Made by a program: the position numbers and the translations under genes. This document shows positions 1-64,000 of a stretch of 64,000 nt of DNA, in pieces. The notes below the pieces were generated by a model that was not told where the DNA came from, did no database searches, and saw only the letters and a program-made list of their open reading frames with translations. The stretch lies in contig JAIPHU010000003.1 in assembly GCA_021735045.1 (NCBI GenBank), positions 304-64,303 of the forward strand. Direction: 5' to 3'. Within the stretch, counting starts at the first letter, position 1. Each line of letters starts with the position of its first letter. Source of the DNA: Candidatus Omnitrophota bacterium. GTDB taxonomy: Bacteria > Omnitrophota > Gorgyraeia > Duberdicusellales > 4484-171.

Positions 1-392
<392 letters not shown>

Positions 393-393
<1 letters not shown>

Positions 394-1385
394 TAAATCA
401 TATATGCCCGGTATTTATTATTTTCAGGCTTTGTAGCTGTAACTGTTTCATCAACTTTCTTTTTATGATTTATTATATTTACCTTTATTTTATCTTTTGT
501 GGAGCTATATCTGGCAATGATAGTTGTACATAAATTTTTTATCGGCTCATTCATTTTTCCCCTTCCTAAACCAGTAGGGCCGGGCTTATCCAAAGGCCTA
601 AATATAAAGTCATCTTCTCTTTTTAAACTCTCCATTTTTTTATTTTCAGACTCATCTCTACCTACAATAAACTTAAAATCAGGATTAAACCTAAAATGCC
701 TGCCTACCTTAAGAAGTTCAATATTATCTAAATTAAATTGATCTTTTTTTATAATATCTTGAAGACGGCGAGAAAATCCTGAATCCGTTAACAAACAACC
801 TCCTCCAGCCCAAAAATAATTTTCTATTTTATATTTATTCGCAAATTCAAGCTGAACCTTTCTGCTTCTTCCCGAAATTGATAATAAATTATCTCTTTTT
901 ACCCATCTTTTTTTCTCGGGAATAGTTTCAGGAAATAATTGTGCTGAAAGCGGGCGCAACACTAAACCCTCAAGGCCTGATTCTCTTTCTACATTAAATA
1001 AAGCTTTTCGATGTTGAGACATCGGGCGTTGGCCCAAGACCTCACCTGTAATTATGAAAAAGGCTCCGATTTTATCCATATATTCTTTTGCCTTTTTTAA
1101 TATATATATTCGACAATCAATACAAGGATTTAAATTCTTTCCAAACCCATGTTTTGGATTTTTGATAATTGATAAATAATTTTCATCTAAAACTTTATTT
1201 TCGACCCTTATCCCTAACTGCTTTGAGATTTTATTAAGAAGAATTTGCTTTTGCTTTTCTGAAGAAACAGAGAAATGATTATCAAAATGTAGAGCCACTA
1301 CATCAATACCTTGCTCTTTAACTAATTTAGCGGCTATAATACTATCTAGGCCACCAGATAATAATGCTATTGCTTTGATTTTCAT
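393..1385 (-). CDS. PP-loop ATPase, ThiI-like sulfurtransferase domain without THUMP
   Basis: N-terminal SGGLDS PP-loop. TGEVLGQRPMSQ resembles the ThiI TGESLGQVASQ loop. NPCIDCR cysteine pair. Confidence 0.45.
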
Positions 1386-1442
1386 AATAAATCTTTAAAG
1401 AATTTATATCACAGCTATAGGCAGGTGTCAATTCAGGTGCTT

Positions 1443-2348
1443 CTAACTTAAATCCAACATCTTTTGAATACTTGCTTGTGCTTTAGAAATTATTTTTTCT
1501 TCAATTTTAACCTCATAACTTAAATCTTCTAAAGCTAGCAATAGTTTTTCTAAGTTAATTTTCTTCATATCAGGACAACTAGTTGCAGTAGAAGCCGGAT
1601 AAAAAGTTTTATCTGGTACCGCTTTTTTAAGAGGATAGACCATTCCCGGTTCTGTGCCCACAATTATCTCTTTTGCTGTAGTTTCTTTAGCAAACTTAAT
1701 CATCCCTGAGGTTGAAAGAGCTTGATCAGCTAAAGCTATAGTTTCGGGACGGCACTCAGGATGAACCATAATTTTTGCATCTGGATGGGCTTCTTTTTGT
1801 CTCTTTAAATCTTGCGGCATAATTTTTGCATGAGTTGGACAATAACCTTGCCAAATTATAAATTTACGATTAACTTGGCTTGCAGTATATTGAGCTAAAA
1901 ATTGATCAGGAACAAAAATAATCTCCTCATCCGGCCCAAAAGCTTTTTTAACTACCCTCACTGAATTAGCCGAAGTACAACAAAGATCAGATTCAGCTTT
2001 TACCTCAGCCGGACTATTAACATAAGTCAATACTTTAGCTTGGGGATACTTTTTCTTTAATTCTAGTAATTGTTTTGCAGTTATCATATCAGCCATGGGA
2101 CATCCGGCTTGCCTGTCAGGAATAATTACTTTTTTTTGCGGTGATAAAATTTTTGCAGTTTCAGCCATAAAATACACCCCACAAAAAATTATAATATCTG
2201 CATCAGTAGCTGCTGCTTTTCTACTTAAACCTAAAGAATCGCCCATAAAATCAGCAATATCTTGAACTTCTGGATTTTGATAGTTATGAACCAAAATTAC
2301 AGCATTTTTTTCTTTTTTTAACCTCTTAATTTTATCAATTATATTCAT
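1443..2348 (-). CDS. nadA: Quinolinate synthase
   Basis: 301 aa. ILVHNYQ, conserved Cys positions and length match NadA. Confidence 0.8.
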   Translation of the reverse strand: MNIIDKIKRLKKEKNAVILVHNYQNPEVQDIADFMGDSLGLSRKAAATDADIIIFCGVYFMAETAKILSPQKKVIIPDRQAGCPMADMITAKQLLELKKKYPQAKVLTYVNSPAEVKAESDLCCTSANSVRVVKKAFGPDEEIIFVPDQFLAQYTASQVNRKFIIWQGYCPTHAKIMPQDLKRQKEAHPDAKIMVHPECRPETIALADQALSTSGMIKFAKETTAKEIIVGTEPGMVYPLKKAVPDKTFYPASTATSCPDMKKINLEKLLLALEDLSYEVKIEEKIISKAQASIQKMLDLS

Positions 2349-3396
2349 CTAAAGCCTCCTCAATTATTCCTCCGCCTAAAACTATATCTTTATTATAAAA
2401 TACTACCGCTTGCCCTGGAGTAATCGCTTCTTGTTTATGCAAAAAAATAGCCTTTAATTTTTTACCATAGTTTTCTAAACTACAAACAGCCTCTTTATGA
2501 GCATAGCGAATCTTTGCTTTGGTTTTTTTAGGAAAAACATCCACGAAGAGATTAAGATTCCCCGCAATAAGACCTTTTTTCTTTAATCTTTTTTTCTTCC
2601 CTACAACAATTTTATTGTTTTTTGCATCAATAGCTAGAACATACAATGGTTCTTTGGCACTTATCCCTAGCCCTTTTCTTTGACCAATGGTATAAAAAGA
2701 TATCCCTTTATGTTTTCCTAGAGCTTCTCCGTCTGTATTTACAATTAAACCGCATTTTTCTCTTCCTTTTTTAACTTTAATAAAATCCGTATATTTTTTC
2801 TGCAAAATAAAACAAAGATCTTGGCTTTGAGGTTTATCGAAAACTGATAGTTGTCTTTCTTTAGCGATATCTTGAATTTGTTCCTTCTTATAATCAGCTA
2901 AAGGAAATAAAATATCAGCTAAATTTTCTTTTTTTATTGAGTAAATAAAATATGTCTGATCTTTAGTCTTATCTTTAGGCTTTTTTAATAAAAATCTATC
3001 TTTGTTTTTTTCAATTTTGGCATAATGGCCTGTTGCTAAAAAATTAAAACCTAATTTTTTTGCTTTTTTTAATAAAGCTCCAAATTTTATAACCTTATTA
3101 CAATGCACGCAAGGATTAGGAGTTTTACCTTCTAAATATCCTTTTAGAAAATTTTCTATTACTTTATTTTCTAAATCTTTTGAAAAATCTATTATGTAGT
3201 GTTTTATTTTTAATTGTTTTGCTATTTGCTTAGCATCTTCTATATTTTTTTGTTCAATTTTTCTTGACTCGCTATCTAAAGACTTATTGGCAAAAGACAT
3301 AGTAACGCCGGCAACAAAAAAACCAGCTTCTTTTAACAATAAAGCGGCAACAGATGAATCAACTCCACCACTCATTGCTACCATTACTTTTTTCAT
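2335..3396 (-). CDS. mnmA: tRNA-specific 2-thiouridylase
   Basis: MVAMSGGVDSSVAA PP-loop, NPCVHCN catalytic-Cys motif, 353 aa. Overlaps nadA by 14 nt. Confidence 0.85.
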   Translation of the reverse strand: MKKVMVAMSGGVDSSVAALLLKEAGFFVAGVTMSFANKSLDSESRKIEQKNIEDAKQIAKQLKIKHYIIDFSKDLENKVIENFLKGYLEGKTPNPCVHCNKVIKFGALLKKAKKLGFNFLATGHYAKIEKNKDRFLLKKPKDKTKDQTYFIYSIKKENLADILFPLADYKKEQIQDIAKERQLSVFDKPQSQDLCFILQKKYTDFIKVKKGREKCGLIVNTDGEALGKHKGISFYTIGQRKGLGISAKEPLYVLAIDAKNNKIVVGKKKRLKKKGLIAGNLNLFVDVFPKKTKAKIRYAHKEAVCSLENYGKKLKAIFLHKQEAITPGQAVVFYNKDIVLGGGIIEEALDEYN

Positions 3397-3424
3397 AATT
3401 TATTTAAGGTTAATAGGTGGGTAA

Positions 3425-3643
3425 TCAACGAAAATTAATATTAATGCCTTTTTCTTCCAATTGCTGAAAAAGACGCTTTAATTCTTTACTACTACCTTGG
3501 AAACTAACAATTGCCCAGCCAGTTGCAGTTGAAAAAGACGCTTCTAAAATACGCGGCACAACTTTAAACTCTTTGATTATATTATAAAAAAAAGGTTCTT
3601 TCTTAAAACTTGTAGGGATGTTTAATTCAACTTCTTTTGTCAT
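3425..3643 (-). CDS. Small NIL-domain-like protein (ferredoxin-fold, MetN C-terminal-like)
   Basis: 72 aa. NII...A...G...G pattern resembles the NIL domain. Sits immediately downstream of the radical SAM gene. Confidence 0.35.
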   Translation of the reverse strand: MTKEVELNIPTSFKKEPFFYNIIKEFKVVPRILEASFSTATGWAIVSFQGSSKELKRLFQQLEEKGININFR

Positions 3644-3688
3644 TTAACACTCCTTATTTTTCTAAATTGTACCATATTTAGAAGATTT

Positions 3689-4951
3689 TTAAAATTTTTC
3701 TTTTGGTAGATTGAAATAACCCATTTTTATTTTGAAAAAATTATTGCTAATATTACTAATAAGATTTAATATCCCGGTAGGGTTTAAATTATATTTTGCT
3801 ATTTTATTGGCATAATATAAAGGATCAATATTTAAATTCCGCCATTGGATCATATCTATTTTATTTTTTTTCAAAAATTTAATTAATTTATCTATTTGTT
3901 GTCTTGAATCACTAAAACCAGGAAAAATAAATAAATTGAGGGACACAAATTTATTATATTTATTAGCAACCTTAATTGATTTGCAAACATCTAAAAAGCG
4001 ATAGTTTTTGGGCCGAAAATACAAATTATAGAATTTTTCTTCCGGGCTATTTAGGCTAATCCGAAAAGAATCAACTCCGGCTTGACAAAGTTGCTCTATC
4101 TTATCTGGATAACTCCCATTGGTATTGATATTAATTGTTCCACGTTTAGTTTTTTGCCTAACCTGTTTTATGCTTTCTGCAATTAAATCGGCCTCCAATA
4201 ACGGCTCCCCTTCACAACCCTGGCCAAAACTAACGATTGCTTCTTTAGCCTGTTTTAGATGATTACTCATAATTTCAGACACCTCAAGAATACTCGGTTT
4301 AAAATTAATCCTTTGGTGCGAAGCAATGCAATTTTTATCTTGTTTGCTTAAACAACCAATACAGCGTGCATTGCAAAACCTTGCCACAGGCAAGGGCGCC
4401 TCCCATCGTTGCATAAAAAGATTTTTGGCCGCAAGACAATTATAGTTTAGAGCACAATTAAAAAGATGCCGGTAAAGGCGGTTCTGGGAATACTTTTTGA
4501 GAAAAATATTTGCATTTTTCTCAATTAATTTATTATTATAAAAACCCGGCGACTGTCTAATTCTTTTGTCAATCTTTTTTGCTGCCACTTTGAATTTACC
4601 ACCGTAAAATCCGCAAGCAGTATAAGCCCAAAGTGGCAGTTTTTGTCTCTTTTTGGCAAATTTTGCTGCAGGATTATATAAACGTAGATAAGACGGGGGG
4701 AGAAAAGCTGAAACTGGATATACTCTTTTTCCTTTAACTTTTTCTATTTGTTCAACCTTTTTAGTTAAAGGATCATATCCTAACGGATAACTATCTGGTA
4801 AATAAAAAAATGTTGTTCCTGAGGGAGCAGCAATTAATTCTTCCTGCCCAGGCAAGCAAAATTTATCTAACAATGCTCCTGCCATCCTTAAATAAGGATG
4901 TGAATGAATTTTACCCTCTTTATCAGCAAACAATAAATATGGAAGATTCAT
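3689..4951 (-). CDS. Radical SAM enzyme with ~190-aa N-terminal extension
   Basis: CNARCIGC (CxxxCxxC) around residue 195. SFGQGCEGEPLL glycine-rich SAM motif. NTNG. Confidence 0.7.
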   Translation of the reverse strand: MNLPYLLFADKEGKIHSHPYLRMAGALLDKFCLPGQEELIAAPSGTTFFYLPDSYPLGYDPLTKKVEQIEKVKGKRVYPVSAFLPPSYLRLYNPAAKFAKKRQKLPLWAYTACGFYGGKFKVAAKKIDKRIRQSPGFYNNKLIEKNANIFLKKYSQNRLYRHLFNCALNYNCLAAKNLFMQRWEAPLPVARFCNARCIGCLSKQDKNCIASHQRINFKPSILEVSEIMSNHLKQAKEAIVSFGQGCEGEPLLEADLIAESIKQVRQKTKRGTININTNGSYPDKIEQLCQAGVDSFRISLNSPEEKFYNLYFRPKNYRFLDVCKSIKVANKYNKFVSLNLFIFPGFSDSRQQIDKLIKFLKKNKIDMIQWRNLNIDPLYYANKIAKYNLNPTGILNLISNISNNFFKIKMGYFNLPKEKF

Positions 4952-5056
4952 AAAATACCAAATTCGAATTTCAAAATTCGAAGCACGAAATAATTTAAAA
5001 AATCAAAAAAAGTATAATCCCTGTTTTAAAAAATTGAAATATTTAGACATTCGAAT

Positions 5057-6760
5057 TTATTGTAAAGCAACGCCGACAATTTGAGGATTAATGATCAGAA
5101 TTAAACCTAAAACTACCATAATCACTCCACCAATTAACTTTATAATCTTAATTTGTCTCTGGCTAATTCTCTTAGCCTGGAAAGTATAGCCAAATATTGC
5201 AACTATTACAACTAAGGGCAATACATAAATTAAATTATAAAATAGTATCCACAAATAATAACTACTAGACTCTATAGCGATTTTACCAGCAAGTACAGTT
5301 GTAAATATTATGGGAAAACCCGCCGTACAAGGAAGTTCAACAAATGAACTAAATACTGCTAACCCTATTGAAGACAAAATCAACACAAACACAGAACCTT
5401 CCTCAGCTATCTTCCTCAATCGATTCATCTTTTTAACAAGAACTTCTTTTTGTTTTTGGCCAATAGTTAAAGAAACTCCTTTTTTAAAGAAAAAGAAATC
5501 TTTACAATTAATTAATCCAGCTATAATTGCAATAACTCCAATAATTAACCGTAAAGGGGTAAAAAATCCAAAATATTTAAATATATTAAGCCAAGCTACC
5601 ATAAACAGAAAATAAAAAAGAAAAATAATAAATACAAAAACAAAACCTACTGCGTATATTTTCTTCTTATTACCCGAAGCTGAAACTAATAAAGCAAGCA
5701 GTAAAGTTAAAACAAATAAATTACAAGGATTAAAACCGTCAACAAGTGCAATAATAAAAGTAAAAAAGGGTAAGGGTAAATTAGCTCCAAACTCTTTTAA
5801 AAAATCAGTGGGGATATTTTTTGCTATAATAAAAATAAAGGCAAAAGTAACTAGCGAAATAATTATTATGCCTAAATTTTTTAAGGCTTTACTTTTTTTT
5901 GAAAATAATAATTTTATTTTTTTCCAAAATAATAACAAAAATAGCAATAATATGACTAAGGCTTCTAAACTAATATATAAGTTTTTAGTTTTGATTGTCT
6001 TTTGCAAAGATAGAATATAATCAGTTAAAAATTTTTTTTCGGTTTGATTGGGTTTGGGTTTATCCCTACTTACCTTTTCTTGCTCCCATTGAAATATCCA
6101 CCCTCCTATTTTTACTGCATTTTTAAAAAAAATTTTCCCTTTAGATATTAAAATATCTCTAGGTTTAATTTTTTTGGAATCTAGTTCTTCTAAATTTGAT
6201 TTTAAATCAGATGATATAAGTAGCTTCTTTAATCTATTATTATTGCCATTTTTTTTACCTGAAATTAACACTCTGTCTTTATGCCAAATCTTTACCGCAC
6301 CTGGTAATGAGTTTAAATCTAGCTCACTAAAAGATTCACTTTGACCTGAGGGCAAAGAACAAAAATTCACGTCTTTGGTCCTTAATGTTTTATCTATTTT
6401 ATTAATCTCTCTGCTTCCTAAAGCTTTTGAATCTTTATTTAACAAAAAGAAAGGTACTCCGGAACGAGTGTTAGACAAGTAATTATCAAAATATTCCATA
6501 GCTATTTTTTTATTAGCTGAAGCTGATTTATAAATCTCATACTCAATAACTACTAAATCATCATATTCGGCAAGTAATTTAGAAAAAATTAAAGGATCCG
6601 TCGTGGCACAGTTACTACATCCAATACCGGTAAGATATACAGCACAAAGATCGGGATATTTAGGAGAAACTTCTTTAGCGGAAGAAAAATTTATCGGGGC
6701 TAAAAATAATCCTAAAATAAATAATATTAATATAATTTCTGTATTTTTTTGCCTAAACAT
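5057..6760 (-). CDS. Thioredoxin-like (CxxC) periplasmic domain fused to a CcdA/DsbD-type transmembrane disulfide-transfer domain
   Basis: Signal peptide. CSNC motif. Multi-pass membrane region with DGFNPCN and ELPCTAGFP, matching the two conserved Cys-containing segments of CcdA/DsbD-beta. Confidence 0.5.
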   Translation of the reverse strand: MFRQKNTEIILILFILGLFLAPINFSSAKEVSPKYPDLCAVYLTGIGCSNCATTDPLIFSKLLAEYDDLVVIEYEIYKSASANKKIAMEYFDNYLSNTRSGVPFFLLNKDSKALGSREINKIDKTLRTKDVNFCSLPSGQSESFSELDLNSLPGAVKIWHKDRVLISGKKNGNNNRLKKLLISSDLKSNLEELDSKKIKPRDILISKGKIFFKNAVKIGGWIFQWEQEKVSRDKPKPNQTEKKFLTDYILSLQKTIKTKNLYISLEALVILLLFLLLFWKKIKLLFSKKSKALKNLGIIIISLVTFAFIFIIAKNIPTDFLKEFGANLPLPFFTFIIALVDGFNPCNLFVLTLLLALLVSASGNKKKIYAVGFVFVFIIFLFYFLFMVAWLNIFKYFGFFTPLRLIIGVIAIIAGLINCKDFFFFKKGVSLTIGQKQKEVLVKKMNRLRKIAEEGSVFVLILSSIGLAVFSSFVELPCTAGFPIIFTTVLAGKIAIESSSYYLWILFYNLIYVLPLVVIVAIFGYTFQAKRISQRQIKIIKLIGGVIMVVLGLILIINPQIVGVALQ

Positions 6761-6806
6761 AATTAAATCATATTATATCAAATTATTTTCGGAATAAAAC
6801 CTTATT

Positions 6807-6823
6807 CCCACCTCTGAGGTGGG
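6807..6823 (+). promoter_or_regulatory. Hairpin CCCACCTC/GAGGTGGG sequestering the Shine-Dalgarno of the 6826 gene
   Basis: Perfect 8-nt inverted repeat. Its 3' arm GAGGTGG is the only SD-like sequence before ATG 6826. The 5' arm mimics the anti-SD. Confidence 0.4.
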
Positions 6824-6825
6824 AA

Positions 6826-9231
6826 ATGGTTGTAATATCAAAAAAAACAGCTAAAATGATTGATATGATTTATAAATTTAATAACAATACAGAAGAATTT
6901 ACAGTAGATAACGCTTACAAATACAACAACTATTTCCCTTTAACTAATAGATCCGGAAGCTTACTTTCTTCGATCAGTCCTAATTTATCCGGGGATATAA
7001 AAAGAGATAATGATCACTTCCTTACTCCACCGGCAACGATAATCGATACAAGACATAATCCTTTGGTCCGCAGAGATTTTTTTATAAAAATTAATTCTGG
7101 TTCAACAAAAGAAAAAATTATCCGGCTCTCAGATCCATATCCAGACAAGCTTCAAGCTGGTTTTTTTTATCATAAACTTACAAAATACACAAAGTTAATC
7201 GATGTAGAAATATTAAACTTTATCCCTTACAACCTCGATCTAGAACTAATGCAAATTAAAATAAAAAATAAATCAAATAAAGACTTAGATATTTCCGCTT
7301 GCTCATCAATCCCTCTCTACGGAAGAAGTGAGTCAACATTACGAGACCATCGTCATGTAAGCAGCCTTTTAAATCATATTAATTTAACCAAAAATGGCAT
7401 CTTACTTAGGCCTACACTCTTATTTAACGAAAAAGGGCATCAATTAAATCAAACTACTTATTTTTGTTTAGCTAAAAGTCCAAAAGCTAAAATTAAAGGC
7501 CAATTCCCTACTCTTGATTATTTTTGTGGCCAAGGAGACCTGATAAAGCCTGATGCAGTTTATAAAAATAAAAAATCAGCTAAAAAGAAATTAAATAGCT
7601 TTGACGGTAAAGAAGCAATAGCTGCTTTTAATTTTGAAACTAAAAAATTAAAAAAAGGTAAACAAATAAACTATATCATCGGTTTAGGCTTGATAACAGG
7701 CTCTGTGGGAAAATGTCAAAATAAAATAGATAACCTATTTTCTAAAGTCAACACCAACACAAAGATAAAAAAAGAACTTCATAATACTAAAAAATATTGG
7801 CGAAAGAGTTTTAAAAAAATAGAGTTTAATTTTAGCGATAAAAATTATAATTGTTGGCTTAAATGGGTAAAAGCTCAGCCGACCTTGCGAAAGCTTTTTG
7901 GCTGTTCCTTTCTGCCTCATTTTGATTACGGCAAAGGCGGCAGGGGTTGGAGGGATCTTTGGCAAGATGCATTAATCCTATTACACTATGAACCAAAAGA
8001 AGCTCGCAATTTAATTATCAACTCTTTTGCTGGTGTAAGAATAGATGGCTCTAATGCAACGATTATTAAAAAGGATAACTCTTTTTTACCAGACCGAAAT
8101 AAAATCAGCCGGGTTTGGTCTGACCATGGAATCTGGCCGTATCTTACTCTAAAATCTTATCTCAATCACAGTGCTGATATAAATATTTTAAATAATCAGC
8201 TACCTTATTTTCGTGACCCCCACTTATTTCGAGCCAGAAAAATAGATCCTAATTTTAAACAAAAAGATTTTATTTTAAAAACTACAAATAATAAAATTTA
8301 TAAGGGAACTATCCTAGAACACCTGCTTATCCAAAATTTAACATCATTTTTTAATGTTGGTTTTCACAATATTATCAAGTTAGAAAGTGCTGATTGGAAC
8401 GATGCTTTAGACATGGCTGATGATTCTGGAGAGACTGTAACTTTTAGTTTTATGTATGCGCACAATTTAAAAAGTATCGCTCAATTATTGCGCCTTTTGC
8501 AAAAAAAACAAAAGAAAATAAAAATTTTAAAAGAGTTAACTTTGCTCCTTGATAGCTTAGATAGCCCCGTTAATTACAATCATTTTTCTCAAAAACAAAA
8601 AAGATTAAAAAAATATTTAGCCAGTACTATAAAAATATCCGGAGAAAAAATAGAAGTTTCTTTAGAAAATGTTATCTATGATTTAGAAAAAAAATATAAA
8701 CACCTCAAAAATTGGCTCCTAGAAAAGGAGTGGTTAAAAGAAGGTTTTTTTAACGGCTACTATGATAATGCCGGAAAAAGAGTCGGGGGTAAAAACAAAG
8801 GAAAAATAAAGATGATGCTTGCTCCACAAGTTTTTGCCATAATGAGTGAAATAGCTACTGTAGATCAAATTAAAAAAATCTGGCGATCAACAAACAAGTA
8901 TTTAAAAGATAATACTAGAAGTTTTCGGCTTAATACAGATTTTGGCTCTACTTACCAAGAATTAGGCAGAGCTTTTGGTTTTAAGTTCGGTGATAAAGAA
9001 AATGGAGCTTTTTTTAGCCATATGATTATTATGTTTTCTTATGCTCTTTACAAAAGAGGTTTTAAAAAAGAAGGCGCTAAAACCCTCGCTTCTATCTATA
9101 AAATGGTTACATCTAACTCTAATACAACTTACCCCCAACTACCTGAATATTTCAACAGCCAGGGGCAAGGCCTTTATTCCTACCTTACCGGCTCAGCCAG
9201 CTGGTATATCCATACTTTATTACAAAATTAA
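6826..9231 (+). CDS. (alpha/alpha)6-barrel glycoside hydrolase/phosphorylase-like protein (GH94/GH65/GDE-like)
   Basis: 801 aa. GGRGWRDLWQD and ESADWNDALDMADD motifs resemble the catalytic region of cellobiose-phosphorylase-like / amylo-alpha-1,6-glucosidase families. Confidence 0.4.
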   Translation: MVVISKKTAKMIDMIYKFNNNTEEFTVDNAYKYNNYFPLTNRSGSLLSSISPNLSGDIKRDNDHFLTPPATIIDTRHNPLVRRDFFIKINSGSTKEKIIRLSDPYPDKLQAGFFYHKLTKYTKLIDVEILNFIPYNLDLELMQIKIKNKSNKDLDISACSSIPLYGRSESTLRDHRHVSSLLNHINLTKNGILLRPTLLFNEKGHQLNQTTYFCLAKSPKAKIKGQFPTLDYFCGQGDLIKPDAVYKNKKSAKKKLNSFDGKEAIAAFNFETKKLKKGKQINYIIGLGLITGSVGKCQNKIDNLFSKVNTNTKIKKELHNTKKYWRKSFKKIEFNFSDKNYNCWLKWVKAQPTLRKLFGCSFLPHFDYGKGGRGWRDLWQDALILLHYEPKEARNLIINSFAGVRIDGSNATIIKKDNSFLPDRNKISRVWSDHGIWPYLTLKSYLNHSADINILNNQLPYFRDPHLFRARKIDPNFKQKDFILKTTNNKIYKGTILEHLLIQNLTSFFNVGFHNIIKLESADWNDALDMADDSGETVTFSFMYAHNLKSIAQLLRLLQKKQKKIKILKELTLLLDSLDSPVNYNHFSQKQKRLKKYLASTIKISGEKIEVSLENVIYDLEKKYKHLKNWLLEKEWLKEGFFNGYYDNAGKRVGGKNKGKIKMMLAPQVFAIMSEIATVDQIKKIWRSTNKYLKDNTRSFRLNTDFGSTYQELGRAFGFKFGDKENGAFFSHMIIMFSYALYKRGFKKEGAKTLASIYKMVTSNSNTTYPQLPEYFNSQGQGLYSYLTGSASWYIHTLLQN

Positions 9232-9238
9232 AAAATTA

Positions 9239-9442
9239 TTATTTGCGGGCGATATCCTGAATATTTAAAGCAATATTAAAAAGTAAAGCCACCACACCTA
9301 ACTTCAGCAAGCTGGAAGCAGTTACTACTGTTGGCCCCAGCAAAAAATTAAAATCAAGTAGCTTTATTATACAGGAAAATCCAATAAGAATAACCGCAGC
9401 TATAAGGAATAAGTCTTCTCCTAACTTATACTCTTTTTTCAT
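9239..9442 (-). CDS. Small hydrophobic hypothetical protein
   Basis: 67 aa, two predicted transmembrane segments, no recognizable motif. May be spurious. Confidence 0.25.
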   Translation of the reverse strand: MKKEYKLGEDLFLIAAVILIGFSCIIKLLDFNFLLGPTVVTASSLLKLGVVALLFNIALNIQDIARK

Positions 9443-9520
9443 TTTGCCCCCTTTTAACTAATTTGGAAAATACCACAATTATTAATTTTTTTATTTCTCT
9501 CTTTTACCTGATCTACAAAT

Positions 9521-10015
9521 TTAGAAAGATATAGAAATAATTTTAGTTTGGTCACTTTTCGGATCAATAAGTTCTACTGAATCTACCTTTATTTTTGAAA
9601 CAGTGAAATTGCTTATCTTATCACCTTTAAAAACTCGCTTACCGTTGATAATCGCAAATGGATTATCTTTATCAAAAACTACTCCTTCTAATCTATAGGC
9701 AGAATTTGATTGTTTTGGTTTTGATTTTTCAGCTGCAGCCTTCCGGCGCCCGCCCAGGCTATTTTTTATCTTTTCTGCACCAGTTTCCTTTATAGACCCT
9801 GTTGCACTATCCTTTTTCCTAGGCCCAGAAGAAACTATTCTTTTAAAGCTAGAAAAATTATAAGCTAGAATAAAAGCCAGAGCAAAAACAATAAAAATCA
9901 AAGTAACTAAAATAATCTTTTTGGAATTAGGTTTTTTTGGCTGGTTATTCTTGCTAGATAAAGATTCGGGAGATTTACCTTCGGCCTTTTTTAAAGCTTC
10001 ATAGATTATGCTCAT
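9521..10015 (-). CDS. GspB/ExeB-like protein (T2SSB-type C-terminal domain), single transmembrane segment
   Basis: Single TM. C-terminal LEGVVFDKDNPFAIINGKRVFKGDKI...VELID matches the GspB/PilP beta-sandwich motif. Downstream of exeA. Confidence 0.45.
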   Translation of the reverse strand: MSIIYEALKKAEGKSPESLSSKNNQPKKPNSKKIILVTLIFIVFALAFILAYNFSSFKRIVSSGPRKKDSATGSIKETGAEKIKNSLGGRRKAAAEKSKPKQSNSAYRLEGVVFDKDNPFAIINGKRVFKGDKISNFTVSKIKVDSVELIDPKSDQTKIISISF

Positions 10016-10039
10016 GGTAATTTTATTAATTAATTTTCA

Positions 10040-10125
10040 TCTACGAATTTACTAATTTATACGAATATACAAATAAAAAATAAAAATATTCGTAAATTCG
10101 TAATTGATTCGTACGTTCGTTGATT
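10040..10125. repeat. TACGAAT/ATTCGTA iteron-like palindromic element, copy A
   Basis: TACGAAT x2 (10042, 10060) followed by ATTCGTA x3 (10088, 10096, 10107). Related element at 42670-42760. Confidence 0.6.
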
Positions 10126-10140
10126 ATTCTGCTTATCAAT

Positions 10141-10947
10141 TCATTGTAGTTCTTTGATGCAGACTTTCAGCATAGAAGGTGTTACTTTATTTTTTCCCTG
10201 AACAAAACCTAAAAGCAAAACTCTTTCGCAAAGTAAATTTATTAATCTCGGAATCCCTTTTGAAAATTGATAGATAACCTGATAGCACTCAGGCTCAATC
10301 GCTACATCTTGGGCTTTAGCCGTATTCAGGCGGTATTCTATATAGTTTTTTATCTCTTCCTTGCGTAAAGGCAAAAGCCTGCATTTTATATTTATTCTTT
10401 GTTTTATCTGCCTAAGCTTAAACTCATTTAGCTTATCTTCTAACTCCGGCTGTCCAACTAATAAAATCTGGAGTAACTTCTCTTGAGAAGTTTCTAAGTT
10501 AGATAAAAGCCTGACTTGTTCAAGCTGTTTAGAAGTTAAATTTTGAGCTTCGTCAATCACCAACAAAGCATTCTTACCTGAAAAGGAAGTATCAACTAAA
10601 AAAGAGTTTAACTTTTTTACTAAATCAAACCGGTTTAACCTGGCCGGTTCAAGGCCGAAATCAGCTAAAATAGTTTTAAGCAGTTGAGTTTGACTGAATT
10701 GAGGAGAACTAAAAATTACTGAACTTTTTATATCTTTAGATAAATGATCAAGAAAAACCTTACACAGAGTGGTTTTTCCGGTTCCAACTTCGCCGATAAC
10801 CGCCATTAAGCCTTTCTTCTGAACCACCCCAAAATTAAGAGTAGATAAAACTTCCCTGTGGGTTGAGCTTTGATAAAAAAAGTTAGGATCTGCAGTAATA
10901 TTAAAGGGAGCAGTTTTTAGGCCATATAAGCTTAAATAGTTATTCAT
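10141..10947 (-). CDS. exeA: ExeA/GspA-like AAA ATPase (MshM-like)
   Basis: LYGLKTAPFNITADPNFFY N-terminus, GEVGTGKTTLCK Walker A, 268 aa. Confidence 0.75.
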   Translation of the reverse strand: MNNYLSLYGLKTAPFNITADPNFFYQSSTHREVLSTLNFGVVQKKGLMAVIGEVGTGKTTLCKVFLDHLSKDIKSSVIFSSPQFSQTQLLKTILADFGLEPARLNRFDLVKKLNSFLVDTSFSGKNALLVIDEAQNLTSKQLEQVRLLSNLETSQEKLLQILLVGQPELEDKLNEFKLRQIKQRINIKCRLLPLRKEEIKNYIEYRLNTAKAQDVAIEPECYQVIYQFSKGIPRLINLLCERVLLLGFVQGKNKVTPSMLKVCIKELQ

Positions 10948-10952
10948 AAAAC

Positions 10953-12497
10953 TTATTTTTTCTTTTCTTCTTGGTTAAATTTGCTAGTAACATTATCTGA
11001 TTCGATTAACTCAATAGAGTTAACTTCACCCGGCTCAATAACATGAGCAGTAATAAATATCAGTAGATCTATTTTTTCTATATCTTCAGTTTGTCGCTTA
11101 AAAAACCATCCTAGGATTGGTATTTTACTTAAAAAAGGTACGCCAATTTCTTCTTTTGATTTTACATCCTTAAGTAAACCCCCAATAATTATAGTTTCAC
11201 CATCCTGCATTAAAACTTGTGTTTCGGCCTCCCGGGTATTTATTATTGGATATTCAGCAAGAGTATCATCGTTAGCAGAAGAAATAGTTACAGTTTCACC
11301 TTTAGAGGTAACAGCTGGATGAACAATCATATTTATATAGTCATATTCCTGGCCGGATATTTGCGGTATTACATTAAGTTGAATTCCTATATCTTGATAA
11401 TACTCTAGGGATCCCCCAGTTACAGTATTAGTGTCTGTACTCACCTCTGTACTGACTATCGGATATTTTTCACCTACTAAAATTGATGCTTCCTGATTAT
11501 CTAAAGTCATAATTGTTGGCGCCGAAAGAGTATTGGTATAGGCATCATCTTTTACAGCTTTTAATACTGCTTCTAAATTAGTTCCAGTAAGTTTTTTAAA
11601 AGCAAAATTAAGGCCAGAAGCAGGAGTCAAATTCGTTGTAGCAGGATTAAACACAGAGGGAGTCTGTTCAAAAGGGTCTATGGACCCTGTTCCTGTGCCT
11701 GAACCTATATCAATCGCTGTCCCCTCATTTCCGGTAAACCATTGAAAACCAAAATCATCTAATAGATCCTCACTAACTTCCATAATCCGGGCTTTAATCA
11801 AAATCTGTCTTGGTTTTTTATCTATTAAATTCAGTAACTCTCCTATTTCAGCCAGTCTTTTCGCGATATCTGAAATCAACAAAACTTTTGTTTTAGCAAC
11901 TCTTTCTTCACCGGTCCTTTCTCTTTTAGTTACATCCGTACCAAACCTCCAGCCGGCTTGGCCGGTCATCTCTAAAACTGTAGCCCTACCTACCGGTGAA
12001 AGTAGAGGTTCCACTGCTTTTTTTGCATCGTTGGCATCAATATATTTTAAATTAAAAACTTCGGTTTGCGGCCGTTCAACTTCTTGCCGAGCCTGATCTC
12101 TTTTTTCCCGCTCGGTAATTTTTTCAGTAGTATCAACAACTATAGTATTTTCCCCGATCCACTCATAACTATAGTCATAAGGCCTAATTACTACTTCTAA
12201 AGCAGTCAACCAATCTATATCTTCTAGGTCCACTGTAACAGTTCCTTGAACCTCAGGGCTTGTAGTAATATTAACTTTCTTCCCCTTTTCATAGGCTTTT
12301 TGGGCAATCGAACGAATCACGGTTTTTATATTTGCATCTTTAAACTTAAGAGCTTCGATGCTACTTTCTTGATTATTTATTTGATCGTTTTGGGCAAATA
12401 ATACCCCAAAATCGTTTCCCGTTGATAAAAAATTAAAAAATAGAAAAAAAGTTAAAATTAAAAATAACTTCATAAATTTATTAAAATTTATCTTCAT
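10953..12497 (-). CDS. pilQ: Type IV pilus secretin
   Basis: C-terminal secretin signature IGGLLKD...GVPFLSKIPILGWFFK, N-terminal signal peptide, 514 aa. Confidence 0.8.
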   Translation of the reverse strand: MKINFNKFMKLFLILTFFLFFNFLSTGNDFGVLFAQNDQINNQESSIEALKFKDANIKTVIRSIAQKAYEKGKKVNITTSPEVQGTVTVDLEDIDWLTALEVVIRPYDYSYEWIGENTIVVDTTEKITEREKRDQARQEVERPQTEVFNLKYIDANDAKKAVEPLLSPVGRATVLEMTGQAGWRFGTDVTKRERTGEERVAKTKVLLISDIAKRLAEIGELLNLIDKKPRQILIKARIMEVSEDLLDDFGFQWFTGNEGTAIDIGSGTGTGSIDPFEQTPSVFNPATTNLTPASGLNFAFKKLTGTNLEAVLKAVKDDAYTNTLSAPTIMTLDNQEASILVGEKYPIVSTEVSTDTNTVTGGSLEYYQDIGIQLNVIPQISGQEYDYINMIVHPAVTSKGETVTISSANDDTLAEYPIINTREAETQVLMQDGETIIIGGLLKDVKSKEEIGVPFLSKIPILGWFFKRQTEDIEKIDLLIFITAHVIEPGEVNSIELIESDNVTSKFNQEEKKK

Positions 12498-12853
12498 TCT
12501 TCAACCTCCAAATTTAAACTATGCTTTTTATTGCCTTTTTCTAAAATTATTTCTTTTGGCCTAATCTCTAATATAGTATATTCTCCTATCTTTTCTCCTG
12601 TTTTTAAAATTTCTCCATTTATAGCTACAACTGGATTTTTTTTAGAGTAAATTATTCCTTCTAAAGATAAATTAGCTATATTCACCTTTTTGGGGATTAA
12701 AATCTTGCCATAAGGATCAACCAAAGGGTGAAAAGGATTTCTTTGTTTATTTGAATAAGAATAGTCTTTATTGTAAGCAAATGATAAAGAACTTAATAAA
12801 CAAAGAAAAACAAAATATAAACTTATTTTTATTGCTTTTTGCCTAAACCACAT
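12494..12853 (-). CDS. pilP: Type IV pilus assembly protein PilP-like
   Basis: 119 aa, signal/lipoprotein-like N-terminus, LEGIIYSKKNPVVAINGEILKTGEKI motif. Position between pilO and pilQ. Confidence 0.55.
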   Translation of the reverse strand: MWFRQKAIKISLYFVFLCLLSSLSFAYNKDYSYSNKQRNPFHPLVDPYGKILIPKKVNIANLSLEGIIYSKKNPVVAINGEILKTGEKIGEYTILEIRPKEIILEKGNKKHSLNLEVEE

Positions 12854-13359
12854 AATAACATATTAATTTTATTGGGCCGATAACCGGTTATAGTTAACTC
12901 TTTTACCTCAAAAAAATAATCACTTTTTTGCAAAAAATTTAAAAAATTACCCAGATCATGAAAACTACCTTCAGCCTCGATCCTAAAAGGGATATAGTTA
13001 AACTTTTTGTTTTCAGTTGAAAAAGGGTCCAAGGGAGTGATTGCTTTAACTTTAACCCCGTAGTTCTGGCTACTTTTGGAAATAAATGAAATCAGCTTAG
13101 ATTCATGCCCAGAAGATACAATTTTATTTTTATTTTTCTTTATTTTATCTTCTAAGTTACTTATTTTAGTTAAATAATCTGATTTTCTAGACCACTCTGT
13201 CTTAGTTGTTTCAATTTTTTGTTTTAAGCTGTTTGCTCCTTTAGCCATCTTTGAAATTCTACTAATTTGCCAAGGCAAAAGTATAAATAACTCAACTATT
13301 AAAACTAACGCTAGACTGATAAAGATAACCAACTGTTTATCTAATTTTATTTTTTGCAT
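12829..13359 (-). CDS. pilO: Type IV pilus assembly protein PilO-like
   Basis: 176 aa, single TM plus coiled coil, operon position. Confidence 0.5.
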   Translation of the reverse strand: MQKIKLDKQLVIFISLALVLIVELFILLPWQISRISKMAKGANSLKQKIETTKTEWSRKSDYLTKISNLEDKIKKNKNKIVSSGHESKLISFISKSSQNYGVKVKAITPLDPFSTENKKFNYIPFRIEAEGSFHDLGNFLNFLQKSDYFFEVKELTITGYRPNKINMLLCGLGKKQ

Positions 13360-13910
13360 TTTATAATAAATTGAGTAACTTCTACCCCGTTAAAATTTGT
13401 TCTTTTAGTATCTTTGATATCTATAGTTTTAAATTCTTTTGAAAAACTTTCATTTTCTTGTAAATTATTAATAAAGTCCTCCAAAGACGCCAAAGAATCT
13501 TTATCCCATTTTAGGATATAACCCTCAAACTCAACTGCTTTTTGCTCAAAATTTATATTTTTAAACCAAATATTTTTAGGTAGAGCAGAAAACATACTGT
13601 TTAATAACATCACTCCTGTATACTCGGGGATTAAAACATCTTTTATTCTGTTAAACTCTCGCTGTAAACTGGACAAATCCCGTTTAATATCAGCTAATTG
13701 GTTGCTCTTCGGTTCCCACTTTTTCCATATCTTTTTATAGCCATTATATTTAGCAGCTTTTGTCAAAGAAAACAAGCCTATGCCAGAAACCAGCAAAGCA
13801 AAAAATACAACTAAAAGAATCAATAAAGGAATGTAGTCTAAAACTTTCCCCAAACCCTGGCCAAAAACAGCTGGTTTTCTAGGATTTAAATTTATCTTTA
13901 ATTTTTTCAT
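13347..13910 (-). CDS. pilN: Type IV pilus assembly protein PilN-like
   Basis: 187 aa, N-terminal TM, operon position after pilM. Confidence 0.5.
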   Translation of the reverse strand: MKKLKINLNPRKPAVFGQGLGKVLDYIPLLILLVVFFALLVSGIGLFSLTKAAKYNGYKKIWKKWEPKSNQLADIKRDLSSLQREFNRIKDVLIPEYTGVMLLNSMFSALPKNIWFKNINFEQKAVEFEGYILKWDKDSLASLEDFINNLQENESFSKEFKTIDIKDTKRTNFNGVEVTQFIIKCKK

Positions 13911-13914
13911 ACCT

Positions 13915-14934
13915 TTACAGCACTAAACCAAAAGTTACTGCCAAATTATGCCTATAATTTTTATATTTTTCCTGAGAAAAATTTTCGCTAAAATTTAAAC
14001 TATTTGATTCATCGGGTATTAAAATTTCTGAATCAATTTCTAAATTTTCAGAAAAAATATCAGCAATATTAGGAATCGCCGCTAACCCACCTGTTATATA
14101 TAGCTTATCTAAACTTTTGCCTTTGTTTAATTCAAAGAAATCAAACGAATGTTTAATTTCTTTGCACCAATCTGAAATATTTTCTTCTAAAATAGTAAAC
14201 AAATCGTTTTTTTTGTTTATTTTAGACAAAACGTCTATGGCTTCTTTTTCTGATATATTTTTTATTCTAGTTATGATTTCAACTAAATCTTTTGTGCTAA
14301 ATTTTACTTCGCGGCTGAAAAAGGGTAAACCTTCTTCTAAAATATTCATTGTTGAAAAACTATGCCCGATATCTAAAATACAACTATTTATTTTGCTACT
14401 TTCTGGATATTTATCTAGGTAAAGATTTATCAACGAAATACTATCTAGAGTAATTTCGGAAATAGAAAACCCTTTTTTAGCAAAAGATTTCAAAATTAAA
14501 TCAATATGCTTTTTTTTAGCTACAGCTAACAATATTTGATTTTGTGATGAGTTAAGTTGTTTCAATATTATATAATCAAAATAGACTTCATCGGGTGAGT
14601 AAGGGATAAGCTTATTTAATTGATAATATAAAGCCTCTTTCAACTTTCTTTTTTCAGTTTTAGGGAAAGAAAAGTAACGAACTAAACAATCTGGGCTTTT
14701 AAGAGATATCTTAACTTTTTTGGTTGGGATATTTTTATCTACTTTTAACTCTTCAATAGCTTCAGGAAGGTCTTTTTTGATTTTAATAAAACAGTCGGTA
14801 ATCTGGCCAGATTTAACTACTATTCCTTTTATAAAATAACTACCAATATTAACTGCAGTAAATGTCTCGGCCTTTCTTTTAATTAAACCTTTTTCAACTA
14901 GTTTGGAGGCTTTTTTTTGTATATTTTTGAGCAT
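13915..14934 (-). CDS. pilM: Type IV pilus assembly ATPase-like protein PilM (actin fold)
   Basis: 339 aa, first gene of the pilMNOPQ-order operon. YITGGLAAIPNI resembles the PilM/FtsA family. Confidence 0.6.
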   Translation of the reverse strand: MLKNIQKKASKLVEKGLIKRKAETFTAVNIGSYFIKGIVVKSGQITDCFIKIKKDLPEAIEELKVDKNIPTKKVKISLKSPDCLVRYFSFPKTEKRKLKEALYYQLNKLIPYSPDEVYFDYIILKQLNSSQNQILLAVAKKKHIDLILKSFAKKGFSISEITLDSISLINLYLDKYPESSKINSCILDIGHSFSTMNILEEGLPFFSREVKFSTKDLVEIITRIKNISEKEAIDVLSKINKKNDLFTILEENISDWCKEIKHSFDFFELNKGKSLDKLYITGGLAAIPNIADIFSENLEIDSEILIPDESNSLNFSENFSQEKYKNYRHNLAVTFGLVL

Positions 14935-15136
14935 TTTTAACTATTATTTTGGATTTATGTTTTTTTTATAGATAAGATACAACTACATAAACATAATAAA
15001 ACAGTTTATCTTGCTTGTCAATCTAATAGATAGTTAATTGATTTATTTTCTCCTTTGTGATAAAGTTTACTCTGTAGAATAATTTTGCTGCTTTTTAAAT
15101 TGAAGGCAAAATTGCCGCTTTGCGACATTCCACAGG

Positions 15137-16270
15137 GTGAATATGAAAAAAAATGAATATTTTATCTATTTAAACCAAAAAGAAAATGATCAAGCAGCAA
15201 AGGAAACTTCCTTAGAGATAAAAGCAAGATTTAAAAACAACCCTGACTTTATTTTTATTCTTTTTACCCCCGGATACAATCCTAAAAAACTATCTCAAGT
15301 TTTTAATTTAACTTTAAAAAACCCTAATTTATTTGCGATTCAAGCCCCTCTTCTAATATATAAAGACAAAATTATCGAAAAAGGGCTAATCAGTTGTTGC
15401 CTGAACAAAAAAGATGCAAAAATTAAGAGTTTATTTATTGGTTCTCAAAATTCAGAGAAAATTGAATATATTTTAAAGAAATATTTTAGAGAAATCAGAA
15501 GAAAAAATATAAAATTTATTTCTTTCATCTCATCCCAAATGAACTCTTTGTCTTTTTTAAAAGGCATAAGATTTTCTTTGGGAAAATTAATTAACTTCTC
15601 CGGAGCAGGATATAAAAATAAATATTCTTCCCAAGAAAACTTCATATTAAACAAAGGAATAGGCAATGGCTTAGTAAGCTTGATCTTAAATGGCATCAGT
15701 ACCAACACTCTCTATTTACAAAATTTTATCCCTTTTGGTAAGCCTTTTAACATAACTAGGCTTAATCCAAAACAACAAATAATTTATGAAATAAACAATA
15801 AACCTGCTGTAGAAATCTATAAATACTATTTCGAGGAAAAATTTAATAATTTTATCAAAAATCGCCTTTTTCCCTATTACCCATTAGGAATATTTACTAA
15901 AAATTATTTCCGCTTATTGACAATAATTGATATACTGGAAGATGGTTCTTTTTTATTTAAAGGAAATTTAAGAGATAAAACTCAAGGAAATCTAATGACT
16001 TTAAGAGACGCATACCCAAAAAAAGATCTCAGAAAAAAACTAGAAAAATCAGAAAAAAACGATGCCGGAATTGTTTTTATGGTTAATTCTTTAGAAAGAC
16101 AAAAAATACTGGGTAAAAAGGCAGAAAAAGAAATTGAAAATATACAAAATATATATTCGCCAAAAAAAGAAATTATTGGTATTTACTCTGATTACTATCT
16201 TTTCCCTGACGAAGAAACTCAAGATATCAATATAGAAAGCGGAGGATTATTATTAAATGTTTGGGAATAA
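15137..16270 (+). CDS. FIST-domain-like sensor protein (alternative ATG start at 15143)
   Basis: 377 aa. C-terminal IIGIYSDYYLFPDEE resembles the FIST_C GFYTYGEI motif. Stop overlaps the histidine kinase start. The track start is GTG. Confidence 0.35.
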   Translation: MNMKKNEYFIYLNQKENDQAAKETSLEIKARFKNNPDFIFILFTPGYNPKKLSQVFNLTLKNPNLFAIQAPLLIYKDKIIEKGLISCCLNKKDAKIKSLFIGSQNSEKIEYILKKYFREIRRKNIKFISFISSQMNSLSFLKGIRFSLGKLINFSGAGYKNKYSSQENFILNKGIGNGLVSLILNGISTNTLYLQNFIPFGKPFNITRLNPKQQIIYEINNKPAVEIYKYYFEEKFNNFIKNRLFPYYPLGIFTKNYFRLLTIIDILEDGSFLFKGNLRDKTQGNLMTLRDAYPKKDLRKKLEKSEKNDAGIVFMVNSLERQKILGKKAEKEIENIQNIYSPKKEIIGIYSDYYLFPDEETQDINIESGGLLLNVWE

Positions 16271-17747
16271 CCCAATTTTACTATCTGAACTTTTAAATGT
16301 TTCTTCTAAAAGTGTATTAGGTATCGGCTCCTTTTTTGTACTATTAATTGTTTTTATCTACATTTTAAAAAAAACACAAACTATATCCGATCTAAAAGAA
16401 GAAAACCATAACTTAAGCAGCACTTTAGAAAAATTAGACCAACAAGCAAAAATAATCTTAAAAAGCGATATGGACGTAAAACTTTATCAACAAGAAATAA
16501 AAGATAGAGGTAATAAACTTAATCTTTTAAGAAGATTTATCTCAACCAGCCTCCCTATACTTAGCAAAAATCAACTATTTTCAAAAATAGATAATCTTTT
16601 AATAGAAAAATTTGGTTTCAAAAAAGGCTTGCTGTTAGATTTTGATAGCCTGGAACAACTCTACAAAAATAATTTTGATCCTGTCGAAACTCAAGCAATA
16701 GTTAATATTCTTTTAAAAAATAAATCTTATCTTAAAGAGAAAAAAATATTAACTTCTGAATCTGAAATTTGCAAAACGCTTTCTTTTAAATTACATACAA
16801 AAAACATACTTATTTGTCCTATCAAAACTAAAAATAAAATTTATAATATTTTTATTGTAGCTGGTTTAATTTCTTCTGAATCCATTAAAGAATCTACAAA
16901 AGAAGCTTTTTTAATACTTTGTATGTATTTAGCTAAATGCTTAGATAATATAGACCTCTTTGAGCAAATTTATCAAACTAAAGAAAGTTTGGAAAAAAAG
17001 ATAAAAAATAGAACTAAAGAATTAGCAAAAAGCTTAAAAACGGTAGAAACAATTAGTAAAACAAAATCAGATTTTATTTCAAATGTTTCTCACGAACTAA
17101 GAACACCTCTTACTTCTGTTAAAGGATTTTCTTCTCTTCTAGCTGATGAAAAGTTTGGTAAATTACCTCAAGAGGCTAGCAAAAGGCTTAAAAAAATAGT
17201 TGAAAACGTCGACAAACTTATGGATATAGTTAATACACTTTTAGACATTTCCCGTATTGAATCCGGAAAAATAGAAATAAACATAACTCTTTACGATATT
17301 GTCCCTTTAATTAAAAATATTGCTGACTTTTTTGAACCTCAAAGCAATGAAAAAAATATAGCCATTGATATAGATACTCCTGAAACTTTTAATGTTTATA
17401 TGGATAAAAATTTAATTGAAAGAGTCTTGACTAACCTTGTTAATAATGCTATTAAATTTACACCTGAAGGAGGTAAAATAAAAATTTCCTGCAAAGAAAA
17501 AGAAGAAAAAGCTTTAATATCTATAGCTGATACAGGATTTGGTATATCTAAAGAAAATTTGGATAAAATATTTCAAGAATTTTATCGAATAAAAGATGTA
17601 GAAAAAAAATCTATAAAAGGAAGTGGGTTAGGGCTTTCTCTAGTAAAAAAAATAATTGATAGCCACAAACAAAAAATATGGGTTGAATCAGAACTAAACA
17701 AAGGAACTACTTTTTACTTTACTTTAGAAAGGGGAAAAAATGAATAA
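16257..17747 (+). CDS. Sensor histidine kinase
   Basis: N-terminal TM. HisKA box SHELRTPLTSV. HATPase_c N, G1 and G2 boxes (NLVNNAIKF, DTGFGI, GSGLGLSLVKKII). Confidence 0.85.
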   Translation: MFGNNPILLSELLNVSSKSVLGIGSFFVLLIVFIYILKKTQTISDLKEENHNLSSTLEKLDQQAKIILKSDMDVKLYQQEIKDRGNKLNLLRRFISTSLPILSKNQLFSKIDNLLIEKFGFKKGLLLDFDSLEQLYKNNFDPVETQAIVNILLKNKSYLKEKKILTSESEICKTLSFKLHTKNILICPIKTKNKIYNIFIVAGLISSESIKESTKEAFLILCMYLAKCLDNIDLFEQIYQTKESLEKKIKNRTKELAKSLKTVETISKTKSDFISNVSHELRTPLTSVKGFSSLLADEKFGKLPQEASKRLKKIVENVDKLMDIVNTLLDISRIESGKIEINITLYDIVPLIKNIADFFEPQSNEKNIAIDIDTPETFNVYMDKNLIERVLTNLVNNAIKFTPEGGKIKISCKEKEEKALISIADTGFGISKENLDKIFQEFYRIKDVEKKSIKGSGLGLSLVKKIIDSHKQKIWVESELNKGTTFYFTLERGKNE

Positions 17748-18669
17748 ATTAAAAATATTGGCTGTAGACGATGACCTAGATATATTAGATTTAATAAAAG
17801 CTACTTTAGAAAGTGAGTTTGAAGTTCAAACAGTTGACACTGGCAACGAAGCCTTAACTAGATTAAAAGAAATTACACCTGATTTAGTTATTTTGGACTA
17901 TATGTTACCAGATATAAACGGAGACCAGATTTGTAAAAAAATAAGACAAGATGCTTTGCTTATGAACTTACCTGTTCTTATGCTTACCGGAAAGGGAGAA
18001 GTTGAAGACAAAGTCAAAGGATTAGAAGCTGGCGCTGACGACTATATGACTAAACCATTTCTGCCGCAAGAGTTAATCGCAAGAATCAGAATGTTAATCA
18101 GAAGATCCAGCCTAAACCTTGATGCTAACCCTTTGACTAGACTACCGGGAAATATTTCCATAAATAAAGAACTAGAAAGTAAATTAAAGCTTGAAGAAAA
18201 CTTTGCTGTTCTTTATATTGACATAGATAACTTTAAAGTATTAAATGATTATTATGGTTTTGGTAAAGGAGATGAAGTAATTAAAAAAACTTCCCAAATA
18301 CTTGTCGAAGCTATCCAAGAAAAAGGCCAAACCAAAGACTTTATTGGCCATATCGGAGGAGATGACTTTGTGGTAATAACTTCTATAAAAAAAGCAGAAA
18401 TAATATCGCAAGGTATACTTTCGAAATTTGATAATTTTTCTCCAAACTTTTTTGCTTCAGAAGATAGAAAAAAAGGCTATATTGAAGCAAAAAGTAGAGA
18501 TGGGCAAACAGCTAAATTTGGGTTTCCTACTATTTCAATAGGCATAATCACCAATGAAAACAAAAAATTTGATCATGTAGCTCAGATAGGTTCTCGTGGT
18601 GCAGAGTTAAAAAATCTAGCTAAAAAATTCCCCGAAAGCAAATATATCTTCGATCGCCGCACAAGTTAA
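17740..18669 (+). CDS. Response regulator receiver fused to GGDEF-type domain (motif GGDDF)
   Basis: REC with D at ILDYMLPD. Linker DANPLTRLPGN. GGDEF-domain core HIGGDDFVV. Overlaps the histidine kinase stop. Confidence 0.75.
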   Translation: MNKLKILAVDDDLDILDLIKATLESEFEVQTVDTGNEALTRLKEITPDLVILDYMLPDINGDQICKKIRQDALLMNLPVLMLTGKGEVEDKVKGLEAGADDYMTKPFLPQELIARIRMLIRRSSLNLDANPLTRLPGNISINKELESKLKLEENFAVLYIDIDNFKVLNDYYGFGKGDEVIKKTSQILVEAIQEKGQTKDFIGHIGGDDFVVITSIKKAEIISQGILSKFDNFSPNFFASEDRKKGYIEAKSRDGQTAKFGFPTISIGIITNENKKFDHVAQIGSRGAELKNLAKKFPESKYIFDRRTS

Positions 18670-18752
18670 TGCGAGAGAGGGGACTTGAACCCCTACGGTA
18701 TCTCTACCACTAGCCCCTCAAGCTAGCGCGTCTGCCATTCCGCCACCCTCGC
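18670..18752 (-). tRNA. tRNA-Leu (anticodon GAG)
   Basis: Reverse-complement GCGAGGGTGGCGGAATGGCAGACGCGCTAGCTTGAGGGGCTAGTGGTAGAGATACCGTAGGGGTTCAAGTCCCCTCTCTCGCA. Long variable arm, T-arm GGTTCAAGTCC. Confidence 0.8.
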
Positions 18753-18814
18753 ATAAAATCTAATTTTAATCTTTTAAAATCTAATTTTGTAAAAATAATA
18801 AAAATAACGGTAAG

Positions 18815-19801
18815 TTAATGAGTGCCTTTGCCTTTACCTTTATCTCGGAATAAATCGAGAAATCTATCTTCGTATTCTTTGTAGGCATTCCAGTCATCAA
18901 GTTCTTTTTTTAATTCACTTGCAGCTGTTATATCTTTTTTTGCTTTTTTAAAAAGCTCTTCAATTTTACCTCTAGCTGATTGAGGCACTTTGGTGTATGC
19001 TGCTAAATCTTTTTTAATACTTTTTACATCTTCTTCGCTCAAAGGGCTAGGGCCTTCTTGTTTTGCTTCTCCCTTTAAATAGCTGATAAGCTTATCTATT
19101 TCCTTTTCGATAAATTTAGCCCTTTTCCAGACAGAAGAAATATCAAGTTTAATCCGTAAAAAATTGACAAGTAAATCCAAAATAATAGCTGTAGCTCTAG
19201 GATTTTCAATTTGGGCTGTATAAAAAGGAATTTCAGCTAAAACACAAGCTCCTTTAAGCCCTTCGTCTTTGGCTACACCTAAAAGTATTCCATTTAATCC
19301 ACTAATTTGGCCTTTTTTTAACACTTTTGTTTTAGCTTTTTCAAACTGTTTAATAACAGAAGGATGGGTTGCGGCTAACCATAATGATAAATCGTGCTTA
19401 TGATCAATCGATTCTGGTTTAGCAGCAAAAGTAATAGTCAGTTTTGGGCTGTATCTTTTTATGAACTTAATTATAATTTTTGAAAGTTCTTCTGCATGCT
19501 CAAGAGGAGGTTGAGCTTGTCCCAAAAAAAGAATTATATCCGGGCCTTCCTTACCTTTATAATAATAAAATAACCCTGCCGGCGGCTTAGGTATATTTGC
19601 GATTCCCGCCTTAACACTTACTGCTGCTGGCTTAAAAAAGAACTCGGCACGAAGCTTTGCAAACATTTTAAAGTTCATGGCCTCTTTTAAAAATAACGCG
19701 CTTCGATAAGCCACCTCGCCCATACCAGGCCAAGCGGCAATAAAGATTGGTTTTTTTAGTTTTGGATTAGATAACTGTTTAATCATTTTTAAATTCTTCA
19801 T
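18815..19801 (-). CDS. PAC2-family protein (ATP-grasp-like, COG1938)
   Basis: IFIAAWPGMGEVA N-terminal motif typical of the PAC2 family. 328 aa with C-terminal coiled-coil tail. Confidence 0.5.
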   Translation of the reverse strand: MKNLKMIKQLSNPKLKKPIFIAAWPGMGEVAYRSALFLKEAMNFKMFAKLRAEFFFKPAAVSVKAGIANIPKPPAGLFYYYKGKEGPDIILFLGQAQPPLEHAEELSKIIIKFIKRYSPKLTITFAAKPESIDHKHDLSLWLAATHPSVIKQFEKAKTKVLKKGQISGLNGILLGVAKDEGLKGACVLAEIPFYTAQIENPRATAIILDLLVNFLRIKLDISSVWKRAKFIEKEIDKLISYLKGEAKQEGPSPLSEEDVKSIKKDLAAYTKVPQSARGKIEELFKKAKKDITAASELKKELDDWNAYKEYEDRFLDLFRDKGKGKGTH

Positions 19802-19987
19802 GTTTTCTATTATAATCTATTAAAATAAAACCCCACCATAGGTCCGCTAGAGGTGGCGCTATCAGTCCTTTTCTCACACAAGTGGGCACCGCATTTTAAA
19901 CTTTTGTCTAAAAAATATTGGCTCCCTTAAAATTAATGTTGGCTGTAGCGCTAATACCCCCAAACGAGACAGGCAGGGTACTTATCA

Positions 19988-20016
19988 ATTATAACACTCT
20001 CTCTTTTTAGTTTCAA
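19988..20016 (-). promoter_or_regulatory. Near-consensus sigma70 promoter (TTGAAA-17-TATAAT) driving a ~180-nt leader ahead of the PAC2 gene
   Basis: Minus strand reads TTGAAA ctaaaaagagagagtgt TATAAT. Predicted TSS near 19981. The downstream leader is GC-richer than its surroundings. Confidence 0.45.
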
Positions 20017-20047
20017 GTAGGGGTAGCTTTTATAGCCGCTTTTCTGC

Positions 20048-22051
20048 CTATCTTAAAATAATACCTTTTTTATCATGAAGCTTTTCTCGAATTTGATTAT
20101 GATAAATATCTACCTGATCAGAGTTTAAAGTTTTCTGACTAGATTGATAAAAAAGGCGCAAAGTAAAACCAAAATGATCTTTGGGTAAATTTTTACCTTG
20201 GTAAGTATCAACTATTTTAAGATCAGATAAATACTGGCTTCCTTCTTCTATTATTTTGCTTATTTTCCTAAACTTTATATTTTTATCGATAGCTAAACTT
20301 ATATCTCTCCACACAGCAGGAAATTTAGAAAAAGACCTAAACTTTTTACCTTTTTTTAATTGCTCCAACAAATCTAAATCAAGTTCGGAAATAAACAAAT
20401 CTTCTTTTAAGCCAAACTTGTTTTTCACTTTTTGATCCAGTTTAGCCATAAACCCGATAATTTTACCTTCGGCTTTAAGCTCTAAGGAATTACTGAAGCT
20501 TGCCATTGTATTTTCTGAAACTGCCGGTTTTATATTTAAATAACTGAGAACTTCCCAAACTGCCCCTTTTAACTGAAAAAACCTTTCTTTATCCCCAGTT
20601 ACTCCTAAAGATAAAAAAGAACTCTCTTTAACTTTATTCTTGCTCTTCTTCTTGTATATATCAGCAATTTCAAAAAAAGTTAGATCTTCTTTGCCCCGAT
20701 TTAAATTATGTTTTATGCTTTTTATCATCCCTAAAGATAACCTGGGCCTTAAGCTATTTTCTTGGCTACGCAGAGGATTCCTTAGGCTAAGGCCTCGTTC
20801 TTTTGTAATTATTGCTAGCTCTTTTCTATTTTCCATGCTGTAGGTAATTATTTCTGAAAATCCTAATAAAGCAACAAAATCTCTTATTTTATTCTTAAAT
20901 TTCCAGCTATTTTCTTCTTTGTCTAAAACCGGATTTTTTTTCAAATCTTTTATCACAAAAGGTAGCTTCGCTTTAATTTTATTATACCCATAAATTCTTG
21001 CAAACTCCTCATAAACATCAACTTCTCTAGCTAAATCAAAACGAGATAAGGCTGGTTTGACTTTTATTTTATCAGCTGAAACTTTTTTTACTTTACAATT
21101 AAGAGAGTTTAATATTTTTTTGACCTCTGGTAGCCTAAAATCTGTACCCAGATAATTTTTCATTTTAGTTAAACTTATAGTTATTTGCTTTGGCTTTTCT
21201 TCGGTTTTCCTACCCACTTTTTTGTAGCCGCCAAATTCACCTTTTGCTAATTTTAGAATTAAATCTACTGCTTCGCCAGATGCATATTCTAGACAAAGTT
21301 CTGATACTCTTCTTTCAAAACGATAAGAAGATTCAGTATCAAGGCCAACTCCTCGCCGCGACCGGCGGACAGTAGTTGGGGAAAACTTTGCCGCCTCTAA
21401 AAATATATTTTTAGTATCTGCGGTAACTTCGGTGTTTTTTGCTCCCATAACACCTGCTAAAGCGATAACTTTCTTGCTGTCGGCAACTACTAAGTTCTCT
21501 GGCGTTAAGGTTCTTTGCTTTTGATCAATGCCGATAAAATTTTCTTTATCTTTTGCCCTCCTTATACAAATATCTCCTTCTATTTTATCTAAATCAAAAG
21601 CATGAAGAGGATTGCCCCATTTAAGCATACAGTAGTTTGTAGCATCGACAATATTATTTACCGACGCTATTTTACAATTTATAAGAAGTTTTTTCAGCCA
21701 CTCTGGTGATTGCCCTACTTTTGTCTTTTTTATTGTTCTACCTAAATAGTAAGGGCAATCTTCTAAATTATTTATTATAATTTTCTTTTTTTCTATCTTG
21801 GGGGTAGTTTTTGTCCGAGGATATTTTAGGTTTATTTTTTTACCTGATACCGCAGCAACTTCTTGTGCAATCCCTATGATTGAAAGCCAATCATACCGGT
21901 TGGTGGTAACTTCGGCAGAAAATACCCAATCATCAGCAGTTTTTTCTAAATTTTCTATTTCTAGGCCAGCTGAAGTAAGCAGCTTGGCAAGCTCTTGCGC
22001 CGAACTTTTTATATCTACAAATTGTTTTATAAAATTTAAGCTAAAATCCAT
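20048..22051 (-). CDS. pheT: Phenylalanine--tRNA ligase beta subunit (short form, 667 aa)
   Basis: Downstream of pheS. B3/4 and B5 domains and a C-terminal anticodon-binding-like region. Shorter than canonical ~800 aa. Confidence 0.75.
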   Translation of the reverse strand: MDFSLNFIKQFVDIKSSAQELAKLLTSAGLEIENLEKTADDWVFSAEVTTNRYDWLSIIGIAQEVAAVSGKKINLKYPRTKTTPKIEKKKIIINNLEDCPYYLGRTIKKTKVGQSPEWLKKLLINCKIASVNNIVDATNYCMLKWGNPLHAFDLDKIEGDICIRRAKDKENFIGIDQKQRTLTPENLVVADSKKVIALAGVMGAKNTEVTADTKNIFLEAAKFSPTTVRRSRRGVGLDTESSYRFERRVSELCLEYASGEAVDLILKLAKGEFGGYKKVGRKTEEKPKQITISLTKMKNYLGTDFRLPEVKKILNSLNCKVKKVSADKIKVKPALSRFDLAREVDVYEEFARIYGYNKIKAKLPFVIKDLKKNPVLDKEENSWKFKNKIRDFVALLGFSEIITYSMENRKELAIITKERGLSLRNPLRSQENSLRPRLSLGMIKSIKHNLNRGKEDLTFFEIADIYKKKSKNKVKESSFLSLGVTGDKERFFQLKGAVWEVLSYLNIKPAVSENTMASFSNSLELKAEGKIIGFMAKLDQKVKNKFGLKEDLFISELDLDLLEQLKKGKKFRSFSKFPAVWRDISLAIDKNIKFRKISKIIEEGSQYLSDLKIVDTYQGKNLPKDHFGFTLRLFYQSSQKTLNSDQVDIYHNQIREKLHDKKGIILR

Positions 22052-22055
22052 AATT

Positions 22056-23105
22056 TTAAAGAGGAAATTGTTTTAGAAAATTTTTATCGTTTTCATAAAA
22101 AAGCCTAATATCATTTATTTGATATTTTTGCATAATAATTCTATCCACACCCATCCCAAAAGCAAAGCCTTGATATTTTTTACTATCTATATTGCAAGCT
22201 TCTAATACATTCGGATGAATCATCCCGCAGCCTAATATCTCAAGCCAGCCTTTGCCTTTACAAACCGGGCATCTCTCTTTGTTTTTTTGTTTATTTTTCT
22301 GCGAACAAATGACACATGAAACATCGACTTCGGCAGAAGGTTCAGTAAAAGGAAAAAAATGAGGCCGGAACCGCAGTTGAACCTCCTGAGAAAAAAACTG
22401 CCTGGCAAAATAAAGAAGAACTCCCTTTAGGTGCGAAAAGCTTATATCTTGGCCAACTACAAACCCTTCTATTTGATAAAACATAAAAGAATGAGTTGCA
22501 TCCACTACATCAGGCCGATAAACCCTTCCCGGAGAAATAACAGCTAAGGGAGGGTCAACCTGCTGCATAATTCTAATTTGGGAAGGAGAAGTATGGCTTC
22601 TTAATAACCAGCTCCCACTTTTTTTATCTTTTTTGTCTAAATCTAGGTAAAAAGTATCAAAAGCATCCCGGGAAGGATGGTCAAGCGGAATATTTAAAGC
22701 AGAAAAATTATGCCACTCATCCTCGACCTCATTACCTTCAATAACATTAAACCCTAACTCTTTAAAGATCAAACATATTTCTTTTGTTACTGAACTTAAA
22801 ATATGTATTGATCCTTTTTGAGGATACTTAGCTGGATAAGTTAAATCTATTTTTTCTTCCTTCTGGACTTCCTTTGACAACTTTTCTTTGATAGCCGAAC
22901 TTATTTTATTTTTTAAAATATTCAGTTCTTTACCCCAGTGGCCTCTTTCTTGTTTAGCTAAATTTGGGATATTAGAAAAAAGCTGAGAAATTTTAGACTT
23001 TCTGCCCAAATATTTTACCTTTAGATTCTCTAGAGAATCTTTATTTTCTGCTTTTTCTAAATCTTTCTTAAATGATTCTTTTATGTTTTTTATTTCTTCT
23101 GCCAT
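22056..23105 (-). CDS. pheS: Phenylalanine--tRNA ligase alpha subunit
   Basis: Class II aaRS motifs (FRPHFFPFTEPS, GFAFGMGVDR), 349 aa. Confidence 0.85.
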   Translation of the reverse strand: MAEEIKNIKESFKKDLEKAENKDSLENLKVKYLGRKSKISQLFSNIPNLAKQERGHWGKELNILKNKISSAIKEKLSKEVQKEEKIDLTYPAKYPQKGSIHILSSVTKEICLIFKELGFNVIEGNEVEDEWHNFSALNIPLDHPSRDAFDTFYLDLDKKDKKSGSWLLRSHTSPSQIRIMQQVDPPLAVISPGRVYRPDVVDATHSFMFYQIEGFVVGQDISFSHLKGVLLYFARQFFSQEVQLRFRPHFFPFTEPSAEVDVSCVICSQKNKQKNKERCPVCKGKGWLEILGCGMIHPNVLEACNIDSKKYQGFAFGMGVDRIIMQKYQINDIRLFYENDKNFLKQFPL

Positions 23106-23596
23106 AGGCTTATTTTTATAAGGTAAATGACTCCTATTGTCAAGAAGATTACCATGCTAACCAAAGCAAACTTCTTTTTTTTATCTGAAACTAAGTAACT
23201 GAGTTCTTTCCCTTGAGTTACTACCTCTAAGGCGGTTAAATGTAACCCCCTTTGATTATGGATGGGGCAATTTTTATAAAAAATGCCTTCTATCTCAACA
23301 ATATCGCCTTTTTCTTTGTAACTACCCCAATAATGGGCCTTTTCTAGCATTTCTTTTTCTGCTAGATAGACACCCATATTATAGTCATTTGCACCAAGAT
23401 TTAACCAAATTCCTGTATCGGTGGTAAGCGGCTCCCCAATTAATTCTGCCTTTAAAGAAACTCTTTTTTGGTCATATTTTTCGGGATTATCTACTAAAGC
23501 TTTTAAACTTATAGTTGGAGCTTGACTATAAGCAGTTAAAGAAAATAAAAGAGTTAAGATCAAAATAAAAAATGATAACGCACCCTTACTTTTCAA
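23090..23596 (-). CDS. Hypothetical exported protein with C-terminal membrane anchor
   Basis: Signal peptide, 168 aa, C-terminal hydrophobic helix. No recognizable catalytic motif. Confidence 0.3.
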   Translation of the reverse strand: MKSKGALSFFILILTLLFSLTAYSQAPTISLKALVDNPEKYDQKRVSLKAELIGEPLTTDTGIWLNLGANDYNMGVYLAEKEMLEKAHYWGSYKEKGDIVEIEGIFYKNCPIHNQRGLHLTALEVVTQGKELSYLVSDKKKKFALVSMVIFLTIGVIYLIKISLWQKK

Positions 23597-23683
23597 AGTC
23601 TGTATCCCCCTTTTTCTTATCTGCCCTGAACCGTGATTTTGTAAAACAAAATCTCTGGTTTGGGACTGTGTTCATCTCTATTC

Positions 23684-25168
23684 CTACTTTTTAAAAAATG
23701 ATAACAACGAACCAATCATTACCACAATTGCGATAAACTCCAACCGGCCGGCCCACATCTGTAATATATAAACCACCTTTAAGGCAGAAGGCATGCTGGG
23801 GTCAGTTATCCCCATCGACAACCCTACATTTGCAGTTGCCGAAACAGATTCAAATAAAGAAGCTATGCCCGGATAACCAAACCCTATCGCTACCAAAGCT
23901 CCGGCTACATAGGTAATTATAAATAAAATAAAGATAATAAAAGCTTCCTTTATTCGTTTATTAGTTACCAGTAAATTATTTAAATGATGAAATTTTTCTC
24001 GAAATACTGCCCCCGCTGGCATAATCCAGCGTTTAATCTCAATTAAAATTGTTTTAAAGATGATTCCAATCCTCATCAGTTTAATTCCCCCGGTAGTAGA
24101 ACAAACCCCGCCACCAATCATCATCGCAAAAATTACCGCCAAAAGAGAAAGCAAAGGAAATCCTCCTAAAACACCTTGTTCTAAGTTAGTAAAGCCACAT
24201 CCGGTGTGTGCAGATATAAGTTGATAAAATCCATTTCTAAATAAACCGGAAAAATTAGCACCCAAAAAAGGTAGATAAAGAAGTAAAAGTAATGAGAAAA
24301 AAGTGAAAATAAAAGTTCTGGTTTCAAAGTTTTTAAAAATTTCTTTTTTGTCTTTGTGCCAAAGCCAAAAATGTAAATTGAAATTAAAAGCTCCCAAGAT
24401 CATAAAAATAATCGTAGCTACCTCTAGATAAAAACTATGGTAATAAGCAATACTTTGTTTATAGGGGGTAAACCCTCCTGTATCAAAAGCAGCAAAAAAT
24501 AACCAAAATGCCTGGAATATTGATTTAACTGAAGATAAACCAATTCTATTTAATATCAGAAAATAAGCAGCAACCCCTAAAACCAAATAGATGAAACTAA
24601 CCTTCCAGATAAAGCGAGCTGTGCCAATAACATTTGGTAAAATTTTTTCTTGTCTACCTTCACCAATATAAAAACCTATTGCCACAGACCTTGCCTGGGC
24701 TAAAATTGAAAGGCTCGCTAGGATTATTCCTTGACCTCCGATAAACATGGTAAGATGGCGCCAGGTATTATGAGAAAAAGACATGTGATCTAGATCTTGC
24801 ACTAAAATTAGCCCAGTCGTAGCAAATCCACTCATTGCTTCAAACCAAGCATCCAGGAAAGAACCAAAATGCCCAGACAAAAAAAGAGGGATAGCCCCTA
24901 AAAGTGAAAAAGACAACCAACCTAAACTAACTGTAAAAAAAGTATGGACCCAAGAAATTTCCTTTTTGATTGGAAATAAAATTAATAAGATAAAACCTAA
25001 GGCCCCACTGAGGGTAGTTCCGATAAGAAAATCAAAAAAGGGAGAATTTTCGCTCATAACCACTGCCACCAAAAGTGGCACTAGCATAAAAAAGCTTAGG
25101 CCTAAGATCAACCTTCCTAGTAAATTTAAGATTGTGGATAAATCTTTTTTGGTAGGTGAAATTATCAT
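23684..25168 (-). CDS. trkH: TrkH/KtrB-family potassium transporter
   Basis: 494 aa polytopic membrane protein with repeated pore-loop GxG segments (TGGF, GGGV). Confidence 0.75.
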   Translation of the reverse strand: MIISPTKKDLSTILNLLGRLILGLSFFMLVPLLVAVVMSENSPFFDFLIGTTLSGALGFILLILFPIKKEISWVHTFFTVSLGWLSFSLLGAIPLFLSGHFGSFLDAWFEAMSGFATTGLILVQDLDHMSFSHNTWRHLTMFIGGQGIILASLSILAQARSVAIGFYIGEGRQEKILPNVIGTARFIWKVSFIYLVLGVAAYFLILNRIGLSSVKSIFQAFWLFFAAFDTGGFTPYKQSIAYYHSFYLEVATIIFMILGAFNFNLHFWLWHKDKKEIFKNFETRTFIFTFFSLLLLLYLPFLGANFSGLFRNGFYQLISAHTGCGFTNLEQGVLGGFPLLSLLAVIFAMMIGGGVCSTTGGIKLMRIGIIFKTILIEIKRWIMPAGAVFREKFHHLNNLLVTNKRIKEAFIIFILFIITYVAGALVAIGFGYPGIASLFESVSATANVGLSMGITDPSMPSALKVVYILQMWAGRLEFIAIVVMIGSLLSFFKK

Positions 25169-25280
25169 AACTAAATTTTAAAAGAGAAAAAGAAGTTTAC
25201 CCCTAATGCTAATAAATATCCTGTTAAGATAATAGCTAAACAGCAACAAATTTCTAGAACAATACCGAAAAATGATTTTA

Positions 25281-25946
25281 TCATACTTTTCCAATAAGAG
25301 ACTTAGTTAAATCTGTTTCGCTATCAATTAAGGTAGCAGCGATTATTTCATCTCCAGGAAGAATAGTAGTTGACCCGGAAGGAATAACTATTTCCGGTCC
25401 CCGTAACACAGAAATCAAAACTGAGTTAGGGGGAAGCTTAATATCTTTTAAAGACTTGTTAGCTACAGGAGAATCTTCCGGAATATCAACCCGAACGATA
25501 GAAAGCCTTCCTTTTTTAATACTCAAAAGATTCATCACATCAGAAAAAGAAGCTTCTTCTTCAACAACTCTAGCAATAATAGAAGTTGAATCCACTGGGT
25601 TATCCACTTTCATATACTTATACAAAGGGGTGTGCTTTGGATCATTAACTCTAGATACTGTTCTTTTTATTCCAAAAAGTTCCTTAGCTAGATACGAAAT
25701 AATTATATTATCTTCATCACCGGAAGTTGCAGCAACCGAAACATCGACTTTTTCTATTTGCGCTTCCCGCAATACATCTGGATAAGTTGCATCACCGCAA
25801 ATAATCATTATTTTGTCTAATTTTCTGGCTAGAGAATTACATAGCTCTCGGTCTTTGTCTATAAGGCAAACTTGATGCTTATCTTCTTTAAGCCTTTTTG
25901 CTAAAATTAAACCTAGACGGCCTGCTCCAGCAATTACTATATACAC
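25281..25946 (-). CDS. trkA: TrkA/KtrA potassium uptake regulatory protein (TrkA-N plus TrkA-C)
   Basis: IVIAGAGRLG Rossmann motif, 221 aa. Confidence 0.75.
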   Translation of the reverse strand: MYIVIAGAGRLGLILAKRLKEDKHQVCLIDKDRELCNSLARKLDKIMIICGDATYPDVLREAQIEKVDVSVAATSGDEDNIIISYLAKELFGIKRTVSRVNDPKHTPLYKYMKVDNPVDSTSIIARVVEEEASFSDVMNLLSIKKGRLSIVRVDIPEDSPVANKSLKDIKLPPNSVLISVLRGPEIVIPSGSTTILPGDEIIAATLIDSETDLTKSLIGKV

Positions 25947-26329
25947 TTTTTCAATACCTCGCCTAAAAGATACGTTTTATTAATTATAGTTAAGCCTTCC
26001 TCTCCAAATATCTTTTTCTTCATTGCATCATTTACTTGCAAAACTACTTTTTTTGTCTGATATTTCCTTTTAGCAACTTTGCCTACAACCAAATTAAGAT
26101 TATCATTGCCAGTAAGTAAAAAAAGGGCATCTGCCTCTTTTATCCCAGCTTTTTCCAAAGTAGCTACATCCAAGGCATCGGCCCATATTTTTTTACCATT
26201 GAAATCTTCTCTTAAAAAATCAAGATTTTTTAAGCTCTTATCAATAATAACTACATTTTCTTTGCCAGACAACTCCTCTGCTAAAGCCCTTCCCGTTCGG
26301 CTACAGCCAACAATAATTATATATTTCAT
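25937..26329 (-). CDS. TrkA-N domain protein (second, short KtrA-like regulator)
   Basis: IIIVGCSRTGRALAEEL Rossmann motif, 130 aa. Overlaps trkA by 10 nt. Confidence 0.6.
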   Translation of the reverse strand: MKYIIIVGCSRTGRALAEELSGKENVVIIDKSLKNLDFLREDFNGKKIWADALDVATLEKAGIKEADALFLLTGNDNLNLVVGKVAKRKYQTKKVVLQVNDAMKKKIFGEEGLTIINKTYLLGEVLKKCI

Positions 26330-26348
26330 AATATTTTTAAAAACTTCT

Positions 26349-26693
26349 TTAATTCTTTACTTTATCAACGATTTGACTAAAGACCTCTGGATTTTCTGAA
26401 GCAATCAAGGCCAAAACATTTCGAGAAAGAACTATATTGTTCTTTTTTAAATCATTAATTAGTTCCCGATAAGATGTTCCTCTTTCTCTAGCAGCTGCGT
26501 TAAGACGAGTAATCCATAAAGAACGAAACTCTCTTTTTTTCAGCCTTCTGTGATTATAAGCATAAACATAGGCTCGTCGTAAAGTTTCAACGGCCCTGCG
26601 ATAGTTCTTAGACCGCCTACCCCAATACCCTTTGGCCTGCTTTAATACTTTCTTTTTTCTTTTTCGAGAAGCTACAGGACTTCTTACTCTCAT
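26349..26693 (-). CDS. rplT: 50S ribosomal protein L20
   Basis: YAYNHRRLKKREFRSLWITRLNAAARE signature. Confidence 0.9.
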   Translation of the reverse strand: MRVRSPVASRKRKKKVLKQAKGYWGRRSKNYRRAVETLRRAYVYAYNHRRLKKREFRSLWITRLNAAARERGTSYRELINDLKKNNIVLSRNVLALIASENPEVFSQIVDKVKN

Positions 26694-26739
26694 AATCTTC
26701 CCCCCTTAGTTGGTGATAATTAATGTGTGATTACCTAAT

Positions 26740-26940
26740 CTAGGCAGAATAAGGTAAAGCTCTTTTTACCACTTTTTTAAGTTCTTTCGGCACCAGATCC
26801 TTTTTGCGTAAATTTCTTTTTCTTTTACGCCCTTTTCCGCTCAACAAATGCCTTCTGCCAGCTTTAGCTCTTAATGCCTTCTTCTTTTTTGTAATCTTAA
26901 TTCTTTTGGCAATTGATTTTCTTGTTTTTAATTTTGGCAC
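26740..26940 (-). CDS. rpmI: 50S ribosomal protein L35
   Basis: MPKLKTRKSIAKRIKITKKKK, 66 aa. Confidence 0.85.
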   Translation of the reverse strand: MPKLKTRKSIAKRIKITKKKKALRAKAGRRHLLSGKGRKRKRNLRKKDLVPKELKKVVKRALPYSA

Positions 26941-26971
26941 ATCTTCCTCCTCAGTATGTTGTCTATTATAG

Positions 26972-27478
26972 CTATTTCGGGCTTAAAGTAAATATCATAG
27001 TTTTGCCCCTCATCTTAGGCTCTTTATCTATTTGAGCTATAGGCTCTGTGTCTTTTATGATATTGTCTACAATTCTTCTTCCAATTTCTTTATGTGTGAT
27101 CTCCCTTCCTTTGTAACGCATTCTTATTCTTACTTTATGTCTTTTTTCTAAAAACTTTTTTATTCTTTTTAGTTTAACTTGATAATCATGTTCTTCCGTC
27201 CGTGGAGTAATCCTTACTTCTTTAAGTTGAGAATGCTTTTGATGTTTTTTTAGCTCTTTTTCTCTTTTGCTCTGCTCATACTTATATTTTGTAAAATCCA
27301 TTATCCGGCAAACCGGCGGTTTTGCAGAAGGAGCAATCTCAACTAAATCAAGGCCATGCTCCCTTGCTTTATCTAAAGCCTCCTTGCGGGTTACAACTCC
27401 TAACTGTTGCCCGTCGGGGCTGATTAGTCTTAACTTTTCTGCAACAACTCTCAAATTTACTCTTACTCTTTTCTTCAC
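26972..27478 (-). CDS. infC: Translation initiation factor IF-3 (GTG start abutting the thrS stop)
   Basis: VVTRKEALDKAREHGLDLVEIAPSAKPPVCRIMDF. Start codon GTG at 27476-27478, immediately after thrS TAG. Confidence 0.85.
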   Translation of the reverse strand: MKKRVRVNLRVVAEKLRLISPDGQQLGVVTRKEALDKAREHGLDLVEIAPSAKPPVCRIMDFTKYKYEQSKREKELKKHQKHSQLKEVRITPRTEEHDYQVKLKRIKKFLEKRHKVRIRMRYKGREITHKEIGRRIVDNIIKDTEPIAQIDKEPKMRGKTMIFTLSPK

Positions 27479-29185
27479 CTATTTAGCCTCCTTTTTTAAA
27501 AATTCTATCAACGGTTCTATTTTTTTTGACCCTAAGTTTTTCATCCCTCTTTGTCGTAATGAAATTGTTTTAGTCTCTTTTTCTCTTCTTCCTACAATCA
27601 CCATATAAGGTATCTTCAATAGTTCCTTTTTTCTAATCTTCTTTTGTAAAGTTTCTTCCCCTAGATCACTTTCGACTCTAAAACCTTCTTTTTCTAGATC
27701 TATTTTTACTTCTTTTGCATAATCAGCTACATCTTTGTTGATATTTAAGACACTAATTTGAGTAGGAGCAAGCCAAAAAGGCAAAGCACCTGCAAAATGT
27801 TCTACCAAAGTAGCTACAAATCTCTCTAAACTTCCCAGGATCACCCGATGAATCATCACTACTCTTTGATCATTATCTTCCTTGGAACGATAAGTCAAAT
27901 CGAACCTTTCCGGAATATTATAATCAAGCTGAATAGTAGCACACTGCCAGCTTCTTCCTATAGCGTCTTTTAAAATAATGTCTATTTTAGGCCCATAGAA
28001 AGCTCCGTCACCAGGATTAAGTTTATAGTTAAGTTTTTTCTTTTTTAAAACCTCTTCTAAGACATCTTCTGCCTGTTGCCAGTCTTTTTCTTTACCAATA
28101 AACTGGTCAGGACGGGTGCTTAGCTCAGCACTGTAGTCACTAAAGCCAAACTTATCCATAGTAAACTTAACAAATTCAATAACCCCTTCAATTTCAGAAT
28201 AAAGATCTTCTTTTTTACAAAAAATATGAGCATCATCTTGGGTAAAACCTCTCAGGCGAAGCAAACCGTGCAACACTCCACTTTTTTCAAAACGATAAAC
28301 CGTACCTAGCTCAAACAAACGAAGAGGAAGATCCCTAAAACTATGCAGTTTTGATTTATAAACCAGAATATGCCCCGGGCAGTTCATAGGCTTTAGAACA
28401 AATTCTTGTTCTTCTTTTTTAATCGGATACATATATTCTTGATAATAGTTAAGATGGCCACTTTGCTCCCAAAGATTTTTATTCAGAATATGAGGCGTAT
28501 TAATCATCTGATAGCCTCTCTTTAGATGCTGATCTATCTCCCAATCTGTAATAATCTTACGCAAAATCGCCCCTTGAGGCAGATAAAAAACTAATCCTGC
28601 CCCGGCTTGCTCAGGGTATATATCAAACAAGCCTAGTTCTTTGCCTAATTTCCGATGATCTCTTTTTTTAGCCTCTTCTAGCCGGTTTAAATATTTTCTT
28701 AAACTCTTTCGATCCGGAAAAACTGTCCCATAGATCCGGCTTAGTTGGGCATTTTTCTGATCGCCCCGCCAATAAGCTCCTGATACCGAAAGTAATTTAA
28801 AGTTTTTTAAGGCCCCCGTATCTTTTAGATGCGGCCCCTTACATAAATCTATAAAATCATTATGCTCAAAGGTTGAAACTTGATCTAGGCCAAGGTCCTT
28901 AATTAATTCTAGCTTATAGCTTTCCCCTTTTTTCTTGAATAGATCAATAGCTTCTGACTTAGTCAAATTTTTTTGGATAAAGGGAAGTTTTGCTTTAATC
29001 TCTTCTTCCATCAATTTTTCAATTTTGGGCAAATCCTCTTGGCTTAATCCCCCCGGGAGATCAAAGTCATAGTAAAAGCCCTCTTCAATAGCAGGCCCTA
29101 TACCCAACTTTGCATCCGGATATAACTTCTTAACTGCCGAAGCTAATACATGCGAACATGAATGTCGTAGGCGTTCTAAATCCAT
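27479..29185 (-). CDS. thrS: Threonine--tRNA ligase (568 aa, lacks an N-terminal TGS-like extension)
   Basis: Class II motifs, HRKLGKELGLF, zinc-ligand region. Followed by infC-rpmI-rplT as in the canonical operon. Confidence 0.85.
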   Translation of the reverse strand: MDLERLRHSCSHVLASAVKKLYPDAKLGIGPAIEEGFYYDFDLPGGLSQEDLPKIEKLMEEEIKAKLPFIQKNLTKSEAIDLFKKKGESYKLELIKDLGLDQVSTFEHNDFIDLCKGPHLKDTGALKNFKLLSVSGAYWRGDQKNAQLSRIYGTVFPDRKSLRKYLNRLEEAKKRDHRKLGKELGLFDIYPEQAGAGLVFYLPQGAILRKIITDWEIDQHLKRGYQMINTPHILNKNLWEQSGHLNYYQEYMYPIKKEEQEFVLKPMNCPGHILVYKSKLHSFRDLPLRLFELGTVYRFEKSGVLHGLLRLRGFTQDDAHIFCKKEDLYSEIEGVIEFVKFTMDKFGFSDYSAELSTRPDQFIGKEKDWQQAEDVLEEVLKKKKLNYKLNPGDGAFYGPKIDIILKDAIGRSWQCATIQLDYNIPERFDLTYRSKEDNDQRVVMIHRVILGSLERFVATLVEHFAGALPFWLAPTQISVLNINKDVADYAKEVKIDLEKEGFRVESDLGEETLQKKIRKKELLKIPYMVIVGRREKETKTISLRQRGMKNLGSKKIEPLIEFLKKEAK

Positions 29186-29216
29186 CTTGATTAAAATCCT
29201 AAATTCAGCCCAATTA

Positions 29217-29397
29217 TAAATATCAAATTACAAATGACAAATTAATTCCAAATCCCCAATACCAAATTTTGTTTTTCTTTTTATTATTATTGGGAAGAAA
29301 TCCACCGTTAAAAGTGCTCTTTCTAAGTTTGGCTGGTTTAGCATTTATAGTTTTTGTTTGTCATTTATTTGATATTTGACATTTGGATTTTGATTTT
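29217..29397 (-). promoter_or_regulatory. Long imperfect inverted repeat (arms ~29217-29257 and ~29353-29397) in the thrS leader
   Basis: atatcaaattacaaatgacaaa pairs with tttgtcatttatttgatat. Bracketed by tRNA-Val and the thrS ATG. Confidence 0.35.
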
Positions 29398-29405
29398 AAG
29401 GTAAA

Positions 29406-29480
29406 TGGGCGGTGTAGGATTCGAACCCACGACCCTCTCGGTGTAAACGAGACGCTCTAAACCAGCTGAGCTAACCGCCC
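29406..29480 (-). tRNA. tRNA-Val (anticodon TAC)
   Basis: Reverse-complement GGGCGGTTAGCTCAGCTGGTTTAGAGCGTCTCGTTTACACCGAGAGGGTCGTGGGTTCGAATCCCACACCGCCCA. Confidence 0.85.
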
Positions 29481-29660
29481 ATTAAAAATGCAACTATTTA
29501 GCGAATACCTTTATTTATGGCACTAAGCCGAATCCTTTAGCACAGTGCCTTATCCCTAATAAATTATACCGCAATAATAACAAGAATTAGCAAAAAAATC
29601 AACCCCTTTAGCTTTCCCTCTTATGCAACATTTCTGTTTGAACCTGTTTTGTTGCATAAG
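29479..29660 (-). repeat. Conserved intergenic two-hairpin element, copy 2 (interrupted by a ~75-nt insertion)
   Basis: 29479-29547 and 29626-29660 align with 290-393. Hairpin 1 ATGCAACA...TGTTGCAT abuts the V-ATPase K stop. The other end abuts the tRNA-Val 5' end. Confidence 0.6.
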
Positions 29661-29669
29661 GCTTTTTGA

Positions 29670-30116
29670 TTAAGCTGAAGGAAGTGCCATCATGCAAAAT
29701 ACCATTACAAACAAAGCGACTGTCTCAATTACCCCCAATACCGTTATGTATTGGCCAAAACCTTTACCTGTTTCAGCTAAAGCATCACAAGCGCGAGCCG
29801 CAGCCTTACCCTGCATATAAGCAGAAGCTGCCATGGCTAAACCAGCAATAAAACCTAGAATCATTAAGTAAATATAGTTTTGGGTACCCGCTGGTATATT
29901 TGCATTTTGTATTTGATTTCGTAAAATCATCCCATAAATAGTTTGAGTTAAAGGCGCCCCTACAAAAGCAACCATGGTAAACGGAGCTGTTTTGTTTTGT
30001 GAAAAAGCTTTTTTCCAAGCTCCAACCGCCGCCATCCCAGCAACACCTGTACCTAAAGCAGAACCAACTGCTGCAATAGCCAAAGAAAAATTAAGATCAC
30101 CTAATCCTTCTACCAT
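29670..30116 (-). CDS. V/A-type ATP synthase proteolipid subunit K (c)
   Basis: 148 aa, hydrophobic hairpins with GxGxGxA glycine zipper repeats, conserved acidic residue. Confidence 0.75.
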   Translation of the reverse strand: MVEGLGDLNFSLAIAAVGSALGTGVAGMAAVGAWKKAFSQNKTAPFTMVAFVGAPLTQTIYGMILRNQIQNANIPAGTQNYIYLMILGFIAGLAMAASAYMQGKAAARACDALAETGKGFGQYITVLGVIETVALFVMVFCMMALPSA

Positions 30117-30230
30117 TTTTACCTCCTTTTTATTAGAAAATAGATAATAGAAATTAGAAGCTAGAAAAATATTTTACTTATTATTTTTTTATATTCTCTA
30201 ATTTCTATCTTCTCTTTTCTATCTTCTTCT

Positions 30231-31994
30231 TTATTTAAATGGCTGGTATTTCTTACCAGACCACTCCATACCTAGTTGACCGGAAAACTCTAACATATTA
30301 AGCCTTACTCCGTGTACAATAACTGACATCAGCCCTAACAAAATATTTAAACCATGGCCAAAAAAAAGAATAATTGCAGCTAAAAAACCTCCTAAAATCC
30401 CTGAACCGGCGCCAAGCGCCATAGTATTAAAGGTAGAAGCAACCGCCACTGTAGCATAACCTACAGCAAAAAGCCGCAAATAAGAGACGATATCTGAAAA
30501 CGAACTAATAATATCCAAAGGTAAAGTTCCTAAACTAGATAATGCTCCTTTTAGTATATTTTTTTGCCAATTAGAAAATAAAATAACTGCTGTTATTCCT
30601 ACAGTCCCTAAGATTAAACTAAAATCTGGAATAGGATTATTTAAAACTAGTTTCCCGGCCACAAAAAAAGCCGCCCAAAGTATACAAACCCAGCCAATCT
30701 CTGCTAAGGCTTTCAGAGAATTAAGGTAGCGAAAAGCTTTTATAAGATGTGCTACCGATAGATGAACTACCCCAATTATAAAACAAAAATAGATCATAAA
30801 GCTTTGATTTGCCTGAACAAAACTGTTAATTTTGTTAATAACTAAAAGTTTAAATACCGGTAACTGAGCAATATTTTCTGCACCAAACCAAGTACCAGAT
30901 AACGCTCCCCAAATAATTGTAGAAATTGCTAAAACATAGATCAAAAAAAACGGAGCCGCAGGAGCTTTTTTAAATTTCTTTCTTGCTAAATAAGTTAAGA
31001 TCAAAAAAATAAAACCGTAGCCGGCATCGCCAATCAACATCGCAAAAAATAAACTAAAAAACATTAAAAACCAGAAGCTTATATCATATTCTTTATAGCC
31101 CGGCAAAGTTCCCATAAAATTAAAAATAGGCTTTATGATTTCAACCCATTTTGGATTTTTAAGTAATGTGGGTACTTTCTGTGGATTATCCGGTTTTTGA
31201 ACAACTATCCCCCAGCCCTTTTCTTTAGCCATCTCTTTTAGGTTTTCTACTGAAGCTTTGGGGCAAAACCCTAAAAGCCAAGACAAATTCTTTGACTCTG
31301 CCATTCCAAATTTTACTTTTATAAACTCAAACTTATTGATTAATTTATTTTTATACTCTTTAAAACAATGTTTGTAGACAGAGTATGATCTTATCTGTTC
31401 TTCTATCTCGTTTTTGCTTTCTTCTAGATAGTTAATTTTTTCTTTAAGTGACTGGAGGCTTTCCTTAGGAACTTCGACCCTTTTAAACCCTAGATCCTTA
31501 TTCTTATCTCTGGCGATATCTACTACCTGCAGATTAGGCCCCATCTGGCCTAGAACAAAAATTAAATTATTTTCTTTAACTTTTTTAAACTCCTTTTGAC
31601 TGCAGCTGTATAAATTTATAAAAACACCTTTATCGGCTAGTCTTTGAATATCTTTTTTTGAGATATCTCCCCATTGGCTAAACCAAACAGTTTTAGCTTT
31701 AAGCTCTACTAAATTTTCTTTTATTTTATTTTTTTCTTCTAATAATCCTATAATTTCTTTAGGAATAGCTACTAGTTCTTCTTTGCTAAGTTTTTTTTGT
31801 TTTTTCGATTCACCTAAAAATGTTAAAACTTTATCTATCCTGGATACTCTTTTTTTTACTGTATCTATATAGTCTGCATGCGGTTTTTTTAGATGAGACA
31901 CATGGACCACTCCTAGCTCGCGCAAATCATGTAAAGCTGAATCAATGCTTGTTTTTGAAACTAAAATTGTAACTTTGCTCATCTTTACAATCAT
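30231..31994 (-). CDS. V/A-type ATP synthase subunit I (a)
   Basis: 587 aa, soluble N-terminal coiled-coil half plus multi-pass C-terminal half containing a conserved Arg region. Confidence 0.7.
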   Translation of the reverse strand: MIVKMSKVTILVSKTSIDSALHDLRELGVVHVSHLKKPHADYIDTVKKRVSRIDKVLTFLGESKKQKKLSKEELVAIPKEIIGLLEEKNKIKENLVELKAKTVWFSQWGDISKKDIQRLADKGVFINLYSCSQKEFKKVKENNLIFVLGQMGPNLQVVDIARDKNKDLGFKRVEVPKESLQSLKEKINYLEESKNEIEEQIRSYSVYKHCFKEYKNKLINKFEFIKVKFGMAESKNLSWLLGFCPKASVENLKEMAKEKGWGIVVQKPDNPQKVPTLLKNPKWVEIIKPIFNFMGTLPGYKEYDISFWFLMFFSLFFAMLIGDAGYGFIFLILTYLARKKFKKAPAAPFFLIYVLAISTIIWGALSGTWFGAENIAQLPVFKLLVINKINSFVQANQSFMIYFCFIIGVVHLSVAHLIKAFRYLNSLKALAEIGWVCILWAAFFVAGKLVLNNPIPDFSLILGTVGITAVILFSNWQKNILKGALSSLGTLPLDIISSFSDIVSYLRLFAVGYATVAVASTFNTMALGAGSGILGGFLAAIILFFGHGLNILLGLMSVIVHGVRLNMLEFSGQLGMEWSGKKYQPFK

Positions 31995-32026
31995 TTATTA
32001 CCTCTTGCTTATCATCCTTTAACCAT

Positions 32027-32635
32027 TTATTGATTTATAGCCTTTTTTTGTTCAATTTTTGCTTTAGCAATTTTACCCCTGACTACAGCCGCTGTTCTTC
32101 TTTCCCCTAAATAAATTTGAATTATTCGAATATTATCTTCTGTCTCAGGAATTTTAACTTTCTCAAATAAATTTACCCTTTGATTAGTAATCCTTAACTC
32201 TTCCTTTAAGGCATCTAGTTGTTTATGTAGCACGATTAACTGCGCTTTATAGCTGATCATTTCTTTAACCGCTTCAATTCCGGAATCAACCCAAAACGGA
32301 GTTATCAAAAAATCATAACCATCTTGGCTAAATTCAACCTTATCAAAAATAGGTAGATCAACACCAGCTACATTACCTTCTTTGGTCTTTATAGCTTTAA
32401 CATTTAACAGTTCTCCTATAGGATTTTGTTGAGCAAACACATCAACCCATTCAATAACTTGATTTCTGAAACCCTCTTCTTGGCCTGACACCTCATCTAT
32501 CTGCTTATGAACTTTTAGGATTTGCCTCTGCAGCTGTTTTTTCTTTAGCTGTAAGGTAGGAAGATATCGCCTGAATCTTGCTAAAGAATCTTTTTGCTTG
32601 CGTAACTCTTGTTTGGTTATTCTAACTTTTGCCAT
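32027..32635 (-). CDS. V/A-type ATP synthase subunit D
   Basis: [36 protein letters not shown], 202 aa. Confidence 0.8.
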
Positions 32636-33923
32636 TAGGCCAAAACTCTTTTATCAAGTCACTTCTAAAGCTAGTTTCTTCCGGCTCAAAACAATCCGAA
32701 AGAATCTGCCAGCCATTATCTAAGGCCTTCTCGAGAGGAATATTTACTGCTAAATCCATCATCTCTGATTCAAAAAGCTTGCCGTATTTAAGAAGCTTTT
32801 TATCCCAAGAACTCATTCTAAAACCCATTGAACGCTTTTCTTCAGTATCCCTGTATTGAGCATAAAGTTGGATCATCCCATCCATAATCGCCCGATGATC
32901 TTTTCTCGTCTTATCGTTTACCTGCTGCTTAAGGCGGCTTAGTGACCCAAAAGGTGCTATTGAGCCTCCCCGCAGGTAAAATTGGCCTTCGGTAATATAG
33001 CCTGTATTGTCAGGAACCGGATGAGTTACATCATCGCCGGGCATGGTAGTTACTGATAAAACAGTAATCGAACCTGCATCTTCAAACTCAACTGCTTTTT
33101 CATATCTTTTCGCTAACTGACTGTAAAGATCGCCCGGATAACCTCTGTTGGAAGGAACTTGCTCCATAGTAATCGCAATCTCTTTTAAAGCATCAGCAAA
33201 ATTGGTCATATCTGAAAGTAAAACTAAAACATCTTTATTCTCAAGTGCGAATTTTTCTGCAACCGCCAGACAAAGATCAGGAATCATCAACCCTTCAACT
33301 ACGGGGTCAGATGCGGTATGAACAAAAAACACCGAACGAGAAAGAGCCCCACCTTCTTCTAATTTATTCTTAAAAAATAAATATTGATCATGCTTTAGGC
33401 CAATTCCGCCCAAAATTATCATATCAGCCTCAGCTTGTAAAGCAATTCTAGCTAACAACTCATTATAAGGCTCACCGGATATAGAAAATATGGGCAGCTT
33501 TTGAGAAACAACTAAAGAGTTAAAAACATCGATCATTGGTATATTTGTCCTAATCATCCTCTCGGGGATAGTTCTTTTAACTGGATTAACTGTCGGGCCT
33601 GATATCTCAATTGTATTTTCTGTTAAACTGGGCCCTTTATCTCTAGGCCTTCCGCTTCCGTCAAATACTCTACCTAACATATCCTCGGAAAATGAAACTT
33701 TCATCGGATAGCCTAAAAATATTACTTGGTCATTAGTTGAAATTCCCCGGCTTCCTGCAAAGACCTGCAAAGATACTAAATCGCCATCAACTTTTATAAC
33801 CTGAGCTAAAGATTTACCCCTACTGCTTCTAACTTCAGCCAGCTCTTGGTAAGAAACATCTTTTGCTTTAACTGTGATTACATTTCCGATAATGCTTAAA
33901 ATTTTACTATGAACTTTTCTCAT
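32622..33923 (-). CDS. V/A-type ATP synthase subunit B
   Basis: 433 aa, non-catalytic nucleotide-binding fold ([15 protein letters not shown]). Confidence 0.85.
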
Positions 33924-35662
33924 TCTCCTTCCTCTTTTTGTTTTTGTGAACTTAAAAATTGATCAATCTCTTTTTCTAAGTTTTCATATTTATCTGAACC
34001 TTGCTCTGTATAGTTCCAATCAATAAAAAGCGATCTTAGTTTATAAAACATCTTTCTTGCCTGATCTTTATCAGAAAAACTAAACTTAACATCAAGAATA
34101 GAAAATATTTTATCAAAAACATAGGTTTGCCGCTTGATTCCTGTGGCTGCATCTACTGGATTAAACCCGTTCTGTTGAAGATAAACCGCATCTAAAAATT
34201 CAGCCTTCAGATATACTTGATAATCATCTATTGAAGTACCTTCTTCACCTACAACTTTCATCATCTGGTCGACTTCATCCCCCTTAGTTAAAACATCTTT
34301 AGCTTTTTGTACTTTATTTTTATCTAAAGGCGTTTGGTAGCGTGACCAGCTTTGCAACGGATCCACTGAAGGATATTTGCGGGCATTAGCTCTGTCTCGG
34401 GACAAGCCGTGGAAAGCCCCCACAACTTTAAGAGTGGATTGGGTAACTGGTTCATCAAAATTTCCCCCGGCCGGAGAGACAGTCCCGCCAATGGTAAGAC
34501 TTCCTTTTTTATCAAAGGGAAGCTGAACCTGGCCGGCTCTTTCGTAGAATTCAGCAATGCGAGATTCAAGATAAGCAGGATAAGCTTCTTCTCCTGGAAT
34601 TTCTTCCAACCTTCCTGAAATTTCGCGCATTGCTTGAGCCCAACGCGAAGTTGAATCTGCTAAAAGTAAAACATTTAACCCCATCTGTCGGTAATACTCA
34701 CCTAAAGTTGCGGCAGTATAAACCGATGCATCCCTGGCTGCAACCGGCATCGAACTTGTGTTGCAAATAACAATAGTTCTTTCCATAAGCGAACGCCCTG
34801 TACGCGGATCTTTTAATTTGGGAAATTCTTTTAAAGTTTCAACAACTTCTCCGGCTCTTTCCCCACAAGCAGCAAGCACCACAACATCTACATCTGCATA
34901 ACGGCTTATAAGTTGCTGCAAGACTGTTTTGCCTGATCCAAACGGACCGGGTATACAATAAGTTCCTCCTTTAGCCACTGGAAAAAAAGTATCTAAAATT
35001 CTCATCTTGGTAACTAATGATTCTTGCGGTGTAAACTTTTGAGTATAAGCTGAAATAGGAACCTTAACCGGCCAATTAGCTACCATAGTTACTTTTATCT
35101 TATTCCCGGATTGGTTTCCCAAAACTGCTATTTTATCCTTAACTTTATAGTCACCTTCTGAAGATATTTCTTCAACAGTTAAATCTCCTTTTGCAGAAAA
35201 AGGAACAAAAATAAAATGCTTAAAAATTCCTTCTTCAACATAACCCAGAGGTTGTCCCGCTGAAACCTTTTTACCTTTAATGTTTTCTTTAGGCCTAAAA
35301 TGCCACTTTTTTTTGCTGTCTACAGCTTCAAGTTGTTTACCCCTGGGCAAAAAGACCCCAAACTCTTTGGCCAAATCATGAAGAGGATTTTGCAACCCAT
35401 CATAAACCTGTCCAAGAAGGCCCGGGCCAAGCTCAACTGAAATCATTTCGCCTGAAAACTCAACCTTATCGCCTACTTTTATACCTTTTGTGTCTTCAAA
35501 AACCTGCATAGAAACAGTATTTTGGTTTATACGGATAACTTCTGATTTAAGGCGCTGCTGGTTGGCCACAACATAACCCACTTCATTCTGAGAAACACTT
35601 TCAGCAAATTCAACTGTAATCATATTCCCGCTAATTGCGGTTATTTTACCGGATTTTTTCAT
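33920..35662 (-). CDS. V/A-type ATP synthase catalytic subunit A
   Basis: GPFGSGKT Walker A, 580 aa, non-homologous insert region typical of A subunits. Confidence 0.9.
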
Positions 35663-35779
35663 CTTTTAACCTCATTACTTTTTTCTTCCTTTCAAAGCTT
35701 AACTTCAATCGTTAGTTTTTCCCCTTAATCAGCAATTGATGGAACCAATATTTTCTCTCTTTACGACAGGTAGCTTTTG

Positions 35780-36292
35780 CTATCGCAAAAGATTGGTTTC
35801 ATTTTCTACCTCTGTTAATGAATCAAATTTTTTAGTTCCTTCTTTTTTATCAAAACTCAATACTTTTTCTAATATTTGCAATTTTAGAAAATAAGCTATT
35901 ACCGCCTCTAAGTTAAAAACATATTCTTTAGACCGCTCGCTGAGCTCTTGCCACCTGTAAAAAAATAGTTTATTCTCAACTTCCAGCGGATTACCCTCAA
36001 GAAGTTTCTTTTCTAAAATCAATCGGGGCCCATATTCTTGTTTACTTTTTTTACTCTGTCTGTAAGCTGCCAACTCTTTTCTTAAACTTAGCTCAAACTC
36101 TTTATATTCTTGTAAAAACCGGTTTTTACCTTTTTTTTCTAAATCATCCAGATCCGCTTCTTGCAGCTTAATAAAATCTTCTTTAGTTAACCATTTTTTT
36201 GCTTCCTCTAGAAAAGAATTCTTATCTAAATAGTTTTGTTCCCTAAATTTAAGCAGAGGAAGTTGAGCAATAAGATAGTAGTATTTATCCAT
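35780..36292 (-). CDS. Hypothetical protein within the V-ATPase operon (possibly divergent C/d or F-like accessory subunit)
   Basis: 170 aa, helical. Between E and A. No recognizable motif. Confidence 0.3.
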   Translation of the reverse strand: MDKYYYLIAQLPLLKFREQNYLDKNSFLEEAKKWLTKEDFIKLQEADLDDLEKKGKNRFLQEYKEFELSLRKELAAYRQSKKSKQEYGPRLILEKKLLEGNPLEVENKLFFYRWQELSERSKEYVFNLEAVIAYFLKLQILEKVLSFDKKEGTKKFDSLTEVENETNLLR

Positions 36293-36896
36293 TCTTTTTA
36301 TCTGAAATTAGATCTGCTAGAGTAGAATTTAAAAAAACCGATAAACTTTCAGTTATGCCTTCATCGGAGAAATCATAGTAGGTGTCTTCTCCTTTTACCC
36401 CAACCTGAAAACCTTTTTCTATTGTACTAGAGCTTTTTATTTCAATATTATCTTTAGCTTTTTGGCCAAACTTTGAAAATATTAACTTTTCTAGCTCTTT
36501 TTTATCTTTATCGTTTACTAAAATTTCAAACTCTTTGTCTTTTTGTTTACTCCATTTATCAATTATGCTCTCTAACATTTTTGCCAGAGTATCAGGGCTT
36601 AATGATTCTTTTAATTCTTGTTTTAAAATACTGTCAAAAATAGAAGTGAGTTTTTCTCTAACTGAAAGAATCACATTACGCGCGGCTTGTTTTATGGAGC
36701 TTTGCGCGTTTTCTTGAAATTTTTGAGCTTCTTTTTTTGCTTCTTCTTTAATTTTTTCAGCTTTATCCTTTGCCTCTTGTACTATCTTTTTTTCTTTGTT
36801 GTGAGCTTGTTTTATTATCTGATCTGATTCTTGCTGGGCTTGATCTAGGCCTTCTTTTTTAATTTTCTCGATTAAACTTTCTAATTTAACATCCAT
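36285..36896 (-). CDS. V/A-type ATP synthase subunit E
   Basis: 203 aa, N-terminal long charged coiled coil (KEAKDKAEKIKEEAKKEAQ), globular C-terminus. Confidence 0.65.
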   Translation of the reverse strand: MDVKLESLIEKIKKEGLDQAQQESDQIIKQAHNKEKKIVQEAKDKAEKIKEEAKKEAQKFQENAQSSIKQAARNVILSVREKLTSIFDSILKQELKESLSPDTLAKMLESIIDKWSKQKDKEFEILVNDKDKKELEKLIFSKFGQKAKDNIEIKSSSTIEKGFQVGVKGEDTYYDFSDEGITESLSVFLNSTLADLISDKKNG

Positions 36897-36985
36897 ATTT
36901 TCCCTCCGAATTTTTATTTAGAATGAAATTATAAGGCTTTCAGTTAAAAATGCAAATTATTTTAAAACTTGCTTTTTAAACTAAT

Positions 36986-37687
36986 TTAAAAAGCACTTTC
37001 TATTAAATTTTCCGCAGCTTTATAGGGATTGTCGCTTTTGACAATAGGGCGGCCCACAACAAAATAGTCCGAACCGGATTTTACTGCATCGGCTAGACTA
37101 GCAGTTCTTTTCTGATCATCAGCAGATGATTCCTGCTTACTCTCCAAAGCTTTAGCGTAGGAGGGCCTTATCCCGGGAGTTACAGCAAGCAAACCCGTTG
37201 TTTCTTTAATCGCCTTTGCTTCCCAGACACTGCAAACAACACCTTGGACTCCTGCTTCTTTTCCTTCTTTAGCCAAGCTTAAAATTTGCTCTAAGGAAGC
37301 TTCTTTTGAAGTTAACTCTGTAACTCCAAAAACTAAAGGAGTTCTTTTGTTTTTTTCTTTAGCATATTTTGAAATTTTATTAGTTAATGTTGAAATGCTT
37401 TCTCTGCCTGCTTTTAGGTGCACAGTAAAAGCCCAGATACCCAAATCGACAAAAGCTTTAGCAGTTTCGGCCATCGTATTTGGAATATCATAAAGTTTAA
37501 AATCTAAAAAAACCTCCGCACTTTTTTTATGAACCCAACTAATAGCCTCCGGGCCAAATCTAGTATAGGCTACCGGGCCTATTTTAAATTTTTTTACTTT
37601 AGGGGTAAGTTTTGCGACTATATTTTTTATCTTTTGCTCCGAATCTAGATCAAGAGCAACAACTAAATTAGGCCATAAATCAGGCAT
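36986..37687 (-). CDS. pyrF: Orotidine 5'-phosphate decarboxylase
   Basis: LVVALDLDSEQK with active-site K. DFKLYDIPNT motif. Confidence 0.8.
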   Translation of the reverse strand: MPDLWPNLVVALDLDSEQKIKNIVAKLTPKVKKFKIGPVAYTRFGPEAISWVHKKSAEVFLDFKLYDIPNTMAETAKAFVDLGIWAFTVHLKAGRESISTLTNKISKYAKEKNKRTPLVFGVTELTSKEASLEQILSLAKEGKEAGVQGVVCSVWEAKAIKETTGLLAVTPGIRPSYAKALESKQESSADDQKRTASLADAVKSGSDYFVVGRPIVKSDNPYKAAENLIESAF

Positions 37688-38585
37688 TAAAACTTCTCCT
37701 TAAATCTCCTAAATTTTTCATTTTATTTTTTTTCATATATTTTTTAACTTCCTTTAATATATCTTTTGCACTATTAGGGTCGGTCAAATTTATAGTCCCT
37801 AGGCTCACTGCAGCTGACCCGGCAAGAAAAAATTCTATAGCATCTTTATAGTTTATGATCCCGCCTCCGCCAATTACCGGAAGCTTAACAGAATTTGCCA
37901 CCTGCCAGACCCTATACAAACTCATCGGCTTTATCGCCGGCCCTGAATAACCGCCAGTTATATTTCCTAAATACGATTTTTTCTTTTCTATGTCGATAGC
38001 TAAAGAAAAATAAGTATTTACCATCGAAACTGCATCTGCACCAGCATCGGAAACAGCTTTAGCTATCTTTACAATATCAGTAACTTCTGGGGTAAGTTTT
38101 GCGATTAAAGTTTTTTTAGTTAACTTTCTTAAGTTTTTTATCAAGTCAGAACTTAATTTTTGGCTCTGTGAAATTAATTTCTTCTTACCCAAATTAGGAC
38201 AAGATAGATTAAGTTCAAAAGCATCAACCTTGTCTTCTTTGTCTAGTTTCTCTACTAGTTGCTTATATTCTTTTTTAAAAGACCCCCCTAAACTTACAAT
38301 ATGTTTGGTTTTTAACTTTCCTAACGCTGGAAGTTTTTCTTTAATAAATGAATCAACACCGGGATTAGCCAGCCCTATTGAGTTGATCACTCCACAATTT
38401 GTTTCATAAATACGGGGAGGAATATTGCCTTCCCTGGGCTCTAGCGTAATAGTTTTTGAAACTACCGCCCCAATTGAGGAAAAATCAACTAGCCCCTTTA
38501 ACTCATCACCAAAACCAAATGTACCAGAAGCACATATAATTGGGTTTTTTAACGTTAATTTACCAATATTGACTGCTAAATCCAT
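37680..38585 (-). CDS. pyrD: Dihydroorotate dehydrogenase catalytic subunit (class 1B-like)
   Basis: NPIICASGTFGFG, NLSCPN, GGGGI motifs. Confidence 0.85.
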   Translation of the reverse strand: MDLAVNIGKLTLKNPIICASGTFGFGDELKGLVDFSSIGAVVSKTITLEPREGNIPPRIYETNCGVINSIGLANPGVDSFIKEKLPALGKLKTKHIVSLGGSFKKEYKQLVEKLDKEDKVDAFELNLSCPNLGKKKLISQSQKLSSDLIKNLRKLTKKTLIAKLTPEVTDIVKIAKAVSDAGADAVSMVNTYFSLAIDIEKKKSYLGNITGGYSGPAIKPMSLYRVWQVANSVKLPVIGGGGIINYKDAIEFFLAGSAAVSLGTINLTDPNSAKDILKEVKKYMKKNKMKNLGDLRRSFNA

Positions 38586-38630
38586 CTTCTTATTCTATTC
38601 TATAACCACTTAATTTTCAAATAATAAAAG

Positions 38631-38987
38631 TTACTTACCTAAGATCATTTTTAAAGAAACAACTAATAAAAACGCACCGAAAAATCTTTTTAGAACTAAA
38701 TCTGGTATTTTATGAACAAATTTTGCCCCTAAATAACCACCGACAAAAAAACCTAGACACATTAGTGCTGCTACTTTTATCTTTACATTGCCGGCCTGAT
38801 AATACTTGATTGCAGCCAATAAGCCAATGGGGGGAATCATCATCGCTAAAGTTGTGCCTTGAGCTTGATGCTGGCTAAACCCAACCAAATAAACCAAAGC
38901 AGGAATCATTACAGCTCCTCCTCCTAGCCCTAAAAAACCACTAAAAACCCCTGCACCCAATCCTAAAGCTATATATAAATACCACAT
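38631..38987 (-). CDS. TauE/SafE (DUF81) family small membrane protein
   Basis: 118 aa. GLGGGAVMIPALV motif typical of TauE/SafE half-repeats. Confidence 0.5.
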   Translation of the reverse strand: MWYLYIALGLGAGVFSGFLGLGGGAVMIPALVYLVGFSQHQAQGTTLAMMIPPIGLLAAIKYYQAGNVKIKVAALMCLGFFVGGYLGAKFVHKIPDLVLKRFFGAFLLVVSLKMILGK

Positions 38988-39004
38988 ATTTTCCTCCTTA
39001 AATC

Positions 39005-39823
39005 TTAGTATATTTCTTTTAGATTAAATACTGGCCCGTCCTGACACACTTTTTTATACCCCGTCTTAGTAGGAATAACACAGGCAGAGCAAACACCTAA
39101 ACCACAACCCATAAACTGTTCAAAAGAAAGTTGAGTATTTATATTTTTATAATTTTTTAAAATTTTATTTATTTGGTCAAACATATCTTTAGGGCCGCAA
39201 GCATAAATATTAGCCCGAAGCCCAAAGTCCGAAGTCCGAAGTCTTTTTTTTAGTAAGTCAGTTACAAAACCCTTATATCCTTTTGAGCCATCCTCACTAG
39301 CAATTTTTACCTGAAAACCTAATTTTTTAAATTCTTCCTCACACACTAATTCTTTCTTATCTTTTGCCCCCATTAATATTATATTATCTGGCGTTGAACG
39401 TTGCCCGCCTGCCGGCGAGGCAGGGACTTTAGACATTGGACGTTTTGCCAACTTCTGTGCCAAAAACAGTAAAGGAGCAACCCCAATTCCACCCGCAACC
39501 AAAATTGAATTTTCTCTTCTTTTTACCTTAAACCCATTTCCTAACGGCCCAATAAGATCTAGCTGATCGTTTTTTTTCTTTTCAGCTAAAGCTTTTGTTC
39601 CCCTACCTCTTTGCTTAAACAAGATATATATTAGATCATCTTTTACTCTGTGGATGCTTAAAGGCCTGCGTAGGATTGTTGTATTTACTTTTAGATGAAG
39701 AAAGTTACCCGGTTTAGCAGTTTGAGCAATATAAGCAGATCTGAAACTGAGTAAAAAAATATCATTTCTTACTTTCTTAACTTGGTCTATCTTTACAGTT
39801 AATTGTTTTGCTTCTTTTTTCAT
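39005..39823 (-). CDS. pyrK: Dihydroorotate dehydrogenase electron-transfer subunit
   Basis: FAD/NAD-binding fold, C-terminal CGLGVCSACV 2Fe-2S cysteine cluster. Confidence 0.75.
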   Translation of the reverse strand: MKKEAKQLTVKIDQVKKVRNDIFLLSFRSAYIAQTAKPGNFLHLKVNTTILRRPLSIHRVKDDLIYILFKQRGRGTKALAEKKKNDQLDLIGPLGNGFKVKRRENSILVAGGIGVAPLLFLAQKLAKRPMSKVPASPAGGQRSTPDNIILMGAKDKKELVCEEEFKKLGFQVKIASEDGSKGYKGFVTDLLKKRLRTSDFGLRANIYACGPKDMFDQINKILKNYKNINTQLSFEQFMGCGLGVCSACVIPTKTGYKKVCQDGPVFNLKEIY

Positions 39824-39910
39824 TGCCTTATTTTATCAGAAATCAATAGTTTCTCAATTTCTTCTTGCCCCGCCTTGCAGACGTCCTATATTTGCCTATT
39901 TGGGTACACC

Positions 39911-41710
39911 CTACAAGATATCTATAAACTTAGCTTCAAGTAGCCCTCGAACTGAATTGCCCAAATAAATTTTATCTGCTTTTTTTAAATCTCTTAAATA
40001 GAGTTTTTTGGCTTTGGCTTTCTTGCTTTGCAATAGATGCTGCCGGAAAACTCCTGGCAAAAGCCCCGAAGATAGTATTGGGGTGTATAAGTTGCCTTTT
40101 TTTGCCAGAAAAATATTTGTAATTGTTCCTTCGGTTAATTCATTTTTTTGATTGAGAAAGATTGTTTCAAAAAACCCTTCTTTTTGAGCTTTTTTTCTGG
40201 CTTGATTGTAAAAATCTCTCTTTGTTGTTTTATGGTAAAGATAAATGCTAGACGAATCTATTCTTTTTTTATGAATTTTAACTTTAACCGGTGATTTAAT
40301 TTTTTGTACCTTTTTTGCAGAAACCATTATTTGTCCTGATTGATCAAGCAAAAGCCTTAGTTTGGTATCCTGGTTTCTTTTGGTTACTTCTTCTTTTAAC
40401 TTTTTTTTTATTTTTTTTGGATAAAAAGAAAAAGAAAAAAATTGACAGGATTCTTTAAGCCGTCTTAAGTGTAGCTCCAGCAACCAAAACCCCTGGTCCT
40501 TAGACCAGAGTATTGTCTCGATCAATTGAGGTGGCTTTTGTAATTTTGTAAAAAAGTCTGCCTTCAGTAACGCTTCTTTATATTCAGCTTCTTTGTTTGA
40601 ATCATAAAGAATACCTCCTCCTACCCCCAGCTGCCCTTTTTCTTTTTTAATTTCTAATGTTCTTATCGCAACATTAAAACAAGCATTTCTTTTTGGAGAA
40701 ATATAGCCTATAGCTCCAGTATATATTCTTCGTGGTTCTTTTTCTAAATCTCTTATTATTTCCATTGTTTTTATCTTTGGCGCCCCAGTTACTGACCCAC
40801 AGGGAAAAAGAGCCGAAAATATCTCCTTTATTTTTTTTCTTTTTTTTAGTTTAGCTTCAATGGTGGAGGTCATTTGATAAAGAGTACGGTATTTTTCAAT
40901 ATCAAAGAGCCTCGGTACTTCCACTTTTTCAGAAATTCTCCCTAAATCATTGCGCAGAAGATCTGTGATCATCAGGTTTTCTGCTTTAATCTTTCTGCTT
41001 TTAGCAAATTGACGTACTTTATTTTTGTCTTTGGGAATACTTTTACCTCGAGAAAGAGTTCCTTTCATCGGCCTGGTTATAACTTTATTTTTCTTTATTC
41101 TAATAAATAATTCTGGGGAAAAAGAAAGAAATGTATTTGTATCGTCTGGCTTAATCAAAGCTGCATAAGAAGTCGGCTGGCTGATCCGCAAATGATTATA
41201 AAGATTTAAGGGATTTCCTTTGAAATCAAAATTAATCTTAAAGGTAAAATTAGTTTGATAGCTAAAACCTTCTTTTAAAAAATATTTAATTTTTTTAATT
41301 TTATTTTTATACTCTTGTTTGGTAATATTTGGCTTTACATTTTTTATTAAAAAATCTTCTCTATATTGATTCTGATCATTTTTTATCTTAATTTCTTGAG
41401 GGGCTTTTGTTACTAGTAACCAGACAAGAGGCGTGTCTTTTTTATCTTGTAGGCTTTTTAGGCTATCTTCTAGAAAGTAACCAAACTCATAACAAAAATA
41501 CCCCGTTAGCCAAAATCCTTTTTTTAGCCGATTGTCTATTTTTTTAAAAAAAGAGTCTACCGAATCTTTGGGCCTAAAAATTAATGTTTCAACTACATCC
41601 GAAAAAAGAAAAGATTTTTTATTTTCTCCATCCTTTCGGATTGTATCTAAAAGTAGGTAGGGAGGTTTTAACCGCAACAATTTTTTCTGAGTTAATAAAG
41701 AAATAGCCAT
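39911..41710 (-). CDS. pabB: Aminodeoxychorismate synthase component I fused to class-IV aminotransferase (PabB-PabC fusion)
   Basis: Chorismate-binding motifs (FPCGSVTGAPK, TGAIGY). C-terminal ~220 aa with class-IV aminotransferase / ADC lyase features. Confidence 0.7.
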   Translation of the reverse strand: MAISLLTQKKLLRLKPPYLLLDTIRKDGENKKSFLFSDVVETLIFRPKDSVDSFFKKIDNRLKKGFWLTGYFCYEFGYFLEDSLKSLQDKKDTPLVWLLVTKAPQEIKIKNDQNQYREDFLIKNVKPNITKQEYKNKIKKIKYFLKEGFSYQTNFTFKINFDFKGNPLNLYNHLRISQPTSYAALIKPDDTNTFLSFSPELFIRIKKNKVITRPMKGTLSRGKSIPKDKNKVRQFAKSRKIKAENLMITDLLRNDLGRISEKVEVPRLFDIEKYRTLYQMTSTIEAKLKKRKKIKEIFSALFPCGSVTGAPKIKTMEIIRDLEKEPRRIYTGAIGYISPKRNACFNVAIRTLEIKKEKGQLGVGGGILYDSNKEAEYKEALLKADFFTKLQKPPQLIETILWSKDQGFWLLELHLRRLKESCQFFSFSFYPKKIKKKLKEEVTKRNQDTKLRLLLDQSGQIMVSAKKVQKIKSPVKVKIHKKRIDSSSIYLYHKTTKRDFYNQARKKAQKEGFFETIFLNQKNELTEGTITNIFLAKKGNLYTPILSSGLLPGVFRQHLLQSKKAKAKKLYLRDLKKADKIYLGNSVRGLLEAKFIDIL

Positions 41711-42511
41711 TTATTTTTGACAGCGGGGACAAAAGCAGGTTCCTCTCCCGGCTACAACCACCTTTTTAAGAAAAGTTTTACAAACTGGACAAGGTTCATT
41801 CTTTTTCCCATAAACTTTCAGCCTTTTTTCCATTCCCCCGGCTTCTCCGCTTAAATCACGATAAGAATCAACCGATGATCCCCTGTATTTTACAGCTTCG
41901 GTTAAAACCGCTTTTAAATTTTGGTAAAGCTTTTTGATTTCTGAGCCAGATAAACTGTTTGCTCTGCGGCGCGGGTCAATTTTTGCCAAAAACAGAGCTT
42001 CTTGAGCATAGATATTTCCAACTCCGGCAATAAAATTTTGATTCATGATTAAAGCCTTGATATTTCCTTTTTTAGGCTCCACCATCTGTCTAAATTGCTC
42101 AGCGGTTAACTGAAAAATTTCTGGGCCCAATTTTTTTAAAAAATCTAAATCTTTGTAATTTTTTCGCAATCGCAGGTGCCCAAGCAAGCGTGAATCCATG
42201 TAATTAAGTGCTTTGCCATTGGAGAAATTGAAAATTACTCTAGCCCGTTCTTGGCTTTCTCCATAATGAAGCCAGCCGGTCATTCTTAAATGAATTACTA
42301 AAAATTTTTCTTTTTTTAATTTAAGAATCAAAAGCTTGCCCCGCCTGATCACCTTTTCAACTTCTTGACCAATAATTTCTTTTTTAAATTGGGGCCAGGA
42401 TGGTTCTTTTATCACTTCAACTCTGTTAATTTTTACTGCAGTAATTTCTTCCCCGAGAACATTTTCGGCTAATTCTCTTTTGATTGTCTCGACTTCTGGT
42501 AATTCTGGCAT
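41711..42511 (-). CDS. mutM: Formamidopyrimidine-DNA glycosylase
   Basis: MPELPEVETIKRELAENVLGEEI N-terminus (catalytic P2/E3). C-terminal CPVC...CPRC zinc finger. Confidence 0.9.
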   Translation of the reverse strand: MPELPEVETIKRELAENVLGEEITAVKINRVEVIKEPSWPQFKKEIIGQEVEKVIRRGKLLILKLKKEKFLVIHLRMTGWLHYGESQERARVIFNFSNGKALNYMDSRLLGHLRLRKNYKDLDFLKKLGPEIFQLTAEQFRQMVEPKKGNIKALIMNQNFIAGVGNIYAQEALFLAKIDPRRRANSLSGSEIKKLYQNLKAVLTEAVKYRGSSVDSYRDLSGEAGGMEKRLKVYGKKNEPCPVCKTFLKKVVVAGRGTCFCPRCQK

Positions 42512-42669
42512 AGCTTTTTATCCTTTATTTTATTCTTTGTATCAAATTATTTTCTTTTTTATATAGATAACGTCGGATCCAATATTATTATTGATTAAGT
42601 TTTGCTTCGCAAAAATTGGATGCGACTTCTGGTAATTCTGGCATTATACTCTCCAGGTTAACTCAATTT

Positions 42670-42760
42670 ATTATCAACGAATATACGAATCAATTACGAA
42701 TTTACAAATAGAAATAAATATTCGTATATTCGTAGGAGATTGGTAAATTCGTTGATTAAT
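42670..42760. repeat. ACGAAT/ATTCGT iteron-like palindromic element, copy B
   Basis: ACGAAT at 42677, 42685, 42696, then ATTCGT at 42720, 42728, 42747. Nested inverted repeats (atcaacgaa/ttcgttgat). Confidence 0.6.
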
Positions 42761-42767
42761 TCTTCTC

Positions 42768-43160
42768 CTAATTAATTATCTTCAGATAGACTTTCCTGTC
42801 CCGCGGGCCATCAAACTCACAGAAATATATTCCCTGCCAAGTTCCTAAAACAATCTCATTGTTTTCTATAATCAACTCTAGGGTAGGCCCCAAAAGTGAG
42901 CTTTTTATATGAGAATCAGAGTTGCCTTCTGCATGCCGATAACCTTTATCGGCAGGAACAAGCTGATTTAGATAATTTATGATATCCTCACAAACTGCCG
43001 GGTCCGCATTTTCATTTATAGTTAAAGCCGCAGTAGTATGAGCACAAGACAAAAGACAGATTCCTTTCTTTATCTGAGATTTTTTTATTATCTGTTTTGT
43101 TTCTGAACTGATATCAATAAGTTCATTCCTTTTTTTTGAACTAATATTTATTGTTTCCAT
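42768..43160 (-). CDS. YjbQ/UPF0047 family protein (secondary thiamine-phosphate synthase-like)
   Basis: CAHTTAALTINEN...NSDSH...LGTWQGIYFCEFDGPRDRKVYLKI matches YjbQ family conserved blocks. 130 aa. Confidence 0.7.
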   Translation of the reverse strand: METINISSKKRNELIDISSETKQIIKKSQIKKGICLLSCAHTTAALTINENADPAVCEDIINYLNQLVPADKGYRHAEGNSDSHIKSSLLGPTLELIIENNEIVLGTWQGIYFCEFDGPRDRKVYLKIIN

Positions 43161-43180
43161 AAAAAACCCCCTTGGTATAT

Positions 43181-43417
43181 CTAGTTAAAAAAGATAAAAT
43201 AACTCAACAAAACTATAATTAATATAAAAACCGTCCAATAGACCCAACTGGATCTTTTCCCAAAATCTACCGGCTTGCCACAGTAGTAACAGTTGATAGC
43301 ATCTTTTGGGATTGGTTTATGGCAGTAGGGACACTCTACTAGTTGATTGTAATCTAGGCCCTCTTTTTGTTCAGTTATTTGTTTATAGTCAAAAAAATCT
43401 TCCGGCATCTTTATCAA
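43181..43417 (-). CDS. Zinc-ribbon membrane protein, hypothetical
   Basis: CPYCHKPIPKDAINCYYCGKP (two CxxC) then a C-terminal TM helix. 78 aa. Confidence 0.4.
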   Translation of the reverse strand: MIKMPEDFFDYKQITEQKEGLDYNQLVECPYCHKPIPKDAINCYYCGKPVDFGKRSSWVYWTVFILIIVLLSYFIFFN

Positions 43418-43434
43418 TCAGCTTAGTTTATTTT

Positions 43435-43947
43435 TTAGGTTAAATGCTTATGGATACCCTTGTATTCTGTGGTTTTTTCTACTCTAAAAAATACAAGTTG
43501 AGCTATGCGCGCATTTTCTTTTATCTTAACCCCAGCTGGATTTTGCACAGATAAAAGAAACTCCCCCTTACCTGAAAAACCTGCATCCCAGACCCCATGA
43601 GAACTAAAGCACCCCATGCGCAAAATAGAGGTACGGCTAAAAGCCAATGCCGTTAAATTATTAGGTAAATTTATTATCTCGTTAGTTTTAATTTTATAAG
43701 AACCCGGAACAAGGCTCCACCAACCATATTTATCTTCTGGATTTTTTTTCTCAAGAACAACTTCCTCTCCTTCCGGAATTATTCTTTCATCATTAGAAAA
43801 ATCCAATGACCCAGCCTTTAGGAAAGTTGACAATTTAGCTACAGTTAAATCAACTCCGTTTGGAGTAAGCTGTTTTTCTAGGTTTATATAGTTTTCGATT
43901 AGATCTTTTCCTTCAATTAAATCTCTGATTTCTTTTTTGTTTAACAT
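43435..43947 (-). CDS. dcd: dCTP deaminase / dUTPase-family protein (short Dcd-like)
   Basis: AFSRTSILRMGCFSSHGVWDAGFSGKGEFLLSV matches the dUTPase-fold motif III/IV region. 170 aa. Confidence 0.55.
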   Translation of the reverse strand: MLNKKEIRDLIEGKDLIENYINLEKQLTPNGVDLTVAKLSTFLKAGSLDFSNDERIIPEGEEVVLEKKNPEDKYGWWSLVPGSYKIKTNEIINLPNNLTALAFSRTSILRMGCFSSHGVWDAGFSGKGEFLLSVQNPAGVKIKENARIAQLVFFRVEKTTEYKGIHKHLT

Positions 43948-44383
43948 GATATTTTATCTCCTCTATTGCATCTTTAGGTGTTTCTTTTTTTATTATTCCT
44001 TCTATATCCCAGCTATCTATTCCTACCACAATTTTACCTTCCGATAAAGCAAAGCCTATTTCTGAAAGAGTACCATATTTCCCATCAACTGCTACTATAT
44101 AATCTGCCGACCTAACTACCAAGGTATTACGCACAAAGCCAAGGCCCGTAGGTATTTTAATATCTAGATAATTGTTTGCTTCTTTGCCGTCATAAGAAGG
44201 CAAAAGCCCCACAGTAACTCCTCCTGACTGTTTTGCCCCACAACAAGCTGCTTCCATAACCCCTGGGCCTCCACCACAAACTAGAACCCAGTTTTCTTGA
44301 GCAATAAGCTCCCCAACAACTTTTGCTGTTTTGTAAGCTTTTTCTGAACACTTTGAACCACCGATTACTGCTATATTTAACAT
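43913..44383 (-). CDS. LOG/TIGR00725-family Rossmann nucleotide-binding protein
   Basis: VCGGGPGVMEAACCGA and DGKYGTLSEIGFAL motifs (GGGxGxM / GGYGTxEE pattern). 156 aa. Overlaps dcd by 35 nt. Confidence 0.6.
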   Translation of the reverse strand: MLNIAVIGGSKCSEKAYKTAKVVGELIAQENWVLVCGGGPGVMEAACCGAKQSGGVTVGLLPSYDGKEANNYLDIKIPTGLGFVRNTLVVRSADYIVAVDGKYGTLSEIGFALSEGKIVVGIDSWDIEGIIKKETPKDAIEEIKYHVKQKRNQRFN

Positions 44384-44395
44384 GAGTTTTAACTT

Positions 44396-44513
44396 TTATC
44401 CTTTATCCTTTATCCTTGATAGTGTCCCTGGCAGCCCCGACGCTCGCACTCCGTGTTCGGTCGGGAGATTCGGCCTACATTTCTGGCTCCATCCTCCCCT
44501 TTTTACATTTATC
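44396..44513 (-). ncRNA. GC-rich structured island plus (TTATCCT)x3 tandem repeat between tRNA-Arg and the LOG gene; candidate ncRNA of unknown class
   Basis: 44424-44513 is ~65% GC in a ~33% GC genome (ccctggcagccccgacgctcgcactccgtgttcggtcgggagattcggcc). No ORF support. The track ORF 44382-44579 lies antisense to the tRNA and is probably spurious. Confidence 0.3.
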
Positions 44514-44585
44514 TACCCCTTAGGAGAGTCGAACTCCTATCTCAGGCTCCGGAGGCCTGCGCTTTATCCATTAAGCTAAAGGGGC
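44514..44585 (-). tRNA. tRNA-Arg (anticodon CCG)
   Basis: Reverse-complement GCCCCTTTAGCTTAATGGATAAAGCGCAGGCCTCCGGAGCCTGAGATAGGAGTTCGACTCTCCTAAGGGGTA. Confidence 0.8.
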
Positions 44586-44611
44586 AAGATATCCATTGAG
44601 CTACAGGGACT
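44586..44611 (-). repeat. Degenerate tandem copy of a tRNA 5' acceptor/D-arm segment abutting tRNA-Arg
   Basis: Minus-strand GTCCCTGTAGCTCAATGGATA versus tRNA-Arg GCCCCTTTAGCTTAATGGATA (17/21). Confidence 0.45.
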
Positions 44612-44676
44612 AAGTTGAAATAAACTTAGCAACTACTAAATCTTACCGCAATTAGGGTATTTTGTAAATTTATCTG

Positions 44677-45945
44677 CTAAAATTGTTTTCCTTTATGAAA
44701 AACTTTTTCGATTTTTCCTTGCAGTTTTCGGCCGAGAAAACAAGAATTTTTGGATTTAGAATAAAAGTTTTCTTTAGAGACTACCCACTCTTTATCCGGA
44801 TTAAAAATAATTAAATCTGCATCGGCTCCAACTTTAATTGATTTTTTCTTTATTTCTAAAATTTCAGCAGGGTTGGTTATAAACTTATCTAGCAAACTCT
44901 GCCAGCTTAAAAATTTCTTTTTAATAAGTTCTGTAAATGCCACCGAAAGCTCTGTTTCCAGCCCAATTGTCCCGAACTCAGCTCTTTGAAATTCAATATC
45001 TTTTTCATTCTCTGTATGAGGAGCATGATCAGAAGCAATTACATCAATTACGCCATCAGCTAAAGCTTGTTTGATTGCTAAAATATCCTCTTGGTTGCGT
45101 AAGGGTGGATTGATTTTTTTGTTGGTATCAAAACTCCAAAGATCTTTTTCCGATAATGAAAAATAGTGGGGAGCAGTTTCTGCGGTAACCTGAACTCCTT
45201 TCTTTTTAGCTTTCGCAATAATCTCTATGGATTCCTTACAGCTTACGTGAGCAATGTGTATTTTTGCATCAGCTTTTTTTGCTAACTTTATGTCTCTAGC
45301 TACTCTCATAAACTCGGCTGACTTTGGTATTCCCCGCAAACCAAGACAAGTCGAACTAAAGCCTAGATTGAGCACTCCTCTTTTTGATAAAGTTTTATCC
45401 TCGCTGTGGCAGATTACAGTAATATTGTTTTTCTTAGCTTGCTTTAAAGCTTCTAGCATCAGTTGGCTATTATCCACTGAATCACCATCATCGGTTATAG
45501 CTTTTATCCCTTCTTTAGCTAATCTTTCTATATCACCAAGCTCTTTGCCTTTTCTGCCTTTGGTTATGGCTGCAGAAAGAAAAACATCAACAAAAGCTTC
45601 TTGTTTAATCTTTCTTTTTAGGTATTTTACTGTTTCTCTGGAATCTATCGCTGGTTCTGTATTTGGCATAGCTAAAACCGAACCTATTCCGCCGGCTAAA
45701 GCAGCTCTGGTACCAGTTTTAATCTCTTCTTTATCTTCCCTGCCTGGTTCACGTAAGTGAACATGCATATCTATAAGCATCGGCAATACTATCTTTCCTG
45801 CCGCATCTATAATTTTATCAATCCCTTCTGGATTAATAGCTGTTGCGATATCAATTATCTTGCCCGCCTCGATTAAAATATCTTCTTTCCTAGATCGGCC
45901 GGTACCGGCCCTAACTACTTTTGCATTTTTAATCAAAGTTTTCAT
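44677..45945 (-). CDS. pyrC: Dihydroorotase
   Basis: DMHVHLREPG metal-binding motif, 422 aa. Confidence 0.85.
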   Translation of the reverse strand: MKTLIKNAKVVRAGTGRSRKEDILIEAGKIIDIATAINPEGIDKIIDAAGKIVLPMLIDMHVHLREPGREDKEEIKTGTRAALAGGIGSVLAMPNTEPAIDSRETVKYLKRKIKQEAFVDVFLSAAITKGRKGKELGDIERLAKEGIKAITDDGDSVDNSQLMLEALKQAKKNNITVICHSEDKTLSKRGVLNLGFSSTCLGLRGIPKSAEFMRVARDIKLAKKADAKIHIAHVSCKESIEIIAKAKKKGVQVTAETAPHYFSLSEKDLWSFDTNKKINPPLRNQEDILAIKQALADGVIDVIASDHAPHTENEKDIEFQRAEFGTIGLETELSVAFTELIKKKFLSWQSLLDKFITNPAEILEIKKKSIKVGADADLIIFNPDKEWVVSKENFYSKSKNSCFLGRKLQGKIEKVFHKGKQF

Positions 45946-46892
45946 CTTTTTCTTGCTCCTGATACAAGATATAAAACAGCCATTCGAACCGCGATTCCGT
46001 TGGTAACTTGGTCTAAAATAACAGAGTTTGGCCCATCAGCAACTTCAGAAGATATCTCAATACCTCGATTGATCGGCCCCGGATGCATAACTATTATATT
46101 TTTATTTGTTTTTTCGATACGTTCTTGGGTAATGCCATAATTTTTAAAATAGTCTAGCTTTTGAGGAAACGCTGTATTTTCATCCCTTTCAAACTGCATT
46201 CTTAATACATTTACTGCATCAGATTGAGATAAAGCTTTATCTATATTTGAAGTTACAGAAACACCCATTTTTTCAATTTCAGCTGGAATAAGCATGGCCG
46301 GGGCACAGACTATAACTTTTGCTCCTAATTTAGTTAAGCCCCAAATATTTGAACGGGCAACCCGAGAATGAGCAATATCTCCAACAATAGTCACAGTCAG
46401 CCCCTCAATTTTACCCCTTTTTTCAACTAAAGTAAAAAGATCAAGCAAGGCTTGAGTAGGGTGCTCATGCCAACCGTCTCCAGCATTAACCACACCTATA
46501 TTTAGATGCCGGGAAAGCATCGCTGCTGCACCAGCTGCATTATGCCTTACTACGATTATATCTGCTTTTAAGGCTTCAATATTTCTACCTGTGTCATTAA
46601 GGGTCTCATTTTTCCGTACGCTTGAATATTCAGCTGCTATATTTATTACGTCTGCTGAAAGCCTTTTTGCCGCTACCTCAAAAGAGACTCTTGTTCTGGT
46701 AGAAGGTTCATAAAAAAGATTGACTATGGTTTTACCCCGTAAGGCCGGAACTTTTTTAATTTGGCGCGTAGTAACTTCTTTAAAAGATGCGGCCGTCTGG
46801 AGCAAGATCTCAATCTCTTCTTTTTTTAAATCCCCCAATCCCAGCAAATCTTTCTTGTACCAGTTTATAGCCTCTTTTCTTTTTTTGCTCAT
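45942..46892 (-). CDS. pyrB: Aspartate carbamoyltransferase catalytic subunit
   Basis: STRTR and HPTQ motifs, 316 aa. Overlaps pyrC and pyrR. Confidence 0.9.
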   Translation of the reverse strand: MSKKRKEAINWYKKDLLGLGDLKKEEIEILLQTAASFKEVTTRQIKKVPALRGKTIVNLFYEPSTRTRVSFEVAAKRLSADVINIAAEYSSVRKNETLNDTGRNIEALKADIIVVRHNAAGAAAMLSRHLNIGVVNAGDGWHEHPTQALLDLFTLVEKRGKIEGLTVTIVGDIAHSRVARSNIWGLTKLGAKVIVCAPAMLIPAEIEKMGVSVTSNIDKALSQSDAVNVLRMQFERDENTAFPQKLDYFKNYGITQERIEKTNKNIIVMHPGPINRGIEISSEVADGPNSVILDQVTNGIAVRMAVLYLVSGARKR

Positions 46893-47437
46893 CTCTTTCC
46901 CCGTAAAACAGCTTTATCTTCAGAATCTATTTCTTTTAGCTTTACCTCAACAATCTGTTCTTTTGCTGTAGGAATATTCTTCCCTACAAAATCAGCCCTA
47001 AAAGGAAGCTCCCTGTGGCCTCTATCGATCAAGGTCAGAAGTTGAATTTTTTCCGGACGGCCAAAGTCCATAATTTGATCTAGAGCAGCCCGCACTGTTC
47101 TGCCGCTAAACAAAACATCATCAACTAAAATTATTATTTTTTCGTAAATATCAAAACCAATAACAGTTTTTTTAACCACAGGGTTTGGCCCAATAGTAGT
47201 TAAATCATCCCGGTAGAGAGTAATATCAAGTTCTCCTAACGGTAAGCTTGTTTTGCTTATATCCTCAACTATATTTTTTATTCTTTTGGCTAAAGGAACT
47301 CCGCGAGTTTGAATTCCTACTAAAGCTATTTCGTTTGGGTTGGGATTTTTTTCTAAAATCTGGTGAGAAAGCCTAACCAGAGCTTTTTCTATATCTTGGC
47401 CAGTTAAAATTATCTTTTCTTTATTTTTATCTTCCAT
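46889..47437 (-). CDS. pyrR: Bifunctional pyr operon regulator / uracil phosphoribosyltransferase PyrR (ATG start at 47437 preferred over the track's upstream GTG at 47458)
   Basis: MEDKNKEKIILTGQDIEKAL aligns with PyrR N-termini. VDDVLFSGRTVRAALD PRPP motif. The track's extension would read through the PyrR-binding loop. Confidence 0.8.
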   Translation of the reverse strand: MEDKNKEKIILTGQDIEKALVRLSHQILEKNPNPNEIALVGIQTRGVPLAKRIKNIVEDISKTSLPLGELDITLYRDDLTTIGPNPVVKKTVIGFDIYEKIIILVDDVLFSGRTVRAALDQIMDFGRPEKIQLLTLIDRGHRELPFRADFVGKNIPTAKEQIVEVKLKEIDSEDKAVLRGKR

Positions 47438-47450
47438 GGTATTCCTTACT

Positions 47451-47464
47451 GGCCTCACTGGACC
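47451..47464 (-). promoter_or_regulatory. PyrR-binding RNA loop (GGUCCAGUGAGGCC) immediately 5' of the pyrR ribosome-binding site
   Basis: Matches the PyrR binding-loop consensus ARUCCNGNGAGG. Followed by AAGGAAUACC AUG. Confidence 0.6.
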
Positions 47465-47540
47465 AACTTAAAGGCTAGCATAATATTATTATATTTACCT
47501 TTTTATGTCAAGGACAAAAACCGATGCTTCCTAAGCCTTA

Positions 47541-48203
47541 TCAAGCTGGGGCCAATACTAAAGTAATTTCTCCTTTTGGCTTTTTTTTGCTAAAATGCTC
47601 TACCGCTTCTTTCAAGTTAGATTCAAAAACTTCTTCAAACTTTTTAGTTAATTCACGGCATACCGTTATTTTTCTATCTCCTAAAACTTCTTCTAACTCT
47701 CCTAGGGTACGAATAATACGGTAAGGAGACTCAAAAAAAACACAGGCTGTCGGCCAGTTTAAGATACGGGAAAAAAACCTTAGGCGGGCAGTTTTTTTGC
47801 GCGGCAAATAACCAAAAAAAGTAAACTCATTTGAACTTATACTGCTACTAGAAATTGCTGTAATTATACTAGAGGGGCCCGGTAAAGAAGTAACTTCAAT
47901 ATTCTTTTCTCTAGCTTCCCTTATTAGTTTAAACCCTGGGTCAGATATAGTAGGAGTGCCTGCACTTGATACCAAGGCGATATTTTTTCCTCTTTCTAGC
48001 TCATTTATAATTTGAGATTTTTTTCTATTTTCATTATGTTCATAAAAACTTATTAGCTTATTTTTTATATTAAAATGGTTTAACAAAGCCCCTGTTTTAC
48101 GAGTATCTTCAGCTAATATACAATTAACCTCCTCTAAAACGCGCAAGGCTCTTAAGGTTATATCTTCCCGATTTCCTATTGGAGTTGCGATTATATAAAG
48201 CAT
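47541..48203 (-). CDS. rsmI: 16S rRNA (cytidine1402-2'-O)-methyltransferase
   Basis: MLYIIATPIGNREDITLRALRVLEEVNCILAEDTR, 220 aa. Confidence 0.85.
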   Translation of the reverse strand: MLYIIATPIGNREDITLRALRVLEEVNCILAEDTRKTGALLNHFNIKNKLISFYEHNENRKKSQIINELERGKNIALVSSAGTPTISDPGFKLIREAREKNIEVTSLPGPSSIITAISSSSISSNEFTFFGYLPRKKTARLRFFSRILNWPTACVFFESPYRIIRTLGELEEVLGDRKITVCRELTKKFEEVFESNLKEAVEHFSKKKPKGEITLVLAPA

Positions 48204-48229
48204 GGTGTTTTCAATAGGGGTAGACCCCC

Positions 48230-50059
48230 TTACTCAACCGTGACCGACTTAGCCAGATTACGCGGCTGGTCTATCTCTGCCCCTAAGTTTCTTGCTACCG
48301 AATAAGCAAGTAGTTGTAGGGCTACAGCCACAAGTAAAGGTGAGAGTTCTTGATAGTTTAATCTGGGAATATAAATAGCTTGGTCTGCAAAAGGAAGAAT
48401 TTCTTTGTCGGCTGGATTAATTATTGCCAGAATCTTTCCTTTTCGAGCTTTTATCTCCTGCAAATTAGAAGCCATCTTCTCATAAAGATGATCCTTAGGG
48501 GCAATGCAGACTACGGCTCGATACTCATCAATTAAGGCAATCGGGCCATGTTTCATCTCCCCGGCCGGATAACCTTCTGCTGGGATATAAGATATCTCTT
48601 TTAATTTAAGAGCTCCTTCTAGGGCTGAAGGAAAATTTATCCCTCTTCCTAGAAAAAGAAAGCAACCCATCTTTGAAAATTTTTTGGCAATAGCCGCTAT
48701 TTTTTTGTTTTGTTTTAAGATTTTTCTCTGATAAAAAGGTATCTTAGATAACTCTTTTAATATCTTTTTTCTTTCTTCTTTAGGTACAGTATTTTTTATG
48801 GTAGCTAGATGCAAGCAAAACAGATAGAGACAAATCAACTGAGTTGTATAAGCTTTAGTCGATGCAACGCCGATTTCTGGACCAGCCGGTGTATAGATAA
48901 AGCTATCGCTTTCTCTAACCAAGCTTGAACCAATAACATTACAAATTGATAGTACTTTTGCTTTCTGCTGTTTTGCTTTTTTTAAAGCAGCTAAAGTATC
49001 TGCTGTTTCTCCTGATTGAGAGATAGCAATAAATAAATCTCCTTTGCTCACGTTAAAATCTCGATAACGAAACTCAGAAGATGTGTCGACCTCAACTTTA
49101 ATTTTGGTGTGTCGTTCTAGAAAATATTTAGCTACATAAGCAGCATGAAAGGCCGTACCGCAAGCGGTAATAAAAATATTTTTTATTCCTTTTAAGTATT
49201 TTTTGGTCAGTTTTAGCTGGTCAAAGTTAATTTTACTATCTTTTAGATATATATCTAAACTATCTTGCAAGACTTTGGGTTGCTCATAAATTTCTTTGAG
49301 CATAAAGTGCTTAAAGCCTTTTTTCTTAGCCTCCTCAGTTTTTATTTCTATTTTTTCTTTTTTTACCCTTAGCTTTTTACCCTCAAAGCTATAAAGTTTT
49401 ATTTTATTTTCTTCTAACACAGCTATTTGTTTTTCTTTTAAATAGATAACTTCTTTAGCTAAAGGAATTACAGCCGGTAAGTCTGAGGCTAAAAAAAACC
49501 CTTTATCCGCAACCCCAATTAAAAGCGGGCTTCTGTGACGAACCGCTACAATCTTATCTGGTTCAGATTCTGACAAAACACCTAAAGCAAAAGCCCCTTT
49601 AAGTTTTTTAACTGCAGAAGCTACAGCTTTTTCAATAGAGTTTTTATAAAAACTTGCGATTAAGTTTGCCACCACTTCTGAATCTGTATCGGTTTTAAAC
49701 TTATAGCCTTTCTTCTTTAATTTCTTTTTTAGGTCAAGATGGTTTTCTATAATTCCATTATGAACAACATATATATTTTTCTTAAAACTTTTATGCGGAT
49801 GAGCGTTCAACTTTACCGGCTTGCCGTGTGTAGCCCAGCGAGTATGGAGTAAGGCAGATGAGTATTTGTCATTTAGTTTAGCTCCTAAATCTTTTTTAAG
49901 TTTTTGGATTTTCCCAGAATTTTTTTGACAGAGAAATTTCTCCAGATTATAAGAGACTACCCCACAAGAGTCATACCCGCGATACTCTAACCTTTTCAGC
50001 CCCTCTATAAGACAAGAAAGCTTAACCTCTTTTCCTTTATATCCAAAAATACCGCACAT
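48230..50059 (-). CDS. glmS: Glutamine--fructose-6-phosphate aminotransferase
   Basis: MCGIFGY Ntn glutaminase start, two SIS domains, 609 aa. Confidence 0.9.
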   Translation of the reverse strand: MCGIFGYKGKEVKLSCLIEGLKRLEYRGYDSCGVVSYNLEKFLCQKNSGKIQKLKKDLGAKLNDKYSSALLHTRWATHGKPVKLNAHPHKSFKKNIYVVHNGIIENHLDLKKKLKKKGYKFKTDTDSEVVANLIASFYKNSIEKAVASAVKKLKGAFALGVLSESEPDKIVAVRHRSPLLIGVADKGFFLASDLPAVIPLAKEVIYLKEKQIAVLEENKIKLYSFEGKKLRVKKEKIEIKTEEAKKKGFKHFMLKEIYEQPKVLQDSLDIYLKDSKINFDQLKLTKKYLKGIKNIFITACGTAFHAAYVAKYFLERHTKIKVEVDTSSEFRYRDFNVSKGDLFIAISQSGETADTLAALKKAKQQKAKVLSICNVIGSSLVRESDSFIYTPAGPEIGVASTKAYTTQLICLYLFCLHLATIKNTVPKEERKKILKELSKIPFYQRKILKQNKKIAAIAKKFSKMGCFLFLGRGINFPSALEGALKLKEISYIPAEGYPAGEMKHGPIALIDEYRAVVCIAPKDHLYEKMASNLQEIKARKGKILAIINPADKEILPFADQAIYIPRLNYQELSPLLVAVALQLLAYSVARNLGAEIDQPRNLAKSVTVE

Positions 50060-50511
50060 TATATTTTTTGATTATTAACTTTTTTTCTTAAAAAGAAATC
50101 TTTTATATTCTTGTTAGTAAAATACAAAATAACTATAGAAAAAAATAAAAATTGGGGGAAAGCAAAAATTATAGAAGCTGGCTGAATTACAGCTGCTAAG
50201 ATAAAAAGAATAACAACAAAAACAGAGAACCAAACCATAACTTTTCTAGCTAGCTCTTTGCGATAAAGGATACCTATACCTGAAGATAAAAGAAACGCTG
50301 AAATAATTAAAGATATTTGATTAGCTATTTTTATTTGATCTTTTTTTATTTGGGAGCTAATTTCATTTTGCCCAATTCTTTTTAAAGAATCTCTATAGCT
50401 ATTATGATCTAAAGTAAAATAGTTAACTAGAGAAAGCAGTCCAAAGATAACAATTAATACACCTAAGATCAAGACTCCTTTAGGATTTTTTAGTTGTTCT
50501 TTGTTTTGCAT
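50059..50511 (-). CDS. Hypothetical membrane protein
   Basis: 150 aa, 4 predicted TM helices, no motif. Confidence 0.3.
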   Translation of the reverse strand: MQNKEQLKNPKGVLILGVLIVIFGLLSLVNYFTLDHNSYRDSLKRIGQNEISSQIKKDQIKIANQISLIISAFLLSSGIGILYRKELARKVMVWFSVFVVILFILAAVIQPASIIFAFPQFLFFSIVILYFTNKNIKDFFLRKKVNNQKI

Positions 50512-50563
50512 GGGAAGGAGTAAAGTTGTTTAAGAAAATAATAGCACATCCAAATTATGCAAA

Positions 50564-50601
50564 CTTCGGCGTAAGCCGAAGCTAGGCCGAAGGCCTTTTT
50601 T
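50564..50601 (+). terminator. Twin GC hairpins (CTTCGGC-GTAA-GCCGAAG and GGCC-GAA-GGCC) followed by T6. Terminator-like on the plus strand, with UUCG/UUAC loops if read on the minus strand
   Basis: Seen directly in the sequence. No plus-strand CDS upstream, so it is either a bidirectional terminator after tRNA-Glu or the 3' end of a small plus-strand RNA. Confidence 0.3.
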
Positions 50602-50760
50602 GCATCCAGCAACACTTTAATGCTAACTCTTGCTTTTACTATTACCTACTAGTTTTTAAAAAAACCTATAGTCTATCATAAGTAAAAGCTGAAGACGTTG
50701 GCTGAAGAATTATCTCCGTTTTTGATTTACAAATAACATTTTTAATACAAATAAAAACAA

Positions 50761-50835
50761 CGTCCCCAGCCGGATTTGAACCGGCGCCGCAGGCTCGAAA
50801 GGCCCGTGTCCTAGACCAGGCTAGACGATGGGGAC
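50761..50835 (-). tRNA. tRNA-Glu (anticodon TTC)
   Basis: Reverse-complement GTCCCCATCGTCTAGCCTGGTCTAGGACACGGGCCTTTCGAGCCTGCGGCGCCGGTTCAAATCCGGCTGGGGACG. Confidence 0.8.
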
Positions 50836-50893
50836 GATTTCATAATTTTAAGTTTTATTTCTAAAATGTCAATGAATTTTCCTAATTTTATAG

Positions 50894-53335
50894 CTAACTA
50901 CCCGGTACAACGTGAGCAATAGCAGCCAACTTATCTTGTTTGCCCAAGTTTATGACTTTAACTCCCTGGGTTGATCGCCCAGAAATACGAATATCGCCTA
51001 CTTTGGTTCTAATCAGTATCCCTTTTTGCGTAATATACATTACTTGATCTTCAGCTTTAACCAAAAGTATTCCTTTTACTTCTCCCAATTTAGAAGAAAG
51101 TTTTATATTAATTATCCCCTTCCCGCCTCTTGATTGACTTCTATACTCTTTAATCTTAGTTCTTTTAGCAAACCCTTTTTCAGTTGCGGTTAAAAGGAAT
51201 AAATCCTCGGTCTTAAGGCTGGGTTCTATAATTCCCATGCCCAAAACTATATCTGATTTAGTTAGTTTGATTCCGCGGACTCCTTGTGACTGTCGGCCGG
51301 TAGCTCTAGCTTGCTTAACCGCAAAACGAATCGATAATCCTTTTTTAGTCGCAAGCACCAAATCATCTTTTTCTGTAGAGAGCTGAACCCCAATAAGCCT
51401 GTCTCCTTTTTTTAGGCTTATAGCAATAATCCCGGTTTTACGTGCGTTGGCAAATAATTCTAGAGAACATCTTTTAACCATACCTTTTTGGGTAGCCATA
51501 AGCAGAAAAGAGTTGGAATCAAATTCTTTTACCGAAAGAACGGCGGTAATTTGAACTTCGTTCTTTAGATTCAAAACATTAACAATGGCTCTTCCTTTTG
51601 AGGTACGAGAGCCTTGGGGAACTTCATAAGTTTTAAGCGGATAAGCTTTCCCTTCGTTAGTAAAAATTAAAAGAGTATCTTTGCTTGAAGCAACAAAAAG
51701 ATGCTGAACAAAGTCTGTATCTGAGGTCGCCATGGCAGTTACCCCCCTGCCGCCTCTTTTCTGGTGCCGGTAGGTAGTAATTGGCATCCTTTTTATATAC
51801 CCTAACCTACTTATCGCCACCACCATATCTTCTTCAACAATTAAATCTTCTACTTCTATTTCTTCATTTTCTGCAACAATATCAGTTCTTCGCTTGTCAG
51901 AAAATTTATCTTTAATCTCTTTTAGTTCTTCTTTTATTAACTCTTCTTGTTTCTTGCCAGAAGAAAGGATATTATTCAAATATTGGATTCTTTTCAGGAG
52001 CTCCTTGTACTCTTGATCTATCTTTTTTCTTTCCAGAGCACAAAGCCTTTGTAACTGCATTTGTAAAATCGCCTGAGCTTGAACTTGAGATAACTTAAAT
52101 TCTTTAATTAAAGTTTTTTCTGCATCTTTAGGGTCTTTAGCCTGTTTTATTATTTTTATTATTCTATCTAAATTTTTTAATGCTATTTTTAACCCTTCGA
52201 GAATATGAGCTCTTTTTTCGGCTTTACTAAGTTGAAATTTGGTCCGCCGAATAATAACTTCTCTTCTAAAATTTATATGATGTGATAGTATATCTTTTAA
52301 ACCAAGCCTTTGAGGGGTCCTGTTAACCAAAGCCAAAAATATGGCTCCAAAGGTTGTCTTCATACTAGTATGCTTATACAATTGGTTTAAAATTATTTCT
52401 GCTTGGGCGCCTCTTTTTAGTTCAATAACTATTCTTATCCCGTCTCGATCTGATTCATCGCGAAGATCAGAAACTCCTTCTATTTTTCCTTTATTTACAA
52501 TATTAGCTATTTGTTCTAAAAGAGTGGTTTTATTCAACTGATAGGGAATTTCGGTAACTACGATGTAATTTTTATTTTTTTCTTTTTCAATAGTAGCTCT
52601 AGCTTTGATCGTAAGCTTACCCCTTCCTGTTTTATACATATCTAATATATCTGTTTTGCCACAAATAATTCCACCGGTAGGAAAATCTGGCCCTTTTATA
52701 TATTTATGAAGTTTTTTAACCGTCGCTTTTGGGTTATCAATTAGATAAGCAAGTGCATCACAAACTTCCCCTAAGTTATGGGGTGGAATATTAGTAGACA
52801 TCCCCACTGCAATTCCACTTGCTCCATTACACAAAAGATTAGGTAAAACTGAAGGTAGCACTTCCGGTTCTGTAAGAGAATTGTCAAAATTAGGAAAGAA
52901 GTTTACCGTGTCTTTGTCTATATCTTGGAGCATATAATCTGATATTTTTGCCATCCGGCATTCCGAGTAACGCATCGCTGCTGCTGGGTCGCCATCGATT
53001 GAACCAAAATTTCCTTGCCCGTCAACTACCGGATAACGCAAGGAAAAATCCTGAGCCATCCTAACTAAAGCATCATAAACTGCTGAATCTCCATGGGGAT
53101 GGTACTTTCCTAAAACTTCTCCGACAACTCTGGCACTTTTTTTATAAGATTGATTGTAGCGAAGATGGATGCCTTCCATCGCATAAAGGATCCTCCTTTG
53201 GACTGGTTTCAACCCATCTCTAATATCTGGCAAAGCCCTTCCTACAATAACACTCATCGCATAAGACAGATAAGATTCCTTCATTTCTTCTTCGAGGAAT
53301 CTGTTAATGATGTTTTCTTTAAAATTTTGTTTCAT
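50894..53335 (-). CDS. gyrA: DNA gyrase subunit A
   Basis: AMRYTE-like motif (AAMRYSECR), active-site Tyr region, C-terminal beta-pinwheel repeats. 813 aa. Confidence 0.9.
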
Positions 53336-53350
53336 TTTTAAATCGCTTTT

Positions 53351-55705
<2,355 letters not shown>

Positions 55706-55981
55706 TTATTCAACCTCTATATCTACCCCTTTAATGGCGGGGAAGTTTTGTTTTATTTTTTTTTCTATTTTTCCCTTTTGTAGCCTAAGCTCATAAACAG
55801 CGCTGGATGACCGGAGAAAAAACACTATTTTTTTGTTTGGTTTGGGCTCTATCCGCAAATGTTTTACTGTTTCGGCTTTTAAGGTTTCTTTTAATATTTT
55901 TTTTATTTTTTCGTGTTCTTTTTGTTTCTGTTTGTTTTTTTGTAAATACTTATCAATTATTGTTTTAATGTGTTCTGCCAT
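55706..55981 (-). CDS. DUF721/DciA-like small protein between dnaN and gyrB
   Basis: 91 aa, basic. Conserved position between dnaN and gyrB where DUF721 proteins sit. No recF present. Confidence 0.4.
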   Translation of the reverse strand: MAEHIKTIIDKYLQKNKQKQKEHEKIKKILKETLKAETVKHLRIEPKPNKKIVFFLRSSSAVYELRLQKGKIEKKIKQNFPAIKGVDIEVE

Positions 55982-55983
55982 TA

Positions 55984-57081
55984 TTAAGTTTTCATGGGTA
56001 GAAGAAGATAAATATGGTTTTCTCTTTTTACTACCGCTGGTTTTTCTGTGCCGAAGAAATCGATTGTAACTTCTGGCTCGTTTATTTGTTTTAAGATATC
56101 TATAAAATAGTTCGGGTTAAACTCTATTTCCATTGTTTGCCCTTGATAATTTACCTCTATCTCTTCTTTTGCTTCTCCTAGTTGCGGTGTTGTTTTATAA
56201 ACCATCATCTTGTTTTTTTTCAGGTTTAGTTTAACCCCTTGATACTCTGTTGTTGTTAACAAACCGATTCTTTTTAAAGAAGCCATAAAAGCTTCTCTGT
56301 TTATAGTTAACTGATCCCCTGTTTTTTTTGGTAGATACTGTGAGTAGTTAGGGAAATCCCCTTCTATAGGCCTGGCTATAATTTTGGTTTCTTGAAGATC
56401 AAACTCTATGTTTTTTTCTGAAAAAGACAGATAAAGAGGTTCTTGCCTTTCTTTGGTTATTCTGGCAACTTCTCCCACCGCTTTACTGGGAAGAATAAAA
56501 GATATTTTCTCTTCGACCCCTGCTTGGTTTTTAGAGAAATCTCTGGTTACAAAAGAGAGTCTCTTCCCGTCGGTGGCCACAAGTTTTATTTTGTTTTTTT
56601 CTAGTTCAAACAAAACCCCGCTTAAAATATAATTTACATCTTCATAGCCAACACAAAAAGAAGTTAGCCGGATCATTTCCTCTAAAACTTCTGGTAATAT
56701 TTTTATAGTTACAGCTTCTTTTTTTTCTTGGATTTTGGGAAACTCTTCTTCTTTTAAGGTGTTTATTTTAAACTCAACTTTTCCACACTTTATTAAGAGG
56801 ATATTCTTAAGTTTTTCTAAGGTTACATCCCCTTCTGGAAGCTCTCTGGCGATAGAGATAAACCTTCGCATAGGAACCAGCGCTTTACCCGGGCTTTTTA
56901 CTTTGTTTTTTATATATGTAGTTATAGTGATATCAAGGTCTGTTGTTACAAACTTAATAATATCTTTCTTTGCTTCAATCAAAACACTTCCCAAAGCAAG
57001 AAAATCTTGTTTGGTTGTAGTGGGTCCGGTAACACTTTTTAGTTTCTCTACTAATTCTCTTCTATTAATAGTAATATTCAT
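55984..57081 (-). CDS. dnaN: DNA polymerase III beta sliding clamp
   Basis: 365 aa, three-domain clamp. Position downstream of dnaA. Confidence 0.85.
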   Translation of the reverse strand: MNITINRRELVEKLKSVTGPTTTKQDFLALGSVLIEAKKDIIKFVTTDLDITITTYIKNKVKSPGKALVPMRRFISIARELPEGDVTLEKLKNILLIKCGKVEFKINTLKEEEFPKIQEKKEAVTIKILPEVLEEMIRLTSFCVGYEDVNYILSGVLFELEKNKIKLVATDGKRLSFVTRDFSKNQAGVEEKISFILPSKAVGEVARITKERQEPLYLSFSEKNIEFDLQETKIIARPIEGDFPNYSQYLPKKTGDQLTINREAFMASLKRIGLLTTTEYQGVKLNLKKNKMMVYKTTPQLGEAKEEIEVNYQGQTMEIEFNPNYFIDILKQINEPEVTIDFFGTEKPAVVKRENHIYLLLPMKT

Positions 57082-57177
57082 AGTCTTAGTATAAGTAGTT
57101 GTTGTTAAAATTGTTAACTTTTGAAATATTATAACAATTATTTAAGAAAAAGAAACAATTCAATAAAAAAAACATTA

Positions 57178-58512
57178 TTATAAGTTTTTAATTTCCTGTG
57201 CAAGGCTGTTAACTGTTGTTTTTAACTTCTCATCTTTAGTTAAAGCCTTTCTTATTTTTTTACAAGCATAAAGAATATTAGTGTGATGTTTACCCCCAAA
57301 AAAACCCCCAATTTCAGGGAGAGAACTCTCGGTCAACTCTCTTGTTAAATACATTGCAACCTGACGAGGCAAGACCAAAGTTTTACTTCTTTTAGCTTTT
57401 TTTAAATCTTCCTTGTCAACTCCATAAAAACAACTAACTTTATCCAAAATAATTTCCGGAGTAACTCTTGCGCTGATTTCGCGAACCATATCTTTTAAGA
57501 TTCCTTTAGCTAGATCAACAGTGATTGTTTTATTTTCTATTAAGGAATAAGCTATAATTCTAACTAAAGCCCCCTCTAGTTCGCGGATATTTGAAGAGAT
57601 ATTTTCAGCAATAAAGCGGATAACTTGGGGGTCAACCTTTACTGCTTCGTTTTCTAGTTTTTTCTCTAAAATTGCGACTCTGGTTTCATAATCCGGAGTT
57701 TGGATGTCAACAACCAAGCCCCAGTTAAAGCGGGAAACCAATCTTTCTTCTAAATCTGGAATTTCTTTCGGGGGGCGATCCGAAGAGACAACGATTTGTT
57801 TATGGTGGTCGTATAAGACATTAAACGTATGAAAAAACTCTTCCTGGGAAGCCTCTTTCCCCGAAAGAAATTGGATATCATCGATTAAAAGAATATCTAT
57901 GTCTCGATATTTTTTTCTAAACTTATCCGTGTTTCTTTGCCGAATAGAAAGAATAAGGTCGTTAGCGAAGCTTTCTGAAGAAATATACTTAACTTTTGTT
58001 TGTGGGTTTAAAGAAAGCACATAATTAGAAATTGCTTGCATCAGGTGAGTTTTACCTAAACCAACTCCTCCATATATAAAGATCGGGTTGTACGACTTTC
58101 CTGGGGCTCGGGCAACAGCTAAAGATGCAGCATGCGCCATTCGGTTTGAAGAGCCAACTACGAAATTATCAAAAGTAAAGCGGGGGTTGAGCCGCAAGGA
58201 TGTTTGGGTTTTTTCTCCAAAGCTTTTATTAAAAGAACGAAAGATTTTTGTAGTTTTACTTTTAAGGATACCAGGATTTACCCGGAACTCTATATTTATT
58301 TTCTTTCCCTCAACTTCTTGGGAAATCTCTTCTATAGAAGAAAGATAGTTGCTTTCTACCCAGTTTTTAAAAAAACTGTCAGGAGCCTCTAAAACCAGAT
58401 TTCCTTTAGAAGCTTCTTTGAGCTGTAAAGGAGATATCCAAGTATCAAAAGAAGTTTCTCCTAAACGTTCTTTAAGCTTTTTTTTACAATTTTCCCAAAT
58501 ATCTTGTTTCAT
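57178..58512 (-). CDS. dnaA: Chromosomal replication initiator protein
   Basis: GGVGLGKTHL Walker A, AAA+ box, C-terminal DnaA-box-binding helix-turn-helix. 444 aa. Confidence 0.9.
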   Translation of the reverse strand: MKQDIWENCKKKLKERLGETSFDTWISPLQLKEASKGNLVLEAPDSFFKNWVESNYLSSIEEISQEVEGKKINIEFRVNPGILKSKTTKIFRSFNKSFGEKTQTSLRLNPRFTFDNFVVGSSNRMAHAASLAVARAPGKSYNPIFIYGGVGLGKTHLMQAISNYVLSLNPQTKVKYISSESFANDLILSIRQRNTDKFRKKYRDIDILLIDDIQFLSGKEASQEEFFHTFNVLYDHHKQIVVSSDRPPKEIPDLEERLVSRFNWGLVVDIQTPDYETRVAILEKKLENEAVKVDPQVIRFIAENISSNIRELEGALVRIIAYSLIENKTITVDLAKGILKDMVREISARVTPEIILDKVSCFYGVDKEDLKKAKRSKTLVLPRQVAMYLTRELTESSLPEIGGFFGGKHHTNILYACKKIRKALTKDEKLKTTVNSLAQEIKNL

Positions 58513-58712
58513 TGACGATTTAACAAAGTTAACAACTTATTCACATTTTTAAGGAATGATTATTTCCTGCGCGGTACCAGAAGTAACCTATTGATTTTGA
58601 ATAACCAATTATACCTCAATAAAATATCTTTGCAACTTTTTTGTAGTTGACACCTAATTATTTTATGCTACAATTTCAACTTACCTGATAGTATATTGAA
58701 TTTAAAAAAGGC

Positions 58713-58764
58713 GATGAGCTATATAAGTATAGTTAATTTTTGATAAAAAGATAACTAAAAGGTG
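58713..58764. repeat. 52-bp perfect direct repeat, copy 1 (promoter/RBS-like module)
   Basis: gatgagctatataagtatagttaatttttgataaaaagataactaaaaggtg is identical at 58861-58912. Copy 1 precedes a 15-codon ORF (58769-58816, MYAFFAAGKHSLAIA) and a complex hairpin (58772-58832). Copy 2 precedes rpmH. Confidence 0.7.
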
Positions 58765-58860
58765 CAAAATGTATGCGTTTTTTGCCGCAGGCAAACATTC
58801 TCTAGCTATTGCCTAAGAGAATATAACGCATCCATGTAATGTATTAGACTCACAAACAGT

Positions 58861-58912
58861 GATGAGCTATATAAGTATAGTTAATTTTTGATAAAAAGAT
58901 AACTAAAAGGTG
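58861..58912. repeat. 52-bp perfect direct repeat, copy 2 (ends at the rpmH Shine-Dalgarno AAGGTG)
   Basis: Identical to 58713-58764. Confidence 0.7.
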
Positions 58913-58919
58913 AAAAAAC

Positions 58920-59057
58920 ATGAAAAAAAATCTAAAAACACCTAGTAATTTAAAAGGGAAAAGAAAACACGGTTTTCGTAAGAGGATGAGCTCGAAAAAC
59001 GGGAAAAAAATAGTAAATCAACGGCGAAGAAAAGGGCGTAAAAAAATATCTGTATGA
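58920..59057 (+). CDS. rpmH: 50S ribosomal protein L34
   Basis: [45 protein letters not shown] matches the L34 consensus. Not in the ORF track (under the length cutoff). Confidence 0.85.
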
Positions 59058-59260
59058 GAAGGGCTGCTATCTTTTTAATCCAGATATATCAAAAACTTCC
59101 CCAATTCTTGCCTACTTCTTGCATATATATCCCAACTTGTTCTGAATATGCTAAGCAAGCTTTTGAGAAGCATTTCTTTTTAAAGGCTTTGGGGTTGACT
59201 GTATTTCGCATCTTACGTTGTAATCCTTTTTCACGAGGTGGGTTTGACCCTGTGAGGTAA
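59054..59260 (+). CDS. yidD: Membrane protein insertion efficiency factor YidD
   Basis: [13 protein letters not shown]...[13 protein letters not shown] conserved YidD motif. ATGA overlap with rpmH. No rnpA between rpmH and yidD. Confidence 0.8.
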
Positions 59261-59262
59261 CA

Positions 59263-60708
59263 ATGGAAAAAAGAACAGTTTTTGCTTTTTTATTGTTGAT
59301 TGGCTTTTTTTTGGTTTGGTCTCAGTTTGCTCCAAAGAAGGTTCCACAAACGCTTGAAGGACAAGAAGTTGTAAGCGAAAGCGTGCAAACGACCCCCCAA
59401 GAGCCTCAGCCGAAAATATCGGAAGCCGGAGAAAAAAGCCTTCCTGCAGAAGGTGTCGCCCTCAAAGAAATAAAAATAAATAACTACTATATTACCTATT
59501 CTCCTCAGGGTGGATATATTCAGTCCATTGCTTTAAATAAACCAACTAATATTCTTCCTTTTCAGAACTTAGGGTACCAATCAGCGAAAAAGGACATAAA
59601 CTATAAAGTTAATGTTGGGCAAGACAGCATTTCTTTTGTTGAGGGCAGTTCCCCTCCCAAAAAATATGTTTTTAGTGAGGATACCATAAAGATAGAAAAT
59701 GTTGCCGGCTCCCCCATTTTATTGTTTTCATTTTCTTTAAATTCAGGAACTTCACATATAAGTAAAAGGTATTTTGAATCATTTTATAGTAAAGATAAAT
59801 CTATCCAAAGAACCCATCCTAAAAAAGTTAAACAAGAAGTTGAAAAAAGAGTAGAATTTGCCGGGGCTAGGAGTAGGTATTATGCAATTAGTTTATTACC
59901 CGATCTTTATAATATTGAATGGAGCAAAACTAAAGAAAGAACAAATCTTTACCTAAATAATCCTTCCTCCACCATATTGCTTTATCTTGGGCCGCAAATT
60001 ACCGACAATATGGAAACATATGGGTTGGCGGGTATAGTTTATTATGGGTTTTGGCATTTTTTGGCGGTAGCAATTATAAAAATACTATATTTTTTCTATA
60101 GTTTTCTGCATAATTGGGGGCTTAGTATAATCTTTCTTTCTTTTTCTACTTATGCTGTGCTGTTTCCTTTTACTTCAAAAAGTACCAAAGCAATGAAAAA
60201 GATGCAAGAGATTCAGCCCTTAATGCAAGAGTTAAAAGAAAAACATAAAGATAATCCTCAAAAGATGCAAAAAGAGACTGTTGAGCTTTATAAAAAGCAT
60301 AAAGTAAACCCTTTGGGCGGGTGTCTTCCTCTTTTGTTTCAATTCCCGATAATTATTGCTTTTTATCAAGTAGTCTTTAGGTTTAGCCGGCTTCAAGGAG
60401 CTTCTTTTCTTTGGATTCAGGATCTATCCTTGCCGGATCGGTTGTTCCATTTGCCTTTTACGATTCCTGTTGTAGGTGTTGAATATTTTAATCTTCTTCC
60501 TATTCTAGTAATGATTTTAGGAATTGTTCAACAACACATAACAGCTTCTTCGTCAAATCCTCAACAAAAAAAGATAGGTTTATTTATGGGAGTATTTATT
60601 GGAATAATATTTTATAAGTTTCCTTCTGCATTAGTTTTGTATTGGTTTGTGCAAAATCTACTCACTCTTATCTACCAAGTCCGTTTGAAAAAAGCCCGCA
60701 CCACCTAA
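59263..60708 (+). CDS. yidC: Membrane protein insertase YidC
   Basis: 481 aa. Periplasmic N-domain plus 5-TM YidC/Oxa1 core (LYWFVQNLLT). Confidence 0.85.
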   Translation: MEKRTVFAFLLLIGFFLVWSQFAPKKVPQTLEGQEVVSESVQTTPQEPQPKISEAGEKSLPAEGVALKEIKINNYYITYSPQGGYIQSIALNKPTNILPFQNLGYQSAKKDINYKVNVGQDSISFVEGSSPPKKYVFSEDTIKIENVAGSPILLFSFSLNSGTSHISKRYFESFYSKDKSIQRTHPKKVKQEVEKRVEFAGARSRYYAISLLPDLYNIEWSKTKERTNLYLNNPSSTILLYLGPQITDNMETYGLAGIVYYGFWHFLAVAIIKILYFFYSFLHNWGLSIIFLSFSTYAVLFPFTSKSTKAMKKMQEIQPLMQELKEKHKDNPQKMQKETVELYKKHKVNPLGGCLPLLFQFPIIIAFYQVVFRFSRLQGASFLWIQDLSLPDRLFHLPFTIPVVGVEYFNLLPILVMILGIVQQHITASSSNPQQKKIGLFMGVFIGIIFYKFPSALVLYWFVQNLLTLIYQVRLKKARTT

Positions 60709-60749
60709 AAAAGATCACTTAAAATCAAAAAACGCTTATTTGGCAAGAG

Positions 60750-61030
60750 GTATTTACGTTTTCACGTGAAAACGCTGCAACCCCTTGATTCTATTAACAT
60801 TTTCTATTTTTACGTGTATCTTTCCAGCTATTAAAGAGGGCTGAAAGATCCATGTGGGAACCTCTACACAACTAGAAAGAAGGAGGCGTTTTCACGTGAA
60901 AATTTTCTTGCTTCTAGATATATGAAAATTTCCACGTGGATATTCTCCTTTTCTTTAGGTGGTGGAGAATATACACGTGAAAACGCTAGAACCCCTTGAT
61001 TTTATTAACAATTCTCATTTTGGTTGTTAT
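60750..61030. promoter_or_regulatory. parS: Cluster of parS-like palindromes (GTTTTCACGTGAAAAC at 60758 and 60888; variants at ~60927, ~60972, ~60850) with two ~40-bp direct repeats, followed by an AT-rich tract (61023-61113)
   Basis: 14/16 match to the parS consensus TGTTTCACGTGAAACA. Immediately upstream of parA-parB. Confidence 0.65.
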
Positions 61031-61113
61031 TTTTTTTGAGTAATTAAATAAAAATGGTTGCAATTCTCATCAAATAGTATTAAAATAAAGAAAATTGAAA
61101 TATTTATATATTA

Positions 61114-61920
61114 TTGATAACAAAAGATATGGGTAAAATAATTGGTATTTGTAATCAAAAAGGTGGGACCGGCAAAACAACAACTGCCATTAACTTTAGT
61201 TCTTTTTTAGGGCTGGCAGGGGAAAAGACTCTTCTTGTGGACATGGATCCCCAGGGCAATGCTTCTTCTGGAGTTGGCATAGATCCTCAAGGTAAAAAAT
61301 CAGCTTATGAGGTAATTTCAGGAGATGCCCAGGTAGAGGAAGCTATTTATTCTACAGATTGGCCTAATTTATCTGTTATGCCCTCAGATATATCTCTTAC
61401 TGGTGGAGAAGTTGAGTTGGTTTCTTTGAACCAGCGGGAACTACTGCTGCGGCAAAGTCTTGAGAAGATTAAAGACGAGTATTCCTATATAGTTATTGAC
61501 GCCCCTCCTTCTTTAGGAGTACTTACTGTTAATGTGTTGTCTGCCGCTGACAGTTTAATTATACCAGTTCAATGTGAGTATTATGCACTAGAAGGAGTTT
61601 CGAAATTGATCGGCACGATTGAGTTAATAAAAGAAAGGCTTAATCCAGGCTTAGAAATTGAAGGGGTTTTGTTGACTATGGCAGATTTTCGAACCCGGCT
61701 TACTTTACAAGTAATAGAAGAAGTAAGAAACTATTTTAAAAATAAAGCTTTTAGCATTATTGTTCCCAGAAACGTGAAGTTAGCTGAAGCTCCTAGTTTT
61801 GGCAAACCTATCTATTTTTATGAATCCGGTTGTGTGGGGGCGAAAGCTTACTTAGAGTTGACTAATGAAGTTGTAGGGCAAGTTCAAGAAATAAATAACT
61901 TTGTTAAGCAGAGAGGTTGA
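61114..61920 (+). CDS. parA: Chromosome partitioning ATPase ParA/Soj
   Basis: KGGTGKTTTAINFS deviant Walker A, 268 aa. Confidence 0.9.
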   Translation: MITKDMGKIIGICNQKGGTGKTTTAINFSSFLGLAGEKTLLVDMDPQGNASSGVGIDPQGKKSAYEVISGDAQVEEAIYSTDWPNLSVMPSDISLTGGEVELVSLNQRELLLRQSLEKIKDEYSYIVIDAPPSLGVLTVNVLSAADSLIIPVQCEYYALEGVSKLIGTIELIKERLNPGLEIEGVLLTMADFRTRLTLQVIEEVRNYFKNKAFSIIVPRNVKLAEAPSFGKPIYFYESGCVGAKAYLELTNEVVGQVQEINNFVKQRG

Positions 61921-62744
61921 TTATGGGTAAAAAAGTATTAGGAAAAGGATTAGACGCTCTTATTCCCAAAAAGAAAAATTCTGGGGGGGACCAATTTGTT
62001 TATCTTCCCGTGGAACAAGTCGAGCCTAATAAATTTCAGCCGCGTAAAGGCATGAACCAGAAGGACTTAGCTGAACTAACCCAATCAGTTAAAGAAAAAG
62101 GTTTTATTCAGCCAATATTAGCGCGGGATATTAAGGGAGGAAAGTATGAAGTTGTGGCTGGAGGAAGAAGGTTAGAAGCCGCTAAGTTGTTGGGCATCAA
62201 GGAGATACCCGCAGTAGTCAGAGACCTAGACAATAAAGATTCCTTTATCGCCGCAATAGTCGAAAATCTACAAAGAAAAAATCTTAATCCAATTGAAGAA
62301 GCCCAAGCTCTTACCCGCCTTAGGGATGAGTTTAATTTTTCTTTAGATGAAATTGCCAAATTTATCAGTAAAGACAAGACAACAGTGGTAAATACAATTC
62401 GTTTGCTTAAACTTCCAAAAAAGATTAAATCGGCTTTAGAAGAGAATCTTATTAACCGGAGCCAGGCCAGGACAATACTTTCTTTTAAAAGCAAGATTCA
62501 GCAAGAAAAAATATTTTATAAGATTCTTCACAAAGGGCTTACAGTAAGAGATGTGGAGAAACAAGCTGTCAGGAAAAACAAAAAAACAAAAGTTGATCCT
62601 TTTGTTGAAGAAGCTGAGCAGCAGTTACAAAAAAGCCTTGGGACAAAGGTAAGAATCATTAGTTCAAAAAATAAAAAAGGCAAGATTATTCTTCATTATT
62701 ATAATTTAAATGATTTTGAAAGAATCATAAAAAGAATTAGCTAA
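61917..62744 (+). CDS. parB: Chromosome partitioning protein ParB/Spo0J (TTG start)
   Basis: GGRRLEAAK ParB box, helix-turn-helix. Overlaps parA. 275 aa. Confidence 0.85.
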   Translation: MIMGKKVLGKGLDALIPKKKNSGGDQFVYLPVEQVEPNKFQPRKGMNQKDLAELTQSVKEKGFIQPILARDIKGGKYEVVAGGRRLEAAKLLGIKEIPAVVRDLDNKDSFIAAIVENLQRKNLNPIEEAQALTRLRDEFNFSLDEIAKFISKDKTTVVNTIRLLKLPKKIKSALEENLINRSQARTILSFKSKIQQEKIFYKILHKGLTVRDVEKQAVRKNKKTKVDPFVEEAEQQLQKSLGTKVRIISSKNKKGKIILHYYNLNDFERIIKRIS

Positions 62745-62770
62745 AAACAATAAGGCACAGAGGGGGAATT

Positions 62771-63277
62771 ATGGACCAAGAGGCAACTTTAGTAATTATA
62801 AAACCAGATGGTTTAAAAAAGTCTTTAACCGGAAATATATTGACGCGGCTTTCGGAAGCAAAGCTAAAAATTATTGGGGCAAAAGTTGTAAAAGTTGGCA
62901 ATGACTTAGCTAATACCCATTATCGACACCTAAAAGATAAACCATTTTTTAAAGAACTAATTAAATATATCAGTGGCAAGCTGCACGGAGAAAACAGGGT
63001 TATGCCTTTGGTTTATTGGGGGCAGGCAGCAATTGGAAAAGTCCGCCGTATTGCTGGAGCTACAAATCCGGAGGAAGCCGATCCGATTTCAATAAGAGGG
63101 GCTTACGGAAGGATACTTACCACCGGCCTTTATGAAAATGTAGTTCATGCATCAAGCGATCCCGACGAAGCTGAACGCGAGATCAAGCTTTGGTTTAACC
63201 CGGAGGAGATAGTTTATGATCTGTATCCTGCTAAAGAAGAAAAAAGCAACAATCAAAACCGGAGAGTTTGGCAATGA
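62771..63277 (+). CDS. ndk: Nucleoside diphosphate kinase (with insertion)
   Basis: TLVIIKPDG, NxxHASD active-site His region. 168 aa. Confidence 0.8.
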   Translation: MDQEATLVIIKPDGLKKSLTGNILTRLSEAKLKIIGAKVVKVGNDLANTHYRHLKDKPFFKELIKYISGKLHGENRVMPLVYWGQAAIGKVRRIAGATNPEEADPISIRGAYGRILTTGLYENVVHASSDPDEAEREIKLWFNPEEIVYDLYPAKEEKSNNQNRRVWQ

Positions 63278-64000
63278 GGTCAATGACAGCTTATTCTGAA
63301 GCCCAAGAAAAAACGAAGAATACAAAAACAAAAATTATTCTAAGATCCCTAAATTATAAATATCTTGATATTTCTGTTTACAATCTTCCTCAGCAACTTT
63401 TGGTTCTAGAAGAAAAAATAAAAGAACAAATAAAAAGAAGTATAACCAGAGGAAAAGTCGAAGTTTATTTTTATCAAAGCAGTAAAAGCAAAGAAAGATT
63501 TTCTATAAATAAGGAAAAGTTCAGTAATTATGTAAAACAAATTAAATCTTTAGCTAAGCAATTTGACTTAGAAAAAAAGTTATCCCCGTTAGAGATATTA
63601 AACTTACCGGGCGTAGTTTCTGGTGGGAAAAAGGGAAATATTTCAAAGACGCAACTATCGTCGGCAGTTAAAAAATCTTTGAATAAATTGATTAGCTTTA
63701 AAAAAGAAAAAGGTAAAGTAATAGAAAAGGAAATAGCTAAAAATCTTTCTTTGCTTGAGAGCAATATTACTAAAATTGGGAAAACTAAAAGAAGGCCCTC
63801 AAAAGAAACAGATGGAAAAGAGGATATAGACGAAGAACTTTCTTTGATTGGATTTTATTCTCAAAAGGTAAAAAAGATAATAGCTAAGAAAAAGCAAATA
63901 CGTAAAGGTAAGGCAATTGATTTTTTGACCCAAGAAATTTTGCGGGAATTAAACGCAGCGTCTAGTAAAACTAGACAGAAAAAAATAGCAACTTTAATAG
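63274..64000 (+). CDS. yicC: YicC-family stress-induced protein, N-terminal part (runs off window)
   Basis: MRSMTAYSEAQ resembles YicC N-terminus MxxSMTGFG-like. ATGA overlap with the ndk stop. Confidence 0.5.
   Translation, partial: MRSMTAYSEAQEKTKNTKTKIILRSLNYKYLDISVYNLPQQLLVLEEKIKEQIKRSITRGKVEVYFYQSSKSKERFSINKEKFSNYVKQIKSLAKQFDLEKKLSPLEILNLPGVVSGGKKGNISKTQLSSAVKKSLNKLISFKKEKGKVIEKEIAKNLSLLESNITKIGKTKRRPSKETDGKEDIDEELSLIGFYSQKVKKIIAKKKQIRKGKAIDFLTQEILRELNAASSKTRQKKIATLI

Follow-up and report, generated by a model that had tools for sequence, protein, structure and literature searches.

The gap between dnaA (57178-58512, minus strand) and rpmH (58920-59057, plus strand) in this Omnitrophota genome is a divergent promoter region where gene strand and GC skew switch, and its right two-thirds form, in the reading we favor, the leader at the 5' end of the rpmH mRNA, carrying one copy of a dispersed module. 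The module is 128-153 nt long and consists of a palindromic three-way junction of 51-68 nt (H) followed by an A-rich spacer of 61-85 nt (U), whose lengths are constant across sites and which ends in a Shine-Dalgarno (SD) sequence abutting the ATG of the gene. The same anatomy, with a conserved and covarying H, recurs at unrelated genes, and between relatives the module is present or absent with exact boundaries. The direct repeat that marks the gap in the window (the whole 64-kb stretch analyzed, which like all data from relatives is metagenome-assembled sequence) forms, with the hairpin between its copies, more probably than not one member of this family of modules, which sits exactly at gene start codons and varies between close relatives.

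The dnaA-rpmH gap and the replication origin

The following features were located in the gap and at its right border:

58537-58545, plus strand: DnaA-box-like TTATTCACA, in the dnaA 5' UTR, 25 nt from the dnaA ATG
58608-58635, minus strand: dnaA promoter, TTGCAA-16-TATAAT, inside a block conserved down to 70% DnaA identity
58647-58674, plus strand: rpmH promoter, TTGACA-16-TGcTACAAT (11/12 matches, extended -10), conserved in relatives
58684-58768, plus strand: U1, upstream leader copy; its 5' 29 nt diverged, its 3' part repeat copy 1 (58713-58764), with SD AAAGGTG at 58758-58764
58769-58816, plus strand: 15-codon ORF plus stop (MYAFFAAGKHSLAIA), peptide not conserved
58769-58835, plus strand: H, three-way-junction hairpin of 67 nt (fold, covariation; covariance-model match 82.8-86.8 bits)
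58836-58919, plus strand: U2, functional rpmH leader, containing repeat copy 2 (58861-58912), with SD at 58906-58912
58920-59057, plus strand: rpmH, ribosomal protein L34 (Pfam PF00468, E = 8e-16)

The block at the dnaA promoter, ATTATAyCkCAATA-N5-TCTTTGCAA, is common to all relatives, and transcription of rpmH presumably starts near 58681. With one mismatch, TTATTCACA is the sole box-like site conserved in the gap; it is kept in all relatives, several of which carry a second DnaA-box-like copy ~21 nt from the first, and in the dnaA 5' UTR it is probably autoregulatory.

Gene strands switch at the gap. All ORFs of at least 150 aa to its right are on the plus strand, as the original prediction had it, and those to its left are on the minus strand with five exceptions, so that 'all' was a slight overstatement for that side. 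Four of the exceptions stand alone (6826-9231, 15137-16270, 16257-17747 and 17740-18669), while the fifth, 45254-45760, is enclosed by a minus-strand ORF of greater length (44677-45945) and is unlikely to be a gene. GC skew within the window stays negative as far as ~57.5 kb, is close to zero up to 61 kb and turns positive beyond, which places the sign change near the gap, at a resolution that cannot separate the dnaA/rpmH gap from the yidC-parA gap. The predicted origin signature is therefore real: a strand and skew switch adjoins dnaA, which, like the parS sites 2 kb away, indicates an origin nearby, and the one DnaA-box-like TTATTCACA pointed out in the prediction is in place. CACGTG palindromes in the yidC-parA gap were considered as DnaA boxes and rejected, as they fit the parS consensus.

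It was further proposed that the repeats themselves belong to the origin, or else constitute a duplicated promoter/leader with a peptide-attenuator-like structure; as parts of oriC, they and the hairpin would be iteron-like or related to DnaA binding. The strand and skew switch beside dnaA, the box-like site and the nearby parS sites all suit such a reading, which we nevertheless find barely credible. The gap has the one site, and a relaxed scan for DnaA boxes found no cluster there or elsewhere in the window. The 52-bp repeat, which as an origin element would be expected in close relatives, is absent from L085/L086 and from L092 (92% and 89% DnaA identity, respectively), and L091 has a perfect 84-nt repeat of its own, unrelated in sequence to that of the window and yet with the identical U-ATG-H-U-ATG layout. 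Similar repeats also flank H at genes away from the origin, including the same architecture at fpg, 16 kb away. Against an attenuator stand the single promoter, the lack of a terminator and the unconserved peptide, to which we return below.

Leader copies, hairpin and short reading frame

The two identical 52-bp modules ending in an SD lie where the original prediction put them, and the second, with its SD followed by the ATG at 58920, does serve rpmH. Two matches compare with none expected in shuffles, and similarity runs on beyond the perfect repeat to 81 nt at 86% identity. The repeats are the 3' parts of two rpmH leader copies (U, each ending in SD and ATG) that flank H, and U2 is homologous from end to end to the leader of L085, a single copy of 98 nt without the insertion. 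Recent duplication or gene conversion has, we think, more probably than otherwise kept or made the 3' 52 bp of U1 and U2 identical, an identity that could be slightly flattered by consensus calling in a metagenome-assembled sequence. What was described as a duplicated promoter/leader is a duplicated leader: a consensus scan found a single near-consensus promoter upstream of both copies and none inside the repeat, and such scans, limited to sigma-70-type promoters, found none within U or H at any of the three module copies of the window.

A perfect repeat in a metagenome-assembled genome may also be an assembly artefact made by joining strain variants. Assemblies break inside the gap in L081, L084, L087-L089 and L101, so the region is evidently hard to assemble. 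Such an artefact is nonetheless very improbable here, since the repeat-to-H, H-to-repeat and repeat-to-rpmH junctions must all exist in reads, the diverged two-copy leaders of L082, L083 and L093 cannot have arisen in this way, and L091, with the same layout, comes from another study. L101 itself, a contig of an independent Logan assembly from another run, starts on the very base where repeat copy 2 begins, an edge expected of a real two-copy repeat.

The nested hairpin of the original prediction is confirmed and folds as a three-way junction (-21.7 kcal/mol, z = -3.55) with the following helices, all on the plus strand:

58769-58771 with 58833-58835: basal helix, AUG with CAU
58773-58779 with 58825-58831: outer stem
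58781-58786 with 58790-58795: hp1, closed by a GCA triloop
58797-58803 with 58816-58822: hp2

RNAalifold recovers the same fold. Across six sequences of H, 97.7% of alignment cells are paired, as against 29-47% with the partners slid, and eight pairs, spread over all three helices, have changed on both sides. When ten sequences from three insertion sites are aligned, the corresponding values are 98.1% against 24-39%, with two-sided changes at 9/16 pairs. G:U pairs occupy 1/155 cells. The AUG:CAU pairing is invariant among rpmH copies, and at all four start-codon sites, and likewise in two hairpins interrupting parS sites, the 3-6 nt that precede H pair across its foot with nucleotides after it (ATG:CAT, UAUG:CAUA, UCG:CGA and CACGUG:CACGUG). 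The basal helix extends into whatever precedes H, be it AUG or UCG. H of L081 contains extra GC-rich palindromes.

Searches for known RNAs gave no Rfam family in the gap (58000-59500 at a permissive threshold, the whole window at the gathering threshold), and ARAGORN found no tRNA-like gene there, although in some copies CCA follows the 7-bp stem. A hammerhead-like core (GAUGAG), checked by eye, was dropped because the junction linkers are too short, and an integron attC site was rejected because the terminal motif runs GTT...AAC, opposite to the AAC...GTT required.

The 15-codon ORF is present at 58769 as predicted. Its peptide (MYAFFAAGKHSLAIA) is unlike those of L082 (MYALFCRRQNIFRVLRKKISAFI), L083 (MYVISGAAG) and L091 (MCVISGEARCFNGFHTHASYRN), the corresponding ORFs of relatives differing in both sequence and length; H is followed by CCAUGUAAUG with no U-tract, and there is no terminator-like site in 58300-59200. 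In the predicted fold, moreover, the AUG of the ORF is base-paired inside H. These observations argue against the proposed leader-peptide attenuator. With a displaced start codon paired in the base of H, the ORF would rather be a by-product of that displacement, and is probably poorly translated.

H, with or without U, might also be a selected cis-regulatory RNA: an autoregulatory leader for L34, a 5' stabilizer, or a translational switch in which H opens and closes a decoy SD-AUG. Covariation in all helices of H and its persistence at rpmH across lineages whose DnaA is 70-100% identical would also fit such a function, as would the invariant AUG:CAU pairing, one U:G wobble that suits the sense RNA and not the opposite strand (H1 of L093), and the predicted position of H in ~70% relatives, as a stem-loop at the very 5' end of the transcript. 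We consider a regulatory RNA unlikely all the same. The relatives at 92% and 89% DnaA identity and most of those at ~70% have no H, their rpmH being plain or leaderless; the same module stands at fpg, V-ATPase A and yidD, genes without common function; and the near absence of G:U pairs is unusual for a selected RNA. In addition to the absence of an Rfam match, no L34 leader is known in the literature searched.

Copies among relatives and at other genes

Among relatives with 70-96% identical DnaA, the number of H-U modules at rpmH is 0, 1 or 2. None is present in L085/L086, L092 or L095 (80% DnaA identity), one in the window, L081, L082, L083 and L091, and L093 has two H and three U in a tandem array with a period of 145 nt (2.5 copies, 91% matches). 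Flanking direct repeats would permit loss and gain of a unit and so account for variation of this kind. Boundaries are exact among the ~70% relatives, in which the empty state, shared by most, is a leaderless rpmH (TAAAAT-TTCACCT-ATG-AAAAAG) and the filled state reads ATG-[H]-[U, 77-80 nt]-ATG-AAAAAG. At ~50% DnaA identity, scanning of the genome contigs with DnaA found no H at those loci. A scan of a metagenome collection lacking the close clade with the dnaA-promoter pattern, which fits 11 known loci, gave 0 matches.

Two further modules were identified in the window, both on the minus strand:

42490-42644, minus strand: second H-U module, at fpg/mutM (covariance-model R2 26.8 bits, E = 5e-4; fold; Pfam Fapy_DNA_glyco)
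42644-42623 and 42511-42490, minus strand: perfect direct repeat of the first 22 nt of fpg
42625-42573, minus strand: H of the fpg module, basal helix UCG:CGA
42572-42512, minus strand: U of the fpg module, 61 nt
35660-35802, minus strand: third H-U module, between the gene for a DUF2764 protein and that for V-type ATPase subunit A (R2 30.9 bits, E = 4.5e-5; fold; Pfam)
35802-35800, 35802-35739, 35738-35663 and 35662-35660, minus strand: old ATG, H, U (76 nt) and gene ATG of the third module

A fourth site is yidD, with an H-U module in L082 and a remnant in L085. A strict structural scan of the 64 kb returned the three modules and one likely chance match, compared with ~0.6 in shuffles. The covariance model had no match in unrelated DNA chosen beforehand for containing the outer-stem pattern (654 kb), and viral DNA scanned with that pattern as a negative control gave chance matches only. 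The perfect 22-nt duplication suggests that the fpg copy is a very recent insertion. Similarities among U copies are modest and lie in A-rich sequence: the last 52 nt of the fpg U are ~73% identical to the 52-bp repeat (z = 3.3), and the yidD U of L082 resembles the U of L091 (z = 3.7). The yidD U' has weakly significant similarity to the rpmH leader U; that it duplicates the 3' coding end of rpmH was considered and rejected, the similarity not being significant.

Direct repeats flanking H are of very different lengths (3 nt, ATG; 22 nt; 52-88 nt; 84 nt). A reading of ATG as a target-site duplication of 3 nt flanking H fails, as the G after CAT occurs in some copies only and no such repeat exists at fpg. 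The invariant feature at the edges of H is an inverted complement.

The modules might be non-autonomous derivatives of a transposase-mobilized element, either MITE-like or a palindrome-associated one of IS200/IS605 type, which would be mobilized in trans in single-stranded form, leave its site precisely and enter next to a short target such as ATG. Empty sites are indeed exact, the ends of H are rich in hairpins and a small one occurs in U; an ATG is recreated where the module ends on its 3' side, which would allow tandem insertion; the strict Watson-Crick pairing suits a hairpin at the DNA level; and the three copies in the window all lie on the lagging-strand template, an orientation confounded with that of the genes. 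We regard this as quite unlikely, however, given that flanking duplications of 22-88 nt are foreign to these families, that the 5' side of the fpg copy does not adjoin an ATG, that copy number is low (three in 64 kb), and that no transposase gene was noted near any copy, within 64 kb of this genome.

Possible origin and comparison with known systems

In the dispersed-module reading that we favor, the gene is translated from the SD and ATG at the 3' end of U, while the displaced start, either ATG or ATG with a few codons, would be left at the 5' edge of H, its last three bases paired with the three that close H. The U on both sides of H at rpmH may be the remains of a tandem array or a duplication. 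The module would spread duplicatively, by transposition or by template switching in replication, H would silence the old start and may stabilize the mRNA, and the flanking repeats would drive excision and expansion. Several points count against this reading: no transposase or other mobilizing enzyme came to light in the 64 kb, no known transposition mechanism makes flanking duplications of 3 to ~88 nt, there are only three copies within the 64-kb window, the similarity of U copies is modest, and the persistence and covariation of H at rpmH would suit a selected RNA as well. It is tempting to speculate that we are dealing with a new kind of small mobile module that homes to start sites with its own spacer, SD and ATG, inserting at the start codon or a few codons past it and leaving the orphaned start locked in the base of H, and that template switching at the DNA level, instead of a transposase, makes its near-perfect Watson-Crick palindromes and lengthens the basal helix, a proposal that we advance tentatively. 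A module that brings spacer, SD and ATG would leave its target gene expressed.

Whatever the mechanism, an apparent origin repeat and attenuator appears in this light as a modular 5'-UTR cassette of variable copy number. To our knowledge, repeats that carry a ribosome-binding site (RBS) and start codon are known from few organisms only (Neisseria REP2, Borrelia IR-A). Filled and empty alleles, tandem arrays, nested variants and the apparently recent insertion at fpg, found in natural populations, supply concrete intermediates for working out a mechanism, visible here in an uncultivated phylum. There are also warnings for annotation: a small ORF or perfect repeat beside dnaA does not by itself mark an origin, part of the lineage has a leaderless rpmH, and assemblies tend to break at H-U modules.

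Several known systems share features with the module. MITEs are characterized by terminal inverted repeats that match an insertion sequence and by target-site duplications that are short and constant in length. Together with REP/BIME, ERIC, Correia, RUP/BOX and Rickettsia palindromic elements they are, like the module, short, non-coding, hairpin-forming and dispersed; they too differ in presence from one close relative to the next, are frequently transcribed together with genes and can be nested, as in L081. Occurrence at three places in 64 kb and at yidD in relatives, with empty sites bounded exactly, is likewise MITE-like. Unlike MITEs, the module has flanking duplications that vary greatly in length, it is palindromic in its H part only, and its gene-associated copies are all sense-oriented and abut a start codon. 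As to terminal inverted repeats, H has inverted termini (the outer stem and basal helix) and the whole H-U unit does not. IS200/IS605 elements form hairpins as single-stranded DNA and are characterized by precise excision, the lack of a fixed target duplication and an orientation bias relative to replication. These traits, shared by IS200/IS605 and palindrome-associated elements, have counterparts here, but long flanking duplications are not expected of IS200/IS605, and neither tnpA or tnpB nor a conserved target tetranucleotide came to light within the 64 kb. Ribosomal-protein leaders and attenuators resemble the rpmH site in having, before a ribosomal protein gene, a structured 5' UTR overlapped by a short upstream ORF, and conservation with covariation upstream of rpmH is what an autoregulatory leader would have. 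Unlike such leaders, the module also has copies at fpg, V-ATPase A and yidD, can be dispensed with by close relatives, and has no terminator, conserved peptide or Rfam family.

The closest likeness is to Neisseria REP2 (a CREN-type repeat) and to Borrelia IR-A/IR-B, repeats of 120-150 bp whose origin and spread are unknown (PMC3184786). REP2 and IR-A overlap the module in size (120-150 bp versus 128-153 nt) and, like it, occur in several copies directly upstream of unrelated genes, the whole unit having no classical terminal inverted repeats. REP2 in particular has two internal stem-loops near its 5' end (PMC3184786), comparable to hp1 and hp2 in the 5' 51-68 nt of the module, and a 3' end that supplies an RBS and an ATG fused to the ORF, as seen here at rpmH, fpg, V-ATPase A and yidD. 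In contrast to REP2, the Omnitrophota module has an outer stem that encloses both stem-loops in a three-way junction pairing with the displaced start codon, and a sigma-70-type scan detected no promoter inside it; the direct duplication of the start region (3 to ~88 nt) and the tandem arrays set it apart from both REP2 and IR-A. The likeness to REP2 is one of description, and with the phylum so different, sequence homology is unlikely. On this analogy the module is best read as a small dispersed palindromic repeat that would bring its own RBS and start codon to the gene, with Neisseria REP2 and Borrelia IR-A as its nearest counterparts.

The dnaA-rpmH gap and the nearby origin

The stretch comes from a metagenome-assembled genome of Candidatus Omnitrophota, and its DnaA is 100% identical to a protein of an NCBI MAG. 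Genes at the left edge of the dnaA-rpmH gap (gyrB, a 91-aa gene, dnaN, dnaA) lie on the minus strand and those past it (rpmH, yidD, yidC, parA, parB, ndk) on the plus strand. The strand switch of the original prediction is complete to the right but not to the left, where four stand-alone plus-strand ORFs occur, as well as one nested inside a longer minus-strand ORF.

58513-58919: dnaA-rpmH gap, 407 bp
58537-58545: DnaA-box-like site, TTATTCACA
58635-58608, minus strand: dnaA promoter, TTGCAA-16-TATAAT, near-consensus
58647-58674, plus strand: rpmH promoter, TTGACA-16-TGcTACAAT, near-consensus
58713-58764 and 58861-58912: perfect 52-bp direct repeat (81 nt at 86% identity when extended)
58769: start of a 15-codon ORF
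60709-61113: yidC-parA gap
60759-60774, 60889-60904, 60929-60944 and 60970-60985: parS-like 16-bp palindromes (GTTTTCACGTGAAAAC and variants), in the yidC-parA gap upstream of parAB

The repeat, ORF and box-like site are all present as first described, and so is the nested hairpin, whose fold is a three-way junction (-21.7 kcal/mol, z = -3.55). The two promoters are divergent, and this block is kept in all relatives examined, down to 70% DnaA identity. A single promoter precedes both 52-bp copies, which therefore both lie within the rpmH 5' leader: the leader is duplicated, as had been proposed, but the promoter is not. A consensus scan of the gap region detected no promoter-like or terminator-like site within or after the copies, and Rfam and ARAGORN gave no match in the gap.

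GC skew across the window stays negative as far as ~57.5 kb, lies close to zero up to 61 kb and is positive beyond, a sign change in line with the original prediction; given this switch, dnaA itself and a parS cluster 2 kb to the right, a replication origin is nearby. Scans for DnaA boxes gave one conserved box-like site in the gap, within the dnaA 5' UTR (with a second copy in several relatives), and no box cluster was found in the gap or the rest of the 64-kb window. In membership tests, the repeats and hairpin of the rpmH leader did not qualify as oriC. All four CACGTG sites of the window fall in the yidC-parA gap (two to six copies in relatives), where the palindromes form a putative centromere-like cluster followed by a 17%-GC stretch (61000-61113). 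In a search for oriC, that gap deserves no less attention than the one between dnaA and rpmH.

Several side observations concern this neighborhood. A (G/T)TTAACAA(C) motif recurs on the minus strand just upstream of dnaA (58516-58545) and dnaN (57095-57125), and several relatives carry two TT(A/T)TTCACA boxes ~21 nt apart before dnaA; both may be lineage-specific DnaA-binding sites. In several relatives (L084 1-200, L087-L089 1-400, L093 600-1390) synteny is lost directly behind the conserved dnaA promoter, with other genes in place of rpmH or an inserted CBM_11 gene. Many contigs terminate inside the gap, which is therefore a hotspot of rearrangement or of assembly failure. The 91-aa gene between dnaN and gyrB (55706-55981, minus strand) has no Pfam match, while its counterparts in L095 and L097 match DciA (PF05258) weakly; it may encode this helicase loader. 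The common gene order is rpmH-rnpA-yidD-yidC; here and in all relatives there is no rnpA at that position, and rpmH runs directly into yidD (ATGA overlap, 59054-59057) and then yidC. The rpmH start (58920-58931), ATG plus a run of eight A (ATGAAAAAAAAT), is kept in relatives and could permit transcriptional or translational slippage.

A hairpin-plus-RBS module in the rpmH leader

The repeats, ORF and hairpin, first read as a duplicated promoter/leader with an attenuator-like structure or, for the repeats, as origin elements, are one copy of a dispersed, copy-number-variable module of ~130-150 nt. It consists of a palindromic hairpin (H; basal helix, outer stem and inner hairpins hp1 and hp2) and an A-rich leader (U) that ends in an SD. 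Modules are located at start codons: the gene downstream begins with the ATG behind U, and the former start, which is complementary to the bases closing H, remains at the hairpin's foot.

Real repeats break de Bruijn graph assemblies at their edge, and an independent Logan contig (L101) begins exactly at the first base of repeat copy 2, as expected if the 52-bp repeat is real. In L085/L086 (92% DnaA identity) and L092 (89%) the leader is single, 98 nt long and homologous over its length to U2, the segment that separates H from rpmH in the window. The leader alignment shows that the other loci have an additional block, comprising an upstream leader copy (U1, ending in SD and ATG) and H:

Leader copies at rpmH, by DnaA identity
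Window (100%): U1 and U2 identical in their last 52 nt
L082, L083 (94%): U1 short and diverged
L091 (84%): perfect 84-nt repeat at spacing 130, sequence unrelated; U-ATG-H-U-ATG-rpmH layout kept
L093 (83%): tandem array of three U and two H; period 145 nt, 2.5 copies, 91% matches

At rpmH the unit therefore occurs in zero, one or two copies, homogenised independently per lineage, which is the behaviour of a tandem repeat under unequal exchange or gene conversion and not of an origin element.

Across dnaA-rpmH regions from 96% to 70% DnaA identity, H is kept, with base changes that compensate each other. Its outer stem is AUGCGUU/AACGCAU in the window, AUGUGAUA/UAUCACAU in L083, AUGCAAU/AUUGCAU in L114 and AUCCAAU/AUUGGAU in L130 and L116, and hp1 varies among UUGCC/GGCAA, CCGGC/GCCGG and CUGGC/GCCAG. 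In an alignment of six sequences 97.7% of cells are paired, against 29-47% with partners slid, and eight pairs, spread over all three helices, have changed on both sides; with ten sequences from three insertion sites the values are 98.1% against 24-39%, with both sides changed in 9 of 16 pairs. RNAalifold arrives at this fold as well. In all rpmH copies the small ORF's AUG is paired with a CAU on the 3' edge of H. The encoded peptides differ (MYAFFAAGKHSLAIA in the window, MYALFCRRQNIFRVLRKKISAFI in L082, MYVISGAAG in L083, MCVISGEARCFNGFHTHASYRN in L091), excluding a conserved leader peptide; with terminator-like sites also absent in or after the repeats, the proposed peptide attenuator is not upheld. 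The original observation is confirmed, its interpretation partly supported.

Palindromes related to H were also noted. In L081 (96%; 100-245, minus strand) the outer stem is kept, but nested palindromes, GC-rich and ~70 nt in all, take the place of hp1 (ATTCGCCGG...CCGGCGAAT and ATACGCCGG...CCGGCGTAT), indicating rapid palindrome expansion inside H. Two hairpins at 60808-60860 (plus) and 60926-60984 (minus), also present in the yidC-parA gaps of L082 and L083, resemble parS sites interrupted by an H-like palindrome (GTTTTCACGTG-T-AT...AT-C-CACGTGGAAAC); they share with H the 'N-AT...AT-C' junction and the inverted flank, and have stems and loops similar to hp2 (ATTCTCC...GGAGAAT), without U. 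Such resemblance suggests that H is a composite of nested simple hairpin elements.

Loci at ~70% DnaA identity, retrieved with the dnaA-promoter pattern, include both filled and empty sites. In nine (L103, L104, L109, L117, L122-L125, L128) rpmH appears leaderless, with TTCACCT (7 nt) and ATG-AAAAAG directly behind the -10 hexamer TAAAAT and no SD. L130 (= L138, L120, L121) and L116 instead read TTCACCT-ATG, H, a 77-nt U and ATG-AAAAAG, and L114 has the same ATG-H-U-ATG layout with an 80-nt U and a 23-nt leader in place of TTCACCT. The architecture of H here is AUG, one base, a 7-bp outer stem, hp1 (GAA, GCA or AAA triloop), hp2, outer stem, C and CAU. Insertion in these relatives is exact and at the start codon, and U was not copied from a pre-existing leader there. 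Another 70% relative (L097/L098) has a short rpmH leader whose hairpin (CCUCUGUU...AACAGGAGG) would sequester the SD, a different solution at the same position.

Modules at other genes and their proposed working

Covariance models of H (R1, R2) recovered copies elsewhere. With R1, a second H was found in L082 right after the yidD ATG, with a separate 79-nt U and another ATG behind it; at yidD, L085 retains a remnant (U kept, H deleted), and the site is empty in the window, L083 and L092. R2 found two further modules in the window:

H 35802..35739: V-type ATPase subunit A module, after the ATG behind a DUF2764 gene; 76-nt U to the subunit A ATG
H 42625..42573: fpg/mutM module; 61-nt U; basal helix UCG:CGA, not AUG:CAU

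A strict structural scan of the 64 kb returned exactly these three (rpmH, fpg, V-ATPase A) and one likely chance match (shuffles, ~0.6), and R2 had no match in unrelated viral DNA (654 kb) that had been chosen for containing the outer-stem motif. Every gene-associated copy is sense-oriented, with its 3' end abutting a start codon. Apart from fpg, U measures 76-85 nt; at fpg, the final 52 nt of U are ~73% identical to the window's 52-bp repeat (z = 3.3), and there is similarity between the U at yidD in L082 and that at rpmH in L091 (z = 3.7). A perfect duplication of the first 22 nt of fpg (ATGCCAGAATTACCAGAAGTCG; 42644..42623 and 42511..42490) flanks H and U. At the V-ATPase site the DUF2764 ORF runs into H and stops there (35780-35802, minus strand); without the module it would stop 17 nt inside the subunit A gene, an overlap typical of coupled genes. 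The insertion has thus given the upstream protein a different C-terminus.

On either side of a unit stand direct repeats of the target's start region, 3 to ~88 nt in length; boundaries are exact in filled and empty alleles alike, and tandem arrays exist. In mRNA, folded H would hide the orphaned AUG, making the small ORF a poorly used by-product, while translation would in practice be initiated at the A-rich U with its SD; H may make the transcript more stable as well, above all where it forms an extreme 5' stem-loop. In DNA, a palindrome between direct repeats should favour slipped-strand deletion and unequal exchange, which would explain loss, gain and homogenisation of units. Only one of 155 cells is a G:U pair, and the basal helix matches whatever sequence precedes H; together these suggest that the palindrome is maintained at the DNA level, e.g. 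by quasi-palindrome template switching, a known mutational route. Both features fit equally well with recognition of H as a single-stranded DNA hairpin by a putative transposase acting in trans. For the module as a whole we favour, with moderate confidence, a selfish or neutral duplicative element; a selected regulatory RNA copied to a few genes seems unlikely.

Comparison with known systems

The module lacks the fixed short target duplication of a MITE, and qualified neither as a leader-peptide attenuator nor as a gene-specific ribosomal-protein leader; no rpmH/L34 leader was found in Rfam or the literature searched. Likened by description, the closest described elements are Neisseria REP2 and Borrelia IR-A/IR-B, and the module may be termed REP2-like. 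Those units are 120-150 bp long with two internal stem-loops near the 5' end, carry a promoter, RBS and ATG fused to downstream ORFs, and lie directly upstream of many unrelated genes, their origin being unknown (PMC3184786). The H-U module differs in that the three-way junction is closed by an outer stem onto the former start codon, consensus scans of the three window copies detected no promoter within the unit, and there is duplication, in tandem arrays, of the start region of the target; it also belongs to a different phylum. Size, stem-loops, the 3' RBS/ATG and position are the points of likeness.

Follow-up and report, generated by a model that had tools for sequence, protein, structure and literature searches.

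A putative variant parS beside parAB in an Omnitrophota bacterium and parallel changes in its ParB

To our knowledge, parS is generally taken to vary hardly at all among bacteria. The closest described counterpart of the locus considered here is the chromosomal ParABS system, in which ParB/Spo0J reads parS (tGTTNCACGTGAAACa) in Bacillus subtilis, Caulobacter crescentus and Thermus thermophilus; the two are alike in the palindromic 16-mer and its inner 12 bp, in the clustering of sites beside parAB at the origin, in the three-domain ParB and in the Soj-type ParA. Noc, a Firmicutes paralogue of ParB, binds the NBS site (tATTTCCCGGGAAATa), and its altered specificity maps to residues 173, 179, 184 and 201. 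A short inverted repeat multiplied by tandem duplication is also known from sopC of the F plasmid and from comparable iterated plasmid centromeres. At the level of base contacts, Arg173 of ParB hydrogen-bonds guanine 1 of the 14-bp core G1-T2-T3-T4-C5-A6-C7, and in Noc Gln173 reads adenine 1 and Arg201 reads cytosine 6, aided by a permissive Lys179 or Lys184 (Jalal et al. 2020, PMC7383237). In the mutational scan of that study, Arg173 was invariable in the parS-specific variants, and Ser or Thr at position 201 was compatible with the binding of parS, an A6 site; Arg173 and Gly201 were reported to be absolutely conserved in extant ParB orthologs (PMC7383237).

The window, meaning the whole stretch of 64,000 nucleotides analysed, spans a replication origin region, as indicated by the GC skew, which is negative to ~57 kb and positive from ~60 kb, and by the gene orientation, which flips at the same place. 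The genes concerned are as follows.

gyrA, gyrB, a 91-aa DciA-like ORF, dnaN (55984-57081) and dnaA (57178-58512), minus strand: gene order left of the skew switch
rpmH (58920-59057), yidD, yidC (59263-60708), a 420-bp spacer, parA, parB and ndk, plus strand
61129-61920, plus strand: parA, a Soj-type ParA ATPase of 263 aa (AAA_31/CbiA)
61923-62744, plus strand: parB, 273 aa with ParB_N, HTH_ParB and ParB_C domains, the predicted reader of the palindromes

The clustering of palindromes between yidC and parA, described in the initial annotation, is real, for 217 bp of this spacer contain every CACGTG hexamer of the window, four in number (1.28 expected window-wide), at 60763, 60893, 60933 and 60974. 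The palindromes are origin-proximal, being situated 55-370 bp 5' of parA and 2.2 kb from dnaA. The individual elements, to which no strand is assigned, are listed below.

60757-60774: site A, a perfect 18-bp palindrome CGTTTTCACGTGAAAACG holding the only exact GTTTTCACGTGAAAAC of the window (60758-60773); predicted high-affinity ParB site
60887-60903: site B, CGTTTTCACGTGAAAAT, whose 16-mer GTTTTCACGTGAAAAT at 60888-60903 agrees with the motif at 15/16 positions; member of repeat families D2 and I4; predicted second ParB site
60928-60943: site C, ATTTCCACGTGGATAT, a degenerate form of the palindrome that departs from GTTTYCACGTGRAAAC at 3 positions; it is the left arm, and site D the right arm, of a 20-nt inverted repeat (I3)
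60969-60985: site D, ATATACACGTGAAAACG, with the 16-mer ATATACACGTGAAAAC at 60969-60984; right half-site good, left half degenerate; starts direct repeat copy 2
60806-60821: fifth element, centred on TACGTG and not on CACGTG

Two claims about these copies had to be corrected. At least two exact copies of the 16-mer had been counted, and there is just one, the second being the 15/16 match of site B. Further CACGTG-centred sites had been put at three; such sites are indeed present as the degenerate sites C and D, but the fifth element has a different centre and the count is therefore off. At up to 3 mismatches the 16-mer gives 5 matches in the 64-kb window against 0.56 expected, and three of the five fall in the yidC-parA spacer. 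The spacing between sites is irregular (130, 40 and 41 bp).

The motif agrees with the canonical site TGTTTCACGTGAAACA at 12 of 16 positions, not at 14 as had been thought, since positions 1, 2, 15 and 16 all differ; across the 14-bp core the agreement is 12/14, and the inner 12 bp, TTYCACGTGRAA, are identical to those of parS. Within the core the difference falls exactly at position 1, where T replaces G, and position 6 is unchanged. The variant consensus is thus (c)GTTTYCACGTGRAAAC(g), with a G one position outward of the substituted base. Canonical parS was not found in the 64-kb window at up to 3 mismatches. Livny et al. 2007 reportedly recognised parS as lying within 1-2 mismatches of the consensus TGTTNCACGTGAAACA, and the best site here is off at 4 of 16 positions.

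Each of the Omnitrophota relatives compared (ParB 46-92% identical) has the motif GTTTYCACGTGRAAAC directly 5' of parA, in 1 to at least 10 copies. Seven further loci, reached through ParB homologs that are 87, 81, 79, 62, 59 and 55% identical, have the same synteny as the window. The copies in the relatives are distributed as follows.

L001: one copy; a single palindrome and the promoter are kept in a 175-bp spacer
L003: two copies
L004: two copies, both in a ~200-bp duplication that is independent
L006: four copies
L007: four copies
L008: three copies; the genome is complete (1.8 Mb), and dnaA is not within 10 kb 5' of its parAB

Alignment of the window spacer with those of L001, L003 and L004 shows the palindrome as the sole invariant block, followed in conservation by a TTGATT element and the promoter of parA. 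In ~166 kb of origin-proximal Omnitrophota DNA reached through ParB, all matches to the motif at up to 2 mismatches lie in the spacer upstream of parA, and the same DNA yielded no canonical parS at up to 2 mismatches. A prospective test was provided by P0137, a Lys173 ParB of 46% identity picked from its protein sequence alone: its locus has the context rpmH-yidC-parA-parB-ndk with two perfect GTTTTCACGTGAAAAC flanking yidC, one filling most of the 34-bp yidC-parA spacer and the other just 5' of yidC.

Another Omnitrophota relative, L099, has 10 or more variant sites 3' of yidC (1-1000). They include a tandem array of 44-bp units, each bearing one site, of which at least 4.4 units, 98% identical, run into the contig end. 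This array resembles an iterated plasmid centromere of the sopC type. The window itself has no regular tandem array; in contrast to sopC, it is chromosomal, has a chromosomal-type ParB and shows irregular spacing with one dispersed 48-nt pair, and among the loci compared a regular array occurs solely in L099. Local duplication has raised the number of sites, to two good and two degenerate here and to 1 to at least 10 in the relatives.

In its fold and domains, the window ParB conforms to the usual chromosomal type (E = 1e-42 to Thermus Spo0J, 1VZ0; TIGR00180 at 163.9 bits, cutoff 58.45). It possesses the N-terminal LGKGLDALI peptide, a CTP-binding GxRR box and an ENLQR box, and with the Noc model TIGR04285 it scores 197.5 bits, under the cutoff of 315. 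A residue-level alignment to solved structures gives the following segments and codons for the specificity positions.

Thermus Spo0J: GKARSTVAN and TAGHAR
Noc: GKGQSTIANK..LLKLP and TERHAR
Window ParB: SKDKTTVVNT..LLKLP and NRSQAR
62376-62378, plus strand: Lys152 codon of parB, equivalent to Caulobacter Arg173
62460-62462, plus strand: Ser180 codon of parB, equivalent to Caulobacter Gly201, the second specificity position

These segments assign Lys173, Thr179, Lys184 and Ser201 (Caulobacter numbering) to the window ParB, which accordingly has Lys and Ser in place of the Arg173 and Gly201 by which a chromosomal parS reader is recognised. The substitutions are not peculiar to this protein. Among 120 Omnitrophota ParB cluster representatives, Lys173 and Ser/Thr201 are each present in 120/120, Gln202 in 119/120, Asp172 in 117/120 and Lys/Arg184 in 116/120. 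The changes in the reading head comprise Lys for Arg173, Ser/Thr for Gly201, Asp for Ser172 and Lys or Arg at 184. Compared with the known ParABS systems, the locus has T for the conserved G1 with G one base outward, Lys for Arg173 and Ser/Thr for Gly201, and the canonical site is absent nearby. With Noc-NBS it shares an altered position 1 and the permissive Lys184. It departs from Noc-NBS in combining A6 (the CACGTG centre) with T1, where NBS ATTTCCCGGGAAAT has A1 and C6, and in its residues, those of Noc being Gln173, Lys179, Lys184 and Arg201. Besides, the window ParB is below the Noc cutoff and is encoded in the parAB operon, and its sites are confined to the spacer upstream of parA.

Taken together, the palindromes very probably constitute parS, the centromere of the chromosome, in a variant form matched to the ParB of this Omnitrophota bacterium and lying 5' of parAB. 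There is good reason to regard them as ParB sites; whether this ParB also discriminates against canonical parS, which would make it a true new specificity class, is an evenly balanced question. Since the spelling of the site and the reading head of ParB are altered in parallel, the two are most likely matched to each other; as a pair they would represent a third natural specificity class, next to ParB-parS (G1/Arg173) and Noc-NBS (A1/Gln173). The initial annotation had proposed that a parS variant changed together with its ParB and served as a loading platform beside parAB, and comparison lends this support through the conserved motif, the absence of canonical parS and the substituted base-reading residues. 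Judging by the family, ParB dimers would recognise the sites with the helix-turn-helix domain. They would nucleate on sites A and B and more weakly on C and D; ParB might then close as a CTP-dependent clamp and slide onto the flanking DNA across the yidC-parAB-dnaA neighbourhood, as family members do. The partition complex built in this way would, by the same analogy, be moved and segregated by ParA. The locus is a variant of the known ParABS kind and not a new kind of system. In the literature searched, no description was found of the 16-mer or of parS in Omnitrophota or Elusimicrobium.

The distribution of the motif was followed by searching 185,579 species genomes for GTTTYCACGTGAAAAC. At least 120 blocks matched, which constitute a sample and not a census, and they were sorted by record title and ParB type. 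The numbers of blocks among the matches listed are as follows.

Omnitrophota-type: 10 blocks
Elusimicrobiota-type: 39 blocks
Gaiellales / Thermoleophilia-type: 42 blocks
Patescibacteria: 7 blocks
Scattered singletons: 22 blocks

In all ten Omnitrophota-type blocks among the matches listed, L099 included, the motif lies in the yidC-parA spacer. In the Elusimicrobiota blocks with parAB it is found immediately 5' of parA, a few copies overlapping the start of the open frame, and another copy is often situated ~1 kb further upstream of parA; other blocks, from Elusimicrobiaceae, hold single sites at a distance from parAB, in one case within gcvP, all of this again among the matches listed. These single sites resemble the dispersed parS of Bacillus. 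The description of the motif as a lineage-specific variant thus holds in that the variant is real, but its range is not narrow: it is phylum-wide in Omnitrophota and also stands beside parAB in Elusimicrobiota. Two records, L036 and L081, titled Eggerthellaceae and Planctomycetia, fit Elusimicrobiota and Omnitrophota respectively by ParB type and synteny, and the titles probably reflect mis-binning or mislabelling. In Saccharimonadia, the motif occurs inside valS (L033 at 4848; L041 at 6505; L085 at 3756 and 3825; L080 at 7367), at a conserved position near residue 600-620 in L033, L041 and L085.

The blocks from Gaiellales and Thermoleophilia, of ~70% GC, carry the palindrome cGTTTYCACGTGRAAACg, often paired, with no parAB in the block (L010, L060, L064, L086, L101, L124 and ~36 others among the matches listed). 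Several of these copies are orthologous and stand ~12 nt from a -10-like box 5' of a gene for an HtrA/DegP-like protease. They represent either a third parS lineage or the operator of an unrelated regulator, and their presence at htrA-like promoters without parAB suggests that in some lineages another protein could read the palindrome. The same observation favours a different reading of the window, namely that its palindromes are operators of a non-ParB transcription factor regulating parAB, with an incidental likeness to parS. The window sites stand 80-370 bp 5' of the conserved parA promoter, and each repeat module contains a promoter-like TTAACA-17-TATNTT, which would suit an operator. Such a role is nevertheless very improbable. 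The relatives differ freely in the number of copies, from 1 to at least 10, and in promoter spacing, a pattern usual for centromeres but not for operators; parA and parB are the sole genes always beside the motif in two phyla among the matches listed, and no candidate regulator gene is conserved nearby. In addition, Elusimicrobiaceae sites occur within coding sequence, as in gcvP, the core is the same as in parS, and the head of ParB is altered at exactly the residue that reads the altered base.

The covariation of site and protein was examined against a control of 80 diverse ParB loci from metagenomes, chosen independently of the motif and encoding ParBs 32-42% identical to the query. Arg173 and Gly201 are present in 80/80 of the control ParBs, and three Noc paralogues have Gln/Lys/Arg. 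The control loci contain 53 sites with the core TTNCACGTGNAA, that is, 106 half-sites, with G1 in 101/106 and T1 in 2/106. In the seven Omnitrophota loci reached through ParB, the relation is reversed, with T1 in 36/36 half-sites, G1 in 0/36 and G one base outward in 32/36. Fisher's test on position 1, control against Omnitrophota, gives p = 2.7e-31, a value which ignores shared ancestry and overstates the support, since the covariation goes back to a small number of independent events, a single clade each in Omnitrophota and Elusimicrobiota.

The nearest 150 representatives of 50%-identity clusters from 1.84 billion proteins comprise 141 with Arg173 and 7 with Lys173; P0121, P0153 and P0251 are representatives with Lys173, and P0123 has Arg173 with Ser201. 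In a rough neighbour-joining tree, the ParBs of Omnitrophota and Elusimicrobiota fall in separate clades, which means that Lys173 probably arose at least twice. The published absolute conservation of Arg173 and Gly201 is contradicted by the lineages of both phyla.

Residue 173 alone does not fix the type of site, as follows from Arg173 ParBs that stand beside T1 sites: six such ParBs of Elusimicrobiota adjoin mostly variant sites, and the Arg173 control locus L171 has T1-type half-sites. Some Arg173 ParBs may therefore tolerate T1. If ParBs tolerated T1 generally, the palindromes would be true ParB sites read with unchanged specificity, and Lys173 and Ser201 would be neutral. This would agree with the Arg173 ParBs of Elusimicrobiota beside pure variant sites (L035, L043, L051, L077), with hybrid sites composed of one canonical and one variant half (L126, L111, L020) and with the compatibility of Ser/Thr201 with parS in the published scan. 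It is rather unlikely all the same, seeing that the parS-specific variants of that scan all keep Arg173, that G1 predominates so strongly at 80 unselected Arg173 loci and that no G1 half-site was found at the Lys173 loci compared. Among the matches listed, the G1 half-sites of Elusimicrobiota are confined to a nested Arg173 subclade (L111, L126).

A further departure concerns the CTP-binding box, which reads GGRR instead of GERR in the window ParB (residues 80-83, 62160-62171). Of the 120 Omnitrophota ParB representatives, 68 have E at the position of the Glu, 45 have G, 5 have S and 2 have Q, so that Glu is lost in ~43%; it is retained in 80/80 control ParBs. By its position in the motif, the missing residue would correspond to E102 of Caulobacter ParB, and the E102A variant of the latter binds CTP without hydrolysing it and forms a locked clamp (PMC8367383). 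It can be suggested, tentatively and with somewhat more doubt than belief, that Omnitrophota and largely also Elusimicrobiota constitute a T1/outward-G class whose Lys173-type head rejects canonical parS, and that the GGRR ParBs (~43% of the Omnitrophota clusters) are long-lived clamps with poor CTP hydrolysis. The frequent natural loss of this Glu bears on the dispensability of CTP hydrolysis for ParB function.

Because parS has been held invariant and Arg173 and Gly201 absolutely conserved, parS searches based on the consensus would miss the variant site in whole phyla. Its recognition matters for the correct annotation of centromeres and origin regions in uncultured Omnitrophota and Elusimicrobiota genomes. 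A natural ParB-site pair altered at the very base and residue by which ParB and Noc differ also offers an independent, testable case of specificity evolution, and such a ParB/parS pair, possibly an orthogonal one, could be of use in tools for DNA labelling.

Towards its 3' end, at 61020-61128, the spacer reaches 78-85% AT, in agreement with the AT-rich tract that had been noticed upstream of parA. The tract overlaps the parA leader and a conserved promoter.

61058-61086, plus strand: sigma-70-type parAB promoter TTGCAA-17-TAAAAT inside the AT-rich tract, kept in L001, L003 and L004

The initial annotation had alternatively regarded the cluster as part of oriC, with the AT-rich tract as a feature like a DNA-unwinding element; the palindromes would in that case be similar to DnaA boxes. 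The sign switch of the GC skew in the region and the proximity of dnaA, only 2.2 kb off, are compatible with this, and half-sites such as TATCCACG loosely resemble the DnaA box TTATCCACA (2 mismatches). At the same time, the spacer contains 0 DnaA boxes at up to 1 mismatch, and its 4 boxes at 2 mismatches in 420 bp compare with a window background of 4.4/kb, which was judged to be no enrichment. The scans found a DnaA-box cluster neither in the yidC-parA spacer nor in either of the spacers flanking dnaA; the lack of a convincing cluster in the latter counts on the side of the oriC reading. The tract can be accounted for by the conserved promoter and 5' leader of parA. The relatives point the same way: L001 retains one palindrome and the promoter in its 175-bp spacer, the 34-bp spacer of the P0137 locus is essentially the site alone, and in L008 the motif stays with parAB where dnaA is not within 10 kb upstream. 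An origin in this spacer, with the tract as its unwinding element, is thus unsupported and very unlikely, and the palindromes are better explained as the putative parS. Their location just 5' of two promoter-like elements would allow autoregulation, but does not show it.

The direct repeats that had been described in the spacer as ~40 bp long are present and measure 48 nt, with 85% identity.

60763-60810, plus strand: direct repeat copy 1 (D1), in which a half palindrome is followed by GCT-N6-CCCTTGATTCTATTAACA; it includes TTAACA-17-TATCTT, which is promoter-like
60974-61021, plus strand: direct repeat copy 2, whose palindrome/TTGATT/TTAACA module is common to L001, L003 and L004

The two copies are 211 bp apart, and the duplicated module consists of a half palindrome and GCT-N6-CCCTTGATTYTATTAACA. 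Sites C and D are joined by a 20-nt inverted repeat (60929-60983, 90% complementary, 15-nt loop), which as a single strand has a stable fold, with a dG of -21.3 kcal/mol and z = -3.55. It has no counterpart in the relatives; for this reason a functional RNA fold was set aside, and the repeat is taken as a by-product of inverted duplication. A terminator scan of the yidC-parA spacer found none. Rfam, at gathering and permissive thresholds, returned tRNAs plus chance microRNA matches far under threshold, from which it follows that the spacer is not a known RNA.

Several minor features of the neighbourhood can be added. The usual gene arrangement is rpmH-rnpA-yidD-yidC; in the window no rnpA separates rpmH from yidD and yidC (58920-59263), and the same is seen in the relatives. 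The 91-aa ORF between gyrB and dnaN (55706-55981, minus strand) is kept in the relatives, one of which gives a weak DciA (PF05258) match. The dnaA-rpmH spacer contains an 81-nt direct repeat (58689-58769 and 58837-58917, 86% identical with a long identical core), which is a doubled rpmH leader and ribosome-binding region, copy 1 being followed by just a 15-codon ORF. Recent local duplications are thus visible in both origin-proximal spacers, dnaA-rpmH and yidC-parA.
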